Origin: Enterobacteria phage KhF1
Strand: one strand, 5' to 3'
Sequence record: KT184313.1
DNA length: 64,000 bases
Shown: in pieces, positions 1 through 64,000 of the stretch
How the letters are laid out: every line of letters starts with the position of its first letter
Position numbering within the stretch: position 1 is the stretch's first letter
The notes under the pieces: generated by a model
The model's input: only the letters and a program-made list of their open reading frames with translations
Databases searched by the model: none
What the model was told of the DNA's origin: nothing
Made by a program: the position numbers and the translations under genes

Positions 1-150
1 AAAAAAAATTTNAAAAATTTTTTNGGAAAAACNNGNAANNAAAGGGTATGCNCACGNCNCCCAAAAAANANAACNAAAANAAAAAATTTTTTTTANANCC
101 CGCNAAAATTTTTTTTNTTTGTTTTTGGGGGAGGGGGGGAGTAAGAGGGG
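1..150. other. Low-quality / ambiguous sequence (N calls, homopolymer runs) at window start
   Basis: Multiple N characters and poly-A/T/G runs; ORFs here translate with X residues. Confidence 0.6.
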
Positions 151-179
151 GAGAGGGGTTGGGCTGGCTGTCTATAAAA

Positions 180-362
180 ACCTACCTGCACAATTCTAAA
201 ATGATTTTTCTTGCCCGACCTGAGCGGGGTCTGCACGTTTTGAAAATGAAAAAGCTCTTTGGAGATTACCTGCACAGTTTGAAAATGAATTTTCTCTTTG
301 GAGTTCAAAATTCTCTCTACAGATTTCTCTACAGAGATATACCTGCACAATTCTGAAATGAA
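180..362. repeat. Cluster of short direct repeats (ACCTGCACA-N-TT-N-T-N-AAAATGA units, about 4 copies; TCTTTGGAG x2; TTCTCTACAGA x2)
   Basis: Repeated near-identical 20-nt units at about 184-204, 232-252, 268-290, 338-360; non-coding, downstream of the 435-1220 gene. Confidence 0.5.
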
Positions 363-434
363 AAAGCCCTCCTTACCTGAAAAATTTACCAGATAAGAAA
401 GGCTTAGTCTATTGTGAATATCCTACGAAGTTTC

Positions 435-1220
435 TTAGCTCTTTGCGTCTAAGAAGGTAACTTCTGGCGAAGAGAAAACTGTCTCTATATCCTCATCAGT
501 TCTTGCATAGATGTAAGTATCTGCATCACTGCCAAATGTTACTGCAATCCTGTGATTGCTCTTCGACAGGTGGGTAACTAGAGCGTTACTTAGAGACATC
601 TTTTCAACCGGAGGGTTACTTTGATGTATCTTACCTTTTCTTCGTCTGAAGAGGGTAACTGCATTATCCGTGAACACAACTACACCTGCAAAGTATTCTG
701 GTTCACAGTAGTTCTTCCAACCTGAGCGTAACTTGTGGTACATCTCTCCTTCATAGACATATAGATAAACATCTACACTCTTCATCACCTGATTAATGAT
801 AACTGTGACGGCTTGAGGGTCTAGCCCACCGATACCTGCACCAATCATAGGTAACCCGACTTTCTTCAACTGATTGACTTCACAGTATCTGTTAAGCTGT
901 TTCAAAGATGACTCTAAAGCACTGTATCGGGCATCTTTACCAGTCTTAAGCTGAGTGTAAAGGTTAGCTATACGACCTTGTTTTAAACGTGCTACAGAGA
1001 AATTACCCAGTAAATTTTCACAGGGTTTGTGTCCTATACCACCTGCATATAGATAAACTTCTGTATCGGTCTCATATGCTTTTGGGTAAAGTTTAGAAAT
1101 CTTGTCAGCGATACCTGCACCCATTAAATTCATACAGTTGCAACCGTGACCGATGATGTCAAACTTACCTTTATCAAATGCGGCAAAGATATCACCATTG
1201 ATTATTTTTACAATACCCAT
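435..1220 (-). CDS. Macro-domain (ADP-ribose binding/processing) protein with about 110-aa C-terminal extension of unknown function
   Basis: N-terminal IINGDIF...DIIGHGCNCMNLMGAGIA resembles macro-domain Gly-rich ADP-ribose-binding motif; 261 aa. Confidence 0.6.
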   Translation of the reverse strand: MGIVKIINGDIFAAFDKGKFDIIGHGCNCMNLMGAGIADKISKLYPKAYETDTEVYLYAGGIGHKPCENLLGNFSVARLKQGRIANLYTQLKTGKDARYSALESSLKQLNRYCEVNQLKKVGLPMIGAGIGGLDPQAVTVIINQVMKSVDVYLYVYEGEMYHKLRSGWKNYCEPEYFAGVVVFTDNAVTLFRRRKGKIHQSNPPVEKMSLSNALVTHLSKSNHRIAVTFGSDADTYIYARTDEDIETVFSSPEVTFLDAKS

Positions 1221-1421
1221 TTAACATCTCTCCCAAGATTCTTTATCTTCTGAAGGTTTTACACGTTGCCCCTCATGGTCTACCCAGATACATCCACAAC
1301 CTTCACAGATTACTGGCATTGCATAACCAGCTTTAAAGTCATCTTCAGTGATAAGACCTTTTAAGTCACCTGTATCACGTCCAAACATTTCTATAGAACA
1401 GTCTTTGCAGAAGTCAGCCAT
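1221..1421 (-). CDS. Small Cys-rich (CxxC...CxGCGC) putative zinc-binding protein
   Basis: ORF 1221-1511, probable start at internal Met (MADFCKDC); two Cys pairs. Confidence 0.35.
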   Translation of the reverse strand: MADFCKDCSIEMFGRDTGDLKGLITEDDFKAGYAMPVICEGCGCIWVDHEGQRVKPSEDKESWERC

Positions 1422-1641
1422 TGATAATTGCCTCTTGAATGATGATACCTTTACCACAACGGCTTTTAAAGTCTTCCAATGGTTGGGAGATGAAGCCACG
1501 CAAGCAATCACTAAATACTAAGTTTTTCCTGTAGGCTATCACATCGTTTGCTGTAAACGGGATGACTTCATTTCTTCCAATGAATACTGCTGACCGGATG
1601 AGTTTCCGTGTCTTTTTATCTCTGGCTAGAATTACTCTCAT
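1414..1641 (-). CDS. Hypothetical protein (75 aa)
   Basis: ORF tightly packed between neighbours in leftward block. Confidence 0.3.
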   Translation of the reverse strand: MRVILARDKKTRKLIRSAVFIGRNEVIPFTANDVIAYRKNLVFSDCLRGFISQPLEDFKSRCGKGIIIQEAIING

Positions 1642-1942
1642 AATTTACCTTCTCAGTTAGCTCATATAAATCAACATGCTCAATACTATCAATGTTGATA
1701 TCAATCTTTTTGAAGCGTTCTATCACTTCGTTGTCAGTCATCCATATCAGACACCAATGATTCTGAATGGATTCTTCAAGAAGGTCAACACAATCTTTAA
1801 AAGTTTTTGTATCACTTCTCGTTCCAACTACTGCGATTGTTCCATATAGCCACCCACCATTGCCATAAGATACTTGCGCTACGCCAACTTCTTTACCTTT
1901 CTCGTAGTAAACGGCTACAAAGTCTCTTCCATTAATCTGCAT
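1616..1942 (-). CDS. Hypothetical protein (108 aa)
   Basis: ORF in co-oriented tightly packed block. Confidence 0.4.
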   Translation of the reverse strand: MQINGRDFVAVYYEKGKEVGVAQVSYGNGGWLYGTIAVVGTRSDTKTFKDCVDLLEESIQNHWCLIWMTDNEVIERFKKIDINIDSIEHVDLYELTEKVNYESNSSQR

Positions 1943-1944
1943 AG

Positions 1945-2217
1945 TTACTTCCTCGTTTTGAGAACTGCTAAGATTTCTTTAGAGTCTGGTAAGAACCATG
2001 TGTAGTGATTCTCTTTGATTTCTGGATGAGTGTCAACCTTTATTTTGCACTCTTTACCAACATGCTTAAGCTGTGCTGTGATACCTTGCATAAAGATGTG
2101 ACACATTACATTATCCATAATCGTAGGTAAGAAATCAATCCTCATGTAAGTATCTTTCGGTCTCGGTAGAAGTAAGTAACCTTCTGTGTAGAAAGTTTCA
2201 TCATTACTTTGTGTCAT
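1945..2217 (-). CDS. Hypothetical protein (90 aa)
   Basis: ORF abuts neighbours with 2-nt gap. Confidence 0.4.
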   Translation of the reverse strand: MTQSNDETFYTEGYLLLPRPKDTYMRIDFLPTIMDNVMCHIFMQGITAQLKHVGKECKIKVDTHPEIKENHYTWFLPDSKEILAVLKTRK

Positions 2218-2483
2218 TACTGCTTATTCCCTAATAAAATCATATCAATAAGGTTATTAGCTTTGATTGTGCACTGGTAAAATCCATCACGATAGAACTC
2301 AAGGGCTGCTGCCACATCACTACCAGTATTACCTTTGATAGTAAATCTTGAATCTTCTTGAGTGTACTTATCACTCTCACTTACTTGGGAGTTTTTGAAT
2401 GTACTGTTCACTTTGTTCGTTGAACACCCTGACATAATTATCAGTAACACAAACATTATAAAACTCTGGCTTAGTTTTTTCAT
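2217..2483 (-). CDS. Lipoprotein; candidate o-spanin (Rz1-like)
   Basis: Signal peptide with lipobox IMSGC; start embedded in a different frame inside the 3' part of the upstream membrane-protein gene. Confidence 0.4.
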   Translation of the reverse strand: MKKLSQSFIMFVLLIIMSGCSTNKVNSTFKNSQVSESDKYTQEDSRFTIKGNTGSDVAAALEFYRDGFYQCTIKANNLIDMILLGNKQ

Positions 2484-2724
2484 ACGTTAGTACCTCTTTT
2501 GTGTGCTTATTCTTAGCAAGCACATCTTTCAAATCATTTTTGTAATTGGTGCTGAGTGTGGCTAAACCTTCCTGATAAGCATCTTTGGCAACACTTATTA
2601 GTTTCTCATTATTTAGCTCAGTTTCAGCAACTTGGTAGTCTCTGTAAGAGTATCCTCCCCAGACACCTGTCCCAACTAAGAAAACAATTATGAAAGTAGC
2701 TTGACAGAACTCTTTAAATGTCAT
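2377..2724 (-). CDS. Membrane protein with N-terminal TM helix; candidate i-spanin (Rz-like)
   Basis: N-terminal hydrophobic segment ATFIIVFLVGTGVWGGY followed by charged periplasmic region; overlapped by lipoprotein gene. Confidence 0.4.
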   Translation of the reverse strand: MTFKEFCQATFIIVFLVGTGVWGGYSYRDYQVAETELNNEKLISVAKDAYQEGLATLSTNYKNDLKDVLAKNKHTKEVLTYEKTKPEFYNVCVTDNYVRVFNEQSEQYIQKLPSK

Positions 2725-2743
2725 TTAACAATCTCCTGAAATG

Positions 2744-2766
2744 AAAAAGGCTCCCGAAGGAGCCTG
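2744..2766 (-). terminator. Intrinsic terminator (GGCTCC-TTCG-GGAGCC + U-run on minus strand)
   Basis: GC stem 2749-2754/2759-2764 with tetraloop; T-run on minus strand (A-run 2744-2748 on plus). Confidence 0.6.
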
Positions 2767-2776
2767 TATCTTAACC

Positions 2777-3256
2777 TTAACCGAGGACTTTAGCAAGGAT
2801 ATTCGCAGCCATCGAAGAAGCTTTTGCAGCAGCAACTACGCCAGCTTTGACAGTGCTATCCTTAATAGCAGATACCGTTGCAGCATCAGTAAAGAGATAA
2901 GTGATTGTTTTGGAACCACTTGTAAAGGAAAGCATAAGGGTAGTTTCCAGATTGAAAGAGCGATACGGAGCACCTTCTTTAACGATACCTTCAGCACCTA
3001 ACTCTGAAGCCTTACCCATATCATAGATAGTCATCAGGTTTTCTTTGTGTGCAGTCGTTGAACCAACACCTTTTACGTGCTTCTTAACGTTCAACAATGC
3101 ACGATATTCACGAATGCTGCCATCAGCTTTTACATTAACAGCACGGAAAATTTTACCTTCAAAGTTACCTTGAATCATTTTACGAACTACTTCAGATTTG
3201 TTTGCCGTATCGTCCAGTGCTACCGTAATGATATTGTTCATAAGTTCTTCTCTCAA
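2777..3256 (-). CDS. Hypothetical protein (159 aa)
   Basis: ORF followed by intrinsic terminator. Confidence 0.45.
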   Translation of the reverse strand: MREELMNNIITVALDDTANKSEVVRKMIQGNFEGKIFRAVNVKADGSIREYRALLNVKKHVKGVGSTTAHKENLMTIYDMGKASELGAEGIVKEGAPYRSFNLETTLMLSFTSGSKTITYLFTDAATVSAIKDSTVKAGVVAAAKASSMAANILAKVLG

Positions 3257-3948
3257 TGTTTAACTAACATGGTTTTAATGTGTGGAAGGATTCTGTTTAC
3301 CTTCTGAACATTCTTCTCTGTATCTTCTATAAAGCATACTATATTAAAGTAAGGAAGAATGCAAGACTGAATCATCCTCACTTTCAAACTTTCTGCACTT
3401 ATAGAGTTAGTTCCAAAACCACGCATAAAAAGCAAGTAATCATGCTCTATATTGTGCCTTAAAAACATCTCAGTAGGTATTCTCTGAGATTCACCTCTTG
3501 CTGTCAAGAGTCCAACTGCTGCATGATTTGCAATTGCATCAATAATGTTGAAAACATATGTTGGTTTTGCTCTTACAGAATCAAGAAGATTAGTGTACTG
3601 TGAGAATGACCCATCAGTCAATTCCGTTGAGCAATCTTCGTGATTAAAATTTGTAAGAACACCATCAATATCTGCTAAGATGAGGTTACCTTTTTCTACA
3701 AGGTCTTTATTGACTATCACTAAGCTATCACGCCTTACACCTATAGTTTGTCCAGTCTCTTTGTCCACAACGTTCACAATGGGTTCTGATGTGTGGAACT
3801 CTTCAAGTGAACATACAACCTCTCTTGCAGTGTCTTCAAAATCTCTGCACTGTTCTGGAGTCCATACACAGGAATCAAGACCTAACTCATGAGGATGCAA
3901 GTCATAAGCGTGGCACAGGACTTCATCAGACTTTCTTAATTTTTTCAT
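3253..3948 (-). CDS. HAD-like hydrolase/phosphatase (possible nucleotidase) with N-terminal extension
   Basis: ILADIDGVLTN matches HAD motif I (DxDx[TV][LV]) but lies about 95 aa from N-terminus; 231 aa. Confidence 0.4.
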   Translation of the reverse strand: MKKLRKSDEVLCHAYDLHPHELGLDSCVWTPEQCRDFEDTAREVVCSLEEFHTSEPIVNVVDKETGQTIGVRRDSLVIVNKDLVEKGNLILADIDGVLTNFNHEDCSTELTDGSFSQYTNLLDSVRAKPTYVFNIIDAIANHAAVGLLTARGESQRIPTEMFLRHNIEHDYLLFMRGFGTNSISAESLKVRMIQSCILPYFNIVCFIEDTEKNVQKVNRILPHIKTMLVKH

Positions 3949-4474
3949 GATTTACCTTAGAAATGTTTGTTGCAAATTCACATTGAGCGATAACTTTCAT
4001 ATTGTTATAGACATCTTGAGAGTATTTCTTAGCTTTAGGGATTCTGTACGAATACCCAGCATTATATGATGCTAAAACTTTTTGTAAAGTCTTCTTTGAC
4101 TTTGGCTGACCATGCACCTTTGTCCAAAACTCAAGCTCTTTGTGAGTTTCCTTCGCAGCATAGTCAAAGTCTTTTAAGAGTTTCTTTTTAGCCACATTAG
4201 GACTAATTTTGTTACGCTTTACAACAGTCTTCAAGTGATTCTGGAAAATACCATAATCATGTGTCTTTTTATTCTCTACCTTCAGACCTAACTCTGACTC
4301 TTGTAAGGCTATAGCAGCTAGAGTGATACCCCAACCTTTACCCATGTTATTCTCACCATACTGGTAAGCTTTTAACATGTTTACTTTTTGGCTAATTGAT
4401 AGCTCTGGGCAGTCAACTGCATAAGATAAGTGTGCTGTAAACATTAAGCACAAACCTAGAATCAATTTCTTCAT
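3926..4474 (-). CDS. Secreted lytic transglycosylase (SLT domain), probable endolysin
   Basis: Sec signal peptide MKKLILGLCLMFTAHLSYA; SLT motifs ALQESELG, GIFQ, SYNAGYS. Confidence 0.6.
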   Translation of the reverse strand: MKKLILGLCLMFTAHLSYAVDCPELSISQKVNMLKAYQYGENNMGKGWGITLAAIALQESELGLKVENKKTHDYGIFQNHLKTVVKRNKISPNVAKKKLLKDFDYAAKETHKELEFWTKVHGQPKSKKTLQKVLASYNAGYSYRIPKAKKYSQDVYNNMKVIAQCEFATNISKVNHEKIKKV

Positions 4475-4534
4475 TGGTTCTCCTGTTTAGTTTATCGTGA
4501 CAACAATTATACAGTACTCTGCACAAAATACAAA

Positions 4535-4561
4535 TAAAAAAGGCCGCCGAAGCAGCCTTTT
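4535..4561 (-). terminator. Intrinsic terminator downstream of rIIB-like gene
   Basis: Minus strand reads GGCTGC-TTCG-GCGGCC followed by T6; stem 4542-4557. Confidence 0.6.
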
Positions 4562-4574
4562 AAGAAATTACTTA

Positions 4575-5684
4575 TTAGATTTCACGTTTACGCTGAGAGA
4601 TAAGTTCACCAGCAGTGCCAACGATGACATGCAGAGCTTCAGTCTTGCCATCCCACGCTTTCAGTACCTTACGTTGATTATCAACGATTGCTGCAACTTC
4701 ATAACGAGACGAGCGCATCTTCATATCATTGTAATCAGTTGGAACAGATACAACATCTCGTGGATGGACACGAACCTTCAGAATTGTATCGCCTGAGAAG
4801 CAACGAACATAATCCCAAGCACCAACGTGAAGACCTTGAGAGCAAGTCACGTTACGGTTATTATCAACCATCCAACGTGGCATTTCTACAACGTTACCCA
4901 AATCATTAGGTACTTTGTAGGTGTGGGAGTCAACCAGCTTGCCTTCACGAGTGGATACTTTCTTCCAACCAATGATGTAGCCTTCCTCATCAATTTCGAC
5001 ATCAAGGTGAGATACGAAGCCCCAAAGTTGTTCTACAGAGTCTTTAGATGGGTTTTCCATCAGTTTTTCGAAGAACATCACAAGGCGTTCAAAGCCTTTG
5101 TCTCCAGTCTTCATCATGTGAAGAATACGGTCAACCAGAGTAGAACGCATCTCAACAGCACCGTAGAATAGCTTGTCGCCTTTGATTGTGATAGCACCCT
5201 GAGTGAAGTTTTCGATAGACTTACGAATGTTCATCAGTTCAAATGCTTTCTTGAACTCACCTTTCACAACATGAACTACAATCTCTTGATAGTTCGGATG
5301 AGTAGACTCAACAATTTCAGATTCTGAACCATAAGTCATAATTACAGAATCACCAGTAATCATGTACTCAATCTTGTCATCTTTCTGCATAGCTTCGTGC
5401 AGTTTATTTACTGGAGCTTTCTGTACAGCGTCTTTAACTACCTTTTCAACTGGTTTTCCATCTTTCTTCTTAAAGGTCTTAGCAACTTGTTTCAAAGTCT
5501 TCGTAGCTGGTGTAGAAGTTGCCTTCTTATTCCCTTTTAAGGTTGCTTCATGACGCTCTACAGCACGACCGACTGAACGGGTTGAAGTATTAAATTTCTG
5601 TGCAATAGCTGTTTTAGTCAGCTTACCTTCTTTAACCAGTTTGTAAATTTCTGCGTCAATCTGTGCTTTAGTTTTAGTAGTCAT
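4575..5684 (-). CDS. rIIB: rIIB-like protein
   Basis: 369-aa ORF immediately downstream of rIIA-like gene; assignment mainly by synteny and size. Confidence 0.45.
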   Translation of the reverse strand: MTTKTKAQIDAEIYKLVKEGKLTKTAIAQKFNTSTRSVGRAVERHEATLKGNKKATSTPATKTLKQVAKTFKKKDGKPVEKVVKDAVQKAPVNKLHEAMQKDDKIEYMITGDSVIMTYGSESEIVESTHPNYQEIVVHVVKGEFKKAFELMNIRKSIENFTQGAITIKGDKLFYGAVEMRSTLVDRILHMMKTGDKGFERLVMFFEKLMENPSKDSVEQLWGFVSHLDVEIDEEGYIIGWKKVSTREGKLVDSHTYKVPNDLGNVVEMPRWMVDNNRNVTCSQGLHVGAWDYVRCFSGDTILKVRVHPRDVVSVPTDYNDMKMRSSRYEVAAIVDNQRKVLKAWDGKTEALHVIVGTAGELISQRKREI

Positions 5685-5733
5685 CTTATTACTCTCTCTT
5701 GTTAGTTAATAAATCATTTTGTGATGCTATTTT

Positions 5734-5758
5734 AAGGGGCTTTGAAGCCCCTTGTCAA
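5734..5758 (-). promoter_or_regulatory. Hairpin (AGGGGCT-TTGA-AGCCCCT) overlapping a candidate sigma70 promoter for rIIB (TTGACA-18-TAAAAT on minus strand)
   Basis: Inverted repeat 5735-5741/5746-5752; minus-strand TTGACA at 5753-5758; weak U-run so not a strong terminator. Confidence 0.25.
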
Positions 5759-5763
5759 ACACT

Positions 5764-8130
5764 TTAATCGTAAATTGTAGTCCCTTCTGGAACACATTTT
5801 ACATCAAAACCTAAGAACTTACTCACTTCGATGGGTGACACTTTATTCCAATCTAAATGAGAAAGCAAGAAGTTTTCTTGTTTTCTTTTTGAAAGATAGT
5901 TTGTCACCTTAATAACCATACGGTCACCAGCTTTCTTAATTTTCTTGTAAAGCTTTGTATCGTTGTCAAGGCAGTCTTTCAAAGTTTTCAATACACTAAT
6001 GGTATAAGTGTATGCAAATGGTGCAGCAACGTATTGGATTTTACCGAACATTGCCTCTACAGCCTCTTCATTTCCTTCTAGGAAGATAGTTTTGTTTGTA
6101 TCCCTTGAATAACAATACCCGCGAGAAATCTTCCTGTTATTAAACGTAAAGTTTCTGGCAATAATCCAACTGCTTGTAAGGTCAAGGACACCATTCATAT
6201 AGATACGCGTCATATATCTGTTATGGTTAATCCAGTGAACATCAGTTAAGCTGTCGTTCAAGAGTTTCTCATCTACTTCAATCCAATCTTCTGGTATCTT
6301 TTTCCAATTTGCTTTTCGGAAAACATAGACTGTCTTACCTGTAACATTAGCAACTGACTTAGCTACATCTTCTGGAGATGAGCAAAAACATTCACCATCA
6401 ACTGTGTCACCGATTGCCTTAATGTAAAGCTGAGGTTCTTCAATTGTGTCTAAGTCCTCTGACACCTCTTTGTAGGAGGCTACACCTTCTGCTGGAACAG
6501 CTTTCCAGAGTTTTACAACACCTCTTACAGCTTCTTTACGTTGGTAATGGTGTTCCTTATCAGACATTTTCACAATCTTTAACAAGCTTTTATCAAGTTT
6601 GTGCAGATTGATTAAGTCATCTAACTCTTTTTCAGTCGAGAATACAAAGACAATACCATTGTATCTGTGAAACAGACTTGACTCACTGGCATAGTCTCGA
6701 CATGCACCACGCAAGATTTGGTTGCGTCCTACAGTCTTCTCAGTACCATTTTTATTGCGACGGTCATTTATAACAAACAAAAACTGTTCAATTTGGCTTT
6801 TACGCATTGCGCCAAAGATATTGAACATACTTGCCTCTTGAGTGTAGGAAAGTGCTGTTGCACGAATCTTACTCTCTAAAGAGTTGAACTTGACATAAGC
6901 AACTGGGTCATAAAGATAATCTACTTTAGGGATGTTGTTTCCGTTCCTATCAACCTTAATATTACCTTTACCGTCACGTTCATAAATGACTGAGCCGTCT
7001 TCTGCGTAGATAATTCCACGACGAATGTTTAGTAATTCTTCTTCCAGAGAATCAAGCTTAACGCCTCCCCACTCTAACTTTGGACACACAGCATTAAACA
7101 TCTCTCGTGAGTTCAAACGTAACTCAGCATAAGCCTGTGCAGCATCCATGAGTGTAGGTTGACTGTTAACTTTCTTGATAACATCCTTTGTAATTGCTTC
7201 AGTTATCTTTTTAGTAGCCTCAATGATAACATTTTTTGTCGTGTCATTCATCTGCAATGCTTCACGAGAAGCTGCAATAGCGACTGAACCAATAGGCATG
7301 TAGATGTTTACAAGGTCTACGCTCCTACGGAAAAATTCTGGCAATACTTTGAAGAAATCATCACCAAGTAATGCTTCCATGTTAACAGGGTAGGCAATGT
7401 TACCCATCACCACATTAAACTCTGTCCTGTTATCACTAGAACGCCAGCTGTGCTTATGAATCATGGCATCATAAACACCTTCTTCACGGGCAATGACGTT
7501 CATATCTGCTAATACATCGTCGTACTCAATATTACTTTCTGGTTTTACAGTGAAGTATGAGTACACATTCCCAGCTTCTTCAAAGAACTTTGAGATACGG
7601 TGGTCAGCAACCGCCACACGTACAGCTAAACCATTAGGTTCTTTTGTTGGGTTAGTTGTCAGCTTAGTTACTTGAGGGATACCATTCTCAAGATAAACAG
7701 AGTACTTATTAACAACACCATCAACATAGCTAGATACTGTGAATGACTGAGCAATTGCAAATGGTGACTTTGAGCCGATACCCATTGCACCAATGTAGTC
7801 ATTAGAGTCATTCTTCGTAGAAGCTCCATAGTTTAGGTACAAACTCATAACTTTATCATGAGTCAATCCAGTTCCAAAATCACGAACTTCGAAGTAAGGC
7901 TCAAAACGAGTAGGTAAATGCACATGGAATGGGATGTTCTCTTTTCCAGCTTCTTTCTGAGCATCTACTGCGTTACATGACAGTTCACGAATCACTGCCC
8001 TTTCTTTAAAGGTATATACACCAGAACTCAAAAGGCTGAACATCTCAGGTGTCATTGTAATCTGTGCTTGAGACGTCTCTAAAGAAGTTGAACTCTTAAT
8101 CACTTCTGCGTGGTCATTTACCATGCGCAT
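5764..8130 (-). CDS. rIIA: rIIA-like protein with N-terminal GHKL/HATPase-type ATPase domain
   Basis: IRELSCNAVDA ... VRDFGTGL ... GAMGIGSKSPFAIA match GHKL ATPase N, G1 and G2 boxes; 788 aa; adjacent to rIIB-like gene. Confidence 0.6.
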   Translation of the reverse strand: MRMVNDHAEVIKSSTSLETSQAQITMTPEMFSLLSSGVYTFKERAVIRELSCNAVDAQKEAGKENIPFHVHLPTRFEPYFEVRDFGTGLTHDKVMSLYLNYGASTKNDSNDYIGAMGIGSKSPFAIAQSFTVSSYVDGVVNKYSVYLENGIPQVTKLTTNPTKEPNGLAVRVAVADHRISKFFEEAGNVYSYFTVKPESNIEYDDVLADMNVIAREEGVYDAMIHKHSWRSSDNRTEFNVVMGNIAYPVNMEALLGDDFFKVLPEFFRRSVDLVNIYMPIGSVAIAASREALQMNDTTKNVIIEATKKITEAITKDVIKKVNSQPTLMDAAQAYAELRLNSREMFNAVCPKLEWGGVKLDSLEEELLNIRRGIIYAEDGSVIYERDGKGNIKVDRNGNNIPKVDYLYDPVAYVKFNSLESKIRATALSYTQEASMFNIFGAMRKSQIEQFLFVINDRRNKNGTEKTVGRNQILRGACRDYASESSLFHRYNGIVFVFSTEKELDDLINLHKLDKSLLKIVKMSDKEHHYQRKEAVRGVVKLWKAVPAEGVASYKEVSEDLDTIEEPQLYIKAIGDTVDGECFCSSPEDVAKSVANVTGKTVYVFRKANWKKIPEDWIEVDEKLLNDSLTDVHWINHNRYMTRIYMNGVLDLTSSWIIARNFTFNNRKISRGYCYSRDTNKTIFLEGNEEAVEAMFGKIQYVAAPFAYTYTISVLKTLKDCLDNDTKLYKKIKKAGDRMVIKVTNYLSKRKQENFLLSHLDWNKVSPIEVSKFLGFDVKCVPEGTTIYD

Positions 8131-8158
8131 AATACTTTCCTCTTAGTTTACTGTTAAA

Positions 8159-8335
8159 TTACTTATTAAACATTTTACCAGAACCACCACAAATAGGGCA
8201 ACAACCTGCTCTTGTATACCCTTCTCCGTTACAGTAGTCACACTTTTTGTGTTCTGCAAAGTACTTACAAAGAAGGCAAACAAATATTGCTACACTACCA
8301 AGTGACAGTAAAATTTCTATCCAATATGCTTGCAT
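8159..8335 (-). CDS. Small membrane protein with DnaJ-type CxxCxGxG zinc-finger repeats (58 aa)
   Basis: Manually translated: MQAYWIEILLSLGSVAIFVCLLCKYFAEHKKCDYCNGEGYTRAGCCPICGGSGKMFNK; below ORF-track cutoff. Confidence 0.3.
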   Translation of the reverse strand: MQAYWIEILLSLGSVAIFVCLLCKYFAEHKKCDYCNGEGYTRAGCCPICGGSGKMFNK

Positions 8336-8652
8336 GACTCACCTCTCATGTTTTTGTAAAGGATAAAGCTTCTGTCATGAACGATACTTGTAGATACTGC
8401 AAAGTTACTTTCAAGCATCTGTTTGTTTGGATTGTAGAAGCTTTTTTTAAACTCGTCAAGCGCAAACTGGTGATGTTGTGGAAGACCTTTTACACAAACC
8501 TTTATTGTGATTGCTGCTGCAACCTTTCCAGTCAGTTCTTCTTTAGCTGCTACTAAAATTTTGTTGAGGAACTTATGACCATCTTCAGTCTTCTTGATGT
8601 TCTCCCAACGTTCTTCTAAGACAATGTTGATGTTCATTTCTTTGATTTTCAT
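8317..8652 (-). CDS. Hypothetical protein (111 aa)
   Basis: ORF downstream of NAD-module terminator. Confidence 0.45.
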   Translation of the reverse strand: MKIKEMNINIVLEERWENIKKTEDGHKFLNKILVAAKEELTGKVAAAITIKVCVKGLPQHHQFALDEFKKSFYNPNKQMLESNFAVSTSIVHDRSFILYKNMRGESCKHIG

Positions 8653-8667
8653 AGTTTTCTCCAGAAA

Positions 8668-8692
8668 TTAAAAAGGCTCCCGTAGGAGCCTC
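8668..8692 (-). terminator. Intrinsic terminator downstream of NAMPT-like gene
   Basis: Minus strand AGGCTCC-TACG-GGAGCCT followed by T5; stem 8674-8691. Confidence 0.65.
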
Positions 8693-8705
8693 TTATCATA
8701 TACTT

Positions 8706-10487
8706 TTAAAGCTGCTTGTCAATATTATTTCGAATATCACCAAGCGTTGTGTAACCGAACTGCTCAGAGTCGCTAAAGACTAAACGTAAAGCACAAGCTG
8801 GATGTTCAAGTACATCTGCAAAGCTCTGGAATCCATAGCCATCTACAGCTTTCAACTTATCACCATCCCACATAGGTGCTACACCACCAAAAGCAGACTT
8901 CTTAACACCACTATCTGTTTTAGGGTCTTTTGCAAGCATAATCTCTTTACCACCAATGCTTGCAAGAGTTGCTTTAACAGCAAATGCAAAGGTGTCACGA
9001 GTCATGTACTGGTAAGTGTAAGAGCCTACGCCAAACACTACGTTAGAGCTTGCAAAACCCATTTCATACAGACGCTTCAGGATTTCGTTTGCACGTTCCA
9101 GCGTGATAGAGTCGCCATAGATAAGGCCAATGTGCTCATCCAGTACCTTAAAACCTTTAGAGTTAATAGTTCCTCCAAAGATGTTGTACAGTGTCTTAAT
9201 AGCTCCATCAATCTCAGCTACAGGACGTGTTACAACGTTTGCAGAACCAACCATATAAGCGTTTTTCAACAGCACTGTATCAGCAACTTCAAAGTCTTCT
9301 CTGTCAACAACCATTTCGTAGCCTTCTGACAGTAGCCATCCAGCAATACCATAATTGATGTTTTCAAGCTTCATGTTCAGAACAGCATTCAACATTGTGT
9401 CGCTGGCTTCCAGCTTGCTAAGGTGCTCATAATAAGCCTTTTTAGCACACTCTAAGTGGATTGCTTTATAACCTGTGACAATATGTACAGGGTCTCCAGA
9501 GTCAGGACGAATTACCAGTTTACCGTCACGTCCCATAATCTCTTTGCGAAGTGCTGGTAAGATTTCTGACACAGTTCTCCAGAAGTTATAAGTGTCTGAA
9601 ACAATACTTGCAATACCAGTCGGGTAAGTCTCTGTTAAGAAGCGACGGAAGGTTTGCAACTCACCTTTGAAGCGTCTTTCTTCTTCAATCAATTCATTAC
9701 CACCTTCCCAAGCAATGTTTGCACACATTACAGAGTGTTCAGTGGCTGGTACAGAACCACCAATATCAGAGATTGGGTAAGACTGCCCGTAGATGCGTTT
9801 AGCTGTATATACAGCAGGGAAGCTATCAGTTCCTTTAAAGCTGGTTAAGTGGCCTACAGCATTAAATGCGTCATCAGTAAAGCCGGACATACCACGCATA
9901 GCAAAGTCATGGCACTGATAAGGTAAATGTAAGTCATTGTCACAAGTAAGGTCAGCCCACTTCTTACAGATACGTTTGTAGTGCAATGCAATAGTTGCGA
10001 TGGTACAAGCCTTCCAAATCTCAGCAGAGAAAGCATCTTCCAGATACCCTGCTACCCAATGGAAACCTGAAACAGTGTTCTGGAAGACAACCATTGGGAC
10101 ACGCATAGGGACAACTGTACCTTCTTCTACAGCGTATACTTCAACTGGCAGATAACCCAAGTCGTGAAGTGCTTCCCAATGCTCTCGACCGATAGCATCT
10201 TTACCCAGAACACCATTCATGACTTCTAAGATTTCGTCAATTGCTTCTTTTTTATCACGTTCAAAGAAGGTGGCATTCCAATGGTCTATCAAGTAATCTT
10301 TAACAAAACGTTGAATACCAAAAGCCACTACACCGTCAATTGCCAAAGGGCTGTTAAACCATTTGTCGCTACGTGGTGTCAGGTTGAACATCAAATATTC
10401 TGTTGCACTAGGGTACTGGTAAACATGACCAGATTTGTAAGCATCTGCGTTTAAACCTGCTGGTACTGCATAAAGTGATTTAGTCAT
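8706..10487 (-). CDS. Nicotinamide phosphoribosyltransferase family enzyme (NadV/NAMPT-like; possibly Namat-type)
   Basis: Matches NAMPT blocks: DAYKSGH, HDFAMRGMSG, FKGTDS, PATEHS, VSDTYN, IRPDSGDP, NSKGFKVL...YGDS, VFGVGS; 593 aa with about 80-aa insertion. Confidence 0.85.
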   Translation of the reverse strand: MTKSLYAVPAGLNADAYKSGHVYQYPSATEYLMFNLTPRSDKWFNSPLAIDGVVAFGIQRFVKDYLIDHWNATFFERDKKEAIDEILEVMNGVLGKDAIGREHWEALHDLGYLPVEVYAVEEGTVVPMRVPMVVFQNTVSGFHWVAGYLEDAFSAEIWKACTIATIALHYKRICKKWADLTCDNDLHLPYQCHDFAMRGMSGFTDDAFNAVGHLTSFKGTDSFPAVYTAKRIYGQSYPISDIGGSVPATEHSVMCANIAWEGGNELIEEERRFKGELQTFRRFLTETYPTGIASIVSDTYNFWRTVSEILPALRKEIMGRDGKLVIRPDSGDPVHIVTGYKAIHLECAKKAYYEHLSKLEASDTMLNAVLNMKLENINYGIAGWLLSEGYEMVVDREDFEVADTVLLKNAYMVGSANVVTRPVAEIDGAIKTLYNIFGGTINSKGFKVLDEHIGLIYGDSITLERANEILKRLYEMGFASSNVVFGVGSYTYQYMTRDTFAFAVKATLASIGGKEIMLAKDPKTDSGVKKSAFGGVAPMWDGDKLKAVDGYGFQSFADVLEHPACALRLVFSDSEQFGYTTLGDIRNNIDKQL

Positions 10488-10532
10488 CTTTTAATCTCTC
10501 TCAAAATGGGGCTTTCAATCCCCTATAAACTT

Positions 10533-11429
10533 TCAATCAAGGTTTGCTACAGTAACTTGACTATAATGTGTTAAGCCACGGTCTTTAGCTTCGCCTAAAG
10601 AGTTTGTAGTGTAAATATGGTCGATACCGTTGTCAAGAAGGTTTTCAACACCTTTAGAGAAGATACCATGTGTTACATAAAGCTCAACACGTTTTGCACC
10701 TGCTTCACGTAGGTGTTTAGCTGCCTCTACGAAGGTTCGACCACCATCACAGATATCATCAAGAATCATGACGGTTTTATCGGTCAAATCAACATCGTCA
10801 AGGATTCGCATACCAGTGATTTCTCCAGTCTTAAGATTTCGCACCTTAGACATTGTGATATATGGTTTATCCACCTCTTTAGCAGTCTCTGCAATCTTCT
10901 TAGAAGCACCTGCATCTGGGGCTACTAAGTAATCAATTAGAGGGTCATTTGCATAGTGGACTGCAATCTCCTTTTGAGGAATACTCTGGAAGCAGTTAAA
11001 CAGGTTATCTGGTACATAGCTGTGAGGGTCAACTGCACAGACTGCGCCAAACCCCATTGCATTAATCTGTTTAGCAAAAACCTTTAAAGCTGCTGCGTCG
11101 CCTTTAAACATGTGACGGTCATAACGTGCATTTGGTAAGTAGTAAAAGATGACAGTCTTTAAAGCATAATCATGAGGAATTAAATCATCAATTGCTTCTT
11201 TAGCAAGTGCCACAGCAAACAATGTATCCTTATCATAACCTTTTACAATCATAATCACATTGTTGATGGATGATGCTGCATAAGCAGTGAAATCAACAAA
11301 CTCTGGCGAAAAGTGTCCACCAATCTCACCAGAAGGAAATTGGATGATGTTAAACTCTTCTTCATGAGTTCCTTTAGTTGGTGAATGAACTGTAACACGG
11401 ATAGATGTTTTCATAGTTTTCTCTCTCAA
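10533..11429 (-). CDS. Ribose-phosphate pyrophosphokinase family enzyme (Prs-like; possibly Adps-type ADP-ribose pyrophosphokinase)
   Basis: PRPP-binding loop VMILDDICDGGRTF; NARYDR ribose-phosphate loop; C-terminal KRVELYVTHGIFS; 298 aa. Confidence 0.8.
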   Translation of the reverse strand: MREKTMKTSIRVTVHSPTKGTHEEEFNIIQFPSGEIGGHFSPEFVDFTAYAASSINNVIMIVKGYDKDTLFAVALAKEAIDDLIPHDYALKTVIFYYLPNARYDRHMFKGDAAALKVFAKQINAMGFGAVCAVDPHSYVPDNLFNCFQSIPQKEIAVHYANDPLIDYLVAPDAGASKKIAETAKEVDKPYITMSKVRNLKTGEITGMRILDDVDLTDKTVMILDDICDGGRTFVEAAKHLREAGAKRVELYVTHGIFSKGVENLLDNGIDHIYTTNSLGEAKDRGLTHYSQVTVANLD

Positions 11430-11704
11430 TCAAAAGTTACGTTTGTTACTGCCATTGCAGATTTGCATTTTTCAGGGTCTACAACGTGATAAAGTACACT
11501 ACAGTTACCTGTGCTGTCTGGTACAGGTTTAACCCATTGTTGCTTGACAGTTGGTTCGCCTAAGTCTTTGTAAGAACCATCTGTAAAGTTGTTTACCATC
11601 TCAAGTGCAATTGGCTCTGGAACATGACCACGTATCATGTACATTTCACAACCATTACCTCCTTCACTGACTAATGGTAAAATCTCCCACTTTTCTTTAG
11701 CCAT
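11426..11704 (-). CDS. Hypothetical protein (92 aa)
   Basis: ORF with 4-nt overlap to Prs-like gene. Confidence 0.4.
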   Translation of the reverse strand: MAKEKWEILPLVSEGGNGCEMYMIRGHVPEPIALEMVNNFTDGSYKDLGEPTVKQQWVKPVPDSTGNCSVLYHVVDPEKCKSAMAVTNVTFD

Positions 11705-12212
11705 TATAAGTTGCCCTATAAACTGTCTCGAACTTCAACAGGAGAGATATTGCCAAATCTGTATAGTTGTTGTCAAGCACATCTGGCATATTATTTTTGA
11801 TATATTTCTCTTGCTCTTCATAGGTCATCTTGGGGATACTTAGGAGGCTATCTCCTTGCTTCTGGTTATCAGTTTTAGTTTGGATAAACCAGTTTGCACA
11901 GTGATGTTCACCACCTTTTGTAACAGGTTTGTGATGACCTAATGTAAATGTTTGCTTACCCGTATACCTGCAAAGATTGTTCAGTGTTGCAATGGTGTTC
12001 TTCACAACACACCATTCATACAGGTTATCTATGGTGTAGTGTGGGTAATAACGGACAAGTGCTCTTTCACGGAAGTTATCACGATTCCAAAGAACCATGT
12101 GATTAGAATTTGAAGGGTCATATTTGTGGGAGTCTATAAACTCTTGACGCTCATCAAAGCTGAGTCTTAGAACTGACATTGCAGCAGAACGTTTTAGGTT
12201 TGACAGATACAT
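11697..12212 (-). CDS. Hypothetical protein; weak HNH-like His/Cys cluster
   Basis: LGHHKPVTKGGEHHCANW cluster; not a clean HNH motif. Confidence 0.35.
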   Translation of the reverse strand: MYLSNLKRSAAMSVLRLSFDERQEFIDSHKYDPSNSNHMVLWNRDNFRERALVRYYPHYTIDNLYEWCVVKNTIATLNNLCRYTGKQTFTLGHHKPVTKGGEHHCANWFIQTKTDNQKQGDSLLSIPKMTYEEQEKYIKNNMPDVLDNNYTDLAISLLLKFETVYRATYNG

Positions 12213-12262
12213 ATCATCTCCAAAATAAAAGGGAACCTTTACAGTTCCCTTATAGTATCTGT

Positions 12263-12583
12263 TTACTGAGCTACTTTCAAGATGCTTGTGAATGAAATCT
12301 CACTCTCATCCATAAACTCTTTTGCTTCCCCAGTAACTTTTACAAAGTTATCTAGGCAGATAATCTTCTTATCTTTCTTGCTGTAGGTTAGCTTAACCTT
12401 TTCAATATCTTTCTTAGAGCTTTTCTCTTCATTAAAGAGTTTTACAGCTTCTTTGAATGGTAGGTATGAGCCATCATCATCGCTAATAAAACCTGTACCA
12501 CAATAGTAGAAGTTATATTCTTTAGCCATAAACTGGCACAGTACGAAAATCTGTAATTTACGAGTGTTATAAACTTTGCTCAT
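12263..12583 (-). CDS. Hypothetical protein (106 aa)
   Basis: ORF in packed block. Confidence 0.4.
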   Translation of the reverse strand: MSKVYNTRKLQIFVLCQFMAKEYNFYYCGTGFISDDDGSYLPFKEAVKLFNEEKSSKKDIEKVKLTYSKKDKKIICLDNFVKVTGEAKEFMDESEISFTSILKVAQ

Positions 12584-12585
12584 GA

Positions 12586-12843
12586 TTATTTAGCCTTCTT
12601 ATTACGTTTACGGTTACGAGCTTTCTTAGCTGCTCGTTTAATAGCTGCTGCACCAGACGGACGGTGGGCTTGTTTCTTACCACCTTTGCCACGGCCTACA
12701 TAGATACTTTTCATAATCTCATTAGCCAGCTTCTCATCCATCTTAAAGTTCTGCATAAGATGAGTCACATCAACACCAGTGAGCATACCTAATGAAGCTA
12801 GTGCTGCTTTTACTTTTGATTTAAAACTATTCCAGAGTCCCAT
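12586..12843 (-). CDS. Small basic protein with Lys/Arg-rich C-terminal tail
   Basis: C-terminus AAIKRAAKKARNRKRNKKAK; possible nucleic-acid binding. Confidence 0.4.
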   Translation of the reverse strand: MGLWNSFKSKVKAALASLGMLTGVDVTHLMQNFKMDEKLANEIMKSIYVGRGKGGKKQAHRPSGAAAIKRAAKKARNRKRNKKAK

Positions 12844-12968
12844 TTCATATCTCTCTCAATCTTTTCACAAAAGGTTTTAAGTTCTTCTTCAGTGACACCA
12901 AACGGTTAAGTTTGTTCTGTAGAACATTGTAAAGTGGCCTTTACCGATAACCTACTTTACGACGAGAC

Positions 12969-13454
12969 TTACTCGGCTCGCCACTGACAATCACCTTGCC
13001 ACCCATACTCTTTTCTCCAGAGGTTTTGGTTATCAGAACCACGATACGGTTTAACTGTTGGTTTAGATGAATCATACTTACCATCAATCACCACGTCAAC
13101 ATATTTCATTACATCTAGGTGAATTTTTTCGTGTAACTGAAAACCTGTCCAGAGCCAGATAGACTTCTCTGGGTAAACAGTTTTAATACGTTTACATATA
13201 TTGGTAACCTCTTGAATATTTCTATCATCCAGAGGTTCTCCACCAAGTATTGACAACCCACTGACAGCATCGTCACCCATTAACTGGATGATTCCATATA
13301 GGTTTGCATAAGTGAACACTTTACCAGCATTAAACTTCCAAGACTCCCTGTTAAAGCAGCCTTCGCAGTGATGCTTACAACCAGCTACGAAGAGGCTTAC
13401 ACGAACCCCTTCACCATTAGCTGTGTCAAATGGTCGAATCTCCATGTAATTCAT
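12969..13454 (-). CDS. nrdG: Anaerobic ribonucleotide reductase activating protein (radical SAM)
   Basis: CKHHCEGC radical-SAM-type Cys cluster near N-terminus; 161 aa; near nrdD. Confidence 0.7.
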   Translation of the reverse strand: MNYMEIRPFDTANGEGVRVSLFVAGCKHHCEGCFNRESWKFNAGKVFTYANLYGIIQLMGDDAVSGLSILGGEPLDDRNIQEVTNICKRIKTVYPEKSIWLWTGFQLHEKIHLDVMKYVDVVIDGKYDSSKPTVKPYRGSDNQNLWRKEYGWQGDCQWRAE

Positions 13455-13463
13455 CTAGTTACC

Positions 13464-13763
13464 TCACCAATACATATAAGTGTTCTTAGCGGCTTTCTTT
13501 GGAGACTTGCTATCAATGTCAAAGTCTTCATCTAAGAAGGATGTCTTAGAAAGCTGCCTGATTTGTGTTCTTGTAAGACGTTTAGTAGCCTTCTTAATCT
13601 CCCTACAAGGTTGACTTGTAAAGTCATAAGAGCCACCTTTTCTGGACATCATATCAGAGTGGTAGTAGACCTCTGAAGCATTTTCTCTGTTACGTACCTC
13701 ATTTCTCCACTCATAAAGTCCATGAACGTTCTTTAAACCTTTTCTTCGAATTGTTTTACTCAT
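13464..13763 (-). CDS. Hypothetical protein (99 aa)
   Basis: ATGA start/stop overlap with upstream gene. Confidence 0.4.
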   Translation of the reverse strand: MSKTIRRKGLKNVHGLYEWRNEVRNRENASEVYYHSDMMSRKGGSYDFTSQPCREIKKATKRLTRTQIRQLSKTSFLDEDFDIDSKSPKKAAKNTYMYW

Positions 13764-14155
13764 TCAAACACCACCTGACAAGGAACCTGTTTAGTAATAA
13801 ATTCTTCACAGTGCTCTTTAATGAAGTTTTGTAATGGTACACAATCTTGTGCGCAAGTCATTAGCATAATGTACTCTGGATTCATGATGTTTTCAAGACT
13901 GTAGAAGACAACATCATCAGATAGTTCGTGACCATCTTCTTCAGACCAAGTTCCAGTGACTACAGCTAATTTGTCAAGCAATTCATTAGGCAATGCTACA
14001 CCATCTTCTACAGAATCACTTAGAACATTGTCGCCGATATACAATGTGAAGACCGTGTGGAATGTTGAGTATCTTACGTGATTCTTTTCACAAGAGCCAC
14101 ACTCTGAGGCATAATCTTTAATCCACTCTAACTGTTTTTGGCTCAACTTAATCAT
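13760..14155 (-). CDS. Hypothetical protein (131 aa)
   Basis: Start/stop overlaps with neighbours on both sides. Confidence 0.4.
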   Translation of the reverse strand: MIKLSQKQLEWIKDYASECGSCEKNHVRYSTFHTVFTLYIGDNVLSDSVEDGVALPNELLDKLAVVTGTWSEEDGHELSDDVVFYSLENIMNPEYIMLMTCAQDCVPLQNFIKEHCEEFITKQVPCQVVFE

Positions 14156-14352
14156 AATTTCACCTTAGTTGGTAATGCACTGAATGCTATGACTAACCCT
14201 AAAAATGGTTTGAAGCATGACCATAAATCCATCTGACCATGATATGAGAAACTCCATTGTGGGTCTGAAAAACCCCATACCATAACACTAACCCCAAAGA
14301 AGAAGACTAGAATATGGAGTATGTATATCAACGCTTTTGATATCTTAAACAT
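14152..14352 (-). CDS. Small membrane protein (66 aa)
   Basis: Hydrophobic segment ILHILVFFFGVSVMVWGF. Confidence 0.35.
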   Translation of the reverse strand: MFKISKALIYILHILVFFFGVSVMVWGFSDPQWSFSYHGQMDLWSCFKPFLGLVIAFSALPTKVKL

Positions 14353-14505
14353 TTTAACTTACCTTTCAATTCACAATAAGAGAGTCCTAAAAAGAACCCT
14401 AGTAAGACAGAACCTATGAACAACCCAATAATACTCTCTGCCATATCTAACATCCAATAAAAAGGTGATGTAAGCCTAACAAGACTCACACCACCATGTC
14501 AAGTT

Positions 14506-16650
14506 TTACATAGAAACTCTGTCACGAATCTCAGCGATTTTTGCATCGTTCATTCGGGATTCACCTTTAATCTTAGTCCATCCAAGATACCCACACACCC
14601 TGTTAATCACAGAGATATCATGTGAGTGACAAACTTCACATTCTTCAACATCAGCCTTTGGCCTGTTACCACAATGTTCACAGATTGCTAAGTCAAAGTT
14701 AAGTCCCTGATAGAAACCTTTCAACATTCCTCTTGTAATACAACTTTTAAGTGCTGATAAGTTTTCTGGATTAGCTACCCTTACATACTGGATTCTTCCG
14801 CCTCTACAGATATGGAAGAAGGGTTCTTCTAAGTCCTGCTTCTCAAATGGTGTAATATCTGCTGCAACATTCATATGGAAACTGTTTGTAAAGTATTCCT
14901 TATCAGAAACACCTTTGATAACCCCAAACATATCTCTGAACTGTTTTAGTTGAGTTCCGCAAAGTGATTCTGCTGGAGTACCATAGACGGCATATAAGAA
15001 GCCATCTTCATTTTTAAACTCTTCGGTTTTCATGTTGATGTATGCCAGAACATCATATGCAAAACTATAGCTTCCAACTTCATGAAGTCGTTTACCTTCA
15101 GCAAGAACAGACAACTCATCAAGCGCAGTAACACCAAAAGAAGCTGTGAAGGACTTCACAATATCCCAACCAACCCTGTCAGTAGGCTTCTTAGTTCCTT
15201 TATACAGACCACCTTGTGTAAATGCAAGAGGGTTAGAACTTGCTGGCATATTAGCAATCATTTCGTAACGTTTCTTGTGGAAGCTGCGAATCATTTCTAG
15301 GTACTTATCAAGCTCTTTCCAGAAGTCTAAACCATTCTCTTTAGAATACTGGTAAATCATTGGTAAGTTCAAAGATACAGCACCAATGTTAGCACGACCA
15401 ACGTAGAACTCTTCCCCATTCTCGTTAAGATACGGAGATAAGAACGCTCGGCAACCCATCGGTGAAATTACCTTGCCAGAACGCTCAAAAGCCTCTGCTA
15501 CAGCACCATGACCAGATACACTTAAGAAATCTGGATACATTGCTTTAGAGCAACACTCAATAGCTTTACTGTACAGGTGGCCTTGACAGATATTCTCATT
15601 GTGTCTCTTCTGGTCATAAATATAAACCAGTTTAGGGAATACAACAGGTTTCTTACTCTTACCTTGACCATTCATACGAACATCTAGGAGAGTACTTGCA
15701 ATCATATATTGCAGTCGGTTATCTTCATTGGACATATCTGAGTCAAGTAACCCGAATGTCAAAGTTGTGAATGCAAAATCACCACGGCTACAAGGCACGG
15801 TATTTAGTTTCATCTCAAGTGACTGAAAACCTTGAGTCAGTTCAATTTGTAACTGCTCCATTACATAATTGTGGTAATGCTCTTTAGGAATACCATAAGA
15901 TGATGCTTTCTCAGCATGATAGCGTAGAGACTTCTTAGCATACGGTACAAGTACCTTATCAATCTCTGCTAAAGTAAAACCACCAAATTGCTGTGCAGTT
16001 GCTGAAAGTACTACGTCACCAATAACCTGTAAGGCCGACAGCACAGACTTTGGTTCACAATATTCGATGCCAGACATTTCAAAGCCACCTTTCAGGACTT
16101 TGCCAATGTCAAACAGGCAACAGTTGATACCACCAAAAATTAGGTCTCTTAAATCATGGATATAGATAAATCCTTTTTCAATGGCTTCAAGTTCCTCTGG
16201 TGTTAAATGGTACTGTTTAAAGATTTCTTTAGTCAGGTAACCACGAATAATTGAACCTTTTGTAGAAATTAAACTGCTGTCAAAATTAGCGTTTTCTCGG
16301 TCGCCTAAGAAAAGTGTATCTTTGGTCTTCTGGTAGAGTTCATCCCAATTTTGAGCAACTTCTTTACGGTAATTTCTATATGTTGAGTAAGACTCATAAA
16401 TCTCGTGATTGACTTCTGCCAAAGCACCCTCAACAATACTGTGAATATCATTTACAGAAATTAGCAAATTATTCTGCTTAGTGGACTTTACCAGAATCCT
16501 CATAAATGCTGACTCAAGAGCTTGAGTAACATCTGGTGGAAGCTCTTTATAACCAACTCTGTTAGCTGACTTTGTGACTGCTGCTAAAACTTTTTTGATA
16601 TCAGGTTCTTCAAGTGAGCCATTCTTTTTAATAATCTGTACTTTGTTCAT
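14506..16650 (-). CDS. nrdD: Anaerobic ribonucleoside-triphosphate reductase (class III)
   Basis: N-terminal ATP-cone; C-terminal zinc ribbon CEHCGN...CEVCH and glycyl-radical motif RVCGYLG; 714 aa. Confidence 0.9.
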   Translation of the reverse strand: MNKVQIIKKNGSLEEPDIKKVLAAVTKSANRVGYKELPPDVTQALESAFMRILVKSTKQNNLLISVNDIHSIVEGALAEVNHEIYESYSTYRNYRKEVAQNWDELYQKTKDTLFLGDRENANFDSSLISTKGSIIRGYLTKEIFKQYHLTPEELEAIEKGFIYIHDLRDLIFGGINCCLFDIGKVLKGGFEMSGIEYCEPKSVLSALQVIGDVVLSATAQQFGGFTLAEIDKVLVPYAKKSLRYHAEKASSYGIPKEHYHNYVMEQLQIELTQGFQSLEMKLNTVPCSRGDFAFTTLTFGLLDSDMSNEDNRLQYMIASTLLDVRMNGQGKSKKPVVFPKLVYIYDQKRHNENICQGHLYSKAIECCSKAMYPDFLSVSGHGAVAEAFERSGKVISPMGCRAFLSPYLNENGEEFYVGRANIGAVSLNLPMIYQYSKENGLDFWKELDKYLEMIRSFHKKRYEMIANMPASSNPLAFTQGGLYKGTKKPTDRVGWDIVKSFTASFGVTALDELSVLAEGKRLHEVGSYSFAYDVLAYINMKTEEFKNEDGFLYAVYGTPAESLCGTQLKQFRDMFGVIKGVSDKEYFTNSFHMNVAADITPFEKQDLEEPFFHICRGGRIQYVRVANPENLSALKSCITRGMLKGFYQGLNFDLAICEHCGNRPKADVEECEVCHSHDISVINRVCGYLGWTKIKGESRMNDAKIAEIRDRVSM

Positions 16651-16667
16651 TATTGCCCCTTTACATG

Positions 16668-16692
16668 CTAAAAAGGTCTCCGAAGAGACCCT
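16668..16692 (-). terminator. Intrinsic terminator immediately upstream of nrdD
   Basis: Minus strand GGTCTC-TTCG-GAGACC followed by T5; stem 16675-16690. Confidence 0.6.
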
Positions 16693-16698
16693 TTCATT

Positions 16699-16905
16699 TT
16701 AAATCTTTTTAGAAAACTTCGCAAAGAGTTCTCTTAGTTTTTCAGTGATACCTAACTGTATCTCTAATATTTCAAAGATAACCCATAGTAACATGGCCCC
16801 AAACAATGAACCTTGTTCAAAATCAGTAAATAGGTTAACAATCAGCATACCAATCACAATAGCTGGTGCATCGACAACCAAACCTTCCCAAATGCGTTTA
16901 AGCAT
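16699..16905 (-). CDS. Small membrane protein (68 aa)
   Basis: Hydrophobic helices; overlaps glutaredoxin gene stop. Confidence 0.35.
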   Translation of the reverse strand: MLKRIWEGLVVDAPAIVIGMLIVNLFTDFEQGSLFGAMLLWVIFEILEIQLGITEKLRELFAKFSKKI

Positions 16906-17140
16906 TATTCACCTCTGCCATAAAATTCTGTAGCGTCCCAACAGGTTTTAGGTTTTGTCCATCAGTTTTCATGATGAATGGCATCTGACGAACTGGCATC
17001 TGTGCAATATCCATCAGGTCTGACAGTTCATAGTCCTGCCCTAACATTCTCACAACATGGTCAATACCACGAGCTTTTGCAAAATTCTTTGCAGTCTCAC
17101 ACTGAGGGCATCCAGTTTTGGAGTAAATCACATAAGTCAT
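16898..17140 (-). CDS. Glutaredoxin-like protein (NrdH/Grx family)
   Basis: N-terminal redox motif YSKTGCPQCETAK; 80 aa; adjacent to nrdB. Confidence 0.7.
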   Translation of the reverse strand: MTYVIYSKTGCPQCETAKNFAKARGIDHVVRMLGQDYELSDLMDIAQMPVRQMPFIMKTDGQNLKPVGTLQNFMAEVNNA

Positions 17141-18213
17141 TAAGGAACCTCTAAAAATCCACTATTCAAATCATCTACAACAGTATTCAACAGGTACGCA
17201 CCGTTCTGTTGCTCCTGATTAGCATTCTGCTCTTTATCAATTTCCATCTTCTTAATCATATACTTCAAAGGTGGTTCTTTAGGAGCTACAAAATCTCTGG
17301 GAATGCCAAACATATCATACAGTGGGGCAGCATTATAGTAAACCCACTCATGAAGAAGTTTTGTATTTAAGCCAACTACAGCACGTCCTTCGGAGAAGAT
17401 ATAATACGACCATTTCTCTTCACTTTCAACTACTTCATCTAAGATTACTTTAATCTCTGGAAGAATTTGTTGAAAAGCTTTCTGCCACTCATCATCTCTT
17501 AAAGTTTCTTTTAAAACTTCAATATCAATCTTGGTGTGAAGGATTTCATCAAGCATAATTTTCTGGACAGCTTGAGCAATACCCTGAAATTTATCCTGAG
17601 CATCAAGTGCAAAGGTACATGCAAAGGATGCCATGAAGGAAATGCCTTCAAGTGCAGTCACTGCAAATAGACCTTTTAGAATCACTTTATGGAAGTGTAA
17701 TGGGTCTTTGTCCAGAAGTGAGTCACGCACATAACTGAGACGATAGTTTATGCCTTCATCCAGTAATTCTTCAAGAACACGATTCACAGTTTTTAATCGG
17801 TCTTGCACAGCAACATTCTGATTAATCTCATCTAAGATTGTTTCAGGGTTTTTAATACATTGCCTTACAATCTCTGAGTAAGTAAGAGCATGTAGGTTTT
17901 CAATCTCAGACTGCTTCATAATTGCAGTTGCATAGATGTCATCAGAGATGAATGGTGCAAAGGCGAATGCCAAGCTCTTAGCAACTTGGGTATCTGCTTC
18001 CCATTGCCACTTAAGAATCTCAAGCATTACACCTGACATTGATGCTGGGACACTCTCAAAATCAAGACGTGATTGTTCAAAAGGGAACTCATCTTCTGAC
18101 CAGTCTTGTGCTTTTTGTTGTTTATAAAGTTCAAAGATTTTTGGGTAGTGCTTATTAAGTGAGTCAAAAGTTTTTCTCTCACCACCTAAAAAGATTGGGT
18201 GCTGGTTAATCAT
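17140..18213 (-). CDS. nrdB: Ribonucleotide reductase small subunit (class Ia)
   Basis: LEGISFMASFA and DEILHT iron-ligand-type blocks; start set at internal ATG (MINQHPIF) preceded by AAGGAG. Confidence 0.85.
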   Translation of the reverse strand: MINQHPIFLGGERKTFDSLNKHYPKIFELYKQQKAQDWSEDEFPFEQSRLDFESVPASMSGVMLEILKWQWEADTQVAKSLAFAFAPFISDDIYATAIMKQSEIENLHALTYSEIVRQCIKNPETILDEINQNVAVQDRLKTVNRVLEELLDEGINYRLSYVRDSLLDKDPLHFHKVILKGLFAVTALEGISFMASFACTFALDAQDKFQGIAQAVQKIMLDEILHTKIDIEVLKETLRDDEWQKAFQQILPEIKVILDEVVESEEKWSYYIFSEGRAVVGLNTKLLHEWVYYNAAPLYDMFGIPRDFVAPKEPPLKYMIKKMEIDKEQNANQEQQNGAYLLNTVVDDLNSGFLEVP

Positions 18214-18467
18214 AGTGTGATTTCTCCTTTCTTTATCATTTCTAAGGCTTGTTTTCTGTCTAAAACTTCCCAATTTTCTTTGTTAAACATCTCATAAGGT
18301 CTTGCGTAGATTTTACCATCTGCTGTAGAGATGTAAGAGATACCAGCAACCCATGAGTCATCATTTTGTTTTATCATCATGTCTGTGCTACTCACATAGT
18401 ACATCGTTTTCCGAGGCTTGTGGAGCAAGTATATAGGTCGCTCATGTTTTTCTATTAAATCTTTCAT
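18210..18467 (-). CDS. Hypothetical protein between nrdA and nrdB
   Basis: ORF 18210-18551; start assumed at internal Met to avoid overlap with nrdA; ATGA overlap with nrdB start. Confidence 0.35.
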   Translation of the reverse strand: MKDLIEKHERPIYLLHKPRKTMYYVSSTDMMIKQNDDSWVAGISYISTADGKIYARPYEMFNKENWEVLDRKQALEMIKKGEITL

Positions 18468-18522
18468 GGTCTCTCCAAAGTTATTTTTAGAGGGTCTTTT
18501 ACGACCCTCATAATTGTTAAAA

Positions 18523-20757
18523 CTAAACACCACAACCCTCGCAATAAGCATCTTGCAGTGCAGATTTACCTACACCAATGCGGCTGTTAAGGTAGTACAT
18601 GGTTTTCATACCTACCGAGTTGGCATAAATCATGTACTTCAAAGCTTGAGCCAATGATACCTTCTTAGCTTTTGCGTAGTCAACATAGAAATCTGAAGAG
18701 ATAGCTTGACCAGTGAACTTTTGAACAATTGCATAACAATCAATCATATCAAAGGTGTCAATATCCCAAGCAATTTCATAGACATACTTCAACTCTTCAT
18801 AATCTGGAACAATAAACAGTACGTTACCAGTTGCAGACTTTTTAGTTAAAATAAAGTCACGAATTGGGTACAAGCCATTTGTCGTGTTAGTTGCTAGTGA
18901 AGAACTCTCATTAGGCATGTAAGCTTCTAATACAGAGTTTCGGATTCCACCATTTTCTTTGATACGTTGTGCTAAGTCATCCCAATCATATCGTAGTTTT
19001 GCATCATGCTTTTCATCAATCTTCTTGTTAGCTGTCTTTGGAGGAACCCAGCCTTCAGGATACTTAGTGAACTTCATGTATTCTGGAACGCCACGCTCTT
19101 TAGCAAGTCTCAGAGAGGCTTCATGCAGATAGTAAGAGTGCATCTCTGCCAGTTCATGAAGTTTCGTTTTACCTGCTCGTGAAGAGTAGTTCACGTAGTT
19201 CTTCGCAAGGTAATGAGCCACATTTGTAAGGCCAATCCCAACAGAACGACGCTTCTGAACATGGTTACGCATCGACGGATACGGATAATCCATAAGGTCA
19301 ATAACGGAGTCAACCATTGCAAGAGCATAATAAGCAACGTCAGCGTATTCATCTTCTGAAATTCTCCCTGCAACCAAACTAGCTAGGAAGCAAAGAGCCA
19401 CCTCACCATCCTCTTTCACAGCATCGTCTCTGTAAAGGTCTGTCTCTTTCTCAAAACCATACACTGGCAACACAATTTCCATACAAAGATTTGACATCTT
19501 CAATGGTTCTTTAAATGGTGTATGTGTGTTCGCATTGTTAGTGAAGAATGGATACACACGACCTGTAGCATAACGCTGTTGAATAAACAGCTTGGCAATT
19601 TCACGAGCCTTTACTCGTCTGTGCTTAACTCCTGAATGTACTGCGTGACCAACTGCCATAGCAAACTCATCAGCAGATGCTGTGTAGAACATGTCATAGA
19701 GTTTTGGTGCATCTTTGTAAGAGAATAGCAACCAATCTGTATCATACTGAACACACTGCCAGAAATAATCGTTTGTGCCGAATGAGTAGTCCATCTCATT
19801 AATACGTTTAGAAGGAACCGTTGTAGGGTGCTTCAAACGCAGTAAATCTTCAATCTGCGGGTCTAGAGCAGTGTAGAAGTTATTAGCTGAACCGCCACGA
19901 CTCTTCTGTTTGTTTGCCTCTACAGATGAACGTACAAGCTTGTAATAAGGTAGTTTACCCATGTGCTCAATCGTATTTTGACGGATACCATCACCAATAG
20001 TACGTGTCTCCATCAGCATACCAATACCAGCTTGCTTTGTGGTCATATCATAAGCAACCTTTGCAGCAATACCAAGAGACTCAGCAGTATCATTTGCCTT
20101 AATCAAACAGCATGACGCATAACCGGATTTAGTTGCTCTTAAACCGTTTAAATAAGGCGTAGGAGCGTTAATCTTCAGGTCAGATAGGTAAGTGTACAGC
20201 TTGATAACATCTTGCAGTCTACGGTGCTTTGGTTGCTTCTCAAAGGCTTTCATAGCCATACCCATAAACATAAATTGTGGTGACTCAAACAGTCTTCCCG
20301 TTTTAATATCACGGATACCGTACTTGTCTCTGAACTGTTTCAAGACTGCATAACCGTAAGAGATATCTTTTGAGTGCACGATGTAACCTTGCAGGTATTC
20401 AAGCTCTTCCTGTGAATAATCCATCTTCTCCCAAAGTCCTGCTCTCTCCATATTTTTAACGAAGGTAATCAGCGTAGGAACCTTAGTAAAGCCTCCAAAG
20501 GCTTCTTTGTAGATAATACCCAAAAGCAGTCGTCCAGCCATATCTGAGTACTCTTGAGTTTGTTTATCAACACAAACATCAATCATGGCTTGGTGCATCT
20601 CTTTTGTAGTGCAACCCTCATAGACACGTTTCATAGCTTCCATAGTGACTTCTGACCAGATAATTCCACGTTTATCTGCCCATGATGCCCACTTATTCAG
20701 TCTTTCTGGGTCAAAGCTTACTACTGTACCATTTGATTTTTTAATTGTCTTAATCAT
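18523..20757 (-). CDS. nrdA: Ribonucleotide reductase large subunit (class Ia)
   Basis: N-terminal ATP-cone; active-site block SNLCMEIVLP; 744 aa. Confidence 0.9.
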   Translation of the reverse strand: MIKTIKKSNGTVVSFDPERLNKWASWADKRGIIWSEVTMEAMKRVYEGCTTKEMHQAMIDVCVDKQTQEYSDMAGRLLLGIIYKEAFGGFTKVPTLITFVKNMERAGLWEKMDYSQEELEYLQGYIVHSKDISYGYAVLKQFRDKYGIRDIKTGRLFESPQFMFMGMAMKAFEKQPKHRRLQDVIKLYTYLSDLKINAPTPYLNGLRATKSGYASCCLIKANDTAESLGIAAKVAYDMTTKQAGIGMLMETRTIGDGIRQNTIEHMGKLPYYKLVRSSVEANKQKSRGGSANNFYTALDPQIEDLLRLKHPTTVPSKRINEMDYSFGTNDYFWQCVQYDTDWLLFSYKDAPKLYDMFYTASADEFAMAVGHAVHSGVKHRRVKAREIAKLFIQQRYATGRVYPFFTNNANTHTPFKEPLKMSNLCMEIVLPVYGFEKETDLYRDDAVKEDGEVALCFLASLVAGRISEDEYADVAYYALAMVDSVIDLMDYPYPSMRNHVQKRRSVGIGLTNVAHYLAKNYVNYSSRAGKTKLHELAEMHSYYLHEASLRLAKERGVPEYMKFTKYPEGWVPPKTANKKIDEKHDAKLRYDWDDLAQRIKENGGIRNSVLEAYMPNESSSLATNTTNGLYPIRDFILTKKSATGNVLFIVPDYEELKYVYEIAWDIDTFDMIDCYAIVQKFTGQAISSDFYVDYAKAKKVSLAQALKYMIYANSVGMKTMYYLNSRIGVGKSALQDAYCEGCGV

Positions 20758-20773
20758 TTTCGAATCCTACAGA

Positions 20774-20798
20774 TGAAAAGAGCCTCCGAAGAGGCTCC
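20774..20798 (-). terminator. Intrinsic terminator upstream of nrdA
   Basis: Minus strand GAGCCTC-TTCG-GAGGCTC followed by TTTTC; stem 20780-20797. Confidence 0.55.
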
Positions 20799-20803
20799 CT
20801 AGT

Positions 20804-21139
20804 TTAAATCTTGAAAATTTGCTCATTCTGCCACATATCGTAAAACTTATCACTTACTTTTGTGATAGACGAAGCGTGCATACAATTTAAGAGCCATGAT
20901 GGAGTCTTGCTATCCATGATTATTTTGAGCTTTTGTGCGACGTTGCCATCCATATCTGAAACAACATAATTACCGCGTATTTTACATACAACTTTTCCAA
21001 ACAAGATTGCACTTCTTCCTCTTCGGTCATCACAGTACATAACTGTGTCTCCGTGTTTAACGTCCCGTCCGAGACTGTCAACACCTAATTTAGCACCAGA
21101 GATAATGGCATCGTAATCTAACTTCTTTGCTTTAAACAC
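20804..21139 (-). CDS. Hypothetical protein (111 aa)
   Basis: ORF in packed block. Confidence 0.4.
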   Translation of the reverse strand: MFKAKKLDYDAIISGAKLGVDSLGRDVKHGDTVMYCDDRRGRSAILFGKVVCKIRGNYVVSDMDGNVAQKLKIIMDSKTPSWLLNCMHASSITKVSDKFYDMWQNEQIFKI

Positions 21140-21464
21140 GGTATTTCTCCAAGTTTCTTTTTAGATATAACCAACCGTAGTCAGTCCTTTCTACACCCAT
21201 AAAAAGTGGAGCCATCACAACTTTACCAAAAGTATTCCTGTGTTGGCAGATTTCAAAAGAATACTCTTTCTCAATGTCAATCCCGTATTTGTACAGGACT
21301 GCTTTTAAAACTTGTTCATTATCCAGAAGTGTATCTGGAGTCTCACCATACTTTTCAAGTAACGGGTCATTCATAAACACCGTCATAGAAATATTGTAGT
21401 TTGAGAAGTGGCTCTTCTGAGCCACACCTTCTTTATTAATGTTCTGTGAATCCATTATAACCAA
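21132..21464 (-). CDS. Hypothetical protein (110 aa)
   Basis: ORF; start uncertain (overlaps upstream gene). Confidence 0.35.
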   Translation of the reverse strand: MVIMDSQNINKEGVAQKSHFSNYNISMTVFMNDPLLEKYGETPDTLLDNEQVLKAVLYKYGIDIEKEYSFEICQHRNTFGKVVMAPLFMGVERTDYGWLYLKRNLEKYRV

Positions 21465-22191
21465 CCCCTTTTAACCAGCACTTCAGGTTATTAGCATCAT
21501 AATTCAGTTTCGGGTATGAGGTTACATGGAACTGCTCACCATCATAGTAGACAATATCTGCAATCCATAGTCCATTCTCTTTACAGAAGTCTTTATCTGC
21601 TTTAGAGGTAATTGGATTAACTTCTACAAAACCATCTACACCCAAATCCTTTAAGCTACATACAATACCTTTGCAGATAACGCATGTGTCAGATACTACC
21701 ACAAAAAGTTCTTGGCTTTCAAGTTCTACAATGTATTCACCAAGCTGAACTTTAGGGAGATTAGATTGCTTCATAATCTTCCCATCGGCTGCGCGAACAA
21801 TTGCATACCACTCTTTACCATCAACTACTGACATTCTGATGATACACTCTTGACCAGTACGCTTCTCAATATCTGCAAGACGTTTTAAAGCTTCTTCATA
21901 GTCGTCTGTGTACTTCAGGTCATTATTATGGCAAACGGCTTCCATAGCGCCATTGTGGTCATGCTGTGACAGATAAATCAGACCGTCAAGAACATATTGC
22001 AAATCTGCCTGAGCATCCAGTGTCTCAATGGGGTCTTTCTCTTCAATTGCTTTTACAAGCTCTTTTGCTTCTTCAAGCATACATAGAGATTGAGATTTCA
22101 AAGACTCCCAATACTCATCACTGTAAGGTTGCTTTTGAGTGTTTCCACAACGAAGATTCCAGTTTTTTACTGATTCTCTTGAGTTAAACAT
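21436..22191 (-). CDS. Hypothetical protein (251 aa)
   Basis: ORF; no recognisable motif. Confidence 0.45.
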   Translation of the reverse strand: MFNSRESVKNWNLRCGNTQKQPYSDEYWESLKSQSLCMLEEAKELVKAIEEKDPIETLDAQADLQYVLDGLIYLSQHDHNGAMEAVCHNNDLKYTDDYEEALKRLADIEKRTGQECIIRMSVVDGKEWYAIVRAADGKIMKQSNLPKVQLGEYIVELESQELFVVVSDTCVICKGIVCSLKDLGVDGFVEVNPITSKADKDFCKENGLWIADIVYYDGEQFHVTSYPKLNYDANNLKCWLKGVGYNGFTEH

Positions 22192-22430
22192 TTGGACTCC
22201 TTAAAATATCTGTTAACCTTTAGCTCTCGTGTTTCAATATATTCCAGATGTTCACGTAGCTCTTGACGTTTAAGCATTAGGTGCTGCATTTGAGATTCAA
22301 CAGCTTCAACCTCTTTAATTATTGACTCTCTGGCATTTGCAAGAATGCGCTCAAGTTCTTCAATCTTGCTGTCAACTTTTGCTACATGACTCACAGCTTT
22401 ACTTTTGTTAAACATTTTATTCTCTCTCAA
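22167..22430 (-). CDS. Hypothetical coiled-coil protein (87 aa)
   Basis: Heptad-like charged sequence. Confidence 0.35.
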   Translation of the reverse strand: MRENKMFNKSKAVSHVAKVDSKIEELERILANARESIIKEVEAVESQMQHLMLKRQELREHLEYIETRELKVNRYFKESKCLTQENQ

Positions 22431-22436
22431 TAGTTA

Positions 22437-22934
22437 TCAAGCACAGTTTGCTTTCATTACCTTATGGATTCTTTTTTCAGCATCTTCATAAGTTTCTTTA
22501 GTAATAAACTTAATTGCTGCAATATTGGCATTGTAGAAGAGCCTGAGCTTCGAGTCAATCCTTTTTGTCATTACATCGAATTTATGTTGAAGGTTTGCTT
22601 CACCATAGACTAGACCACCTTTTGTGTAGTAGGTTTGAATAATGTAAAAATCAAAAGATTCTTTTCCAAAGCTTTCAATATCTTTTTTAATATACTCAGA
22701 AGAGGTTTCGTAAGTCATCCAATCACTCTCCTTAGTGACTACCTTCTTCCGAGTCTTCCCAGCAACTTTTCTTTTTGTCACACTGTTAAGCTGTTTCTTT
22801 CCGATATAATATTGTCCAGTCTTCTTACAGTGCACTAAATAGACAAAGCCAAAATGTTTAGTGGGGTCAACTTCCCCACATAAAGATACCCAATGACCGT
22901 AGGTAGGGCAATTGCCAAATCCTTTAATCTTCAT
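22437..22934 (-). CDS. Possible GIY-YIG-type endonuclease
   Basis: GFVYLVHCKKTGQYYIGKK resembles GIY-(9-11)-YIG motif, with downstream basic residues and Glu/Asn. Confidence 0.35.
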   Translation of the reverse strand: MKIKGFGNCPTYGHWVSLCGEVDPTKHFGFVYLVHCKKTGQYYIGKKQLNSVTKRKVAGKTRKKVVTKESDWMTYETSSEYIKKDIESFGKESFDFYIIQTYYTKGGLVYGEANLQHKFDVMTKRIDSKLRLFYNANIAAIKFITKETYEDAEKRIHKVMKANCA

Positions 22935-23964
22935 TCATACACGGCTCCCAATTATATTTCTTGAAAGAGAAATTGTCTTTTGGATTTCTCTCTTGATATG
23001 CTATCCAGAAATGCTGTTCCATTAACTCTAATGGTGTTTTGGTAACAGTCTGTCCATCCCATGACACATAGGTATAAGAATCTTTTTTAGCATAAAGTTC
23101 ATAGATAGCGTCAAGACACTCTTTGTAGGTCTCTTTACCCTCTAAAGCATTCATCACAGCTACTTTACCAGCACCTTTTAGGCCGAAGTAGTTGTCTGCA
23201 TTATCTCCAGCAACAGCCTGATAGCACAAGAATTTAAAACCTACACCAACTGTTTTTGCAGCTTTTGGTTTTGATTTGATAGGACAATCCCAGATATCAC
23301 CAACATTATTGTCAGCAATAAAGATTAGTGGTGATTTTTCATAGGTCATATCAATGCAGTAAGTCCCTTCAGCTTGTCGAAGGTCTTTGTCAATGCTCAT
23401 AAGAGCAGCTTTCTTACCCATCTTTTCAGCTTTAGCAATTACGATTGAATCGGCTTCGAAGCCACCCTTTAAGAGTTTGAATTCTGGTCTTGACAGAAGA
23501 TACTCACGACAAGCAACTAAGTGTGTTGGTGTGACAGCATCTTTACGGTTACCTTGATATTGGTGCTCAAGACCTTTAATGTCTTTATGTTTATGCACAC
23601 CTTTCTCTGTTAAATAACCTACCCAAGTTCTCTCTTTACCAACAATCTTAAGCCATTCCTGAAGCACCTGTTGAGTAGCCATGATAGCTTCTTTTTCACT
23701 CTTAGCTTCTTTCCAAGTCTGTCTTTCCCATTCATCTTCATCAAATGCTAGGCCAAGCTCTTCTACAAGGATTCTCTGGTCTGCTAACCATCTTGCAGCA
23801 TCTTTTGCATTATCAAATGATTCAGATTCTTCTGCTGTGAGCTTATTGACATATTTATATTTTGCTTTCTCAACTACACAAGCACCTTTATAGGCAATAC
23901 TGTCAGAGTCAATAAAGACATGTGTAACTGAATCGGGAAGTTTTTTTAATGTGTACTTCTCCAT
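22924..23964 (-). CDS. 5'-3' exonuclease (T7 gp6-like)
   Basis: MSIDKDLRQ and GDNADNYFGLKGAG resemble T7 gene 6 exonuclease blocks as recalled; 346 aa. Confidence 0.5.
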   Translation of the reverse strand: MEKYTLKKLPDSVTHVFIDSDSIAYKGACVVEKAKYKYVNKLTAEESESFDNAKDAARWLADQRILVEELGLAFDEDEWERQTWKEAKSEKEAIMATQQVLQEWLKIVGKERTWVGYLTEKGVHKHKDIKGLEHQYQGNRKDAVTPTHLVACREYLLSRPEFKLLKGGFEADSIVIAKAEKMGKKAALMSIDKDLRQAEGTYCIDMTYEKSPLIFIADNNVGDIWDCPIKSKPKAAKTVGVGFKFLCYQAVAGDNADNYFGLKGAGKVAVMNALEGKETYKECLDAIYELYAKKDSYTYVSWDGQTVTKTPLELMEQHFWIAYQERNPKDNFSFKKYNWEPCMNED

Positions 23965-23980
23965 TGTGACTCTCCATATG

Positions 23981-24010
23981 AAAAAGCCCCATACTAAGTA
24001 CAGGGCTTTA
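23981..24010 (-). terminator. Possible intrinsic terminator downstream of SSB gene
   Basis: Stem AAGCCC/GGGCTT with large 14-nt loop then T-run on minus strand. Confidence 0.3.
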
Positions 24011-24026
24011 AAGTAACTTTTAGAGA

Positions 24027-24884
24027 TTAGTCTTCTGTATCGAAGTCTTCATCTTCTTCGTCATCTGGGTCTGGCAAGTCTTCATCGTCACCATCATCAG
24101 AATCATTCGAAGGTTTGTGGTCTTTTGCGTCTTCTTCAGTGATTTCACCGTTATCTTCAACACCATCAAGACCAAGCATAGCCAGTTCGTCTTCATCCAG
24201 TTCAGGTTCACCGTTAGCACCGTTGCCACCAGTGTAAGGTACAAGAGTATCAATGATAAACTGTTCCTGAATAGGTTTTGTCAGAACATTGTTCTCAAAA
24301 GTGTAGAAGTGAGTAGAAAGAATCACACTACCAAAAGAACCGTTACCGACTGCAATATCTGGATGAATTACATCATAGTTCTTGTCATCTTCATGTTTAT
24401 CAGATGCTTGAGCTTTGATTTTCTTCATCGGCTGTTTAACAGCTACACGTTTACCATTTACTTCTTCAATCAGCATTACAGGGAATGACTGTTTAGCTGT
24501 CCACACAGCACCATCTTTATAAGCTGCTGCACGACTTACTTTCAAGATGTAGTAAGTGTCTGCTTCAAAAGGTGGTTTACAACCAAACTTCTCTTCGAAG
24601 TCGTCTGCATCAACTGCTTCAGTAGTAACTTTATCCCATCCTTCTGGATTTTTCTTAGACTTAGTAAACTCTTTAAACAGTTTGTTACCGTCTTCTGCCA
24701 GAATTGATACGCTGTAGTTACAATCTTTTCCTGGGAATTTCTTATCAATAGACTTACCTTTTCCCGGACGTGGTGAAGTATTCAGGTAATAAAACCAGAC
24801 ATCTTTCAGCAGGTAACGCAGAGTTTGACGTTCAGTACCGTTGTACTTCTCTACCGGAGCTTTCATTTTAACAACTTTAGACAT
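24027..24884 (-). CDS. Single-stranded DNA-binding protein (T7 gp2.5-like) with acidic C-terminal tail
   Basis: Long Asp/Glu-rich C-terminus (DDGDDEDLPDPDDEEDEDFDTED); position in replication module; 285 aa. Confidence 0.5.
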   Translation of the reverse strand: MSKVVKMKAPVEKYNGTERQTLRYLLKDVWFYYLNTSPRPGKGKSIDKKFPGKDCNYSVSILAEDGNKLFKEFTKSKKNPEGWDKVTTEAVDADDFEEKFGCKPPFEADTYYILKVSRAAAYKDGAVWTAKQSFPVMLIEEVNGKRVAVKQPMKKIKAQASDKHEDDKNYDVIHPDIAVGNGSFGSVILSTHFYTFENNVLTKPIQEQFIIDTLVPYTGGNGANGEPELDEDELAMLGLDGVEDNGEITEEDAKDHKPSNDSDDGDDEDLPDPDDEEDEDFDTED

Positions 24885-24957
24885 TATTTTAAACCTCTAT
24901 CTCAATTTATGAAGAGTACCAATTCTAATTTGTTGATACTCTATTGTCAAACATTAA

Positions 24958-25107
24958 TTACTGGAAGTTGTGCTTATCTTTAGAAGCTGCTTTACGTGCA
25001 GTTTTTCCAGTTCTTACACGTTTTTCTTCATAGTATTTTGCTGGTTTTCCAACAGTGGCTTTTAAAGAGTCCCCAAAAACTTTTTCAAATGCTTTAGAGT
25101 GTTTCAT
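24958..25107 (-). CDS. Small basic protein (49 aa), tentative
   Basis: Manually translated MKHSKAFEKVFGDSLKATVGKPAKYYEEKRVRTGKTARKAASKDKHNFQ; below ORF-track cutoff. Confidence 0.25.
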   Translation of the reverse strand: MKHSKAFEKVFGDSLKATVGKPAKYYEEKRVRTGKTARKAASKDKHNFQ

Positions 25108-25397
25108 GATATTCTCCGATATACTTGATATTCAAACACATTTTCTTTCATTATAAACAGCCAACCAATATTATGTTCAGGTATAGTAATAGTGACTGTG
25201 ATAATACTGTGATGGAACTTTTCTTCTACCTCAACACCCCCATCACATTTCATGTAGAGCATTCTATAGAACCTATCAATCTTTGTCAAACACTCTTCCT
25301 GAAATTTATTTAAACTTTTTTCTTCAAAGAAGGGTGTGAACCCCTCTCTTTTATAACTATCACTCAGTTTCAAACGGGCAGTCATCTGCATCCTCAC
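25104..25397 (-). CDS. Hypothetical protein (97 aa)
   Basis: ORF; start uncertain (overlaps primase-helicase stop). Confidence 0.35.
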   Translation of the reverse strand: MRMQMTARLKLSDSYKREGFTPFFEEKSLNKFQEECLTKIDRFYRMLYMKCDGGVEVEEKFHHSIITVTITIPEHNIGWLFIMKENVFEYQVYRRIS

Positions 25398-27351
25398 TTA
25401 ATACAGGTGGAATCGTTGAGCTTTGACGTTGTTCTTCAGTATAGACTTCACCAGTCTCACGGTCAAACACTTCATCCTCATAATGAGGCAAAGAGTCATC
25501 ATAATGGTCTTCAGCTTCACCAATACCAAACTGTTGACGAATATTTTCTGCTGCGCCATCAATGTCAACACCACATCCAGAAGCTTTAATAAGACGTCCT
25601 GTATCTGGATTATACCAAGTATGACCAGCAATACCTGTTGACTTACCATGACGACGACACTTAGTTAACTTGATTTTTGTCAAGTTTTTCTTAACTGGGT
25701 CTGGGTCAACCTTGTTACGCATTAACAGAATGTTATTCATAGAAATCTGAAAATACGCACCAGAACCTTTGATATCCTCTTCAGAGATATCTCCACCTTC
25801 AGAGTTAGCTTTCTGACCACCTGCACTCTTACGAACGTGACATACGTTTACCTGCGCATACTGGTAGCGTTTGCAACGACGCAATAGCTCAGACAAAACT
25901 TCTTCTTCATCCGTATCAGAACGTGACAGGGCTAACGTGATAGGGTCAAGAATGATAATCTTACAGTCTAAACTGTTAACAAGATAGTCAACAAACTCTA
26001 GCAGGTTATCTTGGTCAATTGCCCCTTGATGGTCAACGATATGGATACGACGGCCTTTAGATAGTTCTGCGTGTGCTCCTTTTAATTCATCCCAATCCCG
26101 TTCATCATAAGGAATCTCAGAAATCTGCTTGCTCAGGTGGATTGCACAGAGCATCTCCATCAACTCTTCATAGGTATCTTCTACAGGAATTACACCGATA
26201 TTATAATCAGTTTCTTTCCAAGCTGAGTAAATCATCTCACGAGTGTAAGCTGACTTACCTACTGAAGATGGTGCTGCAATAGTTGTAATCTCACCTAAAC
26301 CGTAACCACCATAAGTCAGCCTGTTCAAATCTCCGAAAGATTCTGGGAAAGGAATCAATGGAATCTGACCACGATTCTTCATTGCCTCAAAACCATCTGC
26401 GAAGTTCTTGATACCAGCAGGGCAGTAACGGGGTGCATTGTAGATACGCTGCTTAAATCCTTCCAGAACTGTATCTTTTTCTTTATAGAACTTTGTCCAC
26501 CATTCGTTAAGGTCTTTTACACCTTCTGGATACTGGAATAAACGAACCTTCTCAATAGGTAGGATACCAGCAGCCTCTTTAGTGGCTTTAGCACCTGCTT
26601 CATCGTTATCAAAGCACAAGTAAATCTCATCAAATGATGTAATGTACTGATAGTTATCCTTGATAGACTTGATGTTTGCACCTGATGGAACAGATACGTG
26701 ACAGTAATTCTTACGACGAGATTTGTCCTTAATCGCAAGAGAAGTCATATAGATTGCTGTCGCACATTCCATCTCACCTTCCCAGATGAATAGACGGTTA
26801 CCACCTTCTGGAGCAATCCATGAACCGAACATTGCCAGTTCACCTTTAATGTCTCCAACACCACCAGAAAAGTCTTTTAACTTACCTCGTAGGTGCTCTT
26901 TTGGATGGTCTTCTGGGTAACGGTGACGAACACGATATCCAACATGCTCTAGCTTGCCATCTTCATTGCGTTTGTAAGTTGGGTAGAAATGCGCGTCAAT
27001 TTCACCATCACTGTCAATGTCAACCTTGATACCCAAACGCTCAAGAACTTTTGCAGGAATCTTCCTGTCTTTCAAGTCCATCGCTTCAAGGTTTTCTTTC
27101 ACATCGTCTAAATCCATTCCACGGAAAGTACGGTTTTTATTGTCTGAACCAGTAGAATAAGTGCTCACGATTTGTCCTTTATCAAAATCCCACTCTGGGA
27201 AACCTTTGTTACAACTAAAGCAAGTCATTGAATAAGAACCATCGTCATGATGATAGATTGAACCAGCATCTGATGAACCACAACGTGGACATGCGCAATG
27301 ACCAACAAACTGACCAGCCTCTTTCAATTTACGACCTTTAGACATTAGCAC
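25360..27351 (-). CDS. DNA primase-helicase (T7 gp4-like: zinc ribbon + TOPRIM + DnaB-type helicase)
   Basis: N-terminal zinc ribbon CPRCGSSD...CFSCNKG; helicase Walker A APSSVGKSAY; 663 aa. Confidence 0.85.
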   Translation of the reverse strand: MLMSKGRKLKEAGQFVGHCACPRCGSSDAGSIYHHDDGSYSMTCFSCNKGFPEWDFDKGQIVSTYSTGSDNKNRTFRGMDLDDVKENLEAMDLKDRKIPAKVLERLGIKVDIDSDGEIDAHFYPTYKRNEDGKLEHVGYRVRHRYPEDHPKEHLRGKLKDFSGGVGDIKGELAMFGSWIAPEGGNRLFIWEGEMECATAIYMTSLAIKDKSRRKNYCHVSVPSGANIKSIKDNYQYITSFDEIYLCFDNDEAGAKATKEAAGILPIEKVRLFQYPEGVKDLNEWWTKFYKEKDTVLEGFKQRIYNAPRYCPAGIKNFADGFEAMKNRGQIPLIPFPESFGDLNRLTYGGYGLGEITTIAAPSSVGKSAYTREMIYSAWKETDYNIGVIPVEDTYEELMEMLCAIHLSKQISEIPYDERDWDELKGAHAELSKGRRIHIVDHQGAIDQDNLLEFVDYLVNSLDCKIIILDPITLALSRSDTDEEEVLSELLRRCKRYQYAQVNVCHVRKSAGGQKANSEGGDISEEDIKGSGAYFQISMNNILLMRNKVDPDPVKKNLTKIKLTKCRRHGKSTGIAGHTWYNPDTGRLIKASGCGVDIDGAAENIRQQFGIGEAEDHYDDSLPHYEDEVFDRETGEVYTEEQRQSSTIPPVLSEDADDCPFETE

Positions 27352-27538
27352 CTCTTCGTTGTAGTTCTTCCTTCAATCCATTTTCAATCTTGTCCAGTTC
27401 ATGAATTTCATCTGCAATCTCTTTCCTTCGTGATTCAACTCTCTTAAGACGTTCAATCATTACCTCATTGGAAAGAGATGAGAGTTCCACTAAACGGTGG
27501 TCAATAACTTTAAAATTGTCTTTTACTCTCATCTTCAT
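27338..27538 (-). CDS. Small coiled-coil protein (66 aa)
   Basis: Charged heptad-like sequence; overlaps primase start. Confidence 0.35.
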   Translation of the reverse strand: MKMRVKDNFKVIDHRLVELSSLSNEVMIERLKRVESRRKEIADEIHELDKIENGLKEELQRRGANV

Positions 27539-27546
27539 TCTCTCTT

Positions 27547-28290
27547 TTAAACTTTAATGATGGCTCTTAGCTTGTTCTCAAGGTCTGCAAGAGTACCATT
27601 ATTATGAATAATGTCACGCTCATATTTTGTAGAAATCCCATTTTCTGAAACATGTGATGAAACTTTGTCCACATTGTCTCTTTTTACTTCAATAGTTTGG
27701 TGTGCAAATCTACTCAGCCATTCAGCTTCAGAGTCAAATCTTAAATCACTGATTAAGACAAAACCATATTGGTTTCTAAGTGAGCACATTTCATGGAATC
27801 TAACCATTCTTTTTTCAAGGTCTTTAGACCAGAACTTGTCGCCCATTACTTTACGGACAACTTCAGTACCCCAAACCTGTTGAATTTGTCTTGATGAGAA
27901 TTTATACTTTTTACTAAACCCCAGACGTGTTAATAGGGTAGGTTTAGCAACCTTCTTAAGTTCCATGATTAAGCGTCCTGTCAATTCTGACATAAGTTTA
28001 AAGTCCATATGGTAACGTTCATCTCTGAAGGTGAACTCCATAGCTTCCGTAACTTTAAACATCAGTTCAGAGTATGATAAGTCAAAAACCTGTGGAGTCT
28101 CTTTAGTTTCACCGTACAGGTCATTCCAAGTCAAGTCAAATATCTTTGATGCAGATAGTTTAAGGTTGTCTGCAAAGGCCATTACAGCAACATTGTAGCC
28201 ATACTCATCCTCTAAGATGTTCTTCACAATAGAACATGAGGTGTCTTTTCCAGAACGTGCCTTTCCAGTAAATGCGATAATATTACTCAT
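27547..28290 (-). CDS. Deoxynucleoside monophosphate kinase
   Basis: N-terminal P-loop AFTGKARSGKDT typical of phage dNMP kinases; 247 aa. Confidence 0.7.
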   Translation of the reverse strand: MSNIIAFTGKARSGKDTSCSIVKNILEDEYGYNVAVMAFADNLKLSASKIFDLTWNDLYGETKETPQVFDLSYSELMFKVTEAMEFTFRDERYHMDFKLMSELTGRLIMELKKVAKPTLLTRLGFSKKYKFSSRQIQQVWGTEVVRKVMGDKFWSKDLEKRMVRFHEMCSLRNQYGFVLISDLRFDSEAEWLSRFAHQTIEVKRDNVDKVSSHVSENGISTKYERDIIHNNGTLADLENKLRAIIKV

Positions 28291-28351
28291 TTTATCTCCC
28301 TTAATTACTAAAAAGCCCCCAACTAAGGAGGCTTGTAAGATTTATAAAGAC

Positions 28352-29152
28352 TTAGTGCAGTTGCTCAGCAGACTCTTTTTCAGCCATAGCTGAGATTTGC
28401 TTCACAAAATCATCACCGAAGTTAATGCGTAGTTTCTCTTCAATGATTGAAGCACCAATATTCACCAAAACATCATTGATTGCTTGCATACTAACGCCAC
28501 CAGTCATTTCCTCAATGAACTCAATACTCACACCCATCATCTGTGACAGTTGGATTAGTGCAACGATATTCATCATCGTAGAGATAGCTGGAATCATCAG
28601 TGCAACTTTCACCTGAAGTGGTTCAATGTCAGCTACAGAGTCATTTTCAACAGCTTCTTCCAAAGACTCTTTAGTTTGCTGGATAATCTCTTTGATTCGT
28701 GGGTTTAATTCTTCTACGCCCCAATCAAGTTTTTCATATCGTGAAAGTTTCTCTTCCATACGCTTCTCAAGAACAGCCATAACAGCACTCGTTGATGAGA
28801 TAAGCGTATCAATAATGAAATCAGTGTCCTTAGTCAGCAACAGTTCCTTATCTTCGTCTGACATCCTGATATAGTCATTCTTTTGCATTTCATAAAAAAT
28901 GAACTCAGCAAGTGCATCAACACCAACCGCAATAGATGCCAGAGCAAGTGTAGTGTCTGTTAACATCATGTTGACCTGTTCTGCAAAAGCACCGTTATCA
29001 GACTTGTCTTCAGGCAAGTTATAGCTTGCAGGCATAAACTGTTCTGTGTAGTTGTTACCACGAAGAATCATAGCCATGCTTTCTACGGCATTGATTAAAA
29101 ATGCTTCGTCAATACCTTTTTCTTCAAGCATCTTTTCTACATCGGTATTCAT
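28352..29152 (-). CDS. Hypothetical acidic protein (266 aa), early region
   Basis: ORF near the divergent promoter region. Confidence 0.45.
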   Translation of the reverse strand: MNTDVEKMLEEKGIDEAFLINAVESMAMILRGNNYTEQFMPASYNLPEDKSDNGAFAEQVNMMLTDTTLALASIAVGVDALAEFIFYEMQKNDYIRMSDEDKELLLTKDTDFIIDTLISSTSAVMAVLEKRMEEKLSRYEKLDWGVEELNPRIKEIIQQTKESLEEAVENDSVADIEPLQVKVALMIPAISTMMNIVALIQLSQMMGVSIEFIEEMTGGVSMQAINDVLVNIGASIIEEKLRINFGDDFVKQISAMAEKESAEQLH

Positions 29153-29153
29153 A

Positions 29154-29576
29154 TTATTTCTCTCTCAGTTGGTTAAGTTTCTTTCTAGAACATTTTAAGT
29201 TTTCGGATGAAGAAAAGTCAAGTGTCTTTTCAGAACGTGGATAATAGTGTCTATCCCAAGAAGTTTCAACATCGTTAATCAGTGACGCTAGATTACACAG
29301 GTCTGTACCACTTTGCAATCTCTTTTTAAGAGAATCTAGTAAAGCAACTGTGTCTTTAGCTTTACGTCTCGCTGTAGCAACATCTTTCATATGCTCAAAT
29401 ACAGAGCATTTTAAGTCATCTTCATAGTTTTCAGACAACTCTATTTCATGTTGTATATCAACCATTCTCCTGTGATGGTGAGCATATTCCCGTTGAGCAG
29501 CAATGTCAAGTTCTTCCAACTTCTGCAAAGCTCTAACAAAGTCAGCTATGTCTGGGTGAACAAACATTTTCTGCAT
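29154..29576 (-). CDS. Hypothetical protein (140 aa), first gene of leftward block
   Basis: ORF immediately left of divergent intergenic region. Confidence 0.45.
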   Translation of the reverse strand: MQKMFVHPDIADFVRALQKLEELDIAAQREYAHHHRRMVDIQHEIELSENYEDDLKCSVFEHMKDVATARRKAKDTVALLDSLKKRLQSGTDLCNLASLINDVETSWDRHYYPRSEKTLDFSSSENLKCSRKKLNQLREK

Positions 29577-29833
29577 GTAAGCCTCTTTTAAGTAACTATT
29601 AAGTTTTAATCTTTTATCTTAACGTATTCTATACGTTATACTTTAAAGCTTTTTAAAAGCTATTAAATAATCTTTTAAGAATTTTAAAGTATCTGTATAG
29701 TTAAACTGTTAAGTAACCTTTTAAGTAAAAACCCACTTCGCAAAGATTAACACCTTGTCAAGTGCATTGTCAACTTGCTTTTTATAATTTTTTGCAGTAA
29801 TGTATGAGGTTAATGATTTTAGAGGGAGTAAAA
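29577..29833. promoter_or_regulatory. AT-rich divergent intergenic region with promoter-like hexamers and repeated CTTTTAAG / TTAAGTAAC motifs
   Basis: Separates leftward and rightward blocks; TATAAT at 29783-29788; TTGACA on minus strand at 29756-29761 and 29768-29773; GAGGGAG RBS before pol start. Confidence 0.4.
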
Positions 29834-32533
29834 ATGGAAAACGTAGATTTTAAAAACTTACATTTAGTTGGTGATACAGAAACTGATGGTTTACTCCTTG
29901 AGTTCACTAAAGTGCACGTAATGGCCTTTGCAGACTATAAATCTGACGATGAAGAGCCACCTGTATGGGTCTTTACAGATGAACCTATTCTCGGTCACAA
30001 GTACACCAAGTACATCAAGGGTGGCTTACGTGAAGGTATTGAGTTTGCGTTAAAGGCAAAACGTCTTTGCATCCATAATGGTCTCGGTTATGACTGGTGG
30101 GTTTTCAATCACATTGCACCTGATTTATGGAACTTTGATAATCCAAAGTGTAAACCGTGGAGTAATTTCTTTCAGGATTCTCTTATCCAGTCTCGTGTTC
30201 AGTGGATGGATAGACCAACTCCAAAGGGTTATAAAGGTGCTCATGGTTTGGCTGCATGGGGTGCTCGTGTTGGTGTTCGTAAACCAGAGATTGAACACTG
30301 GGGTGTGTGGAATGCAGAAATCTTCACTCGTGTTGTAGAAGATATCCGTATTAACGCCAAAACTAAACGGGCACTTGATAACGAGTATCTCAAGCTTAAG
30401 AAGTGTGGCATAGACACTTATGAAACTTACATGAGAGCTAAAGAGACATCTTTCTGGATGAGCCAACAAGCTATCAATGGTTGGAAAGCTGATAAAGAGC
30501 TTATGGAGTTTCATGTAAAGGAACTTGACAAGTTGACTAATGAGCTTGCTTCAGAGGTTGAACCACATCTACCTCCAACTATTAAGACCAAAGGTAAAGT
30601 CACTGGAGAAGAGTTTGCAAAAGCTTGGAATGAGTATGTTGAAGCATTTGGTCATGCAGATGGACTGAAAAGAATTACCAAGTACCCTAAGACGAAGTAT
30701 CGTCAGCAGGTTCGTAATGGTGAGATGCAGACTTACGCTATCAAACCTTTTGGTAAACCAACTACCAAGATTTTCAACATTGAGAAGCGGAACTGCTACA
30801 CTCCAACTAACACAGTTACTGGAGAAGAGTACAAAGAAGGCTTTGTAGCAATGAAGGATGCTCGTGCAATTTGCAATGAGTTGAATGCAAAGATTGGTAA
30901 GAAATGCAAAGACTGGAAGCCAGTAAAAACAGTCAAAACTGTGAAGTACTATAACAGCCACGTTGTTAACCACTTTGAACTTGAGTCAAGTCGCTACACA
31001 GGATTGATTGATGCACCATATACACCAATTGAGTTTGAAGTTTCTCGTATGACTCAGGTAGCAGTTGTAAAAGACTACTTGAAATCAGTTGGTTGGATTC
31101 CAGATGACTGGAACTACAAGAAAGACTCAGACGGTCGCCCTGTCAAAGTTTGTCGTTTCAAAGACAATAAAAAGATGATTACAAAACATCCTAAGTGGCA
31201 GGAGATGGTAGAACGGTGTGGATTGAGTTATGTCGAGCATGAAGGCGTCCAGTACATCGAGCATAACTGGTCTGTGAAGAAGTACACAGATTTGCTTGAA
31301 CCTTGCTTAATCCGTACTTCACCAAAACTTACGGAATCATCTTATGATACGATTGAAGGTGAGCTTGGACAGAAGATTGCTAAGTACTATACTTTGATGC
31401 ACAGACGCAGAACTATTGAGAACTCAAAGGATGATGAAAAAGGTTGGTTGAACCAGATTCGTCCTGATGGTCGCCTTAGTGCTGGCGCAATGGTGTTTGG
31501 TACTTCAACTGGACGTATGACACAATATGGTATTGTAAACGTACCGTCTGGTGCTGCTGTCTATGGGGAACCAATGAGGGCAGTGTGGATTTGTGAGGAA
31601 GGTACTAACGTTGTCTCTGTAGATATGAACTCAGCCCAGCTAGTTCTTCTTTGTAACTTTATGGGTGATAAAGAGTTCACCAAAGCGGTAACGCAAGGTA
31701 AAGAAGAGATTGAGTTTATTCGTCAAGAAGATGGACGCTATTACTGCAAACATTTTGATGAGTACCTCAACCCAGAGATTGATAAGTACCTTCGCTATGA
31801 CTCTGAGAATGACCTGTACGTTGTCTATTCAGGGACTGATGCACATACACTGAACAGTATTTACTTTAGCTTGAATGATGAGCAGGACATCTTGACTTGT
31901 CGAGCTACTCAGGATGAGAATCTTCTTCATGAGATTAGTAAAGGTCGTAAGAAAGCTAAGAATGGTATCTATGCACTGCTGTTCGGTGCAGGGGATGAGA
32001 AGTTTGCTAAGACGATTAAAGCTGCAACTACTCAGGAAGGTGCACTGACTAAACAAACTTACTTTATTCGTTTGCCTAAAATTAAGAAGCTACTAGATGA
32101 CTTGGAAGCTGACTACAAAGCAACTAAAAAGGCACTTGAAGAGGTGTTTGGTAAGACTGCTGCAATCTCTAAAGGGGGTTTTGTAAAGGTTGCTGGAGCT
32201 TGGTTGTGGTGTAAATCTCCACACAAACTGTTGAACTACCTTTTGATGGGTTCAGAGGCCCAGATTCAAAATGAGGCAATTAACCTTGCTTGTCGTCGCA
32301 TGATTGACGAAGGGTTGATGAAGCTAAATGGGCGTAAACCAGCTATAGGTGCTCGCTTATTGTGCGCATATCACGATGAGACTAGCTGGGAATGTCCAGA
32401 GAGTATGACGGCAGAAGTAAAAGCAGTTACTGATTGGTATTACGGGCAAGCTTCTAAGAACTTAGGTCTTAAGAAAGAAACACTTGTAACTGGTACAGGT
32501 AAGGTTGGAAAGAGTTGGCTTGAGGTTCACTGA
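29834..32533 (+). CDS. DNA polymerase, family A, with 3'-5' exonuclease domain
   Basis: Exo I VGDTETDGL; motif A VVSVDMNSAQL; motif B KAKNGIYALLFGAG; motif C AYHDETSWE; start at ATG 29834 after GAGGGAG. Confidence 0.9.
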   Translation: MENVDFKNLHLVGDTETDGLLLEFTKVHVMAFADYKSDDEEPPVWVFTDEPILGHKYTKYIKGGLREGIEFALKAKRLCIHNGLGYDWWVFNHIAPDLWNFDNPKCKPWSNFFQDSLIQSRVQWMDRPTPKGYKGAHGLAAWGARVGVRKPEIEHWGVWNAEIFTRVVEDIRINAKTKRALDNEYLKLKKCGIDTYETYMRAKETSFWMSQQAINGWKADKELMEFHVKELDKLTNELASEVEPHLPPTIKTKGKVTGEEFAKAWNEYVEAFGHADGLKRITKYPKTKYRQQVRNGEMQTYAIKPFGKPTTKIFNIEKRNCYTPTNTVTGEEYKEGFVAMKDARAICNELNAKIGKKCKDWKPVKTVKTVKYYNSHVVNHFELESSRYTGLIDAPYTPIEFEVSRMTQVAVVKDYLKSVGWIPDDWNYKKDSDGRPVKVCRFKDNKKMITKHPKWQEMVERCGLSYVEHEGVQYIEHNWSVKKYTDLLEPCLIRTSPKLTESSYDTIEGELGQKIAKYYTLMHRRRTIENSKDDEKGWLNQIRPDGRLSAGAMVFGTSTGRMTQYGIVNVPSGAAVYGEPMRAVWICEEGTNVVSVDMNSAQLVLLCNFMGDKEFTKAVTQGKEEIEFIRQEDGRYYCKHFDEYLNPEIDKYLRYDSENDLYVVYSGTDAHTLNSIYFSLNDEQDILTCRATQDENLLHEISKGRKKAKNGIYALLFGAGDEKFAKTIKAATTQEGALTKQTYFIRLPKIKKLLDDLEADYKATKKALEEVFGKTAAISKGGFVKVAGAWLWCKSPHKLLNYLLMGSEAQIQNEAINLACRRMIDEGLMKLNGRKPAIGARLLCAYHDETSWECPESMTAEVKAVTDWYYGQASKNLGLKKETLVTGTGKVGKSWLEVH

Positions 32534-32594
32534 TTAGTATTGACAAGGTTCTCATGGAAGAGTACCTTATACTGTATCTTATATAGGAGGGCTT

Positions 32595-32804
32595 ATGAGC
32601 CACCGTGGAAGAACTCATGCAGCAATGATGAAAGGTGCTTCAAAGGAGACTATCAAGAATCGTAAGCAAAAGTTGTTTGAGAGAATGAACAGACTCATTG
32701 ATAACACTCCCCTGTCTGGTGGTGAGAAAGTTTTCCTTAAAAGTAACCTTAAAAGCATTGCACAAGAACTTATAGACATTGAATATTGGAGATATCAAAA
32801 ATGA
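32595..32804 (+). CDS. Hypothetical protein (69 aa)
   Basis: ORF downstream of polymerase. Confidence 0.35.
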   Translation: MSHRGRTHAAMMKGASKETIKNRKQKLFERMNRLIDNTPLSGGEKVFLKSNLKSIAQELIDIEYWRYQK

Positions 32805-33019
32805 CACTTGCAGACGTTATTCAGCAACTTCATGATAACTGCTATACTCCAGAGCTGATTCAGGAGATGTGCATTGTAGTCATGCCTAGTAGGTTCGTAA
32901 AAACCTTTAACAGTGACACTTTAAGGTCTGCACACATTCTTATTGTTGAAGGTAAGATTGCAAAAGACCGTACTGGAGTACTCAAAGGTGAACGTATTGA
33001 TATTCTGGAGTTGCTATGA
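32801..33019 (+). CDS. Hypothetical protein (72 aa)
   Basis: ATGA overlap with previous gene; GGAG RBS. Confidence 0.35.
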   Translation: MTLADVIQQLHDNCYTPELIQEMCIVVMPSRFVKTFNSDTLRSAHILIVEGKIAKDRTGVLKGERIDILELL

Positions 33020-33162
33020 AGAAAATGTACAGTCTCTGGGGGAGGGTTGGTAAAGGTTTTGACTGGACACTTCTTCGTTCAAACGTTAAACGTAGTGAAT
33101 TACCAGAACTCATCACTCACTATTTAAAAACATACAGAGAGGTAGATTATCGTGAACAATAA
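33016..33162 (+). CDS. Small hypothetical protein (48 aa), tentative
   Basis: Manually translated MKKMYSLWGRVGKGFDWTLLRSNVKRSELPELITHYLKTYREVDYREQ; ATGA overlap. Confidence 0.25.
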   Translation: MKKMYSLWGRVGKGFDWTLLRSNVKRSELPELITHYLKTYREVDYREQ

Positions 33163-33412
33163 GGTTAAGAGTTGTGTGAAAGCAATGGTTGCACTTGGAG
33201 TAATTTTTCTGGCTGGCTGTAACCCATCTTATGAAAACAAAGATGCCTCTTACAGCCTCCCTCCAGAGATGCAAGACTGCAAAATCTACAAACTCAATGG
33301 GGATGCTATAAGCAGGGATATTGTTGTTGTCAGATGCCCAAACTCTCAAACAACAACATCTTATAGATATGGCAAAAATGGTCAATCACACACTACTGTT
33401 ATTGATGGATGA
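33152..33412 (+). CDS. Small lipoprotein (GTG start)
   Basis: Signal peptide with lipobox LAGC (VALGVIFLAGCNPS); 86 aa. Confidence 0.45.
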   Translation: MNNKVKSCVKAMVALGVIFLAGCNPSYENKDASYSLPPEMQDCKIYKLNGDAISRDIVVVRCPNSQTTTSYRYGKNGQSHTTVIDG

Positions 33413-33626
33413 GACTAATATGCAAGTTTTAGTACACTATATCTACTGCTACGATGTTGTTTATTCCACTGCAACCGTGGCCCAACGTAACCCAATCGTA
33501 CCGCGAGAAGGTGAATTGGTTCGCATTGAGGGTTGGACTTACACTGTGGAAAACATCATTCATAAGTTTGATGTTGCTGGTGATGTTCAAGTTATTGACG
33601 TAGAGATTGTTGGTAAGAGAAAATGA
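33405..33626 (+). CDS. Hypothetical protein (about 73 aa)
   Basis: ORF 33321-33626, start assumed at internal ATG overlapping lipoprotein stop. Confidence 0.3.
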   Translation: MDETNMQVLVHYIYCYDVVYSTATVAQRNPIVPREGELVRIEGWTYTVENIIHKFDVAGDVQVIDVEIVGKRK

Positions 33627-33814
33627 ACAAAGAAGATAAGCATAAAAATGCTGTACGGACTCCTGATGGAAAGGTTCAATCCTTCATCCTGACAGTTGGT
33701 GGAAAGCCGTTTCGTTGCCACTGCGGAGCAAACTGTTTTCATAAACCAGATAAAAATGACTTAGAGCTTTACGCATGTAATGCTTGCAATACTTGGTATC
33801 ACTCAGAGGATTGA
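33623..33814 (+). CDS. Small Cys/His-rich putative zinc-finger protein
   Basis: CHCGANCFH...CNACNTWYH; 63 aa. Confidence 0.4.
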   Translation: MNKEDKHKNAVRTPDGKVQSFILTVGGKPFRCHCGANCFHKPDKNDLELYACNACNTWYHSED

Positions 33815-33816
33815 TT

Positions 33817-34341
33817 ATGATTGACAATAGGCGCAGAAATATAATCATCAAAAACTTCCGCGAAGTGTCTCAAAATTTAAGGCTAGATGATGTCAGACTT
33901 AGGAAATCTTGGTATGACATGAAGGTATTAGAATATTCTAAAAATCAGCCAATTAAGTTATCTATCTTAGAACATTGGTATACAAACTTTGCAACACCTG
34001 AAAATCATAATAAATTATACAAAAACTATGTAGATGTTTGTAAAAAGCTTGGTGTAGCAATAGTCGACGACAGTATTGGATTGCTTTATGACCTGTACAC
34101 AAGGTTCTCTGAATATGCTTTTAATGTTCAGTTCAAGAACTACTTAAAGTATGATGATGGTTCATTAAAGTTGTACAACTATGGTTATGGAAAACTAGCC
34201 TGCAAACAAGATGATGGTTCTTTTATAGACTTCTACACAGGGGTTTTTGTGTACTTACCTGAACAGTGTATGTCACTATCTGATTTAGCAGTCTCACAAT
34301 TTGGTATCTTTATTCCAGTAAAATCACACATGCTAAGGTAA
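33817..34341 (+). CDS. Hypothetical protein (about 174 aa)
   Basis: ORF 33784-34341, start assumed at internal ATG (MIDNRRRN). Confidence 0.4.
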   Translation: MIDNRRRNIIIKNFREVSQNLRLDDVRLRKSWYDMKVLEYSKNQPIKLSILEHWYTNFATPENHNKLYKNYVDVCKKLGVAIVDDSIGLLYDLYTRFSEYAFNVQFKNYLKYDDGSLKLYNYGYGKLACKQDDGSFIDFYTGVFVYLPEQCMSLSDLAVSQFGIFIPVKSHMLR

Positions 34342-34346
34342 TTTGA

Positions 34347-35447
34347 ATGACAATTCTATACAAACAAAATAAAGATGGCTCTTTTAACGTCTGGTCATGT
34401 GTCGCTGTAGGTGACAAAGTTGTTACCACGTATGGCAAAGAAAATGGCAAGATGATGTTTGAAGAGTATACAGCAGAACCTAAAAACATCGGTAAAAAGA
34501 ATGAGCGTAACGCTGAACAGCAAGCTCTCTTTGAAGTTGCTGCTAAGTATAAAAAGCAGGTTGACCGCAAAGGCTATGCTTACACAAAAGAGTCTGCACA
34601 GAATACTGAGAAGGTAGGTGTGCAGCTTGCTCATGATGCTGCAAAGGTTAGTCATGCAAAGTATCTGAAGTTCCCTGCTGATGCTCAACCAAAACTTGAT
34701 GGTGTCCGTTGTAGAATTTCAAGAGATGCTGATTCAGTCAGTTTCACAGCTTATTCTCGTGAGAATACTGTTTACAACGTTCCAATAGAACTAATCCCAG
34801 ATTTGCTTTTGTTGCTTAAATTACATCCGCAAGTTGAAGACTTTGACGGAGAGATTTATGCTCATGGTTGGGACTTAGAAGATATTGTATCTATGATTAA
34901 GAATGCTGACAATCCAGACCGTCACCTTCTTAAATTCTACTGGTATGATATCTGTGACAATTCAAAATCTTGGCCTGAGCGTCGTGAAGTTATTGATAAC
35001 TCACCTATTGTTGAGCTTGGGGATACCTGTAGAGTTGTTCCTGTACAGACTATCCGTGTAAATTCTTGGGAAGAGTTTGATGAAGCTCATGATAAGTGGG
35101 TTGAAGCTAAGTTTGAAGGTGCAATGTACCGTTCAATCTCTGAAGAATCTTTCTATGAGTGTGGTCACCGTTCATACTTCTTGATTAAGCACAAGAAGAT
35201 GCACACTGAAGAGTTTAAAGTGACTGGTGTAAAGACTGATAAGCGTGGTCATGGTAAGTTCGTTGTAGAGACTCTTCCTAACGTCTTTGTAGATGTTTCA
35301 TGGAAAACTACACACGAGAAGAAACAGTATCTTGCTGAACATCCTGAAGAGTTTATCGGGAAACCTTTAACGGTTCAGTTCCAGAAGATGACTCGTAAGG
35401 GGTCTTTACAGTTCCCTGTTGGGCTAGTTATACGAGATTACGAATAA
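34347..35447 (+). CDS. ATP-dependent DNA ligase
   Basis: Motif I KLDGVRC (KxDGxR adenylation lysine); 366 aa. Confidence 0.85.
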   Translation: MTILYKQNKDGSFNVWSCVAVGDKVVTTYGKENGKMMFEEYTAEPKNIGKKNERNAEQQALFEVAAKYKKQVDRKGYAYTKESAQNTEKVGVQLAHDAAKVSHAKYLKFPADAQPKLDGVRCRISRDADSVSFTAYSRENTVYNVPIELIPDLLLLLKLHPQVEDFDGEIYAHGWDLEDIVSMIKNADNPDRHLLKFYWYDICDNSKSWPERREVIDNSPIVELGDTCRVVPVQTIRVNSWEEFDEAHDKWVEAKFEGAMYRSISEESFYECGHRSYFLIKHKKMHTEEFKVTGVKTDKRGHGKFVVETLPNVFVDVSWKTTHEKKQYLAEHPEEFIGKPLTVQFQKMTRKGSLQFPVGLVIRDYE

Positions 35448-35454
35448 AAAGTTG

Positions 35455-35482
35455 TTGACATAAAAAATTTGGTGAGTATACT
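35455..35482 (+). promoter_or_regulatory. Sigma70-like promoter (TTGACA-16-TATACT)
   Basis: -35 TTGACA at 35455-35460, -10 TATACT at 35477-35482; followed by inverted repeats (GGTGAGTA/TACTCACC; CATCACTTAA/TTAAGTGATG). Confidence 0.45.
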
Positions 35483-35516
35483 GAGCAGCATAAACCAACG
35501 GGTACTCACCAGCATC

Positions 35517-35646
35517 ACTTAAGAGTCTTTTAAAAGGGTTTTTAAGTGATGTTTGGTAAAGTATGGTTCTGTCCGGTAATGCGATGTATGCTATGGTTTG
35601 GTGTGGGTAGTTAGTCTCAGCTACATTAAAATGAGACTTACCTTTT
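35517..35646 (+). repeat. GT-rich repeat element, copy 1 (ends in hairpin AGTCTCA/TGAGACT + T-run); approximate boundaries
   Basis: Shares TCTTTTAAAAGG, TGTCCGGT core and terminal hairpin architecture with copies 2 and 3. Confidence 0.5.
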
Positions 35647-35790
35647 TAAAAGGTCTTTAAACAGGGTCTTTTAATAAGGTCTGGTCGTGTCCGGTTCGGT
35701 AGTGTTGGGCTTGGCTTGGTCTGGTCTGGTAAGGGTGGATGGTAGTAGCCACGTTAAAAATCTACCAAGTTTCTAAAGAGTCTTCTGTTG
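35647..35790 (+). repeat. GT-rich repeat element, copy 2 (ends in hairpin TGGTAG-N-CTACCA); approximate boundaries
   Basis: Near-identical 5' part to copy 3 (CTTTTTAAAAGGTCTTTAA..AGGGTCTTTTAAT.AGGT); GGT-rich centre. Confidence 0.55.
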
Positions 35791-35824
35791 AGGGTTCTTT
35801 ACAAACAACTTAACAATCAACTAA

Positions 35825-36430
<606 letters not shown>

Positions 36431-36432
36431 TT

Positions 36433-36873
36433 ATGAATACGAAAGCATTAGCAGCAAAGTTTAGTTACGGTGACACTGTATCACATTCTGAGATGGACAC
36501 CTTCTTAGGTATTGTGAAACCAACTTATCAAGGTGACATTGTTAAGTACGAAGATGAAATGAAGGCTTATGCGCTTACACGTCTAAACCGACTTGAGAAG
36601 TTTATTGAGAAGCTTCTTAAAGAAGAGAAGATTTATCTGGTTGCTTCAATGGGTGTTGGTTATCGTGTGGTTGAACCTAAGCATCAAGCAACTATTGCAA
36701 AACGTAAAATGTCTGGTAAGATTGGTCGTGCTTTAAAGCAAGCCACTCAAGCAATTGAGAATGTGAACACTATGGCACTTAGTCATCAAGAACGTTCACG
36801 GTTGATTGAACAGCAAAACCATTTAGCTGCTATGAAAGCTAACATTAACAAGCAACGCAGAAAACCTTTCTAA
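36433..36873 (+). CDS. Hypothetical protein (146 aa), basic C-terminus
   Basis: ORF 2 nt after upstream gene; followed by strong terminator. Confidence 0.45.
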   Translation: MNTKALAAKFSYGDTVSHSEMDTFLGIVKPTYQGDIVKYEDEMKAYALTRLNRLEKFIEKLLKEEKIYLVASMGVGYRVVEPKHQATIAKRKMSGKIGRALKQATQAIENVNTMALSHQERSRLIEQQNHLAAMKANINKQRRKPF

Positions 36874-36882
36874 GTTGACTAG

Positions 36883-36908
36883 GTAGCCTCTTCGGAGGCT
36901 CCTTTTTA
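36883..36908 (+). terminator. Intrinsic terminator (AGCCTC-TTCG-GAGGCT + CCTTTTT)
   Basis: GC stem 36885-36900 with UUCG tetraloop and T-run. Confidence 0.7.
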
Positions 36909-37030
36909 AAAGGTCTTTAAGAGGGTCTTTTAATGAGGTACGGCGCGGTTAGGTAAGGTCTGGTAGGGTAGGGTGAGGTTTGGTATGGAAGGATGGCAGT
37001 AGCCTTATAAAAAATCTGCCAAATAAGCTA
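36906..37030 (+). repeat. GT-rich repeat element, copy 3 (ends in hairpin TGGCAG-N-CTGCCA); approximate boundaries
   Basis: 5' part near-identical to copy 2; terminal hairpin carries compensatory T/A to C/G change relative to copy 2. Confidence 0.55.
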
Positions 37031-37067
37031 TAAAATCTGTTGACAAGTCAGGTGTTATAGCTTATTT
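37025..37067 (+). promoter_or_regulatory. Sigma70-like promoter (TTGACA-17-TATTTT) bracketed by 8-bp inverted repeat AGCTATAA/TTATAGCT
   Basis: -35 at 37039-37044; inverted repeat arms 37025-37032 and 37054-37061 (operator-like). Confidence 0.4.
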
Positions 37068-37112
37068 TTATACTCAATGTAATACAAAATTTAATATAAC
37101 TTTGAGGTCATT

Positions 37113-37496
37113 ATGAAAAAGATTTTATTAGCTGCTGCAATGGTTATGGTAATGAATTTACCAGTCAATGCAACAGAACTTCCAAATGTGGACTTATCAG
37201 GTGTTCCAGAAGACACTTGCCAGATTGTTAAAGGTGTTGCCCTATCTAAAGGTGAACTACTTAAACCAATCTCTGAAGAGTCTTTAACAGAGATGACTGA
37301 TAAGGTAACTGACTATCAGTATCGTGTTCTTGCAGAGTATTTCCTGCAATCTGCAAATATTAAAGAGAAGCACCCTGATGATATTGATGTACAGGCTATG
37401 CTCAATCATCGTATCCAGTTTAAAGAAGATTTGATGCAAAAAGCTATGTATGGTGTTGAGTATTTCTTAGAAAACAGAAGCTGCACAGGTATTTGA
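37113..37496 (+). CDS. Secreted/periplasmic small protein
   Basis: Sec signal peptide MKKILLAAAMVMVMNLPVNA; 127 aa. Confidence 0.45.
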   Translation: MKKILLAAAMVMVMNLPVNATELPNVDLSGVPEDTCQIVKGVALSKGELLKPISEESLTEMTDKVTDYQYRVLAEYFLQSANIKEKHPDDIDVQAMLNHRIQFKEDLMQKAMYGVEYFLENRSCTGI

Positions 37497-37497
37497 T

Positions 37498-37710
37498 ATG
37501 GCTCTTAAAAAGTTACATCCCAGAAGCGGTTATGGTAAGATAATTGACGATACAGACGGCTTTACAGTCTTTACAGTCATCTGTCAGGATGATTCACAGA
37601 TTGAAAAGGCTCTTGACGATTATCTTAATGATGAACGTGAAAAGGTCAGAGCTACAAACATAGACTCATTAATTGATACTTCACGTAAACGGAAGAAGAA
37701 AGATGAATGA
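37498..37710 (+). CDS. Hypothetical protein (70 aa)
   Basis: ORF 2 nt after upstream gene. Confidence 0.35.
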   Translation: MALKKLHPRSGYGKIIDDTDGFTVFTVICQDDSQIEKALDDYLNDEREKVRATNIDSLIDTSRKRKKKDE

Positions 37711-38002
37711 GGTTTTTGACCCTTATGCTCCACAAGATGATTGGGAGGCTGATAGAGAGGCTGAAATGGAGAGTTATATTTGTCCAATGGATGTAGACGA
37801 GATGAGGGATTTCGTTGCACATCGTTTTAAGAGAGAGATTAAATCCAGAGGTCTTTCTCAAGAGCAAGTTGCTAAAATTTGTGGTATCTCTCAAGCTCGT
37901 GTATCCAACATAATCCACCTCACTGGGAATGTCTCTCTTGAGTATATGTTGGGTGTCTGTGAAAAATTTGGTGTTAATTTTAATTTAAGGTTGGCAGATT
38001 AA
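37703..38002 (+). CDS. Helix-turn-helix (XRE-like) DNA-binding protein
   Basis: RGLSQEQVAKICGISQARVSNI matches HTH pattern; start at internal ATG 37703 overlapping upstream stop. Confidence 0.45.
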   Translation: MNEVFDPYAPQDDWEADREAEMESYICPMDVDEMRDFVAHRFKREIKSRGLSQEQVAKICGISQARVSNIIHLTGNVSLEYMLGVCEKFGVNFNLRLAD

Positions 38003-38003
38003 T

Positions 38004-38363
38004 ATGAAACGTGAAAACATTATCCACTCTGAAAACTTTGCATTAGGCTTTTATGGTGTACCTACTCACCTTGAAAAGTATTATGGTGTGAAGATTCTCT
38101 CCAATCTCATTATGGCTTACAAAGATGGTAAGATTAAGCATACTGAGAAGAAACGTGTCATGGGCTATATGGCTGTAGGTTCAGCAATCTCAAACATTAA
38201 GCTGGAAACAACTAGCAGCCAGATTGTAAAAGACCACTTCATCAAAGAGCTTTACCACAACCTTGATGGTGTAGATGTTCAGGCTGTTTGGCTGGATGTT
38301 GATGGTCATAACTACACAAGTTTTGTTTTCAAAAATGATGACATTAAGTGCTTGTTCCCATAA
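38004..38363 (+). CDS. Hypothetical protein (119 aa)
   Basis: ORF in packed rightward block. Confidence 0.4.
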   Translation: MKRENIIHSENFALGFYGVPTHLEKYYGVKILSNLIMAYKDGKIKHTEKKRVMGYMAVGSAISNIKLETTSSQIVKDHFIKELYHNLDGVDVQAVWLDVDGHNYTSFVFKNDDIKCLFP

Positions 38364-38376
38364 TAGGTGATTAACT

Positions 38377-38892
38377 ATGATTGATATCTACTTACAAGAT
38401 GCTCATGCAGATTTCCTTAAAGAAATGCTTAAAAAGTTTATGGCTTCACAGTATGAGAATGAAGCATCTTTTAAAATAGTTACATGTGGCGACGAAGCTG
38501 GTTTTGTTGAGATTGAACATGAAGGTACTGGAAAGACTGTTTGTAAGCTACCTGATAGCATGTTCTCTAAAACGTTCTTAACAAAGACTAGTATAAATGT
38601 TAAGCTTGTTCCTCAGATTGAAACATACTCTGGTACAGGTTACCCTAAAGGCTTCAAGTCACTGATGAAACACTTCTTAGATGACTTTGTGAGTAATCTT
38701 CTAAGTGAGGTAACAGAAAGCCGTACAATATTAACTGTAGAGAATATAGGGAACACTATCAGGGTTACTTCTGACCGATATTCTATGAGCCTCTTCGACT
38801 TTGTACCTAAGAACTTTGATGGTATTCTGGATGAAGAAGATGTCTGTGTAGACTTTATATTGGTTCTTGAACCAGTTTTTGAGGTTAAATAG
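38377..38892 (+). CDS. Hypothetical protein (171 aa)
   Basis: ORF in packed rightward block. Confidence 0.4.
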   Translation: MIDIYLQDAHADFLKEMLKKFMASQYENEASFKIVTCGDEAGFVEIEHEGTGKTVCKLPDSMFSKTFLTKTSINVKLVPQIETYSGTGYPKGFKSLMKHFLDDFVSNLLSEVTESRTILTVENIGNTIRVTSDRYSMSLFDFVPKNFDGILDEEDVCVDFILVLEPVFEVK

Positions 38893-39153
38893 ATGAAAAT
38901 TGAACACTGCTATGAGTCTGATGGGACACCTATCCGATGTCCACATTGTGGGTGTACAGACTTACAAGGTGAAGTTCATGTGATTGTTAATGGTCATATA
39001 GCTGAAGAAAGTACTACATGTGTTGGTTGTGGTGAGCATCTATCATTCTGGGCTTATGGTTCATACCAACCTACACCACACCTAATATACCATAGCAATA
39101 AAGCCGTGAAGAATGTTATCAACTGGTTCATTAAGAAAGGATTTACAAAATGA
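38893..39153 (+). CDS. Small zinc-ribbon protein
   Basis: CPHCGC ... CVGCGEH; 86 aa. Confidence 0.4.
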   Translation: MKIEHCYESDGTPIRCPHCGCTDLQGEVHVIVNGHIAEESTTCVGCGEHLSFWAYGSYQPTPHLIYHSNKAVKNVINWFIKKGFTK

Positions 39154-39695
39154 TTAAATTAATCTTTGCAAGTGGTGAAAATGGGGAGTTTGGTACTCCA
39201 ACTGGTATGCCGTGGCCTCGACATAAACAGGACATGCAAGAGTTTAAGAGACTCACTAAAAATAACTTAGTAGTCATGGGTAATGAGACTTTTAAGACTC
39301 TGGGTAGTAAACCTTTACCAGAACGTGCAAACCTCATCTTAACAAATTCTGTACCATACTTAGGTATAGACTTTGGCAAAGATGATGTAATGTATGCTAA
39401 AGCCAGTAAAGAGTCATTTGGAGCATTTTTGAAGTATCTTGATAGCTCTATTGATGAAGATGTCTTTGTAATTGGTGGTGCAGGTGTCCTTGTCAATGCT
39501 TTACCGTATGCTGGTGTGGTGTTCCATACAGTCTTCCATAAAGTTACTGAAGAGGCCACTGTGCATTTACCTTTTGAAAACTTCTTTGAGAAGCTGTATG
39601 ATAACCGTGTATTTACAAAGGTACAGTCAAAACCATCAGAGGATGGTAAAGCAACCTTTGAAATTTATGTTCCACAAGTAAAAGGACACTTTTGA
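39150..39695 (+). CDS. Dihydrofolate reductase
   Basis: N-terminal MIKLIFA...GxxGxxxxMPW and downstream LVVMGNETF resemble DHFR; 181 aa; adjacent to thymidylate synthase. Confidence 0.8.
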   Translation: MIKLIFASGENGEFGTPTGMPWPRHKQDMQEFKRLTKNNLVVMGNETFKTLGSKPLPERANLILTNSVPYLGIDFGKDDVMYAKASKESFGAFLKYLDSSIDEDVFVIGGAGVLVNALPYAGVVFHTVFHKVTEEATVHLPFENFFEKLYDNRVFTKVQSKPSEDGKATFEIYVPQVKGHF

Positions 39696-39696
39696 T

Positions 39697-40596
39697 ATGT
39701 CACAAGCAGATTCAAGTTATAAAAATATCCTGAACCATGTTTTATCAGTCGGTGAACTGCGTACTACACGAACTGGAGATGTTATCTCTGCATTCGCTCC
39801 ACCTCAGTTTCGTTTTGATATGAGGACTGGTTTTCCACTATTGACATCTAAACAGGTGTTTACACGGCAAGTTATTGGGGAAGCTTTATGGTTCCTGAAC
39901 GGTGAGAATAAGCTTGGTGAACTCCGTTACCGTACTTGGGGTGAAAATGATGGAGAACGCTGGACTATCTGGTCTGATGATTTTAAGCGCTGGTTAAGCT
40001 CTAATTATTCTTCTGAACAAGATTGGTTAGAAGATGCAGGTGGAAGAATCTATGGGGTTCAGTGGAGAAACTTTGAAGGTCATAATGGTTGTGTTGTAGA
40101 CCAGTTAGAAACCCTAGTAACAAAGATGAAAGGTGATATCACAGACCGTTACATGCTTGTTAATGCTTGGAATGCAGCAGATATTGCAGCAAACTCAATG
40201 GCTTTAGCACCTTGTCATGTCCTGTTTCAGATTTATATTACTAATGAAGGTGAAGTAGATTTGCAATGGTATCAGCGTTCTGTAGACACCTTTTTAGGAC
40301 TTCCGTTTAACATTGCGTCTTATGGTTTTATTCTGGAAGTTCTTTGCAAGATGACTGGATATACTCCACGATACTTGATAGGTGTCTTTGGAGATACCCA
40401 GATTTATCAGAATCATATGAAGCAGGTTTATGAACTGATGAACAATGAAGAGTTTCATGCACCTACTTTTGAGATTGGTATACCACTTAATAATTTAAGT
40501 GACTTAAAACATCTTACTGCAAGCGACTTTATTGGTGGCATTAACAACTACCAACATGCAGGGAAGATTGAAGCACCTCTGTCAGTAGGCAAGTAA
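39697..40596 (+). CDS. Thymidylate synthase
   Basis: Active-site block ALAPCHVLFQ (catalytic Cys); 299 aa. Confidence 0.85.
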   Translation: MSQADSSYKNILNHVLSVGELRTTRTGDVISAFAPPQFRFDMRTGFPLLTSKQVFTRQVIGEALWFLNGENKLGELRYRTWGENDGERWTIWSDDFKRWLSSNYSSEQDWLEDAGGRIYGVQWRNFEGHNGCVVDQLETLVTKMKGDITDRYMLVNAWNAADIAANSMALAPCHVLFQIYITNEGEVDLQWYQRSVDTFLGLPFNIASYGFILEVLCKMTGYTPRYLIGVFGDTQIYQNHMKQVYELMNNEEFHAPTFEIGIPLNNLSDLKHLTASDFIGGINNYQHAGKIEAPLSVGK

Positions 40597-40598
40597 AA

Positions 40599-40632
40599 CA
40601 AAAAAGGCTCCCGTAAAAAGGAGCCTTAAATT
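40599..40632. terminator. Bidirectional intrinsic terminator at convergent gene junction
   Basis: GGCTCC-CGTAAAAA-GGAGCC hairpin 40606-40625 flanked by A-run upstream and T-rich downstream. Confidence 0.55.
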
Positions 40633-41004
40633 TTATCTTTCAGTATTCTTTGTGTTCTTTTCAGTAATAGCTTGGAGGGCTGATACTGATTGAGCCAGAT
40701 TGTTCACACTGTCAGAGAATTTATCAAGAGTTTTGGTAAGTTTTGCGTTTTCACCCTTAACATTCTCTAACTGAACTTTCTGGTTCTCCATCCCTAGCTG
40801 AATCAGTCTCATGTCAGACTGTAAATCACGAATAGCTGAATAGTTACTTTTGGAATAATTATCTAGCTGCTGTAACTTTGTTGTGACAGACACTTCTTGT
40901 TTACCACTTGAAACCTGCATCGTGGTATACATCCCAATAACACTAAAAATACCAACTACAATTGCACCAATATTATTTTTAAAAGCTTCCTCTAGCCACT
41001 TCAT
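40633..41004 (-). CDS. Membrane-anchored coiled-coil protein (123 aa)
   Basis: N-terminal TM IGAIVVGIFSVIGMYTT then coiled-coil-like region. Confidence 0.4.
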   Translation of the reverse strand: MKWLEEAFKNNIGAIVVGIFSVIGMYTTMQVSSGKQEVSVTTKLQQLDNYSKSNYSAIRDLQSDMRLIQLGMENQKVQLENVKGENAKLTKTLDKFSDSVNNLAQSVSALQAITEKNTKNTER

Positions 41005-41199
41005 TTATTTCTCCCCCTTAAAAGCTTTTTCTAAGTTATCTACGAACTCATCATCAATAGGTGTGTCTGTTTTACTCGCAAGGTATCTTGCAAGCTTAAA
41101 GAACACTTTCTCAATCATGTATTCACTTAGAAGGGATAAAATGAGTTTCCAGAAGAAGCTACCTAGATTTTTTAGAAGAATTGCTAGGATTGTAGGCAT
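41005..41199 (-). CDS. Small hydrophobic protein (64 aa)
   Basis: Hydrophobic N-terminus; ATGA-type junction with downstream gene. Confidence 0.3.
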   Translation of the reverse strand: MPTILAILLKNLGSFFWKLILSLLSEYMIEKVFFKLARYLASKTDTPIDDEFVDNLEKAFKGEK

Positions 41200-41278
41200 T
41201 TAATCACCTCATCAGCCAAGATGGTGAGAATACCCATAAAAAATATTAACACCATCTCAACAATCAGTCAACAAGGGA

Positions 41279-43663
41279 TTAAGCAGTTCTTACCCAAGCC
41301 ATTAACTTGTAGAACTGGTTAGTAACACTAAATGCTGAACCAGAACCTGTACCACCAGTGTTACCACTAACTGTATGAGTGTGAGCACCGATACCTACAG
41401 AGTGGGTGTGAGCACCAGTGTTACTTGTAGTACCAGACCATGTGTGTGTATGGTTACCAGTCGTGTTAGTGTTAGGGAATTTGTTATCAGTTCTGTCAAG
41501 CCAGTCAAGAGTTCTTGTCTTATTGTTACCAATAGTGGTATATCCGTACTGAGCATCACCACCATTAACCAATAGCAGACCTAAGTGGTGAGCGTGGTTA
41601 CCAGCAGCACTTGTTGTACCACTTACAGAGTGAGTATGACCACCAGTGCTATTAGTGTTCTTCGTACCATAATCAAAAGAGGAAGTGGTAGCAGAGAAAC
41701 TATGGGTGTGTGATGGTAAGTTACCAACAGCTAACGTCACAGAATCTGAACCACCTGTTGTAGCAACATCTGAACCGTTTGCTGCTGCAATTCTGATAGT
41801 TCTACCAACACCATTGTTCAGGTACGTCCAAGTTAGACCAGGAAGTGCTGTATTAGGGTTAACGTTGCTGTTAAACCACGTTACAATACCTACTGGATAG
41901 ATTTTATTAAGGTCTGTAGAGTCACTAATTGCTTCTGCAATCTTCTGGTCAGTCTCTGCTTTAGTGTATGCACCGATATCTGAAGGGGTTGGTTTAAAAT
42001 CAGTTGTGTAAAGCTGTGCCTCTCCGGCATAGTCACCATTTTTGTCATAGGCATAGGTAAATGTTGCCAGTCCATTTGAGCCATACACAAAAGAGATTCC
42101 TCTTGCATGTGCAGCAGTCTTATTAGAGTGAGCAACATGAATTGCCAATTCTCTCAGTCCACTAGCAACCTGATTGTTTCTGACAAAACCTGAATATCCA
42201 AGATTAAAACCTGAAGGGTTTTCAAGGTTATCTACAGAAACAGTCATTAAGGATTGGTTTAATAACTGAGTTTTAACAAAATATCTAGCATCTAAGTTAG
42301 ACCAATCAGAAGGTTGAACTTGACCAGTAATGGTTAGGTTCTTATTAGCCTTAATCGCTGAAGGCATAAGAGTAATTTGAGTCCCAGAGTAGCTGTTGTT
42401 TAATGCCACATCAGTAGAATTTGTGCCACCCACACCTACCCACCACCTAGATACATTCTGGGTATCAACACCACGGATATATTGTGGCTGCCCCTGTGTT
42501 AAGTTTCTTAATACTACGCCTTCATTATTTGATACAATAGTTTGCACATTCACAAATGTGTTAGCAACATTAAGCTTAGGTAGGTTACTCAAAGTTGCTG
42601 CCGGAATATATCTAGAGTCAATATTAGTCCAATCCGAAGGTTGAACTTGACCAGTGATTCTGAAGTTCTGGTTGACTGAGATATAGCCATTATCAAGTCT
42701 GATATTTGAACCGTGTACATAGTTGTGTAGCAGCACAGAGGCTGTGTTATCCCCGTTCCCTACATACCACCTGTTAGTGTTCTGAGAGTCAACACCCTGA
42801 ATGAATAGTGAGCTAGTTGTTGCATTTTTCAACCTTAAAGCAGCACTGTCACTGATAATAAGTAGGTTTCTGCTAAACGTGTTAGTGCCAGTGAAATTGT
42901 TATTCGCAGCTAACTGTGCAAATCTCTGATTAGCAACTGTCTGAGTAAAGTATCTAGCATCTAAGTTAGAGAAATCTGAAGGTTGAACTTGACCAGTGAT
43001 TGCTAAAGACTTATTAACAGAGACATTACTTGCAACAGTCAAGGCTGAGTTGTATTTGTTATTGTACAGCTTTACTTCGTCAGAGCCATTACTACCAATA
43101 CCAACCCACCATCTAGCCGAACCATCTAGGTTTACACCTTCGATATATTGTGCATTATTTGCATTTTGGTTTCTAAGGCGAAGTAAGCTAGCATCACCTT
43201 GAATATTTTGAGTTCCAGAGAATGTGTTTGTGATAGCTAGTCTTGCATACCTTGCATCATTCTCTTCATTAGTTCTCATCCCAAGTTCATTAGGGCTTGG
43301 CTTATTCAGAGTATGATAAACAGTTGCCGACCTTGAAGTGTCTGCAATAGTCAGTTTAAGGCCATTTGCGTTGATTTTAAAAGTCTTTAAAACATCCCCA
43401 ATATTAATCTCAGAAGAGCCTGTTGGGTTAAATACTACCTTACCACCATAAAGTAACTTAACAATCCCTAAGTCACCCGCCATAGTGCTGCCAGCAATCT
43501 GAACAAATCTTTCAAGTTTAAAAGATGCTAAGAAATCTTGATAGGTCATTCGACGGTCTTCATCGCCAAGCATTTCAGGTCTCTTTTTAACTCTGACATG
43601 AAGAAGGTCATCTGAACGGATTGTATCGATTGAGTTTAATTCACTCAACTTGTAATCTGCCAT
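41279..43663 (-). CDS. Long tail fibre protein with internal repeats and His-box C-terminal tip
   Basis: Four roughly 105-aa repeats ending ITGQVQPSD(F/W)(S/T)N(L/I)D(A/S)RY; C-terminal HTH/HxH repeats; 794 aa. Confidence 0.7.
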   Translation of the reverse strand: MADYKLSELNSIDTIRSDDLLHVRVKKRPEMLGDEDRRMTYQDFLASFKLERFVQIAGSTMAGDLGIVKLLYGGKVVFNPTGSSEINIGDVLKTFKINANGLKLTIADTSRSATVYHTLNKPSPNELGMRTNEENDARYARLAITNTFSGTQNIQGDASLLRLRNQNANNAQYIEGVNLDGSARWWVGIGSNGSDEVKLYNNKYNSALTVASNVSVNKSLAITGQVQPSDFSNLDARYFTQTVANQRFAQLAANNNFTGTNTFSRNLLIISDSAALRLKNATTSSLFIQGVDSQNTNRWYVGNGDNTASVLLHNYVHGSNIRLDNGYISVNQNFRITGQVQPSDWTNIDSRYIPAATLSNLPKLNVANTFVNVQTIVSNNEGVVLRNLTQGQPQYIRGVDTQNVSRWWVGVGGTNSTDVALNNSYSGTQITLMPSAIKANKNLTITGQVQPSDWSNLDARYFVKTQLLNQSLMTVSVDNLENPSGFNLGYSGFVRNNQVASGLRELAIHVAHSNKTAAHARGISFVYGSNGLATFTYAYDKNGDYAGEAQLYTTDFKPTPSDIGAYTKAETDQKIAEAISDSTDLNKIYPVGIVTWFNSNVNPNTALPGLTWTYLNNGVGRTIRIAAANGSDVATTGGSDSVTLAVGNLPSHTHSFSATTSSFDYGTKNTNSTGGHTHSVSGTTSAAGNHAHHLGLLLVNGGDAQYGYTTIGNNKTRTLDWLDRTDNKFPNTNTTGNHTHTWSGTTSNTGAHTHSVGIGAHTHTVSGNTGGTGSGSAFSVTNQFYKLMAWVRTA

Positions 43664-43675
43664 TATAAATTTTCC

Positions 43676-43700
43676 TCTTAAAAGGGGCTATCAAGCCCCT
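43676..43700 (-). terminator. Intrinsic terminator downstream of short tail fibre gene
   Basis: AAGGGGCT-ATCA-AGCCCCT hairpin 43681-43699 with T-run on minus strand. Confidence 0.5.
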
Positions 43701-43709
43701 GTAAAGAAA

Positions 43710-44897
43710 TTAAGCTGTTCTCTGCCATACATACAGTACGAAGGATGGCTGCTCAATGTTAAAAGCTTGTCCACCACCAACACTGTTAGTGTTCCCGCTA
43801 TGCGTATGCTCAGAAGAAGAAACTGTTACAGTACCATTGTGTGTATGTGAACCAATACCAACCGTATGGCTGTGAGCACCAATACCAACCGTGTGGTTGT
43901 GGTTACCAGTCGTGTTAGTGGTCACACTGAAAGAGTGGGTGTGTGAACCAGCAACTTCACAGACAGCATCTGCTGAGTACCATGATTGGTCATTCCTTGA
44001 AGACCAAACCATTGCAGGTCTTTCCGATAGACCACCACCTGATTCATAGGTCAATCTGTGGTTATGAGCACCAGCAGAACTTGTTGACCCACTACCAACA
44101 TGGTTATGGTTACCAGTCGTGTTAGTGGTCTTAGTTCCATAGTCAAAAGAGTTAGTAGTCTTAGTTCCATAATCAAAAGTTGAAATTGACACCGTTGCAT
44201 TATGAGTATGACCACCACCACTAAGAGACACAGAGTGTGAGTGTTGTGGCATGTTATTAACTGACAAAGTGACAGTTGAAGCACCAAATACAGAGCCTGC
44301 TGGTCTTGTATCAGAGTCATAACCAACCAATGCTCTACCTTTTGAAACTAACTCCCAAGTTCCTCCACAAATTAAATACGTAGAAGGGTTTGCAGAGTTC
44401 ATGGAAAGATGGATAGTACCTACTGGATAAGAAGCCTGAACAGCCTTGTACAAGTTATTTACTGCTCTTGCTGTAGCATACTTATCTGCATCTTCGTTAT
44501 AAAGGTTAGATGTTGTCCAGTTCTGAACATTACTCAATCCTACCTGTGCCTTAGTTGTATTATGTGGGTTGCTCTTGTCCTGAATATGCTGTTGAACAAG
44601 ATTATTAACCTCTTCTGAAGACATAATCTGTAGATTTGCTCTTGCCTGAGCTACATTAACAATATCTGATAAGTTATTTGCAGCAACTAACTGAAGAGCA
44701 TTAATAACGTTATCTAAACCAATTTGTGTTTTAGTCACACCATGAGGGTTATTTCTTAGGCTTGAGTGTGGAGCAAGTAATTGCTCAAGAGTACATCTCT
44801 TATCCTCAATACCCTGCTTAAGATGGAAGATATCACTAAGGTCAATTGGTAAGGCTGCTTGAGGCAAGGCACTAATTTGAATTTCACCTACCGCCAT
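43710..44897 (-). CDS. Tail fibre protein with His-box C-terminal tip
   Basis: N-terminal NPH..TK.Q(I/V)GL.NV repeats; C-terminal HSHS/HTHN/HNH repeats; C-terminus similar to long fibre; 395 aa. Confidence 0.65.
   Translation of the reverse strand: MAVGEIQISALPQAALPIDLSDIFHLKQGIEDKRCTLEQLLAPHSSLRNNPHGVTKTQIGLDNVINALQLVAANNLSDIVNVAQARANLQIMSSEEVNNLVQQHIQDKSNPHNTTKAQVGLSNVQNWTTSNLYNEDADKYATARAVNNLYKAVQASYPVGTIHLSMNSANPSTYLICGGTWELVSKGRALVGYDSDTRPAGSVFGASTVTLSVNNMPQHSHSVSLSGGGHTHNATVSISTFDYGTKTTNSFDYGTKTTNTTGNHNHVGSGSTSSAGAHNHRLTYESGGGLSERPAMVWSSRNDQSWYSADAVCEVAGSHTHSFSVTTNTTGNHNHTVGIGAHSHTVGIGSHTHNGTVTVSSSEHTHSGNTNSVGGGQAFNIEQPSFVLYVWQRTA
44122..44181 (-). repeat. Perfect-frame 30-bp tandem duplication inside tail fibre gene
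   Basis: Two adjacent 30-nt units differing at 2 positions, encoding FDYGTKTTNS twice. Confidence 0.7.
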
Positions 44898-44899
44898 TA

Positions 44900-52921
<8,022 letters not shown>

Positions 52922-52922
<1 letters not shown>

Positions 52923-53161
52923 TACATTTTTCCTGCTCTTCTAAGTTCGTTGTAAGCAATTTCCTCTTTATACGACCTCTGAATCTCAAGAAATTGTCTC
53001 AATGATAATAAATCAGAGAATGTCATAGCAAAGAGTTGGTCAAGTGTTTCTTTACACCCTTCCATACCATAAATAGCAAGCACAAATTTCATCTCGTCTG
53101 CTTCTTCATAGGTTGCCTCTACAGCAGCATCAGTTAGTGGTGTCTGTAGAGTGTTACCCAT
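52922..53161 (-). CDS. Tail assembly chaperone, T portion (frameshift extension)
   Basis: In -1 frame relative to upstream chaperone gene; that frame is open across the upstream stop. Confidence 0.45.
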
Positions 53162-53163
53162 GT

Positions 53164-53562
53164 TTACTGAGAAGTTAGGCTTTTGAAAATGCTTGCTTCG
53201 AAAAAACTTCCGAAGTTTGCCTCCAGCGCAAATGCTAAGTAATCAATAAACTCACCGTAGTTTGCTTGGAAGTACGTATCAATATTAAGTGGGAAGTCGT
53301 CAACAGTTGCCCCTTGAAATAATAAGGTAGCCATCTCTTCAAGGTTAATTTCTTCAATTCTGTCAAAACAAGCTTCAACAAGCTCTTTAAATGGAACCAT
53401 TGGAGCTTCCTTCTTACCCTTGTCAGTCAGACTTGATAGCATCTGTGCAAAGGTTGGAACAACAATTTTACCCAACTTCATAGACATCTTAATACCATCT
53501 CTTGCCCCAAGCAGAACGATATTTACTTTCTTACCATTAATTACTCTAGATTCTGTTTTCAT
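53164..53562 (-). CDS. Tail assembly chaperone (gpG-like)
   Basis: 132 aa between tube and tape measure; slippery heptamer T-TTT-TTC 13 codons before stop. Confidence 0.5.
   Translation of the reverse strand: MKTESRVINGKKVNIVLLGARDGIKMSMKLGKIVVPTFAQMLSSLTDKGKKEAPMVPFKELVEACFDRIEEINLEEMATLLFQGATVDDFPLNIDTYFQANYGEFIDYLAFALEANFGSFFEASIFKSLTSQ
53200..53206 (-). other. Candidate -1 programmed ribosomal frameshift slippery site (UUUUUUC)
   Basis: X-XXY-YYZ heptamer in zero frame of chaperone gene; -1 frame continues into downstream ORF. Confidence 0.45.
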
Positions 53563-53587
53563 TGTGATTCCTTAATACTTTTAAAAG

Positions 53588-53623
53588 AAACAAAAAAGGG
53601 GAAGACCTTTTAAAGTCTCCCCC
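53588..53623 (-). terminator. Intrinsic terminator downstream of tail tube gene
   Basis: Imperfect hairpin GGGGAAGAC/GTCTCCCCC followed by T-run on minus strand. Confidence 0.45.
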
Positions 53624-53635
53624 TTATAGGATTTA

Positions 53636-54082
53636 TTAAACACTTGACGCTGGAATTGTAGAAGTGTAGTCTAGCTTCTCACAACCAAAAATCCAAGTTT
53701 TAGAGTTCTGGTCACGACCAAGTTCAATCTGTGGTAATTCCTGCAACCAAGCATTAATACCAGTTGCCAGAACAGAGCCTGATGGGTCGTAGATTACGAA
53801 GTTAGAAGAGATATCTTCTTCAAGTTCCATATTGTCTTGTTTAGCTTGAATTGCAGAAAGCATCTGGTTAGAGAGAGAAGTCTGCATTAACTCAATCTCA
53901 ATAGTACCTGTCTTGTCTGCATTTCTTGTCAGAGCAACCTGACCACCTGCACCAACAACTGGTGTCACAAGTGGTGATGTTCTCTGTAGACGCAAGAATG
54001 AGTCTGGGGCAAAGCCTTCAATGGCAATACCATTCCAGCTACATACAACGTCTTTAGGGGAATATTGCTGATACATAGCCAT
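53636..54082 (-). CDS. Tail tube protein
   Basis: 148 aa directly downstream of sheath gene. Confidence 0.5.
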   Translation of the reverse strand: MAMYQQYSPKDVVCSWNGIAIEGFAPDSFLRLQRTSPLVTPVVGAGGQVALTRNADKTGTIEIELMQTSLSNQMLSAIQAKQDNMELEEDISSNFVIYDPSGSVLATGINAWLQELPQIELGRDQNSKTWIFGCEKLDYTSTIPASSV

Positions 54083-54097
54083 TCCAATTTACCTCTA

Positions 54098-55450
54098 TTA
54101 TTCGTAAGCCACTGTACCTTTCAAGTCAACAGCCAAGATAGCCCCTGCTAAGATACCTGCGAAGGTAACGTCTTTCAGGATACGTGCTTTCTTGTCTGCC
54201 AAAGCAACTTGAGAGGCTTTAGGAACATTAACTGTGTAAGATGACAGGAAGTTTCTGTTGACTGCTCTTTGCAGAGAGGTTTCAATGACTTGACGAATAC
54301 GGGTAATACCAGTATCATCATAAGTAATCTTACCACCCTTCTGGTTAATTAGCAAGTCTCTCAGAGAAGTTTTCAGGTCTGATTCTAACCAGTCAACACC
54401 ACGGACGATATCAATCCATTCCCCACCAGAAGTAATCCCTCTACGAACCACTGGAACACCACCATCAAGGTCAATAAAGTTACAGTGACGTACATCTAAA
54501 GCAGACTTCTGAATACTTGTCAGAGGTCTCTGATTAGATGGTTGTAGAGAAGCTGCTACGCCAGTTAGCTGAGCATTACCCCAAGCAATTGAGCCTGCAT
54601 CATATGGAGCACCATAAGCAATGTATGCCATCTCTGGATAATCTTCTGCTGCTGCGTGATGCCACAAGCAAACTGTACGAGTGTACATATTCTTAGCAAG
54701 CTGTGCTGGAACATCATTTGCACTGGCTAATTCTGTACCTTGTAGGGCTGTTACATCGGAGTTAGCCGTAAAGAAGATTTTCTTACGAGCCTGAATCTCA
54801 GAAGCCATTGCTAAGACAAACTGTTGCGTTCTGTCTTCTGCTGCAATGAAATACCAGTCAGTAGAGTAAGCTTCGATAGCTGCCAGAGCAGTTGCTGCTG
54901 TATCGGCAGTTGTACTTGCAATATATACAGTCTGTGCTGTGGTTGTTACTTTCACAAAGTCATTATCACCAGCTTTGGTAATAATCATTGTGGCAGAGCC
55001 ATTGCTACCAGTTACATTCACAGAAACCTTATCTTTGATTGTTGGGTCAGCTTCAATCTGTGTTTTAAACTGTTGCAACACTACCTCAGCAGTGTCTGAA
55101 TCTTGTGCTGTGTACTGGTATGGTTGAGAAATTCCACCGCCAGCAGCTACAGTAATTGAGTAGTCTGTACTTTCGGTAACGGCATCAGGAATTGATACAG
55201 TGTACTGCATAGCACGTCTACCAATATAAAGCTGAGTTACTTTAGGAGTCTGACTCCAAAGTTGTTTAGCAGCCTTATATGCAGCAGAGTTTTCATCGAA
55301 ATCTTCAGCAACTTCAGTTAAGGAAGTGTAACCACGTACTCTTTCTTCAAAATTATCTGTTGAAGCTAAGAATAGTGGCAAACCAAAACCTTCTCTTGTA
55401 GTTCCTGCGGTGTTCAATGTAATATCTACATTAACAATTGGATTCCACAT
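54098..55450 (-). CDS. Contractile tail sheath protein
   Basis: 450 aa, upstream of tube/chaperone/tape measure. Confidence 0.55.
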   Translation of the reverse strand: MWNPIVNVDITLNTAGTTREGFGLPLFLASTDNFEERVRGYTSLTEVAEDFDENSAAYKAAKQLWSQTPKVTQLYIGRRAMQYTVSIPDAVTESTDYSITVAAGGGISQPYQYTAQDSDTAEVVLQQFKTQIEADPTIKDKVSVNVTGSNGSATMIITKAGDNDFVKVTTTAQTVYIASTTADTAATALAAIEAYSTDWYFIAAEDRTQQFVLAMASEIQARKKIFFTANSDVTALQGTELASANDVPAQLAKNMYTRTVCLWHHAAAEDYPEMAYIAYGAPYDAGSIAWGNAQLTGVAASLQPSNQRPLTSIQKSALDVRHCNFIDLDGGVPVVRRGITSGGEWIDIVRGVDWLESDLKTSLRDLLINQKGGKITYDDTGITRIRQVIETSLQRAVNRNFLSSYTVNVPKASQVALADKKARILKDVTFAGILAGAILAVDLKGTVAYE

Positions 55451-56050
55451 TTATTTTACCCCTTTGGAGTCTACATCTAGATGGATAGTATATTCTGGTG
55501 GCTCTTGTCCTTCTTCATAAACCAACTCACCATCAACAATGACACGCTCAATAATACTTCCACGTTCATCCTTCAGGACTGAGTTTTTTACAAGAGTTAC
55601 AACAAGAGGTGCAGAATTTTCGAAATCTGTATTGAGATAAGTATAGTCATTCGGGATAGCTCCAGTGTCCAGTACTGTAGCTCCTGTTTCTTCAAGGATT
55701 AAATCTCTGACTGAACTCATCTCTAGTCGTTGTTTAAGCTCAAGCATAATACTGTGAGCACCTTTACCATTCACCGTAATTAATACAGGAATCTGAAAAG
55801 CAATTCTGTAGCAAACTACATCATCCTCAACAAACTTATCAAGAACCCAACCATAAGGTGTTGCAGCATCTTGACAATATACGGTAATAAATGGCTGGTC
55901 AGGTTTTAAACCTTTGTCATTTGAGTTATCAGAAGGGTAAGCTCTAATTACATTTGGTCTATTATTCTTATCACGAGCTAGTCTGTGACCAATAACATCC
56001 ACTAAGGTTCTAACTAGACCTTTTTCAAGTTCTGCTGTTTCTAACTGCAT
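55451..56050 (-). CDS. Head-tail joining / tail completion protein
   Basis: Synteny between capsid and sheath. Confidence 0.35.
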   Translation of the reverse strand: MQLETAELEKGLVRTLVDVIGHRLARDKNNRPNVIRAYPSDNSNDKGLKPDQPFITVYCQDAATPYGWVLDKFVEDDVVCYRIAFQIPVLITVNGKGAHSIMLELKQRLEMSSVRDLILEETGATVLDTGAIPNDYTYLNTDFENSAPLVVTLVKNSVLKDERGSIIERVIVDGELVYEEGQEPPEYTIHLDVDSKGVK

Positions 56051-56426
56051 TCATTTTATCCCTTCTAATAATGATATATTCATAATGGGACGTATGGGCT
56101 AATTGCTGTGACCAATCCATAGTCATAAATACTTCATACTCATGACCATCAATCATAACAATGTCAGACTCATTCCACTCTACATCATCTGAAGTTCTAA
56201 GTTTATATGTGGTATACAGGATTCTTGTATCGGTAAGCCTAATACCTTCCGGTAAAGCAATCTGTGTACCATTCTTTACAGAACCTTTGATATATGGCTG
56301 GATATTACCTTTACAGTTAACCTCTACAACATCTTGTGAAGCTACCCAATCACCATCATCATTATAATAACCGTCTTCAGAGACTTTACGCTTTACTACA
56401 AAGCTGTGTCTGTTTAAGAGTCTCAT
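56025..56426 (-). CDS. Head-tail joining protein
   Basis: Synteny. Confidence 0.35.
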   Translation of the reverse strand: MRLLNRHSFVVKRKVSEDGYYNDDGDWVASQDVVEVNCKGNIQPYIKGSVKNGTQIALPEGIRLTDTRILYTTYKLRTSDDVEWNESDIVMIDGHEYEVFMTMDWSQQLAHTSHYEYIIIRRDKMNAVRNSRT

Positions 56427-56905
56427 TTCTTAATACCCTTCTTAGTAGAAATTTTATAAGCAAGGTTATCTCTTAAGTCACCTGTCTCAACAAGAGGTGC
56501 ATTAAAGCCTTTTTTCTTGACTGTGGAAGGTGCGTTAGGAGGGAGGATAGCAGAATTACCAAAACCCCTTTTAATTGCCTTTTGAGCATTCTTTGCAAAT
56601 GCTTCTAAGGTATTTGAAGGGTCTGTGTTGAGACTGCTAAGTTGCTTATATAGATTCTTCTTAGTCTGCTCTAACAAGGTCTGTTTGTTTAGCATCATAG
56701 TGATTTCAAACAACCTACGATATACTTTACCAGAAGCTGAAGGAACCCCAATAACTTCTTGTAAATACATTAAAGCAGGATAAGAAAAACCAGAGCTATG
56801 TTGACCTTGTTCTTGAAAATACCCAACTTGAGCATTAGCCGTTTGCAAGTTCTTCATAGCCCCGACTAATTTTGCTCTAGCGGGGTGAATAACCCTTTTA
56901 ACCAT
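56423..56905 (-). CDS. Head completion / neck protein
   Basis: Synteny. Confidence 0.35.
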   Translation of the reverse strand: MVKRVIHPARAKLVGAMKNLQTANAQVGYFQEQGQHSSGFSYPALMYLQEVIGVPSASGKVYRRLFEITMMLNKQTLLEQTKKNLYKQLSSLNTDPSNTLEAFAKNAQKAIKRGFGNSAILPPNAPSTVKKKGFNAPLVETGDLRDNLAYKISTKKGIKK

Positions 56906-57354
56906 TATTCATCTCGCTCGATAATAAATACGCCATTAACACGGTTGCAGTAATCTCTGCCTTCGTATCTGGCAGCATCACCATATTCTGTGTATTTCTT
57001 GACAGAGCAAGGATTATGACGACGCATGTCAATATCACACTGATTAATACCACCTGCATAGGGTAGTCCTGAAACAGAGCTTTTAACAAGGTCGTCATAA
57101 ACAGCTTTCAGAGATTTGAATCTGGAAGAGTTACGTAAGTAAACACCACCAACTTTCTCATCTCCCATCTTGGCTACTTGAAAGAGTAAATATTTAAGAG
57201 CTTTGATGGCTGCTTTCTTTTCATCCTTTCCAGATTCTAGGTAGAACCACTCTAGCACAGACTGTTCAATAAGAATTTCGTCATTATTGGTGTCTGTGCA
57301 GAGGATTCTTACTCTATCAAGAGGGTTATTGGCTGGGTCGCCTGTATAACACAT
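56905..57354 (-). CDS. Head completion / connector protein
   Basis: Synteny. Confidence 0.35.
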   Translation of the reverse strand: MCYTGDPANNPLDRVRILCTDTNNDEILIEQSVLEWFYLESGKDEKKAAIKALKYLLFQVAKMGDEKVGGVYLRNSSRFKSLKAVYDDLVKSSVSGLPYAGGINQCDIDMRRHNPCSVKKYTEYGDAARYEGRDYCNRVNGVFIIERDE

Positions 57355-57375
57355 TCATAACCCTCCTTAAGAATA

Positions 57376-58482
57376 TTATTCGCCTTTAGCGTCAGCACGA
57401 ACATCTACCAGCAACTGAGGACGAGTACAGTATGGCAGCATGTAAGAGTGGGCTTCGAAGTCAATACCTTCGTCACGGTCTTTTTCGTATTCAAATACGT
57501 ACAGTTCCTGACCAAGTGTATTTGCATAACCCATCTTAGGACATGGGCCATATGCCACTTCGAAGATGTTGTTAGCTTCACCCAGCATAGATACGTTAGG
57601 GAAAGCATGACCAACACCAACGGTGTCTGCTACGCTGTCAATGCTCACCAGAGTGTGAACCTTACCACGCTTGTCTTTGAACTTGCCGTTGTACTGGACA
57701 AACTTCACACCACCGTAGTAGAAAGTGTTCATGTGAGCCTGAACTCCGTCAGTACCACCAGTTCTCAGAGAACCAGTAATCTGTTGCCAAGCCAGTGGAG
57801 TCTGCTGTGCAAGATAAGCGTCACGAATCTTAGGATGCTTGGTCAGTTTGCTGAAGAATACACGGTCAACAACTACGTGAATTTCTTCACCGTTGATTAC
57901 AGTGCCAGTCTTAGCTTCGTCTTCCATGTGCATACGCAGTTCTTCAATAGAAGCGTCAATGTCAGCATTAGGGTTGTCAAGGTCGAAGTAAACAGTCTTC
58001 TTCTCAACGTCGAACTGCTTGTACAGGTCAGCATACAGAGTACCACGAGCATCAACAACTTTACCCTTCAGAGCTTGCATAAACAAGAACTCACGAGTAA
58101 TATCGAACTTGGTACGAATCTTCATCAGCTTCTTAGCACGTACTACAGCTTCAGTAGTCAGTTCGTTTGCAGTGCCTGGCTGACGTACACCCTGAATCTC
58201 ATCAGGAGTAATGCTTTCAACTTCTTTGAAGTACATCATTGGGAAGCTGATTTGACGAACACGCTCAGGTGCGCTAGTCTCTGCTTTACGGCTATCACGG
58301 TCTACCGCATCAAGCAAGCTAACATCCCAATCAGTCAAGTCCATAAGGAAAGTAGTTTGGGTGATTGGTGCTGAACGGAACAGACCTAAGTTGGAAATAT
58401 ACCCATAAGTATTTGGGATAGACTGGACTTCACCAGTCAGGTCAGCAAGGAAAAATCTGCTTTTTTCAGAATTAGTCAACAT
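57376..58482 (-). CDS. Major capsid protein
   Basis: 368 aa directly downstream of protease/scaffold and decoration-like genes. Confidence 0.6.
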   Translation of the reverse strand: MLTNSEKSRFFLADLTGEVQSIPNTYGYISNLGLFRSAPITQTTFLMDLTDWDVSLLDAVDRDSRKAETSAPERVRQISFPMMYFKEVESITPDEIQGVRQPGTANELTTEAVVRAKKLMKIRTKFDITREFLFMQALKGKVVDARGTLYADLYKQFDVEKKTVYFDLDNPNADIDASIEELRMHMEDEAKTGTVINGEEIHVVVDRVFFSKLTKHPKIRDAYLAQQTPLAWQQITGSLRTGGTDGVQAHMNTFYYGGVKFVQYNGKFKDKRGKVHTLVSIDSVADTVGVGHAFPNVSMLGEANNIFEVAYGPCPKMGYANTLGQELYVFEYEKDRDEGIDFEAHSYMLPYCTRPQLLVDVRADAKGE

Positions 58483-58515
58483 TGTAAAATTCTCCAGAAT
58501 GTCTTATTATTGTTA

Positions 58516-58893
58516 TTACAGGCCAGTTGGTACGAAATCAATACCTTTAGCAGCCAGAGCTGTCTTGACTGCATCAGCATCAACACCTGATTCAAGAGTA
58601 AGCAGGTCTTTTAGTTCTGCGTCACGGGAAATACCAACCACTTTCAACTGACCGTGGTAAGACAGTTGCAGGTCTGCATAAAAGTTAACGATACATACAG
58701 AATCAGCCTGAGCTTCTTCTCCTGCTGCAACTTTAGTACCATCTGCTTTCAGAACTTCACCTACACGGTATTCTGTTGAAGCAACTGGGGTGTACTCTTT
58801 ACGAGAGTGGCCTGTTGGGGTAACCTGTTCCCAAAGAATGATATCATTCAGAGGTTCTCTTTTACCTAACTTAGTAAAACCTTGATATGCCAT
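58516..58893 (-). CDS. Head decoration / capsid accessory protein
   Basis: 125 aa between protease/scaffold and major capsid. Confidence 0.35.
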   Translation of the reverse strand: MAYQGFTKLGKREPLNDIILWEQVTPTGHSRKEYTPVASTEYRVGEVLKADGTKVAAGEEAQADSVCIVNFYADLQLSYHGQLKVVGISRDAELKDLLTLESGVDADAVKTALAAKGIDFVPTGL

Positions 58894-58904
58894 TATTGTG
58901 TTCC

Positions 58905-60251
58905 TTATTTGATAAGAGATTTTAGAGCATTCTGGAGAGCCAGTTTGCGTTGTTCAGCGGTGTCTTCGGAAGCATTCTTAGCTGGTTCTTTTTCTTCTTC
59001 AACCAAATCAGCTTCGCCGTCATTACCCATTTCTTCCATAGCATTAGAATGTTCAAGAACAGCACCAGCAGTTTCTTTCAGCTTGGTAATTTCTGATTCT
59101 TTTTCTTCCATTGCAGAAGCATGGGACGCGATAGTTTCATTAAGTTTCTGGTTAGCACCTTCCATAGCATTCATAAACAGAACGCTCAGAGGGTTATCAA
59201 GACCAGCACCTAAAATAGTCGTTGCAGCTTCTTTTGCATCAAACCCAAAAGCTTCAGCAGAAGCAGAAATCTTATTAGTCAAATCTGACAAAGCAGCTTC
59301 CTGTTCTTTAGCTTTCATTTGAGCAACCTGAAGACGCAAAGCTTCTAGTTCTTGCTTTTCTTGTTCAGTCATTTCTTCACCTGAATTGTTAACGTTTAAA
59401 CTTACAGGAGCCTCTTCAGAACCTTGTAAGTAATTTAAGAAATCATCTTGAGACATGATTGAGTTAATTAAACCAAGTTCAAGAGCTTCCTGAGCAGAAT
59501 AAACATTCGCCTCAGTATTCTTTACAGCTTCTTCAGAGAGATTACGAGATTCTGCTACAAAACCTGTAAAGGTTGCGTAGGTATCATTAATTCTCTTTTG
59601 AAGTCTTTCTTTGCTTTCTTCTGAGAGTGCTTGGAATGGTGAACCCATCCCTTTAAATTCACCAGCTTTAATGACGTTAATTGTTACGCCATTCTTTTCA
59701 AATGCCTTAGTTAATTCCTGATGAACCATAATTACACCAATAGAACCAACATCTGCATCTGGTGATGCAATAATTTCTTCAGCAGAAGATGCAAGAGCGT
59801 ATGCAGCGGAACAAGCGAACTCATCTACATAAGCAATAATTTTCTTTTGGCCTCTTGAAGCCATAATGTGACGTGCTAATTCAAAGCAACCTGAAGCTTC
59901 ACCACCACCAGAATCGATGTGCAGAACAATAGTCTTGATTGACTCATCTGCTAAAGCTTCGTCAAAGCCTCTACGCAAACCTTCATAAGAGCTTAATCCA
60001 CCTGTACACATTGCATCAATGAATGTCATACGATGGGTTAAACCACCCATAATAGGAATAATAGCAATGTCATCTTTTACTTTTAAAAGACTTCTTGCTT
60101 CACCTTTGGGTTTATCAAAGTTTACTGCTGCTTGGACATCACCCAGCAATCTGTTATTCACATAAGTTGCTGCTGAGTGAGCTAATGATTCAGTGGCTAG
60201 TAAAGGTTGGTTGAATAATCTATCAGCAAGTCTGAAGATATTCGAACTCAT
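58905..60251 (-). CDS. Prohead protease (S49/ClpP-like) fused to scaffold-like C-terminal domain
   Basis: S49-type motif IDSGGGEASG; C-terminal charged coiled-coil region; 448 aa. Confidence 0.6.
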   Translation of the reverse strand: MSSNIFRLADRLFNQPLLATESLAHSAATYVNNRLLGDVQAAVNFDKPKGEARSLLKVKDDIAIIPIMGGLTHRMTFIDAMCTGGLSSYEGLRRGFDEALADESIKTIVLHIDSGGGEASGCFELARHIMASRGQKKIIAYVDEFACSAAYALASSAEEIIASPDADVGSIGVIMVHQELTKAFEKNGVTINVIKAGEFKGMGSPFQALSEESKERLQKRINDTYATFTGFVAESRNLSEEAVKNTEANVYSAQEALELGLINSIMSQDDFLNYLQGSEEAPVSLNVNNSGEEMTEQEKQELEALRLQVAQMKAKEQEAALSDLTNKISASAEAFGFDAKEAATTILGAGLDNPLSVLFMNAMEGANQKLNETIASHASAMEEKESEITKLKETAGAVLEHSNAMEEMGNDGEADLVEEEKEPAKNASEDTAEQRKLALQNALKSLIK

Positions 60252-60262
60252 TTTTACTCACC

Positions 60263-60595
60263 CTATTTGTTTAAATCTACAGAGACTGAAGAGATAACAT
60301 AGATACCTTCTTCAGCGAAGAATTGAGGTTTGCTAAGAGCACCAGTTGCCACGCATTTATCGTTAGCATCCCACAAGCTATAGTGTGAGACCGTTGCAGA
60401 AGCTGGGACAGTAATATTAACTGTGTCTTCTGAGGCAATTAAGCCATTATCCGGTTCAGAAAAATAAATAGCCACTGGCTGAGTAACCTTATTTGCTGTA
60501 GGGTCTGCCGTTGGGTCTACATTGTGTAAAATAATAGTCGTTGGGGTTAGCGTGGCGAGGATTTTATTCTTACCATCAATAGTTAATGTTCCCAT
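60263..60595 (-). CDS. Hypothetical head-module protein (110 aa)
   Basis: ORF in structural block. Confidence 0.35.
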   Translation of the reverse strand: MGTLTIDGKNKILATLTPTTIILHNVDPTADPTANKVTQPVAIYFSEPDNGLIASEDTVNITVPASATVSHYSLWDANDKCVATGALSKPQFFAEEGIYVISSVSVDLNK

Positions 60596-61095
60596 TAATT
60601 AAACCTTACTTTTTGTTTAAGGACTGTTGAATGGTTACCAGATTCATCTACCACATTTACAATCATATCATATACTTTGCCTTTGACAAGTACTTTGTAA
60701 TCATTTTGTGAAAAAATGTATTCAAGTCTGTTTGTTTCTTTATTAACTGTCATTGGAGATTGAAATGCAGTGTCGAGGGTAATGAAAGCGGCTTCAATGC
60801 TATTAACATTGATACGTTTATTCTCGCAGTTATATAACTTTACACCCAAAAGGCATGAACTGTCAAATGGAATTTTAACAATTTCACTACAATTTCCTAA
60901 AATAAACGGTTTTCCACTCATTGGTGCATCAAGTAACCTGCAAATAGTGAAAACGTCAGAGGTTCCACCATCACTTACATAACCTGAAAGGCTGACCCTT
61001 GAGCCAGCCTCTACAGATAATTTGTCAGTGATAATAAGAACACCTCTATACGAATGCACTCGTGTAGCATTTGAAATAGAGATAACTTCAGCCAT
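60595..61095 (-). CDS. Hypothetical head-module protein (166 aa)
   Basis: ORF in structural block. Confidence 0.35.
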   Translation of the reverse strand: MAEVISISNATRVHSYRGVLIITDKLSVEAGSRVSLSGYVSDGGTSDVFTICRLLDAPMSGKPFILGNCSEIVKIPFDSSCLLGVKLYNCENKRINVNSIEAAFITLDTAFQSPMTVNKETNRLEYIFSQNDYKVLVKGKVYDMIVNVVDESGNHSTVLKQKVRFN

Positions 61096-62570
61096 TATTT
61101 ATTTGCCTTATTTGCTGTGCTTGGGTCTTTCGCTGAAGGTGTCTTTGCAGTGCCTTCCCCAGCGGTCTTATAACCATCTCCTGAACGGCTTTGGCTATTT
61201 GGAGAAAGCTTTTCAGATACTGGTTGAGACTCATCAGCAGGAGGAAGACCAATATGCTCTCTAAGCTTGTTAGATAGCTCTTTGTCAACTTCCAAAGCAC
61301 CTACTGCAACAGTCTTCTGGATATAAGAACCAATTGCTTCAAGGTCTGGAGTTTCGATATCATCATATGTGATTTGTACATGTTCTTCATCATCCCACAT
61401 ATTAAGAGCATAAGTCTGTGCAACTAAATCACGGTTAATTACGTTCTTAATTTGCTTCAGCAGAATATCTACTGACATTGCTAGTAAGCTTGTCTTAGAA
61501 TCTGCAAGAGAGAATGAACCATATTTTGACTGACCCATAGCAAGAACATCTGACATAAATGCCATCATAATCTGCTTGGAATATCTGTCAATAATAGAAC
61601 CTGTATCGTATGCTTTAGCACCCTGTCTAGAAACTAATGAGAACTCGAAAATATCCTCTTTAGTATCTGGGTCGATATATCTAGGCCAGATTAAACCTGC
61701 TCTATCATTAGCAATCATATCGTTAACAACAGTTTTGCAGTATTGTACGAAAGCTTTCTTTTCAGGTTCTGCATTTTCATCCAGATAATCTGGTGGTAAA
61801 CCAATCTTTGGCATACCTACCAAGTCTCTTGAAACACCAACAGCTTCGTACTCTTCAATCTGAACTTTATACTTCCACGGTACATAGGCATTAAGTAATG
61901 GTGAACGACCTTCTGGGTTTCCATATTCATCATCATACTTAAACAGCATGAATTTAGCTCGTGGAAGTTTTCTTGTTAGCGGTCTTTCTCCAAGATTAAT
62001 TGCTCCAGCAATATGTGAAACATTTCTCAGATTCTGTCTGACACCAGTAACTTTTCTAAAGTCTTCGTCAAAATACCACTTATCAAGTGTTGATTGGTTT
62101 CTGATTGGTAATTTAGCCCATCCAATTAGACCATCATCAAATTTTGACTGGTACTTTCCTTTTTTACCCTGTCGCTTCTTATAAACTTTCTCGTTAACAC
62201 AGAACCCATAAGTGCAGAATGACATTACAGAATTAATAAAATCTGCCCAATCATGCTCCATGTCATCCATTAAAGAATTAAAGAAGTCTGCTCTTTCAAG
62301 CATTTTAGGGTCTTGCTCTTTTCCCTTTGGAGGTACGAATCTCCAGTTGACTTTTCTGACAAACATCTTAATAATATTTACAGATGCTGCTACAGCAGGG
62401 TCACGCATCATTAATTGGAAAGTTTTAATACTTTCAGGGAACCTTAGTGCCTGACGAGGTTCTTCATAGATTCTTCCATTCTTAACCTTCAGACCCAAAG
62501 AACCTACTTCACCCATTCTAAATGGTGGTAAGCTTTCTTGTGTTTCTGTAATATCTGCCATTCTTCTCAC
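61095..62570 (-). CDS. Portal protein
   Basis: 491 aa directly downstream of terminase large subunit. Confidence 0.6.
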   Translation of the reverse strand: MRRMADITETQESLPPFRMGEVGSLGLKVKNGRIYEEPRQALRFPESIKTFQLMMRDPAVAASVNIIKMFVRKVNWRFVPPKGKEQDPKMLERADFFNSLMDDMEHDWADFINSVMSFCTYGFCVNEKVYKKRQGKKGKYQSKFDDGLIGWAKLPIRNQSTLDKWYFDEDFRKVTGVRQNLRNVSHIAGAINLGERPLTRKLPRAKFMLFKYDDEYGNPEGRSPLLNAYVPWKYKVQIEEYEAVGVSRDLVGMPKIGLPPDYLDENAEPEKKAFVQYCKTVVNDMIANDRAGLIWPRYIDPDTKEDIFEFSLVSRQGAKAYDTGSIIDRYSKQIMMAFMSDVLAMGQSKYGSFSLADSKTSLLAMSVDILLKQIKNVINRDLVAQTYALNMWDDEEHVQITYDDIETPDLEAIGSYIQKTVAVGALEVDKELSNKLREHIGLPPADESQPVSEKLSPNSQSRSGDGYKTAGEGTAKTPSAKDPSTANKANK

Positions 62571-62577
62571 CTAGCTA

Positions 62578-63990
62578 TCAACGTCTAAGCCCCTCATATG
62601 GGTTTCCTCTCACTAAGTCTGTGTGAGCACCCATTGATGGTGGCTTGAATAATTTAACTTCGTTCAGACTGTTGAAAGCATCACTGGTAGCATCCACTTG
62701 GTCATCTTTAGTTTTGCCGTCACCACAAAAGCCTTCAAGTTCTTGAAAATAAGCTTCGTTCCAACTACCTCTCAAGACTTTTACAAGTCCAGCTTCAGAA
62801 GCAGCAGAAAATCCCGCAAAGCGGGTAACTTTATCTTTATTTGTTGGTTTGGCCCTTGCTCGATAACCTTTCTCGGCAAGTTTCCTGATGAGGGATGTTG
62901 CGTAGGATTTACCAGCAGCGCCTGGGTCTTGAGGGATAAAAATACCAGTTCGCTTACCGTCACTTTCAGCAGTCAAATTAATTTGTGTTTCGACTCCAGA
63001 GGGTCTATCTCTAAATCTTACTACATCAATGATATAATAGCAACCGTCTTTTTTAGATTTACCCATCTTAACACCTGCTGTCCAGTCTGGATTAGGGTTA
63101 ACCTCAGATGGTAAAGTTGCTGCTAAGTCCCATGCTCTAACATCAAACACATCTTCTGGGAGTGAATCAACAATCTCACACCATTGTCTTTGCCAATAGT
63201 TTGAACCTTCTGCACGAGCCTTCCAGTTACCGAAACGAAGTCTTGCAACGTTTACAGGAGTGTTGTTTTCAAGCTTACCGCGATACTTTGGTTCTAAGAA
63301 GTCAAGAATTGGATTATCATCAATTGTACCAGAGATGAAGGTGTATGTTTGAGGAATCTCAAGAGGGAACATTTCAAGAATCTTGTCTCTCTCCCAATCA
63401 GAAACCATCACACCATCATTCATTACATACCAACGAATACGACCACACTTTTCAGGGTCTGGGTAACCTTCTTCATCTAAGAATGGTTCTACCCAATCGT
63501 AAATAAAGTGGTCTCTATCTGGGTTCATGGAAATCTTCATGTATGAATCACCTTCAGCACCAGAACGTAGACGGGTTTGTAGGTATGAAATCTGTGAAGC
63601 AGAGAAGTGTGTACCTTCGTCAAAGTAAATAGCTGAGTATTCAATCCCCTGATGACCTTCAGCGTGCTTTTCAAGTTCTAGGTAGGTAAACTTGATAGTT
63701 GCCCCAGAAGGGAATGTGATAGTCATTTTCTGCTCGTGAGGAATCCCACCAAACTTACCAAATAGTTTCTTTGCAGCAGGCCATAAACCACCTTGTAACT
63801 GTGTTGTATTTCGACGGAAATATACAGCATTATAGTTAGGGTCTTCAATAAATCTTAAAGAGTCCATTAACAATGCAGCAGTTTTACCAGCACCAGCAGC
63901 ACCACCATAAAGAACCAAGTCAGCATTAGTATTTAAAAAGACCTCTTGAGAACCCGGCTGAGGGGCTACATAGTTCTTATCAGTCATCAA
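62578..63990 (-). CDS. Terminase large subunit
   Basis: N-terminal Walker A LVLYGGAAGAGKTAAL; 470 aa; first gene of structural block. Confidence 0.85.
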   Translation of the reverse strand: MMTDKNYVAPQPGSQEVFLNTNADLVLYGGAAGAGKTAALLMDSLRFIEDPNYNAVYFRRNTTQLQGGLWPAAKKLFGKFGGIPHEQKMTITFPSGATIKFTYLELEKHAEGHQGIEYSAIYFDEGTHFSASQISYLQTRLRSGAEGDSYMKISMNPDRDHFIYDWVEPFLDEEGYPDPEKCGRIRWYVMNDGVMVSDWERDKILEMFPLEIPQTYTFISGTIDDNPILDFLEPKYRGKLENNTPVNVARLRFGNWKARAEGSNYWQRQWCEIVDSLPEDVFDVRAWDLAATLPSEVNPNPDWTAGVKMGKSKKDGCYYIIDVVRFRDRPSGVETQINLTAESDGKRTGIFIPQDPGAAGKSYATSLIRKLAEKGYRARAKPTNKDKVTRFAGFSAASEAGLVKVLRGSWNEAYFQELEGFCGDGKTKDDQVDATSDAFNSLNEVKLFKPPSMGAHTDLVRGNPYEGLRR

Positions 63991-64000
63991 TTTGAAGATA

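Follow-up and report, generated by a model that had tools for sequence, protein, structure and literature searches.

A two-domain macrodomain protein of a Felix O1-like phage, a candidate AdfM-type anti-DarT2 enzyme with a lineage-specific C-terminal domain

The phage proteins most informative for the protein described here are Tk.4 of phage T4 and gp104 of phage PhiKZ, both of which have been studied in relation to the bacterial DarTG2 system. The tk.4 gene is the single T4 gene that is conditionally required on a DarTG2 host, and its clean knockout is DarTG2-sensitive; it was renamed adfM in a 2025 preprint, and the evidence in T4 is genetic (10.1101/2025.11.20.689424). In vitro, the PhiKZ protein, also named AdfM, clears DNA of the ADP-ribose that DarT2 has attached; in cells it relieves the toxicity of DarT2, and the N23A substitution impairs it (PMC13309987). 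Among bacterial proteins, the DarG2 antitoxins possess a C-terminal DarT-binding domain (PMC5179494; PMC11481870; PMC11825919). Lysine K80 of TaqDarG is the equivalent of K84 in human TARG1, and these are key catalytic residues of the two enzymes (PMC5179494). A second solution is known from SCO6735 of S. coelicolor, which has Gln85 at the K80/K84-equivalent position and removes ADP-ribose linked to thymidine in DNA; either Q85A or Q85E abolishes its activity, and a water-activation mechanism has been proposed (PMC9411070). Macrodomains of the DarG/TARG1 class are known to act on several kinds of substrate (PMC9503650; PMC9411070).

We have analysed a stretch of 64,000 nucleotides from Enterobacteria phage KhF1 (KT184313.1), referred to below as the window, which belongs to a Felixounavirus (Ounavirinae, Felix O1-like myovirus). 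It encodes a protein that joins a macrodomain of the Tk.4/AdfM type to a C-terminal domain restricted, as far as sequence comparison reaches, to the Felixounavirus-like lineage.

Gene, locus and neighbouring features

The ORF list places the macro protein at 435..1220 on the minus strand, as an ATG-initiated open reading frame of 261 amino acids that is coded from 1220 down to 438 and ends with a stop codon at 435-437. A previous sequence-only reading of this DNA had marked 435-1220 with the strand unstated, and that interval coincides exactly with the minus-strand ORF and its stop; the motif that it quoted, GDIF...IIGHGCNCMNLMGAGIA, spans residues 9-38. Two domains make up the protein, an N-terminal macrodomain of residues 1-155 (756..1220, minus strand) and a C-terminal domain of residues 156-261 (438..755, minus strand), and PHROG 335, annotated as 'phosphatase', spans both of them (E=1e-113). 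Its orthologue in Felix O1/FO1a is gp13, and related genomes label the protein either 'phosphatase' or 'macro domain protein'. Over positions 300-3300, the window shares about 100% identity with Enterobacteria phage KhF2, and its identity to more than 200 phages of Escherichia, Salmonella and Shigella is 90-99%; full-length matches, covering at least 80% of the protein, occur in 257 phage records.

The macro gene is the last of a leftward cluster that comprises rIIA, rIIB, an SLT-like gene, a PNK/HAD-like gene, spanins and several small ORFs, with the polynucleotide kinase/phosphatase gene about 2 kb upstream of it. Its position in a cluster adjacent to rIIA and rIIB suggests that it lies in an early region. 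A terminator scan finds an intrinsic-terminator-like hairpin with a T-run at 364..405 on the minus strand, about 30 nt 3' of the macro stop codon. This hairpin closes the leftward transcription unit, and a Rho-independent terminator is annotated at the same site in KhF2. Immediately upstream on the same strand, 1221..1424 encodes a probable zinc ribbon of 66 aa that contains two CxxC pairs. Because the TAA stop of this ORF directly abuts the ATG of the macro gene, the two genes are probably translationally coupled. The CxxC...CxxC mini-protein keeps this position upstream of the macro gene in Felixounavirus, Suspvirus and Mooglevirus, and it may be a functional partner of the macro protein. 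At the locus of a distant homologue (L003, 7810-8001) a 63-aa CxxC...CxxC ORF overlaps the macro start, but homology between the two mini-proteins was not significant by BLASTP.

Other features of the window were recorded in passing. Just beyond the terminator of the macro gene, a non-coding stretch at 186-361 on the plus strand holds an iteron-like cluster of four copies of a motif of about 19 nt, CTGCAC-R-N-TT-Y-K-R-AAATGA, which start at 186, 231, 270 and 343. The motif is found nowhere else in the 64-kb window, where no copies are expected by chance, and the cluster could represent protein-binding sites for regulation or a replication origin. The first 170 positions are low-quality sequence with many N and long A/T/G runs, and the ORFs there (48..356 and others) are not credible. 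The sequence-only reading had also placed an NAD+ module about 8 kb from the macro gene. It is present on the same strand at a distance of about 7.5-10 kb, where 8706-11429 (minus strand) encodes a Nampt-like protein of 593 aa with NAPRTase and NAMPT_N domains (8706..10487) and a ribose-phosphate pyrophosphokinase-like protein, Prs, of 298 aa (10533..11429). In a related RefSeq genome, a small 'NAD synthetase' and a MazG-like pyrophosphatase are annotated further along, and together with Nampt and Prs these genes resemble a NARP2-type NAD+ reconstitution set. Further on, at 12969-16650 (minus strand), lie an anaerobic ribonucleotide reductase, NrdD (714 aa), and its radical-SAM activase (161 aa), genes that are ordinary in Felix O1-like phages.

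Macrodomain fold, family and active site

That the N-terminal part carries a macro-domain signature had been proposed from the letters alone, with the macro fold and the Gly-rich ADP-ribose-binding loop named as the points on which the proposal hung. Both are present. The Pfam Macro profile (PF01661) matches residues 25-141 with 32.3 bits against a cut-off of 22 (E=1e-7), over profile positions 2-117 of 118. An AF2 model built from 19 family members is confident (pLDDT 85, pTM 0.86) and displays the α/β/α macro fold with Gly-rich ADP-ribose-binding loops, and both of these loops (M33-A38 and I126-G132) are invariant across the family. HMM and structure searches, which the sequence-only reading had recommended for subtyping the domain, assign it to the DarG/TARG1-like class. 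When the family profile was compared with the PDB, it matched TARG1 (3.7e-11), Mtb DarG (3.5e-9) and Taq DarG (1.5e-7); TARG1 is the best sequence-level PDB relative of the macro protein, and DarG and TARG1 rank ahead of yeast Poa1p among the structural and profile matches. The sole NCBIfam and PADLOC matches are to DarG and concern the macro part only. The DarG equivalog NF048014 reaches 47.8 bits against a cut-off of 250 and aligns over profile positions 4-153 of 338, and the PADLOC DarG model aligns over positions 18-146 of 329. We also considered whether the macro gene could be the antitoxin to an adjacent phage toxin, and rejected this, as none of nine neighbouring ORFs matches any PADLOC model; the gene sits in a phage gene cluster and is not paired with a DarT toxin gene.

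Relationship to Tk.4 is clear. BLASTP aligns the macro protein with residues 2-152 of the 155 residues of Tk.4 at 35% identity (E 3e-24), the motifs HGCNC, MGxG(I/V)A and NLYTQ are common to the two proteins, and the family HMM gives T4-like Tk.4 a score of 108 bits. By tblastn, the N-terminal domain alone is found in about 2,500 phage genomes, including T4-like phages in which the gene is annotated as tk.4. In the alignment with PhiKZ AdfM, the residue N23 of that protein falls on the invariant N28 of the macro protein.

The main departure from DarG and TARG1 lies in the active site. The last residue of the invariant NLYTQ motif, Gln90, occupies the column of the catalytic lysine, whether the protein is aligned to TARG1 by HMMER or to PhiKZ AdfM and TARG1 together by MAFFT, and the DarG/TARG1 catalytic lysine is absent from the macro protein at this aligned column. 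The Lys84/Asp125 dyad of TARG1 is likewise absent, K84 being replaced by Q90 and D125 by G131 in the ungapped HMMER alignment. Q90 is invariant in the 19 family members, and the glutamine of NLYTQ is likewise found in T4 Tk.4 and in an Erwinia-phage orthologue. Because the catalytic lysine position is held by an invariant glutamine, a covalent lysine mechanism of the TARG1/DarG kind appears unlikely. By analogy with SCO6735, the chemistry is probably water-activated and Gln-dependent, although the SCO6735 structure (PDB 5e3b) is only a marginal match to the macro protein (E 0.51). On the basis of these alignments, we assign the Tk.4/Felix O1 clade to the DarG/TARG1-like class as a Gln-type member, not as a DarG equivalog. 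We consider it very likely that the macrodomain is an active ADP-ribosyl hydrolase of this class.

The lineage-specific C-terminal domain

The AF2 model of the C-terminal domain begins with a linker helix (residues 158-167), continues with about six β-strands and closes with a short helix. Its confidence is about 85 in the full-length context and 77 when the domain is modelled alone; this difference, together with the pTM of the whole protein, suggests that the domain packs against the macrodomain in the predicted structure. The sequence-only reading had recognised no motif in the last 110 or so residues, and this still holds after exhaustive searches. The domain has no match in Pfam, NCBIfam or PADLOC. 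A PH-like fold was considered, and the Pfam PH profile matches only weakly (E 0.04-0.1) in two of 16 members. A search of BFVD returned only a member of its own family. When 1.84 billion representatives were searched exhaustively with an HMMER profile, the C-domain family and its fragments were recovered, with spurious repeat proteins as the other matches. Among the latter, the giant proteins P0033, P0034 and P0037-39 were rejected, since tandem repeats (retroelement, YDG/MBG adhesin, sortilin, and Kelch and PQQ β-propeller repeats) inflate their summed scores and many unrelated Pfams match them also. A word index of 5.8 billion proteins gave no candidates for the C-domain alone, a search that is uninformative. 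Thus, at least at the sensitivity of HMMER, the C-domain is not found alone or in other architectures.

Although without known relatives, the domain is conserved as part of the protein. The two-domain architecture is kept in metagenomic relatives of 32-46% overall identity, which also retain the rIIA-rIIB...PNK...macro synteny. Sequence change in the tail runs at 2-3 times the rate in the macrodomain, such that macrodomains that are 45% identical are accompanied by tails about 18% identical, and P174, G179 and Y236 are the only invariant or nearly invariant tail residues. Pairwise Nei-Gojobori estimates of dN/dS for the macrodomain are 0-0.11 within the genus and 0.12-0.24 between genera; those for the tail are 0.05-0.25 and 0.23-0.61, respectively, with saturated dS in the comparisons between genera. 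Both domains are therefore under purifying selection. Pervasive positive selection on the C-domain is not supported, as dN/dS is below 1 throughout in these pairwise, not site-specific, estimates. Because it is kept in the 257 phage records with a within-genus dN/dS of 0.05-0.25, the C-domain is functional. A nucleic-acid-binding or ssDNA-mimic role was also considered from its charge and rejected: the isoelectric point ranges from 4.6 to 9.5 across the family with no consistent signal, which speaks against any conserved surface for DNA binding or DNA mimicry.

In other Ounavirinae, sequence comparison indicates that the tail is replaced by an unrelated one. The orthologues in Kolesnikvirus (Erwinia phages) have a strongly conserved macrodomain, with 170 bits to the family HMM, followed by a tail of about 100 aa, and homology between the Felixounavirus-type and Kolesnikvirus-type tails was rejected, hmmsearch finding nothing and hhalign giving a probability below 0.1%. 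This second orphan tail on the same enzyme head is seen in Erwinia phage vEam_W_25 (L006, 2498-3280) and in P0040-P0043; it possesses conserved motifs of its own (ISKQF, PRYT, SKLP, TNK and IIP) and has no Pfam match. A further variant is the metagenomic protein P0026 (339 aa), whose macrodomain belongs to the same clade and is followed by a C-terminal cREC_REC domain, a cyclic-phosphate-processing receiver; this fusion hints that some members of the clade act on cyclic-phosphate ADPr derivatives.

Candidate function and comparison with known systems

The sequence-only reading had raised the possibility that the protein reverses DarT-type DNA ADP-ribosylation, and the literature assigns such a role to the closest characterised homologues, Tk.4 and PhiKZ AdfM. 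We lean towards the same role here, that of an AdfM-type anti-defence enzyme directed against DarT2, because of the homology with Tk.4, the DarTG2 data on Tk.4 and PhiKZ AdfM, and the precedent of an active-site glutamine in SCO6735. The fold, the motifs, the homology, the conservation and the purifying selection are shown by the analysis, while the substrate, the anti-DarTG2 role and every role discussed for the C-domain are inferred. The macro protein would be expressed early, given its placement in the rIIA/rIIB cluster. During infection, the host DarT2 of a DarTG2 abortive-infection system would put ADP-ribose on thymidine bases of single-stranded phage DNA; the N-terminal macrodomain would bind the thymidine-attached ADP-ribose and hydrolyse the base-ribose bond, so that replication could be restored. 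The β-rich C-terminal domain of about 100 aa, confined to Felixounavirus-like phages, would serve as an accessory module that mediates a protein contact, either by binding or occluding DarT in the manner of DarG's own unrelated C-terminal domain or by docking on a phage or host partner. A protein-contact module is our best guess by analogy, while any specific role for the tail is at most an unlikely one. Counting against the anti-DarT2 role, identity to Tk.4 is only 35%, a level at which the substrate specificity of macrodomains can shift, the DarG equivalog cut-off is failed and the catalytic lysine of DarG and TARG1 is missing.

The main rival, which we regard as unlikely, is that the macrodomain acts on soluble ADP-ribose derivatives and disposes of what RNA repair or NAD+ consumption leaves behind, either as an ADP-ribose-1''-phosphate phosphatase of the Poa1p kind or as a related hydrolase; its products might feed Nampt and Prs, and the C-domain would add specificity for a substrate or partner. 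Such a function would suit the 'phosphatase' label, which goes back to the A1pp motif in a note to the T4 record, the structural similarity to Poa1p and the presence of the Nampt and Prs genes 7.5-10 kb away. The same-clade fusion in P0026 is of interest here, as the predicted substrate of cREC_REC is 1''-2'' cyclic ADPr phosphate (PMC9503650). Taken with the upstream PNK gene, a PNK/HAD-type neighbour that is conserved even in distant relatives, this fusion points to RNA-repair by-products such as ADPR-1''-phosphate as substrates. However, the sole functional data for the clade, those on T4 Tk.4, indicate DarTG2 counter-defence, DarG and TARG1, which hydrolyse ADP-ribose on DNA or protein, match better than Poa1p, and no Tpt1/KptA-type enzyme that would generate ADPR>P is among the annotated genes of the related genome.

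Somewhat less probable still is that the macrodomain strips ADP-ribose from protein or RNA modified by a host ADP-ribosyltransferase defence or toxin, or by a phage transferase, and that the C-domain recruits it to the target. TARG1, the best PDB relative at the sequence level, is a protein-Glu/Asp ADPr hydrolase, the class is known to accept several kinds of substrate, and a tail that evolves fast and can be swapped would suit a module that recognises a variable macromolecular partner. On the other hand, the Lys/Asp dyad of TARG1 is absent, with Q90 at the lysine position, no ART gene is annotated beside the macro gene or in those related genomes that were inspected, and the characterised phage homologues counter the DNA modification made by DarT2. 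A non-catalytic function, either as a binder or sponge of ADP-ribose-containing immune signals (Thoeris His-ADPR, gcADPR) or as a catalytically weak sensor with an oligomerising C-domain, would agree with the missing lysine but is highly improbable, since the residues that related enzymes need for hydrolysis, N28 and the Q90 shared with SCO6735, are invariant, the nearest neighbours by structure are active hydrolases and oligomerisation is without support.

Returning to the anti-DarT2 role, we speculate that the Ounavirinae macro protein is a two-pronged mimic of DarG, in which the C-domain is a new and fast-evolving toxin-recognition module and the genera swap tails to suit the toxins of their hosts. 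The macrodomain would erase the DNA modification, and the non-homologous C-domain would bind and block the host DarT2 or another ADP-ribosyltransferase; Felixounavirus, Suspvirus and Mooglevirus on the one side and Kolesnikvirus on the other would have taken up unrelated tails to match the toxins of their hosts. We offer this extension as a long shot.

The macrodomain itself is of a known kind, and the protein family is already in databases under its two labels. What is modestly new is the combination, in the Felix O1 lineage, of an AdfM head with a tail that is constrained, orphan and lineage-specific. If the anti-DarT2 role is true, Felix O1-like phages carry a built-in counter to DarTG2. 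Since such phages are in wide use for the biocontrol and typing of Salmonella and E. coli, this would matter for predicting host range and for engineering phages. The architecture is the more interesting point, as a conserved 'eraser' head with interchangeable, lineage-specific tails echoes the two-domain logic of the bacterial antitoxin DarG and offers a tractable case of how phage anti-defence enzymes gain specificity or targeting modules. In addition, the widespread 'phosphatase' label in databases is corrected, since it derives only from the old A1pp motif annotation.

Compared with known systems, the macro protein differs from each in one or more respects. Human TARG1/OARD1 and yeast Poa1p are both single-domain proteins; the K84/D125 dyad of the former is not conserved here, and similarity to the latter lies mainly in the N-terminal motif region. 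SCO6735, an ALC1-like macrodomain hydrolase, shares the glutamine where DarG and TARG1 have the catalytic lysine, but it is a bacterial housekeeping or stress-response enzyme without a C-terminal domain of this kind. The bacterial DarG2 antitoxin does have a C-terminal domain, for binding DarT, and toxin neutralisation by this domain has been demonstrated with DarG K80A, but it is unrelated to the domain described here. PhiKZ gp104 AdfM, a DarG2-like antitoxin of a chimallivirus, is a phage macrodomain of the same DarG-like class with the conserved asparagine and the GGLD loop; in contrast to the macro protein, to which it is about 23% identical, it keeps the catalytic lysine (in FPTK) and is a single domain that is imported into the phage nucleus. 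T4 Tk.4, at 155 aa, consists of the macrodomain alone and lacks the extra C-terminal domain of about 106 aa, and D134 in the GGLD motif of the macro protein is not conserved in it. Nevertheless, the two proteins have homologous macrodomains with shared motifs and a glutamine at the catalytic lysine position, and both are encoded in non-structural clusters beside small genes of unknown function.

Follow-up and report, generated by a model that had tools for sequence, protein, structure and literature searches.

Does a pair of adjacent phage genes annotated as a PRPP synthetase (Prs) and a nicotinamide phosphoribosyltransferase (NadV) serve ordinary salvage, or does it rebuild NAD+ that has been destroyed by host defense? 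We addressed this question for a Felixounavirus, Enterobacteria phage KhF1, using a 64,000-nt stretch of its DNA (KT184313.1; hereafter, the window). A sequence-only reading had proposed the pair as a candidate Adps/Namat module for NAD+ reconstitution. The product of the first gene matches Pfam Pribosyltran/Pribosyl_synth and PHROG "ribose-phosphate pyrophosphokinase" (E 7.3e-98), and the product of the second matches Pfam NAPRTase/NAMPT_N and PHROG "nicotinamide phosphoribosyl transferase" (E 7.6e-202). Given these PHROG E values, the identification of both genes is far beyond chance. Coordinates of the genes and of the features discussed below are collected in Table 1.

As had been claimed, the pair consists of two co-oriented ORFs on the minus strand, separated by a 45-nt gap. 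The proposed length of adps stood only in part: the mechanically defined ORF (10533-11429, minus strand; 298 aa from TTG 11429) does exist, but the most likely start is ATG 11414, which yields a 293-aa protein. This start is preferred since TTG 11429 directly abuts the stop codon of the upstream ORF, TTGAGAGAGAAAACT precedes ATG 11414 (the Namat start has the same context), and the annotation of Bas63 gene 79 (293 aa) uses the equivalent ATG. The likely adps coding sequence is therefore 10533-11414. The hairpin in the spacer between the genes is weak (-8.3 kcal/mol, z -2.1) and is followed by the Namat ribosome-binding site, GAGAGAGA; its counterpart in the relative AYO145A is annotated as a terminator.

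Table 1. Features of the adps-namat locus and of the distal Macro gene (window coordinates).
Feature	Coordinates	Strand	Remarks
adps (ADP-ribose pyrophosphokinase, PRPP-synthetase-like)	10533-11414	-	293 aa, likely start ATG 11414
Adps N-terminal domain, divergent allele	10875-11414	-	codons 1-180
Adps catalytic beta-hairpin lysine K190	10845-10847	-	equivalent to ICP1 Adps K185
Adps PP (donor) loop DDICDGGRTF	10731-10760	-	residues 219-228
Intergenic spacer	10488-10532	-	45 nt; weak GGGG-N8-CCCC hairpin, then AUUUU
namat (nicotinamide ADP-ribose transferase, NAMPT-like)	8706-10487	-	593 aa
Namat selectivity-clamp loop PRSDKWFNSPLAID	10335-10376	-	residues 38-51; K42, then stacking W43
Namat lineage-specific insert	9207-9464	-	86 aa, residues 342-427
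Namat selectivity-clamp helix motif GSYTYQYMTRD	8994-9026	-	residues 488-498, adenine clamp
Sigma-70-like promoter, TTGACA-16-TATGAT	8695-8722	-	11/12 consensus matches
Intrinsic terminator closing the unit	8671-8694	-	10-bp stem (5 G-C pairs), then T run
92-aa ORF, no assigned function	11426-11704	-	phrog_4726; tightly packed upstream of adps
171-aa ORF, no assigned function	11697-12212	-	phrog_3500; first gene past the upstream terminator
Upstream intrinsic terminator, bounds four-gene unit	12229-12251	-	-14.1 kcal/mol, z -3.1
Macro-domain protein, candidate distal Adpp	435-1220	-	261 aa; phrog_335 "phosphatase"

The two genes are located in an early/middle block, with nrd genes on one side and rIIA on the other. 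The strong terminator expected after namat at 8668-8692 was confirmed at 8671-8694 (-16.6 kcal/mol, z = -3.8); none of 200 shuffled sequences folded as well. The 3′-terminal part of namat contains a promoter whose -10 element ends where the terminator stem starts; both this promoter and the upstream terminator have annotated equivalents in AYO145A. The 92-aa ORF is probably cotranscribed with adps, and the whole unit between the two terminators probably comprises adps, namat, and the two small upstream ORFs. The 171-aa ORF has weak HNH-like similarity (phrog_2214, E 2.2e-6). The 92-aa ORF occurs in this phage subfamily only, with no association beyond it, and was rejected as a NARP1 component. 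The window contains no tRNA genes.

NARP1 was discovered in phage Bas63, as genes 79-80 (Osterman et al., bioRxiv 10.1101/2024.02.11.579819). In this phage, Escherichia phage JohannRWettstein, bas63_0079 encodes Adps and bas63_0080 encodes Namat (Osterman et al. 2024). The genes in the window are orthologs of this experimentally validated operon in full synteny: gene order, gene lengths, and the 45-nt spacer are the same, with the 92-aa and 171-aa ORFs upstream and the rIIA side downstream. Namat is identical to its Bas63 ortholog at 584 of 593 residues (98%) and has the same length, the 86-aa insert included; Adps is identical at 230 of 293 residues (78%). An additional 345-nt gene (bas63_0081) just past the namat terminator of Bas63 is absent from the window. 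A Namat neighbor accompanies 97% of the Adps-clade genes in the source study, and in the window, too, the Adps-clade gene lies immediately next to the Namat gene. The syntenic orthology with Bas63 supports the NAD+ reconstitution reading, and we are highly confident that the pair is the NARP1 core counter-defense pathway (Adps plus Namat) of a Felixounavirus. While correct, the presence of NARP1 in this genome is already known: since the pathway was discovered in this same phage genus, the finding is not new, and the identification as such adds nothing to current knowledge.

Without genes 79-80, Bas63 becomes sensitive to SIR2-HerA and plaques with ~20-fold lower efficiency; NAD+ depletion in infected cells is deeper, and formation of ADPR-PP, which is seen solely when wild-type Bas63 meets the defense system, is abolished (bioRxiv 10.1101/2024.02.11.579819). 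The effect requires neither pncC nor nadR of the host (bioRxiv 10.1101/2024.02.11.579819). Bas63 Adps did not purify, and the biochemistry rests on the SPbetaL1 and ICP1 homologs; demonstrations of escape from defense and of ADPR-PP formation are limited to Bas63, FADO, and heterologous constructs. By analogy with this work on orthologs, the pair in the window would have the same chemistry and anti-defense phenotype. A host NADase defense (SIR2-HerA/Nezha, DSR1/2, Thoeris, SEFIR, or similar) would cleave NAD+ to ADP-ribose and nicotinamide. Adps, a PRPP-synthetase-like enzyme that is a hexamer in a characterized homolog, would be the first to act. Namat, a NAMPT-like dimer, would then swap pyrophosphate for nicotinamide, regenerating NAD+ directly, with neither NMN nor host salvage enzymes involved.

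The sequence-only reading had also held that sequence cannot separate canonical NadV and Prs from Namat and Adps. This view is outdated: sequence criteria for both enzymes were provided by structural papers in 2026 (PMC12774641, PMC13586617), and the signatures fit both proteins of the window. The clamp helix of Namat follows the pattern GS-X-phi-X-phi-X-phi-TRD, where X is aromatic (PMC12774641). Residues 488-498 of the window protein read GSYTYQYMTRD, while the equivalents in true Nampt enzymes are GAQTYQRNTRD (NMN-forming HdNadV) and GGALLQKVDRD (Xanthomonas/Xcc Nampt). The clamp loop between beta1 and beta2 carries either an Arg at the third position or a Lys/Tyr followed by an adenine-stacking residue (PMC12774641). 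In the PRSDKWF segment of the window protein, K42 aligns with SPbetaL1 R40 and is followed by W43, a combination identical to that of Bas63, which is the cited example of a Lys-type loop (PMC12774641).

Comparison with SPbetaL1, whose Namat and Adps are the biochemically characterized pair, extends these similarities. Namat residues D15, Y17, F195, R198, D221, A248, H251, and R327, and likewise D329, G458, D459, G488, S489, T496, R497, and D498, map onto SPbetaL1 contact residues. Across 35 aligned sequences, D15, Y17, F195, R198, D221, H251, R327, and D329 do not vary, and the Nampt-like catalytic core (partner-protomer Asp/Tyr, Phe, Arg, Asp, the phosphorylatable His, and Arg306/Asp308) is present. 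A structure comparison, proposed earlier as a check, returned the Namat crystal structures 9w5x/9w5w as the best match of the AF2 model of Namat (pLDDT 93.4; TM 0.95 on target). Thus, fold, catalytic residues, and the clamp-helix motif are shared with SPbetaL1 Namat (PDB 9w5w, 9w5x) at about 38% overall identity, whereas the SPbetaL1 protein has Arg40 in place of K42-W43 and lacks the insert found at residues 342-427.

Adps homologs share a remodeled PP loop, represented in ICP1 by C215-S220 within DDICDGAAS (PMC13586617). In the window protein, DDICDGGRT (residues 219-227) occupies the place of DDMIDTGGT in E. coli Prs, where the equivalent of the complete donor loop is DDMIDTGGTL. The catalytic lysine, K190, was found inside MSKVRNLKTGEI. 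Residues contacting ADPR in the ICP1 enzyme are F18′, R87, F92, H121, D161, D212, D213, and D216 (PMC13586617). In an L-INS-i alignment that included Gary Adps and in which the FSD/FPS motif was aligned consistently, F26, R97, H131, D167, D219, D220, and D223 of the window protein were conserved, and one position was matched approximately: ICP1 F92 aligns with M102, next to F103 in a flexible loop. ICP1 contact F223 aligns with E230, i.e., with no match at this position; I199, T227, F228, and the DDICDG stretch at 219-224 are also conserved. The protein ends about 20 residues short of E. coli Prs, with an alignment gap across alpha11-alpha12, and lacks the C-terminal filament/regulatory module of Prs. 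With Adps of Vibrio phage ICP1, the window protein has in common the DDICDG loop and the catalytic Lys as well as the acceptor residues (Arg/His/Asp), an N-terminal Phe, and a truncated C terminus, although the two proteins are only about 33% identical and a 37-aa ORF separates the two NARP1 genes in the ICP1 operon. Together with gene structure, orthology, and fold, this conservation of contact and catalytic residues was observed directly in the window.

Pfam, PHROG, and GenBank names all read Prs and NadV. Taken literally, they imply that the Prs-like enzyme converts ribose-5-phosphate to PRPP, that the NAMPT-like NadV produces NMN, and that host NadR/PncC completes NAD+ synthesis. The Namat protein does pass the NCBIfam nicotinate/nicotinamide phosphoribosyltransferase equivalog NF006629 (467 bits versus a cutoff of 405); however, this model is nondiscriminating, since the verified Namat of ICP1 passes as well (439). 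The Adps protein passes, marginally, the broad TIGR01251 Prs subfamily model (122 versus 113), on which E. coli Prs scores 423; with the PRK01259 subfamily model (cutoff 297), E. coli Prs attains 533 bits. In contrast, Adps fails every NCBIfam Prs equivalog cutoff (best, 104 bits versus 296), as does the verified ICP1 Adps. E. coli Prs (b1207), HdNadV (9ke8), and human NAMPT share ancestry, fold, and core catalytic residues with the window proteins but differ from them in the donor-loop and clamp motifs: the clamp motif of Namat is absent from true NadV/Nampt enzymes, and Adps has DDICDG instead of DDMIDTGGT and is devoid of the Prs C-terminal helices. In vitro, Namat is able to convert PRPP to NMN, about half as fast as human Nampt (PMC12774641), and the window enzyme may retain a secondary NadV-like activity of this kind; yet SPbetaL1 Adps gave no product in a canonical Prs assay, and, as mentioned above, the Bas63 phenotype is independent of host pncC and nadR (bioRxiv 10.1101/2024.02.11.579819). 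The canonical Prs/NadV reading was therefore rejected on curated thresholds, motifs, and published genetics, and we consider it highly improbable.

A NAMPT-family gene also encodes the first enzyme of NARP2, which combines Nampt (NadV) with a bifunctional NMN adenylyltransferase (NMNAT)/Nudix enzyme, while NARP3 consists of a PnuC-like transporter and a NadR-like enzyme. The partner gene in the window is Prs-like, the defining feature of NARP1. No Pfam match to NMNAT, Nudix, NadR, or PnuC was found among 26 scanned ORFs (small ORFs were partly covered), and none of these is present in the Bas63 genome annotation; the earlier statement that the window has no NMNAT holds within this scope. With their partner enzymes not found in the 26 scanned ORFs, NARP2 and NARP3 were rejected, and the chance that either operates here is negligible.

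Within the NARP1 pair itself, the two genes differ in how closely they follow Bas63. DNA identity drops to 64-69% over about 11000-11400, compared to 91-98% in the flanks. The N-terminal domain of Adps is 67% identical to that of Bas63 at the amino acid level (dS 2.18, dN/dS 0.105; synonymous sites are saturated), while the C-terminal domain is 96% identical. The N-terminal domain is thus an old allele that is divergent relative to Bas63. The commonest Adps allele of Felixounavirus, which the window carries, differs from the one tested in Bas63. In Namat, the 86-aa insert is predicted to form an ordered alpha/beta subdomain, and its model has no recognizable structural relative. Lineage-specific regulation, or escape from host inhibitors, might account for both the Namat subdomain and the existence of two N-terminal Adps alleles of ancient divergence.

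Vibrio phage Gary carries a NARP1-AP operon, in which a Macro-domain gene encoding Adpp, an ADPR-1′′-phosphate phosphatase, is inserted between adps and namat. No Pfam match (E <= 0.01) was found in the four nearest neighbors of the window pair (the 171-aa and 92-aa ORFs upstream, a 111-aa ORF and rIIA downstream); the 111-aa ORF is separated from rIIA by a 58-aa membrane ORF, too short for an informative scan. Thus, no Adpp was detected among the four scanned neighbors within two genes of NARP1, and neither RyDEP (RyR-domain) nor Adpp was retained as an operon component. The KhF1 genome nevertheless encodes all three protein families of the Gary operon: a Macro-domain protein is encoded 13-14 genes, about 7.5 kb, downstream of namat, on the same strand and in the same early/middle block. 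It could represent a dispersed NARP1-AP, in which this protein would act in trans, converting ADPR-1′′-phosphate, the product of aRES-type NADases, to ADPR for Adps. We regard this as a possible but rather unlikely extension of the pathway.

The Pfam Macro match of this protein is clear (32.3 bits versus a cutoff of 22). It shares phrog_335 with the characterized Gary Adpp and aligns with it end to end (27% identity, E 2e-13); compared to the Gary protein, it is extended at the C terminus by about 100 aa. Identity to other operon-embedded Adpps reaches 36%. The TARG1/DarG-type catalytic Lys/Asp are missing, with Q90 and G131 at these positions (Q and A in Gary Adpp); the best NCBIfam match is nevertheless the DarG macrodomain, far below the cutoff. 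The published NARP1 survey scanned only two genes on each side, a range too narrow to include this Macro gene, and lists no Felixounavirus. On the other hand, the Macro family is not bound to NARP1: homologs occur in 999 Escherichia-phage records, versus 178 with an Adps homolog. Since the family is also found in phages without NARP1, the presence of an Adpp-family protein in the window is necessary but not sufficient for a NARP1-AP assignment. A profile of 12 operon-embedded Adpps failed to discriminate true Adpps, scoring 105 bits for the window protein, 110 for a Mosigvirus macro protein without an adjacent NARP1 gene, 113 for FADO, and 91 for a Kuttervirus macro protein. Judged from these sequence comparisons, the link between the Macro protein and NARP1 is hypothetical.

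The same gene pair is found in more than 250 sequenced relatives, and the names "ribose-phosphate pyrophosphokinase" and "nicotinamide/nicotinate phosphoribosyltransferase" still mislabel these genes in databases, although a handful of sequence motifs now suffices for correct reannotation of Adps and Namat. If the Macro protein does serve NARP1, NAD+ would be rebuilt even after aRES-type cleavage, and the published 15% of NARP1 phages with Adpp would be an underestimate. The Macro gene could thereby broaden the range of NAD+-depleting defenses that these phages resist, a possibility that would be relevant to the choice and engineering of therapeutic FelixO1-type phages.

Two minus-strand ORFs 45 nt apart, one NAMPT-like and one Prs-like, were found where the sequence-only reading had placed them (8706..10487 and 10533..11429), and the strong terminator said to close the pair was also recovered. 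In PHROGs, the 593-aa ORF matched "nicotinamide phosphoribosyl transferase" (E 7.6e-202) and the Prs-like ORF "ribose-phosphate pyrophosphokinase" (E 7.3e-98). While the ORF and family of the Prs-like gene stood, its 298-aa length most likely did not. Since TTG 11429, the start of the 298-aa version, sits right against the stop codon of the ORF before it, TTGAGAGAGAAAACT precedes ATG 11414 (the Namat ATG has an identical upstream context), and the Bas63 ortholog is annotated from the equivalent ATG, the adps coding sequence is most likely 10533-11414.

Features of the adps-namat region and the distal Macro-domain ORF
Feature	Position	Strand	Description
Macro-domain ORF	435..1220	minus	261 aa; ortholog of bas63_0095, "putative phosphatase"
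Terminator 3′ of namat	8694-8671	minus	10-bp stem then T run; −16.6 kcal/mol; z = −3.8 vs shuffles
namat	8706..10487	minus	593-aa ORF; Pfam NAPRTase + NAMPT_N
adps-namat spacer	10488-10532	minus	weak hairpin GGGG-N8-CCCC then AUUUU
adps	10533-11414	minus	293 aa from ATG 11414 (most likely start); Pfam Pribosyltran + Pribosyl_synth
Divergent Adps N-terminal domain	10875-11414	minus	mosaic patch vs Bas63
92-aa ORF	11426-11704	minus	8-nt overlap with 171-aa ORF; 11 nt then adps
171-aa ORF	11697-12212	minus	weak HNH-like similarity; follows upstream terminator
Upstream terminator	12251-12229	minus	−14.1 kcal/mol

Since the adps-namat locus is 90 to 97% identical to ~230 FelixO1-type phage genomes and the window, over its first 25 kb, shows at most 97.4% identity to any record, the window is a Felixounavirus (Ounavirinae) identical to no deposited genome. 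Felixounavirus-like sequence was also seen in three records that probably represent mixed assemblies or carry a wrong name: MG065664.1, MG065668.1, and GU169904.1, filed under "Campylobacter phage A126/A132" and "Staphylococcus phage SA1".

NARP1, the pathway in which Adps (ADP-ribose pyrophosphokinase) and Namat (nicotinamide ADP-ribose transferase) rebuild NAD+ from ADPR via ADPR-PP, was defined with genes 79-80 of Bas63 (JohannRWettstein), a BASEL phage belonging to Felixounavirus. Without these genes, Bas63 plaquing on SIR2-HerA was ~20-fold lower and NAD+ depletion deeper; ADPR-PP was detected only when wild-type phage met the defence system, the effect was independent of host pncC and nadR, and the biochemistry was performed with SPbetaL1 homologs (10.1101/2024.02.11.579819). 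With the Bas63 plus strand corresponding to the window minus strand, the two phages share the 45-nt adps-namat spacing and the neighbor genes; window Namat is identical to bas63_0080 at 584 of 593 residues and window Adps to bas63_0079 at 230 of 293. The proposal of an Adps/Namat pathway is upheld by this orthology and synteny, by the motifs of both proteins, and by curated-model scores.

In a 2026 structural study of SPbetaL1 Namat, a "selectivity clamp" binding the adenine of ADPR-PP was described; it comprises a helix, GS-X-phi-X-phi-X-phi-TRD with aromatic X, and a variable loop giving the stacking residue, arranged as Lys then stacker in Bas63 Namat (PMC12774641). The window Namat helix reads GSYTYQYMTRD (residues 488-498), and K42-W43 in its loop fits the Bas63 type. 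In contrast, the NMN-forming Haemophilus NadV (HdNadV) has GAQTYQRNTRD at this place and Xanthomonas Nampt has GGALLQKVDRD. All catalytic-core positions map onto SPbetaL1 Namat: D15, Y17, F195, R198, D221, A248, H251, R327, D329, G458, D459, G488, S489, T496, R497, and D498.

The sequence-only reading had proposed profile-HMM and structure-based comparison with Prs and NadV; the structural comparison came out for Namat, and the Prs models came out for Adps. The AlphaFold2 model of window Namat (pLDDT 93.4) had Namat crystal structures as its top match (TM 0.95 on the target), with HdNadV and human NAMPT ranking below. Window Adps failed all NCBIfam Prs equivalogs (best, 104 bits against a cut-off of 296) and passed the broad subfamily model TIGR01251 marginally (122 versus 113), a pattern shared with the verified Adps of ICP1. 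For E. coli Prs, the scores were 533 bits on the subfamily model PRK01259, where the cut-off is 297, and 423 on TIGR01251. The NadV-type model NF006629 accepts window and ICP1 Namat alike and is therefore non-discriminating.

Structures of ICP1 Adps (2026) place ADPR contacts at F18′, R87, F92, H121, D161, D212, D213, and D216, with a remodelled donor PP loop (C215-S220), a catalytic hairpin lysine (K185), and no Prs C-terminal alpha11-alpha12 module (PMC13586617). When the ICP1, Gary, window, and Bas63 Adps were aligned with E. coli Prs, the window protein was found to keep F26, R97, H131, D167, K190, I199, DDICDG (219-224), T227, and F228; at all residues tested, its allele equals that of Bas63. 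E. coli Prs differs in its DDMIDTGGT donor loop and extra C-terminal helices, where window Adps has DDICDG and a short C-terminus. Matches to ICP1 F92 (window M102, with F103 adjacent) and F223 (E230) are approximate only. Plain Prs plus NadV salvage, the alternative use of such a pair, is contradicted by these Adps and Namat motifs, by the Prs thresholds, and by the Bas63 genetics. NARP2 (Nampt with NMNAT/Nudix) and NARP3 (PnuC with NadR-like) each need partner genes, which were found neither among 26 Pfam-scanned window ORFs nor in the Bas63 annotation; the earlier reading had likewise seen no NMNAT in the window.

Two observations concern Namat itself. Residues 342-427 (86 aa; 9207-9464, minus) form an insert found only in Ounavirinae-type phages and predicted with confidence to fold as an independent alpha/beta subdomain; no structural relative was found in PDB or BFVD. 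Chromosomal 496-aa homologs of Klebsiella, Cronobacter, Kosakonia, and Erwinia (P0069, P0073, P0085, P0093, and others), named nicotinate phosphoribosyltransferase, carry the Namat-type helix GS[FY]TYQYNTRD, which fits the published bacterial NARP1 homologs.

DNA identity to Bas63 drops to 64 to 69% at ~11000-11400, with flanks at 91 to 98%. Adps codons 1-180 share 67% protein identity with Bas63 (dS 2.18, saturated; dN/dS 0.105), while codons 181-293 are 96% identical. The N-terminal domain is an old allele introduced by recombination and kept by purifying selection. The window-type allele is the majority among sequenced relatives (155 records at least 90% identical to it, 98 at 60 to 80%), so the in vivo work was done on an Adps allele other than the common Felixounavirus one.

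The 171-aa and 92-aa ORFs, restricted to Ounavirinae and without assignable function, lie in order between the upstream terminator and adps, and probably form one transcription unit with adps and namat, located in the early/middle block between the nrd genes and rIIA. The spacer hairpin, which in phage AYO145A carries a rho-independent terminator annotation, could be a partial attenuator setting the Adps:Namat ratio. At 8671-8722 and 12229-12280 (both minus), a sigma-70-like promoter ends exactly at the start of the terminator stem; transcripts begun there would lack the hairpin 5′ arm and could escape termination, in which case each site would be a compact terminator/promoter junction. Just past the namat terminator (~8655-8665) lies a variable insertion site: Bas63 has an extra 345-nt gene here (L005:15509-15853) that the window lacks, and other relatives have insertions of ~350 bp or, with an HNH endonuclease, ~468 bp. 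Elsewhere, an nrdD-like ORF (14506-16650, minus; 714 aa) is uninterrupted. In the Bas63 annotation, nrdD consists of two pieces joined across a homing endonuclease gene; from ORF length and this annotation, the Bas63 nrdD intron appears to be absent from the window. Also seen were a 251-aa protein bearing a PRA-PH/MazG-like pyrophosphohydrolase domain (21436-22191, minus) and a SegE-type GIY-YIG homing endonuclease (22437-22934, minus).

The four scanned nearest neighbors of adps-namat gave no Pfam matches, and neither of the known in-operon accessory domains, Macro (Adpp, the ADPR-1″-phosphate phosphatase of NARP1-AP) or RyR (RyDEP), was seen among them. A Macro-domain ORF is found on the namat strand, 13-14 genes further downstream; its C-terminal ~100-aa extension had no Pfam match. 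Its product belongs to the Adpp family: it shares phrog_335 with the Adpp characterised from Vibrio phage Gary and aligns to that protein along the full domain (27% identity, E 2e-13); identity to other operon-embedded Adpps reaches 36%. Opposite the catalytic K84 and D125 of TARG1, it carries Q90 and G131, where Gary Adpp shows Q and A. No Felixounavirus is listed in the aRES study; as it scanned only two genes on each side of every NARP1 operon, a gene this distant would have been missed. The phrog_335 Macro family is not specific to NARP1. Among Escherichia-phage records, 999 have a Macro homolog and 178 an Adps homolog, and a Mosigvirus macro with no NARP1 gene beside it scored 110 bits on the Adpp profile, versus 105 for the window protein. 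We consider a functional link of this protein to NARP1 rather unlikely.

Overall, adps-namat is a known system, previously described in the genus of the window phage, Felixounavirus. The value left lies in the re-annotation criteria and in three modest leads that can be tested: the majority Adps allele, the orphan Namat subdomain, and the possible distal Adpp.

Follow-up and report, generated by a model that had tools for sequence, protein, structure and literature searches.

An additional α/β domain inserted in the NAMPT-like enzyme Namat of phage KhF1 and its Andersonviridae relatives

The DNA analysed here, a stretch of 64,000 nucleotides from Enterobacteria phage KhF1 (record KT184313.1, hereafter the window), encodes a NAMPT-like enzyme in which a long additional segment follows the catalytic IRPDSGDP block. 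The question raised by this locus is what the segment does, in particular whether it decides which substrate the enzyme uses. The enzyme belongs to NARP1, a recently discovered phage counter-defence pathway whose genetics was studied in the insert-bearing phage Bas63, and whose enzymology, like the two crystal structures, was obtained with insert-less enzymes. If the insert alters kinetics, oligomeric state or the binding of partners, the mechanism as published is not complete for the very family of phages that led to the discovery of the pathway. Since the function of the gene is already known, an answer refines the picture of NARP1 and does not define a new system.

The gene, identified from its open reading frame and by Pfam and PDB phmmer searches, occupies 8706..10487 on the minus strand and codes for a protein of 593 aa. 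The 593-aa protein matched PF04095 (NAPRTase/NAMPT family, E = 3.7e-34) in two separate stretches as well as PF18127, the NAMPT N-terminal domain, and phmmer against PDB sequences matched it to the Namat of SpβL1 (9w5w) with an E-value of 1.8e-127. Upstream on the same strand, separated by 45 nt, lies the gene of a 298-aa Prs-like ADPR-pyrophosphate synthetase (Adps, 10533..11429, minus strand; PF00156 plus PF14572, phrog_619). The pair is flanked by small ORFs, and rIIA (5764-8130) is found further downstream of the Namat gene. A region of 4.5 kb around the Namat gene was 93-97% identical to Felixounavirus genomes (KhF3, Felix O1, wV8), and the source of the window is a Felixounavirus. The sister Felixounavirus Bas63 (Escherichia phage JohannRWettstein) has essentially the same protein: its Namat (gene 80; P0007 in our sample) was 98% identical over all 593 residues, insert included, and Adps lies upstream in both phages.

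Genes 79-80 of Bas63 constitute an operon that overcomes the NAD+-depleting SIR2-HerA system, and Bas63 without this operon is sensitised to SIR2-HerA (Osterman et al., bioRxiv 10.1101/2024.02.11.579819). Adps, the first NARP1 enzyme, converts ADPR and ATP to ADPR-pyrophosphate (ADPR-PP), from which Namat, the second, makes NAD+ with nicotinamide; in vivo, ADPR-PP was detected with the Bas63 operon and the defence was countered (bioRxiv 10.1101/2024.02.11.579819). The preference for ADPR-PP in vitro was established only with the insert-less SpβL1 and Paenibacillus enzymes, which are 71.9% identical to each other. SpβL1 Namat was crystallised with NAD+ (9w5w/9w5x; Lan et al., NAR 2026, PMC12774641), and its specificity for ADPR-PP was mapped by mutagenesis to a two-part "selectivity clamp" (PMC12774641). 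One part, SCL, is in the β1-β2 loop (R40' in SpβL1) and has Arg, Lys or Tyr in the third position, with the stacking residue there or in the next position; the other, SCH, is in helix α18 and follows the pattern GSXΦXΦXΦTRD, its aromatic residues stacking on the adenine (PMC12774641). Double clamp mutants lost NAD+ synthesis driven by ADPR-PP and kept PRPP-dependent NMN synthesis (PMC12774641).

All these elements could be located in the KhF1 protein (all coordinates are on the minus strand). The IRPDSGDP catalytic strand comprises residues 326-333 (9489..9512) and includes five invariant alignment columns (R327, P328, D329, S330 and G331). R327 and D329 are equivalent to R306 and D308 of SpβL1 Namat, for which the ribose contacts of the IRPD strand have been described (PMC12774641), and to R311 and D313 of human NAMPT. 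The catalytic histidine, which is common to Namat and Nampt (PMC12774641), is His251 (9735..9737) in the motif ATEHS; E250 and H251 were both invariant. The SCH half of the clamp, GSYTYQYMTRD (residues 488-498, 8994..9026), matches the Namat consensus, with Met in the Φ3 position, where mainly Asn or Val has been described (PMC12774641). The SCL half, SDKWF (residues 40-44, 10356..10370; in context RSDKWF, residues 39-44), has Lys followed by the stacking Trp, and by sequence this K42-W43 arrangement is the one described for Bas63 (PMC12774641). A canonical PRPP-dependent NAMPT/NadV, as found in NARP2, was ruled out by the aromatic, Namat-type SCH and by the adjacent Adps gene. Judged by its sequence, the 593-aa protein is the Namat of NARP1, and every defining feature that could be tested was found.

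Three groups of proteins served as reference points. SpβL1 Namat (491 aa, 37-38% identity to the KhF1 protein in structural alignment) shares with it the two-domain NAMPT-like fold, the catalytic residues, the SCH motif, the stacking residue of SCL and the Adps partner, but lacks the two insertions described below, insert 1 and insert 2. The closest insert-less relatives are Namat-like proteins of 495-497 aa from Klebsiella, Cronobacter, Kosakonia and Erwinia, with 46-49% identity and the same SCH. Their genes are chromosomal; the Klebsiella copy is directly preceded by an Adps-like gene, and this operon adjoins a gene for a regulator of the Nudix/NrtR type. Human NAMPT (2gvg) and Haemophilus ducreyi NadV (9ke8) have the same type II phosphoribosyltransferase fold and the catalytic His, Arg and Asp. 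These NAMPT/NadV enzymes make NMN from PRPP and are without the aromatic SCH clamp, and neither of the two contains insert 2.

The sequence-only reading had described a NAMPT-like enzyme carrying an insertion of about 80 aa, and this was borne out: the net insertion amounts to approximately 77 aa. The value was derived from the alignment with SpβL1 Namat, which fell into two blocks (residues 5-343 of the query with 8-327 of the chain, and 427-585 with 334-490) and left about 83 residues of the KhF1 protein opposite 6 in the crystal structure. The interval in which that reading had placed the insertion, 9215-9470, corresponds to residues 340-425 and thus to the domain here termed insert 2 (residues 340-424, 9216..9470, minus strand). 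The reading had also located the segment between the flanking blocks correctly, but its estimates of length, about 95 aa for the phage protein and about 17 aa for NAMPT, were slightly too low. There are 106 residues between IRPDSGDP (326-333) and TINSKGFKVL (440-449) in KhF1 Namat, and 18 between IRPDSGNP (310-317) and ENSKGYKLL (from 336) in human NAMPT, whose sequence in the alignment was identical to that of PDB 2gvg_A. The equivalent blocks of SpβL1 Namat are 29 residues apart, and the enterobacterial homologues of 495-497 aa have 43 residues where the KhF1 protein has 115. A segment of the same length was sought in ordinary NadV enzymes and none was found in the alignments, so that the insertion stands as real. 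Nor is it an alignment artefact, as indicated by the split match to PF04095 and by the Foldseek superposition of the core on 9w5x, which gave a TM-score of 0.95 when normalised to the target versus 0.78 when normalised to the query.

The structure of the inserted segment was predicted with AF2. The model of full-length Namat, computed from an alignment of 53 sequences, had a pLDDT of 94.2 and a pTM of 0.92, and the values for insert 2 (94-97) were on a par with those of the core. In this model insert 2 lies between the IRPD strand with the short helix that follows it (333-338) and the canonical helix 423-437, and has the order β-α-α-α-β-β-α-β: strand 342-344, helices 345-358, 363-370 and 379-387, strands 392-395 and 401-406, helix 407-413 and strand 419-422. 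When residues 338-426 were modelled alone, from 24 aligned insert sequences, the same secondary structure was obtained (pLDDT 94.7, pTM 0.83). Since the same elements were predicted with confidence in isolation and within the whole protein, insert 2 is an autonomous α/β domain and not a disordered loop. Neither the NAMPT-like core nor the selectivity clamp for adenine was altered by the presence of this domain.

Relatives of the domain were sought at several levels. The best match of insert 2 in Pfam had an E-value of 0.033, which did not pass the cut-off, and the best among PDB sequences had one of 0.51. Comparison with PHROG revealed no similarity outside the Namat family. A Foldseek search of the PDB found the domain in none of the solved structures, and the search of BFVD with its fold gave nothing at E ≤ 0.001. 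An HMM of insert 2 run against 1.84 billion representative proteins detected two Namats and a repeat protein of 1880 aa (P0121), which was the top match. P0121 was judged spurious as a homologue: its score sums about 15 near-identical repeats, each of them weak and covering profile positions 28-64 only. No paralogue of insert 2 was found among the six-frame ORFs of the window, and GC and GC3 of the insert were like those of the rest of the gene, giving no signal of foreign origin.

No mention of the insert was found in bioRxiv 10.1101/2024.02.11.579819 (text), in PMC12774641 (main text and one supplementary file) or in the Adps structure paper. It must be displayed in Figure 4A of Lan et al., since this figure aligns the Bas63 and SpβL1 Namats. 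The enzyme and the pathway are already known, and the new part is an uncharacterised inserted domain without detectable relatives that is kept across a phage family.

Searching nucleotide records with insert 2 by tblastn gave 253 phage records, from phages of the Felix O1 type infecting E. coli, Salmonella, Shigella and Citrobacter; among the matches listed, all annotated ones lay in a nadV/Namat gene. In a protein search of metagenome scale, all homologues with a length of 582-610 aa carried an insertion at the position of insert 2, even where identity was as low as 46%. The carriers include Yersinia and Pectobacterium phages (Arnovirus) and Salmonella phage SB18, and the family Andersonviridae comprises Arnovirus as well as Felixounavirus. 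In the distant insert-bearing relatives Adps was found zero to two genes upstream.

Insert 2 is kept under purifying selection and is clearly constrained. Among six Felixounavirus genes dN/dS was 0.070 for insert 2 and 0.078 for insert 1, compared with 0.049-0.054 for the adjacent core and 0.006 for the block of residues 425-540, which holds the clamp. Strong purifying selection is equally expected of an element with a direct function. Over the whole clade the mean pairwise identity was 30% in insert 2 and 60-67% in the core. The invariant or nearly invariant positions of insert 2 are G339, Y340, G389, one Leu, one Glu and several hydrophobic positions, that is, mostly glycine, hinge and hydrophobic residues, with few conserved polar ones. 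This pattern of conservation favours a peripheral folded domain over a catalytic element. Insert 2 was acidic in 24 of 24 sequences (pI 4.05-5.45), a property that is not distinctive because Namat as a whole and Adps are acidic too.

The sequence-only reading had named ADPR-PP as a possible substrate, and this agrees with the 98% identity of the protein to the Namat of NARP1 in Bas63. It had offered two roles for the insertion, a determinant of substrate specificity or a phage-specific interaction surface, the second of which is taken up below with the docking explanation. The first, that the insertion determines the choice between ADPR-PP and PRPP, was contradicted by SpβL1 Namat, which has no insert and prefers ADPR-PP, and by the location of the clamp, which lies elsewhere in the protein. 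The clamp motifs were intact in homologues with and without insert 2. Because of the preference of the insert-less enzyme, and because the clamp is the same either way, insert 2 cannot be the switch from PRPP to ADPR-PP. We consider it somewhat probable, and more so than any alternative, that insert 2 is a lineage-specific accessory domain with no part in chemistry or substrate choice. According to this explanation an α/β domain of about 85 aa would have grown in the Andersonviridae in the loop behind the IRPD strand of the barrel, and would sit at the rim of domain B as a peripheral lobe with a structural or an interaction role. Such a lobe may contribute stability or solubility, extra contacts between subunits or a docking surface, and would be retained by its structural integration.

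The placement of the domain was considered on the basis of the secondary structure of the model and the published description of SpβL1 Namat. Insert 2, which starts 11 residues after D329 and follows helix 333-338, would lie where the R327/D329 strand of the barrel reaches the catalytic face. Next to this strand runs one that ends in YGDS; the corresponding residues of SpβL1 Namat, D361/A362, contact the phosphate of the AMP moiety of NAD+ (PMC12774641). From the distance to D329 and from the adjoining YGDS strand, the domain might be positioned near the pocket entrance. It could just as well be located on the outer rim and face away from the pocket.

A second, smaller insertion was recognized in the same protein. 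Insert 1, as seen in the alignments and the AF2 model, comprises approximately residues 256-276 (9660..9722, minus strand) and lengthens the helical hairpin that succeeds the catalytic His251, the modelled helices being 251-262 and 268-287. It had not been listed in the sequence-only reading. Its length across the clade was 14-28 aa. Insert 1 was present in all 30 homologues with insert 2 of the Andersonviridae type and absent from the homologues of 488-502 aa. Within the sample of 53 sequences, every protein with insert 1 also had an insertion in the larger loop, and the latter does occur in proteins that have no insert 1. This dependence suggests, but does not show, that inserts 1 and 2 pack together. 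It is conceivable, though doubtful, that the two form a module that gives the Andersonviridae Namat a second activity, either docking of Adps with channelling or the binding of a further ligand or of a host defence factor. If this were true, Bas63, the model phage for the pathway in vivo, would work differently from the model enzyme used in vitro.

Another explanation, which we regard as unlikely, is that insert 2 provides a docking surface, most obviously for the Adps hexamer, with direct hand-over of ADPR-PP, or else for a host or defence protein. Channelling would be useful, as ADPR-PP is labile and breaks down to a cyclic phosphate in infected cells (bioRxiv 10.1101/2024.02.11.579819), and the lack of stable binding between Adps and the insert-less SpβL1 enzyme (PMC12774641) leaves room for a solution specific to one lineage. 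Moreover, the domain is autonomous and variable on its surface, as co-evolving interfaces often are. As an indirect test of the interaction surface suggested in the sequence-only reading, a partner element was sought by aligning Adps from insert-bearing and insert-less systems: no Andersonviridae-specific insertion matching that of Namat was found, and the Adps of these phages has only a short, variable N-terminal extension. The extension could be taken in favour of docking, but no insertion or conserved element of Adps tracks the Namat insert beyond the ordinary differences between clades, and the scarcity of conserved polar residues in insert 2 also argues against an interface. A comparison aimed at a docking surface on the core gave approximately 65 positions that are conserved in insert-bearing sequences and differ in insert-less ones; they were spread over the whole protein, amount to ordinary phylogenetic signal and were uninformative.

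A role closer to catalysis was considered distinctly improbable. Insert 2 would then act as a lid of the active site or as a determinant of specificity or regulation, capping the pyrophosphate/His251 side or the pocket entrance and tuning the choice of substrate, the coupling to ATP or the release of product. This proposal draws on the emergence of both inserts from β-to-α loops on the barrel's catalytic face, behind the strands of His251 and of R327/D329, and on the strong purifying selection acting on both; according to Lan et al. (PMC12774641), determinants outside the clamp must exist. However, the SpβL1 and Paenibacillus Namats have full ADPR-PP-dependent activity without the insert, and homologues that have the insert do not differ in the clamp from those that lack it. 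A lid is also difficult to reconcile with the low conservation of insert 2 (30% identity), with the unrelated sequences that occupy the same loop in other phages, and with the folding of the domain independently of the core.

It is very improbable that insert 2 is neutral baggage left over from a mobile element (a degenerate homing endonuclease or intein) or from the capture of a phage gene: the 843-aa homologue P0064 does have an intein-like element within RPD|SG, a few residues upstream of the insert 2 position, and HNH homing endonuclease genes occur repeatedly between Adps and Namat in relatives, but insert 2, with the junctions TGY|KAIH... and ...PVAE|IDG, has neither intein junction residues nor endonuclease motifs, the Pfam, PHROG, PDB and window searches and the base composition point to no outside source, the profile retrieved only Namats and the spurious repeat protein, and a dN/dS of 0.07 together with retention down to 46% whole-protein identity speak against neutrality.

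The accessory-domain explanation can be set beside the behaviour of the same loop in other Namats. Insertions of other lengths and sequences were found there in seven homologues (P0097, P0099, P0101, P0102, P0103, P0105 and P0115), those of P0099 and P0105 measuring about 75 aa. The profile of the Andersonviridae insert detected none of them, and for this reason these insertions look, by sequence, like independent events. The loop after the IRPD strand is thus an insertion hot spot in phage Namats. If insert 2 is only a structural decoration, it still illustrates clearly how a permissive loop of a type II phosphoribosyltransferase has taken up entire domains again and again, and such knowledge is useful for the engineering of NAMPT or Namat, e.g. 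for the production of NMN or NAD+. Two of the homologues with other insertions, P0105 and P0101, are encoded on phage-like contigs that have Prs/Adps-like genes in their vicinity.

Apart from the large insert (insert 2), Namat contains a second lineage-specific insert (window 9660-9722, minus strand; residues ~256-276), located directly after the catalytic His251. In Felixounavirus this small insert measures 14 aa, whereas Mooglevirus and Suspvirus-type proteins have versions of up to 28 aa; wherever it occurs the large insert is always present. The loop after PDSGxP..I.CG carries unrelated insertions of 18-75 aa in other phage Namats (P0105, P0101, P0097, P0099, P0102, P0103 and P0115), none of which was detected by the Andersonviridae insert profile. 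The P0105 gene (locus L007, 6001-7752) has a Prs/Adps-like gene immediately upstream, and three Prs-like genes, a Macro-domain gene and a thymidine kinase gene are found near the P0101 gene (locus L008, 6001-7764). In P0064, a Namat homologue of 843 aa that the protein search returned and that is encoded outside the window, the catalytic RPD|SG motif itself is interrupted by an intein-like insertion of roughly 300 aa. Its N-terminal junction reads RPD-C and its C-terminal junction ...VVISGN-SG, with an endonuclease-like-sized block between the two.

The closest relatives without the insert are encoded by an Adps-Namat pair on the Klebsiella michiganensis chromosome (L009, 2211-5491). This pair adjoins a divergently transcribed gene with Nudix and WHD_NrtR domains, an NrtR-type NAD regulator, and the presence of this neighbour suggests that in K. 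michiganensis a bacterial NARP1-like operon is under housekeeping regulation.

The PHROG profile phrog_12872 (547 positions) matched both genes of the window: positions 49-224 matched Adps (10536-11429) and positions 235-534 matched Namat (8709-10487). A single profile spanning the two proteins implies that Adps-Namat fusion proteins exist in some phages.

Adps and Namat are separated by an HNH-type homing endonuclease gene in Felix O1, Salmonella phage SB18 and Pectobacterium phage Arno162 (L001 992-1483, which is Felix O1 ORF305, annotated as T7 gp3.8-like; L011 2493-2990; L013 2497-2991). In the window just 45 nt of spacer lie between the two genes. The Adps-Namat gap looks like a site of recurrent homing within the NARP1 operon. 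Two genes upstream of Adps, a 171-aa ORF (11697-12212, minus strand; phrog_3500, unknown function) weakly matched phrog_2214 (E = 2e-6), a family of HNH endonucleases; the Pfam search gave no hit for it.

The NARP1 pair is flanked by two small, conserved minus-strand ORFs of unknown function, one of 111 aa (8317-8652, phrog_4262) and one of 92 aa (11426-11704, phrog_4726). The latter overlaps the start of Adps by 4 nt, and is therefore probably co-transcribed. Along the whole window the GC skew, negative over the first 30 kb, turns positive at ~30000 and negative again at ~42000; these sign changes are consistent with oppositely transcribed gene blocks.

Follow-up and report, generated by a model that had tools for sequence, protein, structure and literature searches.

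A predicted small lipoprotein of the phage family phrog_902 encoded in the replication region of a Felix O1-like coliphage: a candidate envelope-acting factor

To our knowledge, the small periplasmic lipoproteins, represented by the Llp–FhuA and Rtp45–LptDE pairs, provide the only route of exclusion by lytic phages that is understood in structural terms. Secondary infection can also be blocked independently of the receptor, as is done in the virulent myovirus T4 by the early-made proteins Sp, which is soluble and periplasmic, and Imm, which resides in the inner membrane. Among the lipoproteins, Llp of phage T5 binds FhuA and is encoded by a gene adjoining that of the receptor-binding protein (PMC9586334), and Rtp45 of phage Rtp binds LptDE (PDB 9RPS) and is encoded beside the tail-tip or receptor-binding genes (PMC12685063). 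Llp, Cor and Rtp45 each act on the protein receptor of their own phage (PMC9586334, PMC12685063). In the T1 genome, the cor gene lies directly after the tail genes.

The DNA considered here, referred to as the window, is a stretch of 64,000 nucleotides from Enterobacteria phage KhF1 (record KT184313.1) and belongs to a Felix O1-like coliphage: the 1.9 kb around the lipoprotein ORF share 99.6% identity with Enterobacteria phage KhF2 and matched 223 Felix O1-like (Ounavirinae) records by megablast. A sequence-only reading of the window had pointed to an 86-residue, GTG-initiated ORF with an LAGC lipobox at 33152-33412, set among small genes after the polymerase and away from the lysis and structural regions. 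This description holds, as the coordinates, start, stop and lipobox all match, and the ORF is placed between the genes of the DNA polymerase and the ATP-dependent ligase (Table 1), outside the lysis and structural regions; the nearest tail-fibre gene, on the opposite strand, is at a distance of about 8 kb. The plus-strand gene string that holds the ORF has frequent stop/start overlaps; the GTG itself falls within the last 11 nt of the 48-codon gene upstream, and the neighbours on the two sides encode soluble products of 48 and 68 residues, the former (upstream) being devoid of a hydrophobic segment.

Table 1. Coordinates of the lipoprotein gene, its predicted features and the surrounding genes in the window
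Feature	Position	Strand	Basis or remark
Lipoprotein precursor gene, 86 codons, GTG start, TGA stop	33152-33412	+	ORF list, translation
Shine-Dalgarno-like AGAGAGG	33136-33142	+	9 nt 5' of the GTG, read from sequence
Predicted signal peptide through lipobox L-A-G-C	33152-33220	+	sequence
Lipobox L20-A21-G22-C23	33209-33220	+	
Cys23 codon, predicted acylated first mature residue	33218-33220	+	
Alternative in-frame starts, GTG 33176 (gives MKAMVALGVIFLAGC) and ATG 33185	33176-33187	+	orthologue start-region alignment
Predicted mature lipoprotein, 64 residues, about 7.1 kDa, pI about 6.7	33218-33409	+	
Motif Y-x-L-P-x-E-[LM]-x-D-C-K-[IV]-Y, residues 34-47, invariant Cys43 (33278-33280)	33251-33292	+	
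Motif V-V-R-C-P-N-S-x-T-T-T ... G-K, residues 59-75, Cys62 (33335-33337), Lys75 (33374-33376)	33326-33376	+	
Opposite-strand ORF overlapping the lipoprotein ORF	33113-33385	-	
Minus-strand genes	up to 29576	-	
Plus-strand block, polymerase, small genes, ligase	from 29804 to about 41200	+	
DNA polymerase	29804-32533	+	
ATP-dependent ligase	34347-35447	+	phrog_114
Tail fibre, first of the minus-strand structural genes	41279-43663	-	
Spanin pair, overlapped	2217-2724	-	i-spanin phrog_1152, E 1e-41
o-Spanin, 88-residue lipoprotein	2217-2483	-	phrog_4180 and, weakly, a spanin PHROG

The product of the ORF, MNNKVKSCVKAMVALGVIFLAGC, continuing with NPSYENKD on the far side of the predicted lipidated Cys, begins with an n-region, MNNKVKSCVK, that contains three Lys residues and is followed by AMVALGVIFLAG, with a hydrophobic core of 12 residues. 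All the sequence features of a lipoprotein precursor are thereby present, in agreement with the assignment made in the sequence-only reading; among 145 diverse homologues, none lacks the lipobox Cys. When all six frames of the 64-kb window were scanned for a signal peptide combined with a lipobox, two loci only were returned, this ORF and the o-spanin, which argues that such an ORF is no common chance product in this DNA. The position of translation initiation is less clear-cut. The Shine-Dalgarno position is kept as GAGAGG or GAGAAG in the orthologues, the AGAGAGG also lying inside the upstream gene, and Felix O1 ORF91 and its UAB_69 counterpart are annotated from the GTG equivalent to 33152, giving the long form, whereas FO1a gp90 and the Ro111lw gene are annotated from an internal ATG. 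In the majority of relatives, an ATG that aligns with window positions 33173-33176 starts the protein as MWKAVIALGVIFLAGC, the ATG-TGG-AAA (MWK...) aligning with 33173-33181, and a start at 33176 in the window would still yield MK followed by an unchanged h-region. The true start of the ORF is accordingly best treated as uncertain; the predicted mature protein is identical for every candidate start.

The reading that the ORF is non-functional, being either a chance frame or an artefact of overlap with the opposite-strand ORF, finds some encouragement in the records themselves, since the nearest GenBank record, that of KhF2, has no annotation at this place and that of phage 'skuden' has a different frame annotated. 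It has to be set against the annotation of the gene in Felix O1, UAB_69, FO1a, Ro111lw and others, and against the co-oriented plus-strand gene string of which the ORF is a part. Purifying selection in the 33152-33412 frame is strong: for the mature region of eight Felixounavirus and Mooglevirus orthologues, dN/dS was 0.02-0.12 in most pairs with a maximum of 0.34, the synonymous sites being near saturation in the distant pairs of this set. Moreover, hundreds of homologues share a common family signature, and a tblastn search matched 597 phage records, about 200 of them (Ounavirinae) at 60% identity or more. On the breadth of homologues and purifying selection, the non-gene reading may be considered effectively refuted, and the gene is very probably real, with a product that is very probably a lipoprotein of the phrog_902 family. 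Some metagenome contigs (P0012, P0014) carry frameshifted alleles, which suggests that the gene may be dispensable. An identical protein is present in public collections under the name 'hypothetical protein'.

The match of the product to phrog_902 (E 4.9e-18) extends over residues 2-83, no other PHROG family being matched convincingly, and a profile built from Ounavirinae members retrieved 652 clusters (50% identity, E<=1e-3) from 1.84 billion representatives searched. Judged by these matches, the protein is a typical member of a phage lipoprotein family that is large, catalogued and uncharacterised; the named members of the family are all called 'hypothetical protein' or 'lipoprotein'; a literature search for a characterised member found none. 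All homologues bear the precomputed Pfam label PF16225 (DUF4884), which was not reproduced by hmmscan against Pfam-A with the window protein and 145 members. In the literature, DUF4884 appears as a label in one phage gene table and on a Bacteroides protein, with a function given in neither case. Scans of the protein and diverse members against Pfam, NCBIfam and PADLOC returned only lipobox or signal-peptide noise, and the PF08139 lipid-attachment site was matched in 25 members.

The pattern of conservation was taken from an alignment of 145 diverse homologues, in which three Cys residues are invariant, those of the lipobox, Cys43 and Cys62, with a spacing that is fixed in the family at 20±1 residues from the lipid Cys to C43 and 17-19 from C43 to C62. 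The lipobox columns have Cys and G/A/S in 100% and L in 74%, following signal peptides that are usually 15-17 residues long in the homologues. The consensus of the mature part, Y-x-LPxELxDCK[IV]Y ... VVRCPNSxTTTxYxxGK, is dominated in its first motif by P37 (99%), L/M40 (100%), D42 (84%) and C43 (100%), and in its second by C62 (100%), P63 (94%), T67 (92%), G74 (90%) and K75 (93%). The window protein carries this signature as C23, C43, C62, PNSQTTT and G74-K75. An additional CGKxC pair surrounds the invariant GK in 28 of the 145 members. The residue at +2 after the lipid Cys, Asn in the window protein, is variable across the family and Asp in 15%, from which it follows that localisation to the outer membrane is no constant of the family.

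In the AF2 models, a short variable tether (residues 24-33) leads into a small antiparallel beta domain of five strands, of the beta-meander type, with Cys43 and Cys62 on either side of the base of the predicted beta2-beta3 hairpin. The models are of medium confidence (mean pLDDT 71, and a worse 64 for the mature domain alone), the strand order being equal in both. A disulfide between Cys43 and Cys62 that staples the hairpin is likely on these predictions. No fold match for these medium-confidence models was obtained among solved structures, including Llp (7QJF/8A60), and searches of PDB chain sequences with the single protein and the family profile gave nothing beyond a signal-peptide match of the profile to FlgP (E 0.94).

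Members of the family occur in Felixounavirus, Mooglevirus and the rV5-like 145-kb phages, in the jumbo phages 121Q, PBECO4, fEgEco12, Serratia BF and Yersinia fHe-Yen9, and also in 114-kb T5-like Vibrio phages, an N4-like Vibrio phage, T4-like phages of Aeromonas and phages of Acinetobacter. The family spans lytic myo-, sipho-, podo- and jumbo phages with hosts in Escherichia, Salmonella, Vibrio, Aeromonas, Acinetobacter and other genera. The window contains a single copy. In all the contexts examined, the gene belongs to an extended series of small genes that share its orientation, near replication functions and away from the lysis and tail genes, and a comparison of five lineages found no conserved neighbour gene besides an occasional DNA ligase. 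Of the T5-like Vibrio phage D117, 53 kb were examined; these contain no lipobox ORF other than the family member, and no separate Llp-like lipoprotein was found there beside the tail-fibre genes. Carriage of the family by T1-like phages, for which the 'DUF4884' label in the gene table of phage Henu8 had offered a lead, was not borne out, Shigella phage pSf-1 having no member.

Outside phages, the family appears to be very rare on bacterial chromosomes. In 185,579 bacterial species genomes, no match was obtained to an exact degenerate DNA pattern for VVRCPNSxT[TS]T, and a peptide-pattern scan of the same number of species genomes, limited to the motif so that divergent members would escape it, gave one match, located in a Hylemonella island with a comM fragment, an HTH repressor and ABC-3C defence genes as neighbours. 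A search of plasmids returned three weak matches.

The sequence-only reading had likened the protein to superinfection-exclusion or receptor-masking factors. One of the Llp/Cor kind would bind the periplasmic face of the phage's own outer-membrane receptor and allosterically block the adsorption of sister phages to infected cells and lysis debris. The likeness is not without grounds, as the format is that of T5 Llp, i.e. a small, beta-rich lipoprotein of about 61-64 mature residues with two further Cys that is made before lysis, and as in the 53 kb of D117 examined a family member is the sole lipobox ORF, with none beside the tail-fibre genes. The record of the jumbo phage fEgEco12 goes so far as to label a member 'lytic conversion lipoprotein'. 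This label, which comes with no supporting evidence, was not accepted in favour of the idea, and a second fEgEco12 'Llp', g528, is an unrelated lipoprotein. Profile comparison shows no relationship of the mature domain to Llp or Cor: with hhalign, 18-19 columns of the signal peptide align with T5 Llp and T1 Cor and nothing else does, and the probability against mature Llp was 0.6%. Neither sequence nor fold matched a solved structure; Rtp45 (PDB 9RPS) gave no match in the family-profile search of PDB chains, of which the copy used may lack 9RPS. Furthermore, llp, cor and the gene of Rtp45 adjoin a receptor-binding gene (PMC9586334, PMC12685063, PMC8594841), which the window gene does not, and LPS, not a protein, is the reported target of Felix O1-like phages (PMC8594841). 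Phages that differ in host and tail type retain one and the same mature motif, and a mature domain common to such different hosts and tail types is unexpected for a receptor-specific mask. Taken together, the profile, the gene position, the LPS receptor and the sharing of one surface across different adsorption devices make receptor masking unlikely, and the proposal survives as an analogy only. The observation on which it was built was correct, and the comparison a reasonable analogy, which in its specific form is unsupported.

A role in lysis, either as the outer-membrane subunit of a spanin or as a periplasmic regulator of lysis timing, is suggested by the small size of the lipoprotein, its outer-membrane type and its conserved Cys residues, as in o-spanins, and by the record of the N4-like Vibrio phage PhiImVa-1, which labels a member 'putative spanin'; this label is likewise unsupported and was set aside. 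The window, however, has a canonical overlapped spanin pair of its own (Table 1), with whose o-spanin the mature-domain profile has no match, and the protein matched no spanin PHROG. There is no gene for a membrane-anchored partner overlapping or adjoining the ORF, and no lysis genes lie nearby in the window or in other lineages. By these comparisons the lipoprotein is not the spanin, and a lysis function in the wider sense is very improbable.

With regard to the time of expression, genes 96-80 of Felix O1 are described as a single transcription unit starting from the divergent ORF96/ORF97 region (PMC3185647), which corresponds to window positions 29577-29803. The stretch from the polymerase to the ligase was found to contain no correctly oriented terminator-like site and no promoter above chance that would separate the lipoprotein ORF from the rest. 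RT-PCR in Felix O1 detected ORF96 at 5 min, and ORFs 88, 89, 90, 93 and 96 peak at 25 min, i.e. in the 'middle' class (PMC3185647); these five are neighbours of ORF91, the orthologue of the lipoprotein gene. A literature search for Felix O1 transcriptomics found nothing beyond the 2010 RT-PCR table. The 'early/middle' class of the lipoprotein gene is assigned because its Felix O1 neighbours are so timed. The description of the gene as 'early' in the sequence-only reading is backed only in part.

On this basis a sequence of events can be proposed, which is the account favoured here. The gene would be transcribed within the DNA polymerase-to-ligase unit, so that the protein is expected from early or middle infection, and the precursor would be exported and then lipid-modified and cleaved at Cys23 by Lgt, signal peptidase II and Lnt. 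The Asn at +2 suggests that the window protein would be sorted to the outer membrane, where a 10-residue tether may keep near the membrane an all-beta domain of roughly 55 residues, stapled by the putative periplasmic Cys43-Cys62 disulfide. The lipoprotein would act alone, without a conserved partner gene, its RCPNSxTTT/GK surface binding a conserved component of the Gram-negative envelope. The mature surface (LPxELxDCK, RCPNSxTTT, GK) is kept across hosts and tail types, which points to a conserved envelope target and not to a phage-specific receptor. The account up to and including this binding step is judged overall to stand at about an even chance, and the same balance between right and wrong applies to the claim that the lipoprotein acts on a conserved host envelope component. 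In the last step, the change to the envelope may hinder the entry of later phages or protect the infected cell, which would amount to superinfection exclusion in the broad sense; that the net effect is exclusion of further infection is a tentative suggestion, with the balance tilted against it, and broad conservation is just as well compatible with other roles at the envelope.

One such role would be envelope takeover or counter-defence, in which the protein would inhibit or titrate an enzyme or machine that is conserved in the periplasm or outer membrane, superinfection being unaffected. Its targets might be a peptidoglycan hydrolase or regulator, a component of Lpt, Bam, Lol or Tol-Pal, an envelope-stress sensor, or a periplasmic nuclease or protease, and the outcome would be a stabilised infected cell or the blunting of an envelope-linked defence. 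The conservation of the mature surface across host genera is what such a role would call for, the gene stands alone among small early/middle genes of the 'host-takeover' type, and the variable membrane sorting signals would suit a periplasmic target that can be reached from either membrane; in addition, the sole chromosomal copy found sits in an island with defence genes. On the other hand, the protein has no similarity to known inhibitor or defence families in Pfam, NCBIfam and PADLOC, and the gene is near-universal in Ounavirinae, unlike typical anti-defence genes, which are patchy. Takeover or counter-defence is thus to be regarded as a possible explanation, though not a probable one. Returning to the action on a conserved envelope component, a more general and rather speculative form of it, which is doubtful in its entirety, is that phrog_902 represents unrecognised, widespread envelope effectors, whose RCPNSxTTT strand and GK hairpin would dock onto a conserved envelope machine and so lead to receptor-independent exclusion or takeover by lytic phages of every tail type. 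Candidate docking partners in that case would include Lpt, Bam, Lol, Tol-Pal or a peptidoglycan-associated factor.

The phrog_902 family, which is unrelated in sequence to Llp and Rtp45, is far more widespread than these, with hundreds of clusters, all tail morphologies and several host orders. A single conserved host target, if there is one, would mark a general vulnerability of the Gram-negative envelope, for which the protein would serve as a compact probe or inhibitor. Cocktails for phage therapy commonly include Felix O1-like phages, and a generic exclusion factor could affect how the phages of a cocktail combine. The present yield is an improved annotation, 'lipoprotein, phrog_902/DUF4884 family', together with a defined candidate for experiments.

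In comparison with the known systems, the window protein resembles T5 Llp (7QJF, 8A60) in being small, pre-lysis, predicted to be periplasm-facing and beta-rich, with about 61-64 mature residues and two extra Cys, which in Llp form a disulfide; it differs in that these Cys are 47 residues apart in Llp and about 19 apart in the window protein, and in that its gene lies in the replication block of an LPS-binding phage. With Cor (of T1, phi80 and N15) and Rtp45 it shares the format of small lipoproteins on the periplasmic side of the outer membrane (PMC9586334, PMC12685063), whereas their genes are found beside tail-tip or receptor-binding genes and the window gene is not. The Rz1-type o-spanins resemble it as small lipoproteins with a conserved periplasmic Cys, but the window ORF has no i-spanin partner and lies outside the lysis cassette. 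T4 Sp and Imm differ from it in that neither is a lipoprotein, and they provide the example of generic exclusion of the kind proposed here; the lipoprotein may, like them, have a receptor-independent exclusion role.

The gene encoding the lipoprotein at 33152-33412 is treated differently from one GenBank record to the next. Nothing is annotated there in KhF2, the nearest record, the phage 'skuden' is annotated with another frame at the locus, and in FO1a and Ro111lw the start is placed at an internal ATG, with which the signal peptide comes to 12 residues; the GTG is the annotated start in Felix O1 and UAB_69. In the Shigella phage vB_SflM_004 (MK295205; Felixounavirus), tblastn returned three lipoprotein matches within the single record, which may reflect either additional copies or a terminal redundancy.

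Broken and fused alleles of the gene were encountered among metagenome contigs related to window 33016-33412. Two of them, P0012 and P0014, are 64 residues long and share an identical frameshifted tail that begins after residue ~45 (…RYCCCQMSKLSNNNIL), which suggests a natural loss of lipoprotein function in some lineages. In a third, the 89-residue allele P0008, the lipoprotein is fused to the N-terminus (MKKMYSLWG) of the small upstream gene product of 48 residues, and the upstream gene is therefore deleted there.

At the level of the family, every homologue carries PF16225 (DUF4884) as a precomputed, unmarked Pfam label (E<=1e-5), and an hmmscan of the 145 aligned members against the Pfam-A copy used did not recover it; either that copy lacks the model or the E-values are scaled differently. 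Many members end at their C-terminus in VIDGVEY, and some (P0028, P0040, P0103; P0046, P0088, P0134, P0161) have C-terminal add-ons, among them a helix-like tail that bears the motif KL[TS]xEE[RK]KALGL and a module of ~30 residues with two more cysteines. These add-ons may hint at additional binding functions.

The only copy found in a bacterial genome lies at 6001-6252 of a contig of Hylemonella gracilis ATCC 19624 (NZ_AEGR01000062), in an apparent island. Its neighbours there are a fragment of comM (Mg-chelatase), a gene resembling HTH repressors, a gene for an endonuclease/exonuclease/phosphatase-family protein and genes for two ABC-3C-type proteins (DUF2326/CTD10). The label 'lytic conversion lipoprotein' is attached to two genes in Escherichia phage fEgEco12, of which g526 (4007-4258) is a member of the phrog_902 lipoprotein family and g528 (4620-4895) encodes a Cys-rich lipoprotein unrelated to that family; the label appears to be automatic.

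Within the window, the sole lipobox ORF besides the lipoprotein gene is the o-spanin of a spanin pair of the canonical overlapped type (2217-2724, minus strand).

Features of the window outside the lipoprotein gene
Feature	Coordinates	Strand	Description
o-spanin lipoprotein	2217-2483	-	88 aa; lipobox MSGC; phrog_4180
i-spanin	2377-2724	-	115 aa; phrog_1152 'Rz-like spanin', E 1e-41
Accessory ORF	33784-34341	+	185 codons; directly 5' of ligase
Sigma-70-like site	35455-35482	+	near-consensus TTGACA-16-TATACT (11/12); directly after ligase
Terminator-like hairpin	36885-36900	+	3' of gene ending at 36873
Bidirectional terminator	40604-40627	both	at convergence with structural genes

The ORF preceding the ligase gave no match in Pfam and PHROG searches, and its stretch is covered in only 4 of the 223 related phage records (KhF2, KhF3, Ro111lw and adrianh); in Felix O1 the ligase directly follows ORF89, without a counterpart of this ORF, which is a variable accessory gene of unassigned function. 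At the site corresponding to window 32534-32600, where the polymerase gives way to the small genes, many relatives (among them Felix O1, as ORF95, Alf5, ASO1A/B, Si3 and REP5-7) have an HNH homing endonuclease that is absent from the KhF1 window. Further downstream, the sigma-70-like site is followed by a 380-nt gap, and the bidirectional terminator is identical to t79/t80 of Felix O1.

Follow-up and report, generated by a model that had tools for sequence, protein, structure and literature searches.

Histidine-rich tips on both tail fibres of Enterobacteria phage KhF1 and their probable homology to the receptor-binding tip of T4 gp37

Introduction

Both tail fibre proteins of Enterobacteria phage KhF1 end in runs of the histidine motif HxH, which raises the question as to what these runs do and how two different fibres came to carry them. 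The DNA analysed here (the window) is a stretch of 64,000 nucleotides from sequence record KT184313.1. A sequence-only reading of it had interpreted the runs as metal-coordinating, receptor-binding tips of the kind found in T4 gp12 and gp37, arisen by domain shuffling or duplication.

In the tip of T4 gp37 (crystal structure 2XGF), the histidines point to the three-fold axis and bind seven irons, the metal being Fe2+; H929 and H931 are essential, and the receptor contacts sit in a His-free tip (PMC6957217). Tips of this type on both fibres are already known for the genus Felixounavirus. The C-termini of gp74 and gp75 of phage VpaE1 were described in 2015 as homologous to the T4 gp37 adhesin, with a carbohydrate in the truncated LPS core as the receptor (PMC4690856), and the 2025 cryo-EM study of Bas63 reported a gp37-like collar, an HxH needle and a head in both fibres, together with HxH counts (PMC12609058).

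Results

The two fibre genes and their neighbours

The window is from a Felixounavirus (Felix O1-like) phage of E. coli; its nucleotide identity to LF82P3, XTG1 and KhF3 is 97.9%. The long tail fibre gene (LTF) is an open reading frame at 41279..43663 on the minus strand, encoding 794 aa plus stop. Its product shows 100% identity to the tail fibre protein of KhF1 (P0121), matched the PHROGs tail fibre family phrog_4277 over its full length (E=0) and contains three Pfam gp37_trimer matches. The short tail fibre gene (STF), an open reading frame at 43710..44897 on the minus strand (395 aa plus stop), matched the tail fibre family phrog_2097 (E=1e-137) and Pfam Gp10_C (E=1e-18), and its homologues are present throughout the Ounavirinae. 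LTF and STF are neighbours, and both are encoded on the minus strand.

Directly upstream of STF, a gene at 44900..45202 (minus strand) encodes a 100-aa protein of phrog_4141 (E=3e-61). It agrees in position and length with bas63_0025 and is the counterpart of the LTF-platform, Bas63 gp25, the baseplate attachment point of the fibre (PMC12609058). The gene order wedge 2, wedge 1, LTF-platform, STF, LTF and the gene lengths match those of Bas63 and VpaE1. STF and LTF are the orthologues of gp26 and gp27 in Bas63 (JohannRWettstein), where wedge, LTF-platform, STF and LTF follow in identical order, and of gp74 and gp75 in vB_EcoM_VpaE1. The small open reading frames 3' of LTF (41005-41199 and 40633-41004) were compared with PHROGs as candidate fibre chaperones and matched only families of unknown function.

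HxH motifs are numerous, non-random and conserved

LTF contains six HxH motifs, at aa 652, 676, 690, 738, 752 and 761, the third of which is spelled HAHH with an additional histidine at 693. STF contains nine, at aa 219, 230, 264, 278, 319, 333, 342, 351 and 364. The runs noticed in both C-termini are therefore real, and all the spellings given for them (HTHS, HSHT, HNHT and HAHH) were found. When either the whole protein or its last 260 aa was shuffled with composition preserved, the observed counts were reached in 0 of 20,000 shuffles for LTF and STF alike; shuffled sequences had means of 0.5-1.4 motifs and a maximum of 5 (LTF) or 7 (STF). The HxH histidines are 100% conserved among 121 LTF homologues and mostly 77-100% conserved among 74 STF homologues. 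Single histidine columns are invariant or nearly so with variable positions next to them (54-121 homologues), and the homologues compared have between 4 and 10 motifs per tip.

Both tips align with the T4 gp37 tip

The C-terminal regions of the two fibres can be aligned with each other (LTF 562-794 against STF 136-395; 33% identity, E=4e-23, BLASTP), as the sequence-only reading had anticipated. For both, the best PDB match found with phmmer was 2XGF (LTF aa 650-773, E=1.3e-20; STF aa 146-367, E=1e-26). A three-way alignment paired the T4 motifs at 883, 915, 929, 966, 980, 989 and 998 with all six LTF motifs and seven of the nine in STF, so that six of the seven T4 iron sites are matched in LTF and all seven in STF. 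LTF 652, 676 and 690 align with T4 883, 915 and 929, and LTF 738, 752 and 761 with T4 966, 980 and 989; the T4 998 repeat is missing from LTF. STF 219, 264 and 278 likewise align with T4 883, 915 and 929, and STF 319, 333, 342 and 351 with T4 966, 980, 989 and 998, at the T4 spacing of 14, 9 and 9; overall, the motif spacing of 14/14/9/9 is identical to that of T4. Nothing in T4 corresponds to the STF motifs at aa 230 and 364 or to LTF His693. Over aligned columns, the LTF and STF tips are 44.6% identical to each other, and 43.6% and 40.3% identical to T4 gp37. Both fibres thus carry the same gp37-related, putatively metal-binding type of tip, as had been proposed. T4 gp12 differs from them in having a single metal site, another receptor-binding domain and no multi-HxH needle.

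Beyond this 40-44% identity, LTF and STF follow the layout of T4 gp37, whose collar is domain D10 and whose needle and tip are domain D11: a collar part, the ascending stem, the head, the descending stem and the collar again. They also have the FDYGTK repeat in common with it. They differ from T4 gp37 in motif number (six in LTF; nine in STF, two of them extra and collar-proximal), in a C-terminal collar strand that is ~9 residues longer and in head sequences that are unrelated. Four proteins make up the T4 fibre, whereas the tips described here belong to fibres made of one polypeptide. The chaperone gp38 of T4 had no homologue in the 64-kb window (tblastn best E=0.8), so the folding route of these fibres may differ from that of T4.

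Parts of the tip modules

With the T4 domain limits of PMC6957217, the full homologous module spans aa 581-794 in LTF (~41282-41923) and aa 155-395 in STF (~43713-44435), all parts being on the minus strand. In both, needle and head are inserted in a gp10/gp11/gp12-like collar, and the C-terminus comes back to the collar.

In LTF, the N-terminal part of the collar (aa 581-650, 41714..41923) corresponds by alignment to T4 gp37 D10 811-881 and is 90-98% identical in nucleotide sequence to Bas63, EC6 and VpaE1; a Pfam Gp10_C match covers aa 586-700. The ascending needle strand (aa 651-692, 41588..41713) with the motifs at 652, 676 and 690 is followed by a His-poor insert, the head subdomain (aa 693-731, 41471..41587), which maps to T4 932-959. 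The descending strand (aa 732-768, 41360..41470) holds the motifs at 738, 752 and 761, and a Pfam Phage_fiber repeat lies at aa 757-769. The chain ends in the return to the collar (aa 769-794, 41282..41359), 92-100% identical in nucleotide sequence to relatives and modelled by AF2 as a strand with a pLDDT of 88.

The STF module is built in the same order: N-terminal part of the collar (aa 155-217, 44247..44435), ascending strand (aa 218-280, 44058..44246; motifs at 219, 230, 264 and 278), head (aa 281-~315, 43953..44057; again T4 932-959), descending strand (aa ~316-369, 43791..43952; motifs at 319, 333, 342, 351 and 364) and return to the collar (aa 370-395, 43713..43790), which is 88-98% identical in nucleotide sequence to relatives and an AF2 strand with a pLDDT of 92. 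The ascending strand carries a 30-bp tandem duplication encoding FDYGTKTTN twice (44121-44179).

This anatomy changes how the first description of the tips has to be read. The intervals given there, 41279-41560 and 43710-44000, do lie inside the tips but cover the descending half only: the former corresponds to LTF aa 702-794 with three of the six motifs, and the latter to STF aa 300-395 with five of the nine. HAHH, one of the spellings given, falls outside the first interval, at 41585-41596. The terminal strings quoted, QAFNIEQPSFVLYVWQRTA for STF and SAFSVTNQFYKLMAWVRTA for LTF, are the true C-termini, and seven of their 19 residues are identical; this shared segment had been taken as part of the tip, but in the alignment it falls in the collar (T4 1010-1026), at the end of the module most remote from the receptor. 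The tip type was correctly recognized, yet by homology to gp37 the HxH runs are a structural stem rather than a receptor contact, because the gp37-like chain runs out, forms the head and runs back; it is the head that would contact the receptor.

AF2 monomer models reached a pLDDT of 70 and 58, with heads below 50; the metal sites would form only in the trimer. Fold searches with these models recovered the collar only, and not 2XGF.

The head is the variable part

The LTF head is the most variable part of its tip, with 22-45% nucleotide identity to Bas63, EC6 and VpaE1 and a local entropy peak. In STF, column entropy is highest at aa 281-320 (74 STF homologues), and the head has 32-42% nucleotide identity to relatives. 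Both the entropy and the nucleotide-identity profiles show that the His-free head, lying between the two stems, is hypervariable. Along the two genes, a drop in nucleotide identity to Bas63, EC6 and VpaE1, to 22-50%, is seen only at LTF aa ~681-740 and STF aa ~261-320, with flanks at 90-100%. The suggested comparison with related phages of other hosts gave the same picture: in relatives whose isolation host was O157:H7 or Salmonella, the collar half is kept at 90-95% identity and the distal part differs. To judge from these profiles, exchange among relatives is confined to the distal hairpin of the fibre tips. The predicted receptor-contacting end of each fibre is the head, LTF aa 693-731 and STF aa 281-~315.

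Against Bas63, the collar and C-terminal arms have 90-98% nucleotide identity and the distal needle and head cassettes 27-50%. Bas63 STF has 7 HxH motifs compared with 9 here, and the junction motif of its LTF is HHxH (aa 692, 693, 695), where the window has HxHH (aa 690, 692, 693). The head cassettes of VpaE1 and the window also differ, with 38-52% nucleotide identity; therefore, their receptor specificity may not be shared.

Origin of the two tips

In a neighbour-joining tree with 100 bootstraps, the LTF tip grouped with Klebsiella-prophage-type tips in 93 of 100 replicates and STF with an Ounavirinae clade in 89; LTF and STF were joined in none. In BLASTP, the LTF tip scored 176 bits against P0098 and 86 bits against the STF of the same phage. 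Its closest relatives outside Felixounavirus are the fibre tips of Klebsiella and other enterobacterial prophages of P2-like type (45-47% identity, 164-176 bits), such as P0101, 'putative prophage tail fiber protein [Klebsiella pneumoniae]'. Those tips have 6-7 HxH motifs and a C-terminal strand, AFSVTNSFIKLMAWYRSA, near-identical to that of LTF; the fibres that bear them belong to another phage type and have a wholly different N-terminal shaft (Pfam PF12571, PF03406). When the LTF and STF tips were searched for shared DNA repeats, no extended identical stretch of the kind expected of recent gene conversion emerged, only patches of 18-90 nt with 65-90% identity.

These data bear on whether the tip was copied from one fibre gene onto the other by recent duplication in the genome, with the copies since drifting apart or kept alike by gene conversion. 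Such an origin would suit the adjacency and identical module order of LTF and STF, the C-terminal extension of ~9 residues relative to T4 that they have in common, and the short patches of DNA similarity, of which 41600-41689 against 44070-44159 (74% identity over 90 nt) is an example. It agrees poorly with the 33% BLASTP identity of the tips, which are about as distant from each other as from T4 gp37, with the lack of a long, highly identical DNA tract, with the tree, and with a score of the LTF tip to Klebsiella-prophage-type tips twice that to its own STF. In addition, an STF-type tip is conserved in Ounavirinae-like phages of Erwinia, Pectobacterium, Yersinia and Hafnia, so the split between LTF and STF would be old. 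Recent duplication is thus quite improbable, and between the two origins proposed earlier, shuffling is favoured. On the tree and alignment scores, the LTF and STF tips are separate lineages within one widespread module family.

Discussion

The LTF and STF genes very probably each end in a homologue of the receptor-binding tip module of T4 gp37. The homology, the in-register histidines, their conservation and the map of variability were observed here; the identity of the metal, the geometry of the trimer and the receptor we infer from T4 and from the published work on Bas63 and VpaE1. By homology, the tip would be a trimer of three chains. Each chain would form part of the collar, extend as one of the six intertwined strands of the needle, build a small head at the distal end, and run back along the needle to end in the collar. 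At each HxH, six histidines (two from each of three chains) would face inward and hold one metal octahedrally, which would place ~6 metal sites along the needle of the long fibre and up to 9 along that of the short one, holding the thin needle together like rivets. The host receptor, expected to be lipopolysaccharide for this genus, would be contacted by the His-free head, and host range among Felixounaviruses would change when the distal hairpin (outer needle and head) is exchanged between conserved collar-proximal arms.

Two other readings of the histidines were considered. The runs could be a low-complexity linker of Gly, Ser, Thr and His without any role in metal binding, the similarity to gp37 being compositional. 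The region is indeed rich in these residues, a BLAST low-complexity filter removed part of it in some searches, and AF2 confidence was only moderate. A linker is nevertheless extremely unlikely, given that composition-preserving shuffles did not reach the observed counts, that the motif spacing equals that of T4 residue for residue, that near-invariant histidine columns stand among variable neighbours, and that the same histidines are iron-bound in the T4 crystal and essential by mutation (PMC6957217). The motifs could also form a receptor-binding or catalytic surface, i.e., a metal-dependent glycan-binding or hydrolytic site, instead of an internal rivet. This was implied by the heading of the sequence-only reading, HxH is common in metalloenzymes, and there is a weak Pfam YmaF match (E=0.047). 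We consider it very unlikely: in 2XGF the histidines face the three-fold axis and the receptor is contacted by the His-free tip (PMC6957217), and in LTF and STF it is the histidines that are conserved and the head that is hypervariable. Conserved histidines together with a hypervariable head fit a buried structural element that flanks the specificity surface, not an exposed binding site.

The gp37-like stem and head add no new biology to the genus, since the same anatomy is in print for sister phages. Their significance is that the tip modules set which bacteria the phage attacks. With the His-free head as the putative specificity element, exchanged between the collar-proximal arms, the module boundaries may serve as cut sites for retargeting Felix O1-like phages in therapy and diagnostics. 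Taken jointly, the data also allow a more tentative reading, to which we give somewhat less than an even chance: the number of HxH rungs may be a freely tunable unit of needle length, the rungs and the head may be swapped jointly as a single distal-hairpin cassette, and the LTF cassette may be common to the fibres of P2-like Klebsiella prophages. If so, the collar-proximal motifs at aa 230 and 364, which are specific to STF, and the LTF junction HxHH would be additional or altered metal sites that are absent from solved structures, and lytic Felixounaviruses and temperate prophages of another genus would use one pool of tip cassettes.

Identity of the phage and its fibre locus

The window comes from an E. 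coli myovirus of the Felix O1-like group, a Felixounavirus. Over the 4.3-kb fibre region it shares 97.9% identity with Felixounavirus LF82P3 and 97.6% with phages XTG1 and KhF3. Two neighbouring minus-strand ORFs encode the fibre proteins: the long tail fibre (LTF; 41279-43663 (-), 794 aa; 100% identity to the KhF1 'tail fibers protein') and the short tail fibre (STF; 43710-44897 (-), 395 aa). Upstream, also on the minus strand, are genes for a 100-aa protein (phrog_4141), a 285-aa baseplate protein (DUF2612) and a 489-aa Baseplate_J protein, a gene order identical to that of gp23 to gp27 in Bas63 and gp71 to gp75 in VpaE1.

In the matching region (window 41000-45300) of KT184314-KT184316 (KhF2, KhF3, XTG1), a 'cos site' and a 'putative P22 C1-binding site' are annotated within or beside the fibre genes, an unexpected location that looks like an annotation artefact. 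Two small ORFs with hydrophobic N-termini, judged by reading the sequence, lie downstream of LTF: 41005-41199 (-) (64 aa, phrog_402), directly 3' of it, and 40633-41004 (-) (123 aa, phrog_4038), whose resemblance to coiled-coil or Rz-like proteins is weak. Some related records label a gene of the 40633-41199 region 'holin'; the two products could act in lysis or in the assembly of the fibres. At ~40.6 kb the minus-strand structural module meets plus-strand nucleotide-metabolism genes (DHFR, 39150-39695; thymidylate synthase, 39697-40596) head-on, so that two transcription units converge there. The sign of the GC skew switches at about 30 kb.

Both fibres carry a T4 gp37-type tip

The sequence-only reading described runs of His-x-His (HxH) motifs and a related terminal segment in both fibres. 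All of the quoted spellings and both terminal strings are present: LTF has six HxH motifs (aa 652, 676, 690, 738, 752 and 761), with an additional His693 forming HAHH, and STF has nine (aa 219, 230, 264, 278, 319, 333, 342, 351 and 364). Composition-preserving shuffles gave a mean of 0.5-1.4 motifs, and none of 20,000 trials reached the observed counts. Over their C-terminal ~235-265 residues, LTF and STF can be aligned with 33% identity (E=4e-23). The coordinates proposed for the tips, 41279-41560 (LTF aa 702-794) and 43710-44000 (STF aa 300-395), take in no more than the final third of each module; the ascending-strand motifs lie outside them, including the HAHH at 41585-41596.

The suggested kinship to the T4 gp37 tip was borne out, as the best PDB match of both fibres is its crystal structure, 2XGF (E=1.3e-20 for LTF, 1e-26 for STF). 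Pfam detected the Gp10_C collar domain in both proteins; LTF additionally matched the Phage_fiber HxH repeat and had three gp37_trimer domains. In a three-way alignment with T4 gp37, whose tip region has seven HxH motifs (883, 915, 929, 966, 980, 989 and 998), all six LTF motifs are in register and the 998 repeat is missing, while seven of the nine STF motifs align and the extra two (230 and 364) are each collar-proximal. The inter-motif spacings of 14, 14, 9 and 9 are those of T4. Such histidines hold seven iron atoms in the T4 needle, and H929 and H931 are essential there (Islam et al. 2019, PMC6957217). The case for metal sites in LTF and STF rests on homology to this solved structure, and the sites would form only in the trimer.

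Domain layout

T4 domain limits (Islam et al. 2019, PMC6957217) were transferred through the alignment. The collar (D10; T4 gp37 811-881 and 1010-1026) corresponds to LTF 581-650 and 769-794 and to STF 155-217 and 370-395; the stem (T4 882-931 and 960-1009) to LTF 651-692 and 732-768 and to STF 218-280 and ~316-369; and the head (T4 932-959) to LTF 693-731 and STF 281-~315. The terminal segment, which had been taken as part of the receptor-binding tip, is indeed common to both fibres, but on these limits it is the strand returning to the collar and not the receptor end; the predicted receptor end is instead the central, His-free insert of the module. The ascending needle strand of STF contains a 30-bp tandem duplication (44121-44179 (-), aa ~240-259; 93% identity) that encodes FDYGTKTTN twice. 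LTF has one copy of this element, and the T4 gp37 equivalent is DLGTKTTSSFDYGTKGTN.

Origin of the two tips and exchange among relatives

Domain shuffling or duplication had been offered to explain the shared tip type. Over aligned columns the LTF and STF tips are 44.6% identical, and they are 43.6% and 40.3% identical, respectively, to T4 gp37. In a neighbour-joining tree of 45 tip modules (100 bootstraps), LTF tips grouped with a set of prophage-type fibres (93/100), one of them recorded under the name of a Klebsiella pneumoniae prophage tail fibre; a separate clade held the STF tips of Ounavirinae-like phages (89/100), another the T4-like tips (90/100), and no replicate united LTF and STF (0/100). 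By BLASTP, the LTF tip scored 176 bits against P0098, a homologue with a Klebsiella-prophage-type tip, versus 86 bits against the STF of the same phage, and DNA similarity between the two tips is confined to short segments (65-90% identity). On these results, a recent duplication within the genome is rejected. The shuffling part of the proposal fared better: the comparisons agree with a widespread module that has two old lineages and is exchanged horizontally.

Across 121 LTF homologues, conservation of the HxH histidines is 100%, and across 74 STF homologues it is mostly 77-100%; several of these residues are invariant or nearly so even in alignments extended to T4-like and prophage fibres. 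Column entropy peaked at STF aa 281-320 and, inside the LTF tip, at aa 701-730. Nucleotide identity with Bas63, EC6 and VpaE1 is 90-98% across the collar and first HxH, falls to 22-50% at LTF aa ~681-740 and STF aa ~261-320, and returns to 92-100% in the last ~35 residues. With conserved arms flanking a divergent middle, the exchange unit is the distal hairpin (outer needle and head), which fits a fold whose arms lie side by side at the collar. A tblastn survey found that many Felixounaviruses isolated on O157:H7 or Salmonella match the LTF tip in its collar half alone (90-95%). In explicit alignments, EC6 LTF has a different head and only four HxH motifs versus six, and Bas63 STF has seven versus nine. 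In the EC6 annotation, the orthologue of LTF is split into two overlapping CDS (541 and 259 aa; 2853-4478 and 4444-5223 of the EC6 sequence), probably a frameshift or sequencing error within the fibre gene.

Shaft repeats

Three 70-nt direct repeats (42278-42347, 42605-42674 and 42947-43016; 77-84% identity) encode a conserved linker, ...ITGQVQPSDWxNLDxRY..., joining beta-helix domains of the LTF shaft; these domains account for the three gp37_trimer matches and resemble the T7 gp17 fibre (PDB 4A0T, E=1e-6). Among relatives the linkers keep 80-93% nucleotide identity and the domains between them 28-57% versus Bas63 and EC6, with VpaE1 retaining 65-88% in the more C-terminal domains. The shaft domains are thus a second mosaic layer in addition to the tip, and shaft mosaicism is likewise commented on for Bas63 (PMC12609058). 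In the STF shaft (44526-44750), NPHxxTKxQ[IV]GLxNV occurs twice (aa 50-64 and 110-124); many unrelated PHROG tail-protein families match this stretch of STF only, and the repeated motif is probably the Bas63 'triple alpha helix and turn' motif.

Proposed working of the tips

Three chains would intertwine and, with two histidines per HxH, six histidines would hold a single axial metal ion, which by analogy with T4 is probably Fe2+. The LTF needle would carry about 6 ions and the STF needle up to 9, stiffening a very thin six-stranded beta structure, and the head at the far end would bind the receptor. LPS is the probable receptor, judging from two relatives: Bas63 is LPS-dependent, and VpaE1 binds a truncated LPS core that is periodate-sensitive and proteinase-resistant (PMC4690856). 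For Bas63, its authors have proposed that sensing begins with the long fibre and that the short fibre acts like T4's short fibres. No T4 gp38-like chaperone was found in the 64-kb window, so assembly may use other helpers.

Relation to published work

Both VpaE1 fibres have a region in common with the T4 gp37 adhesin (Šimoliūnas et al. 2015, PMC4690856). The 2025 cryo-EM study of Bas63 (PMC12609058) described for both fibres a tip like that of gp37, composed of a collar, an HxH needle and a head, a chain that doubles back at the head, seven di-histidine motifs in STF and six plus one extra His in LTF, and tips as the variable part across the genus. In view of these reports, the tip observation is correct and already known. 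Particulars of this phage are limited to the nine-motif STF needle, the HxHH junction of LTF (Bas63 has HHxH there) and the kinship of the LTF cassette with tips of the Klebsiella-prophage type.
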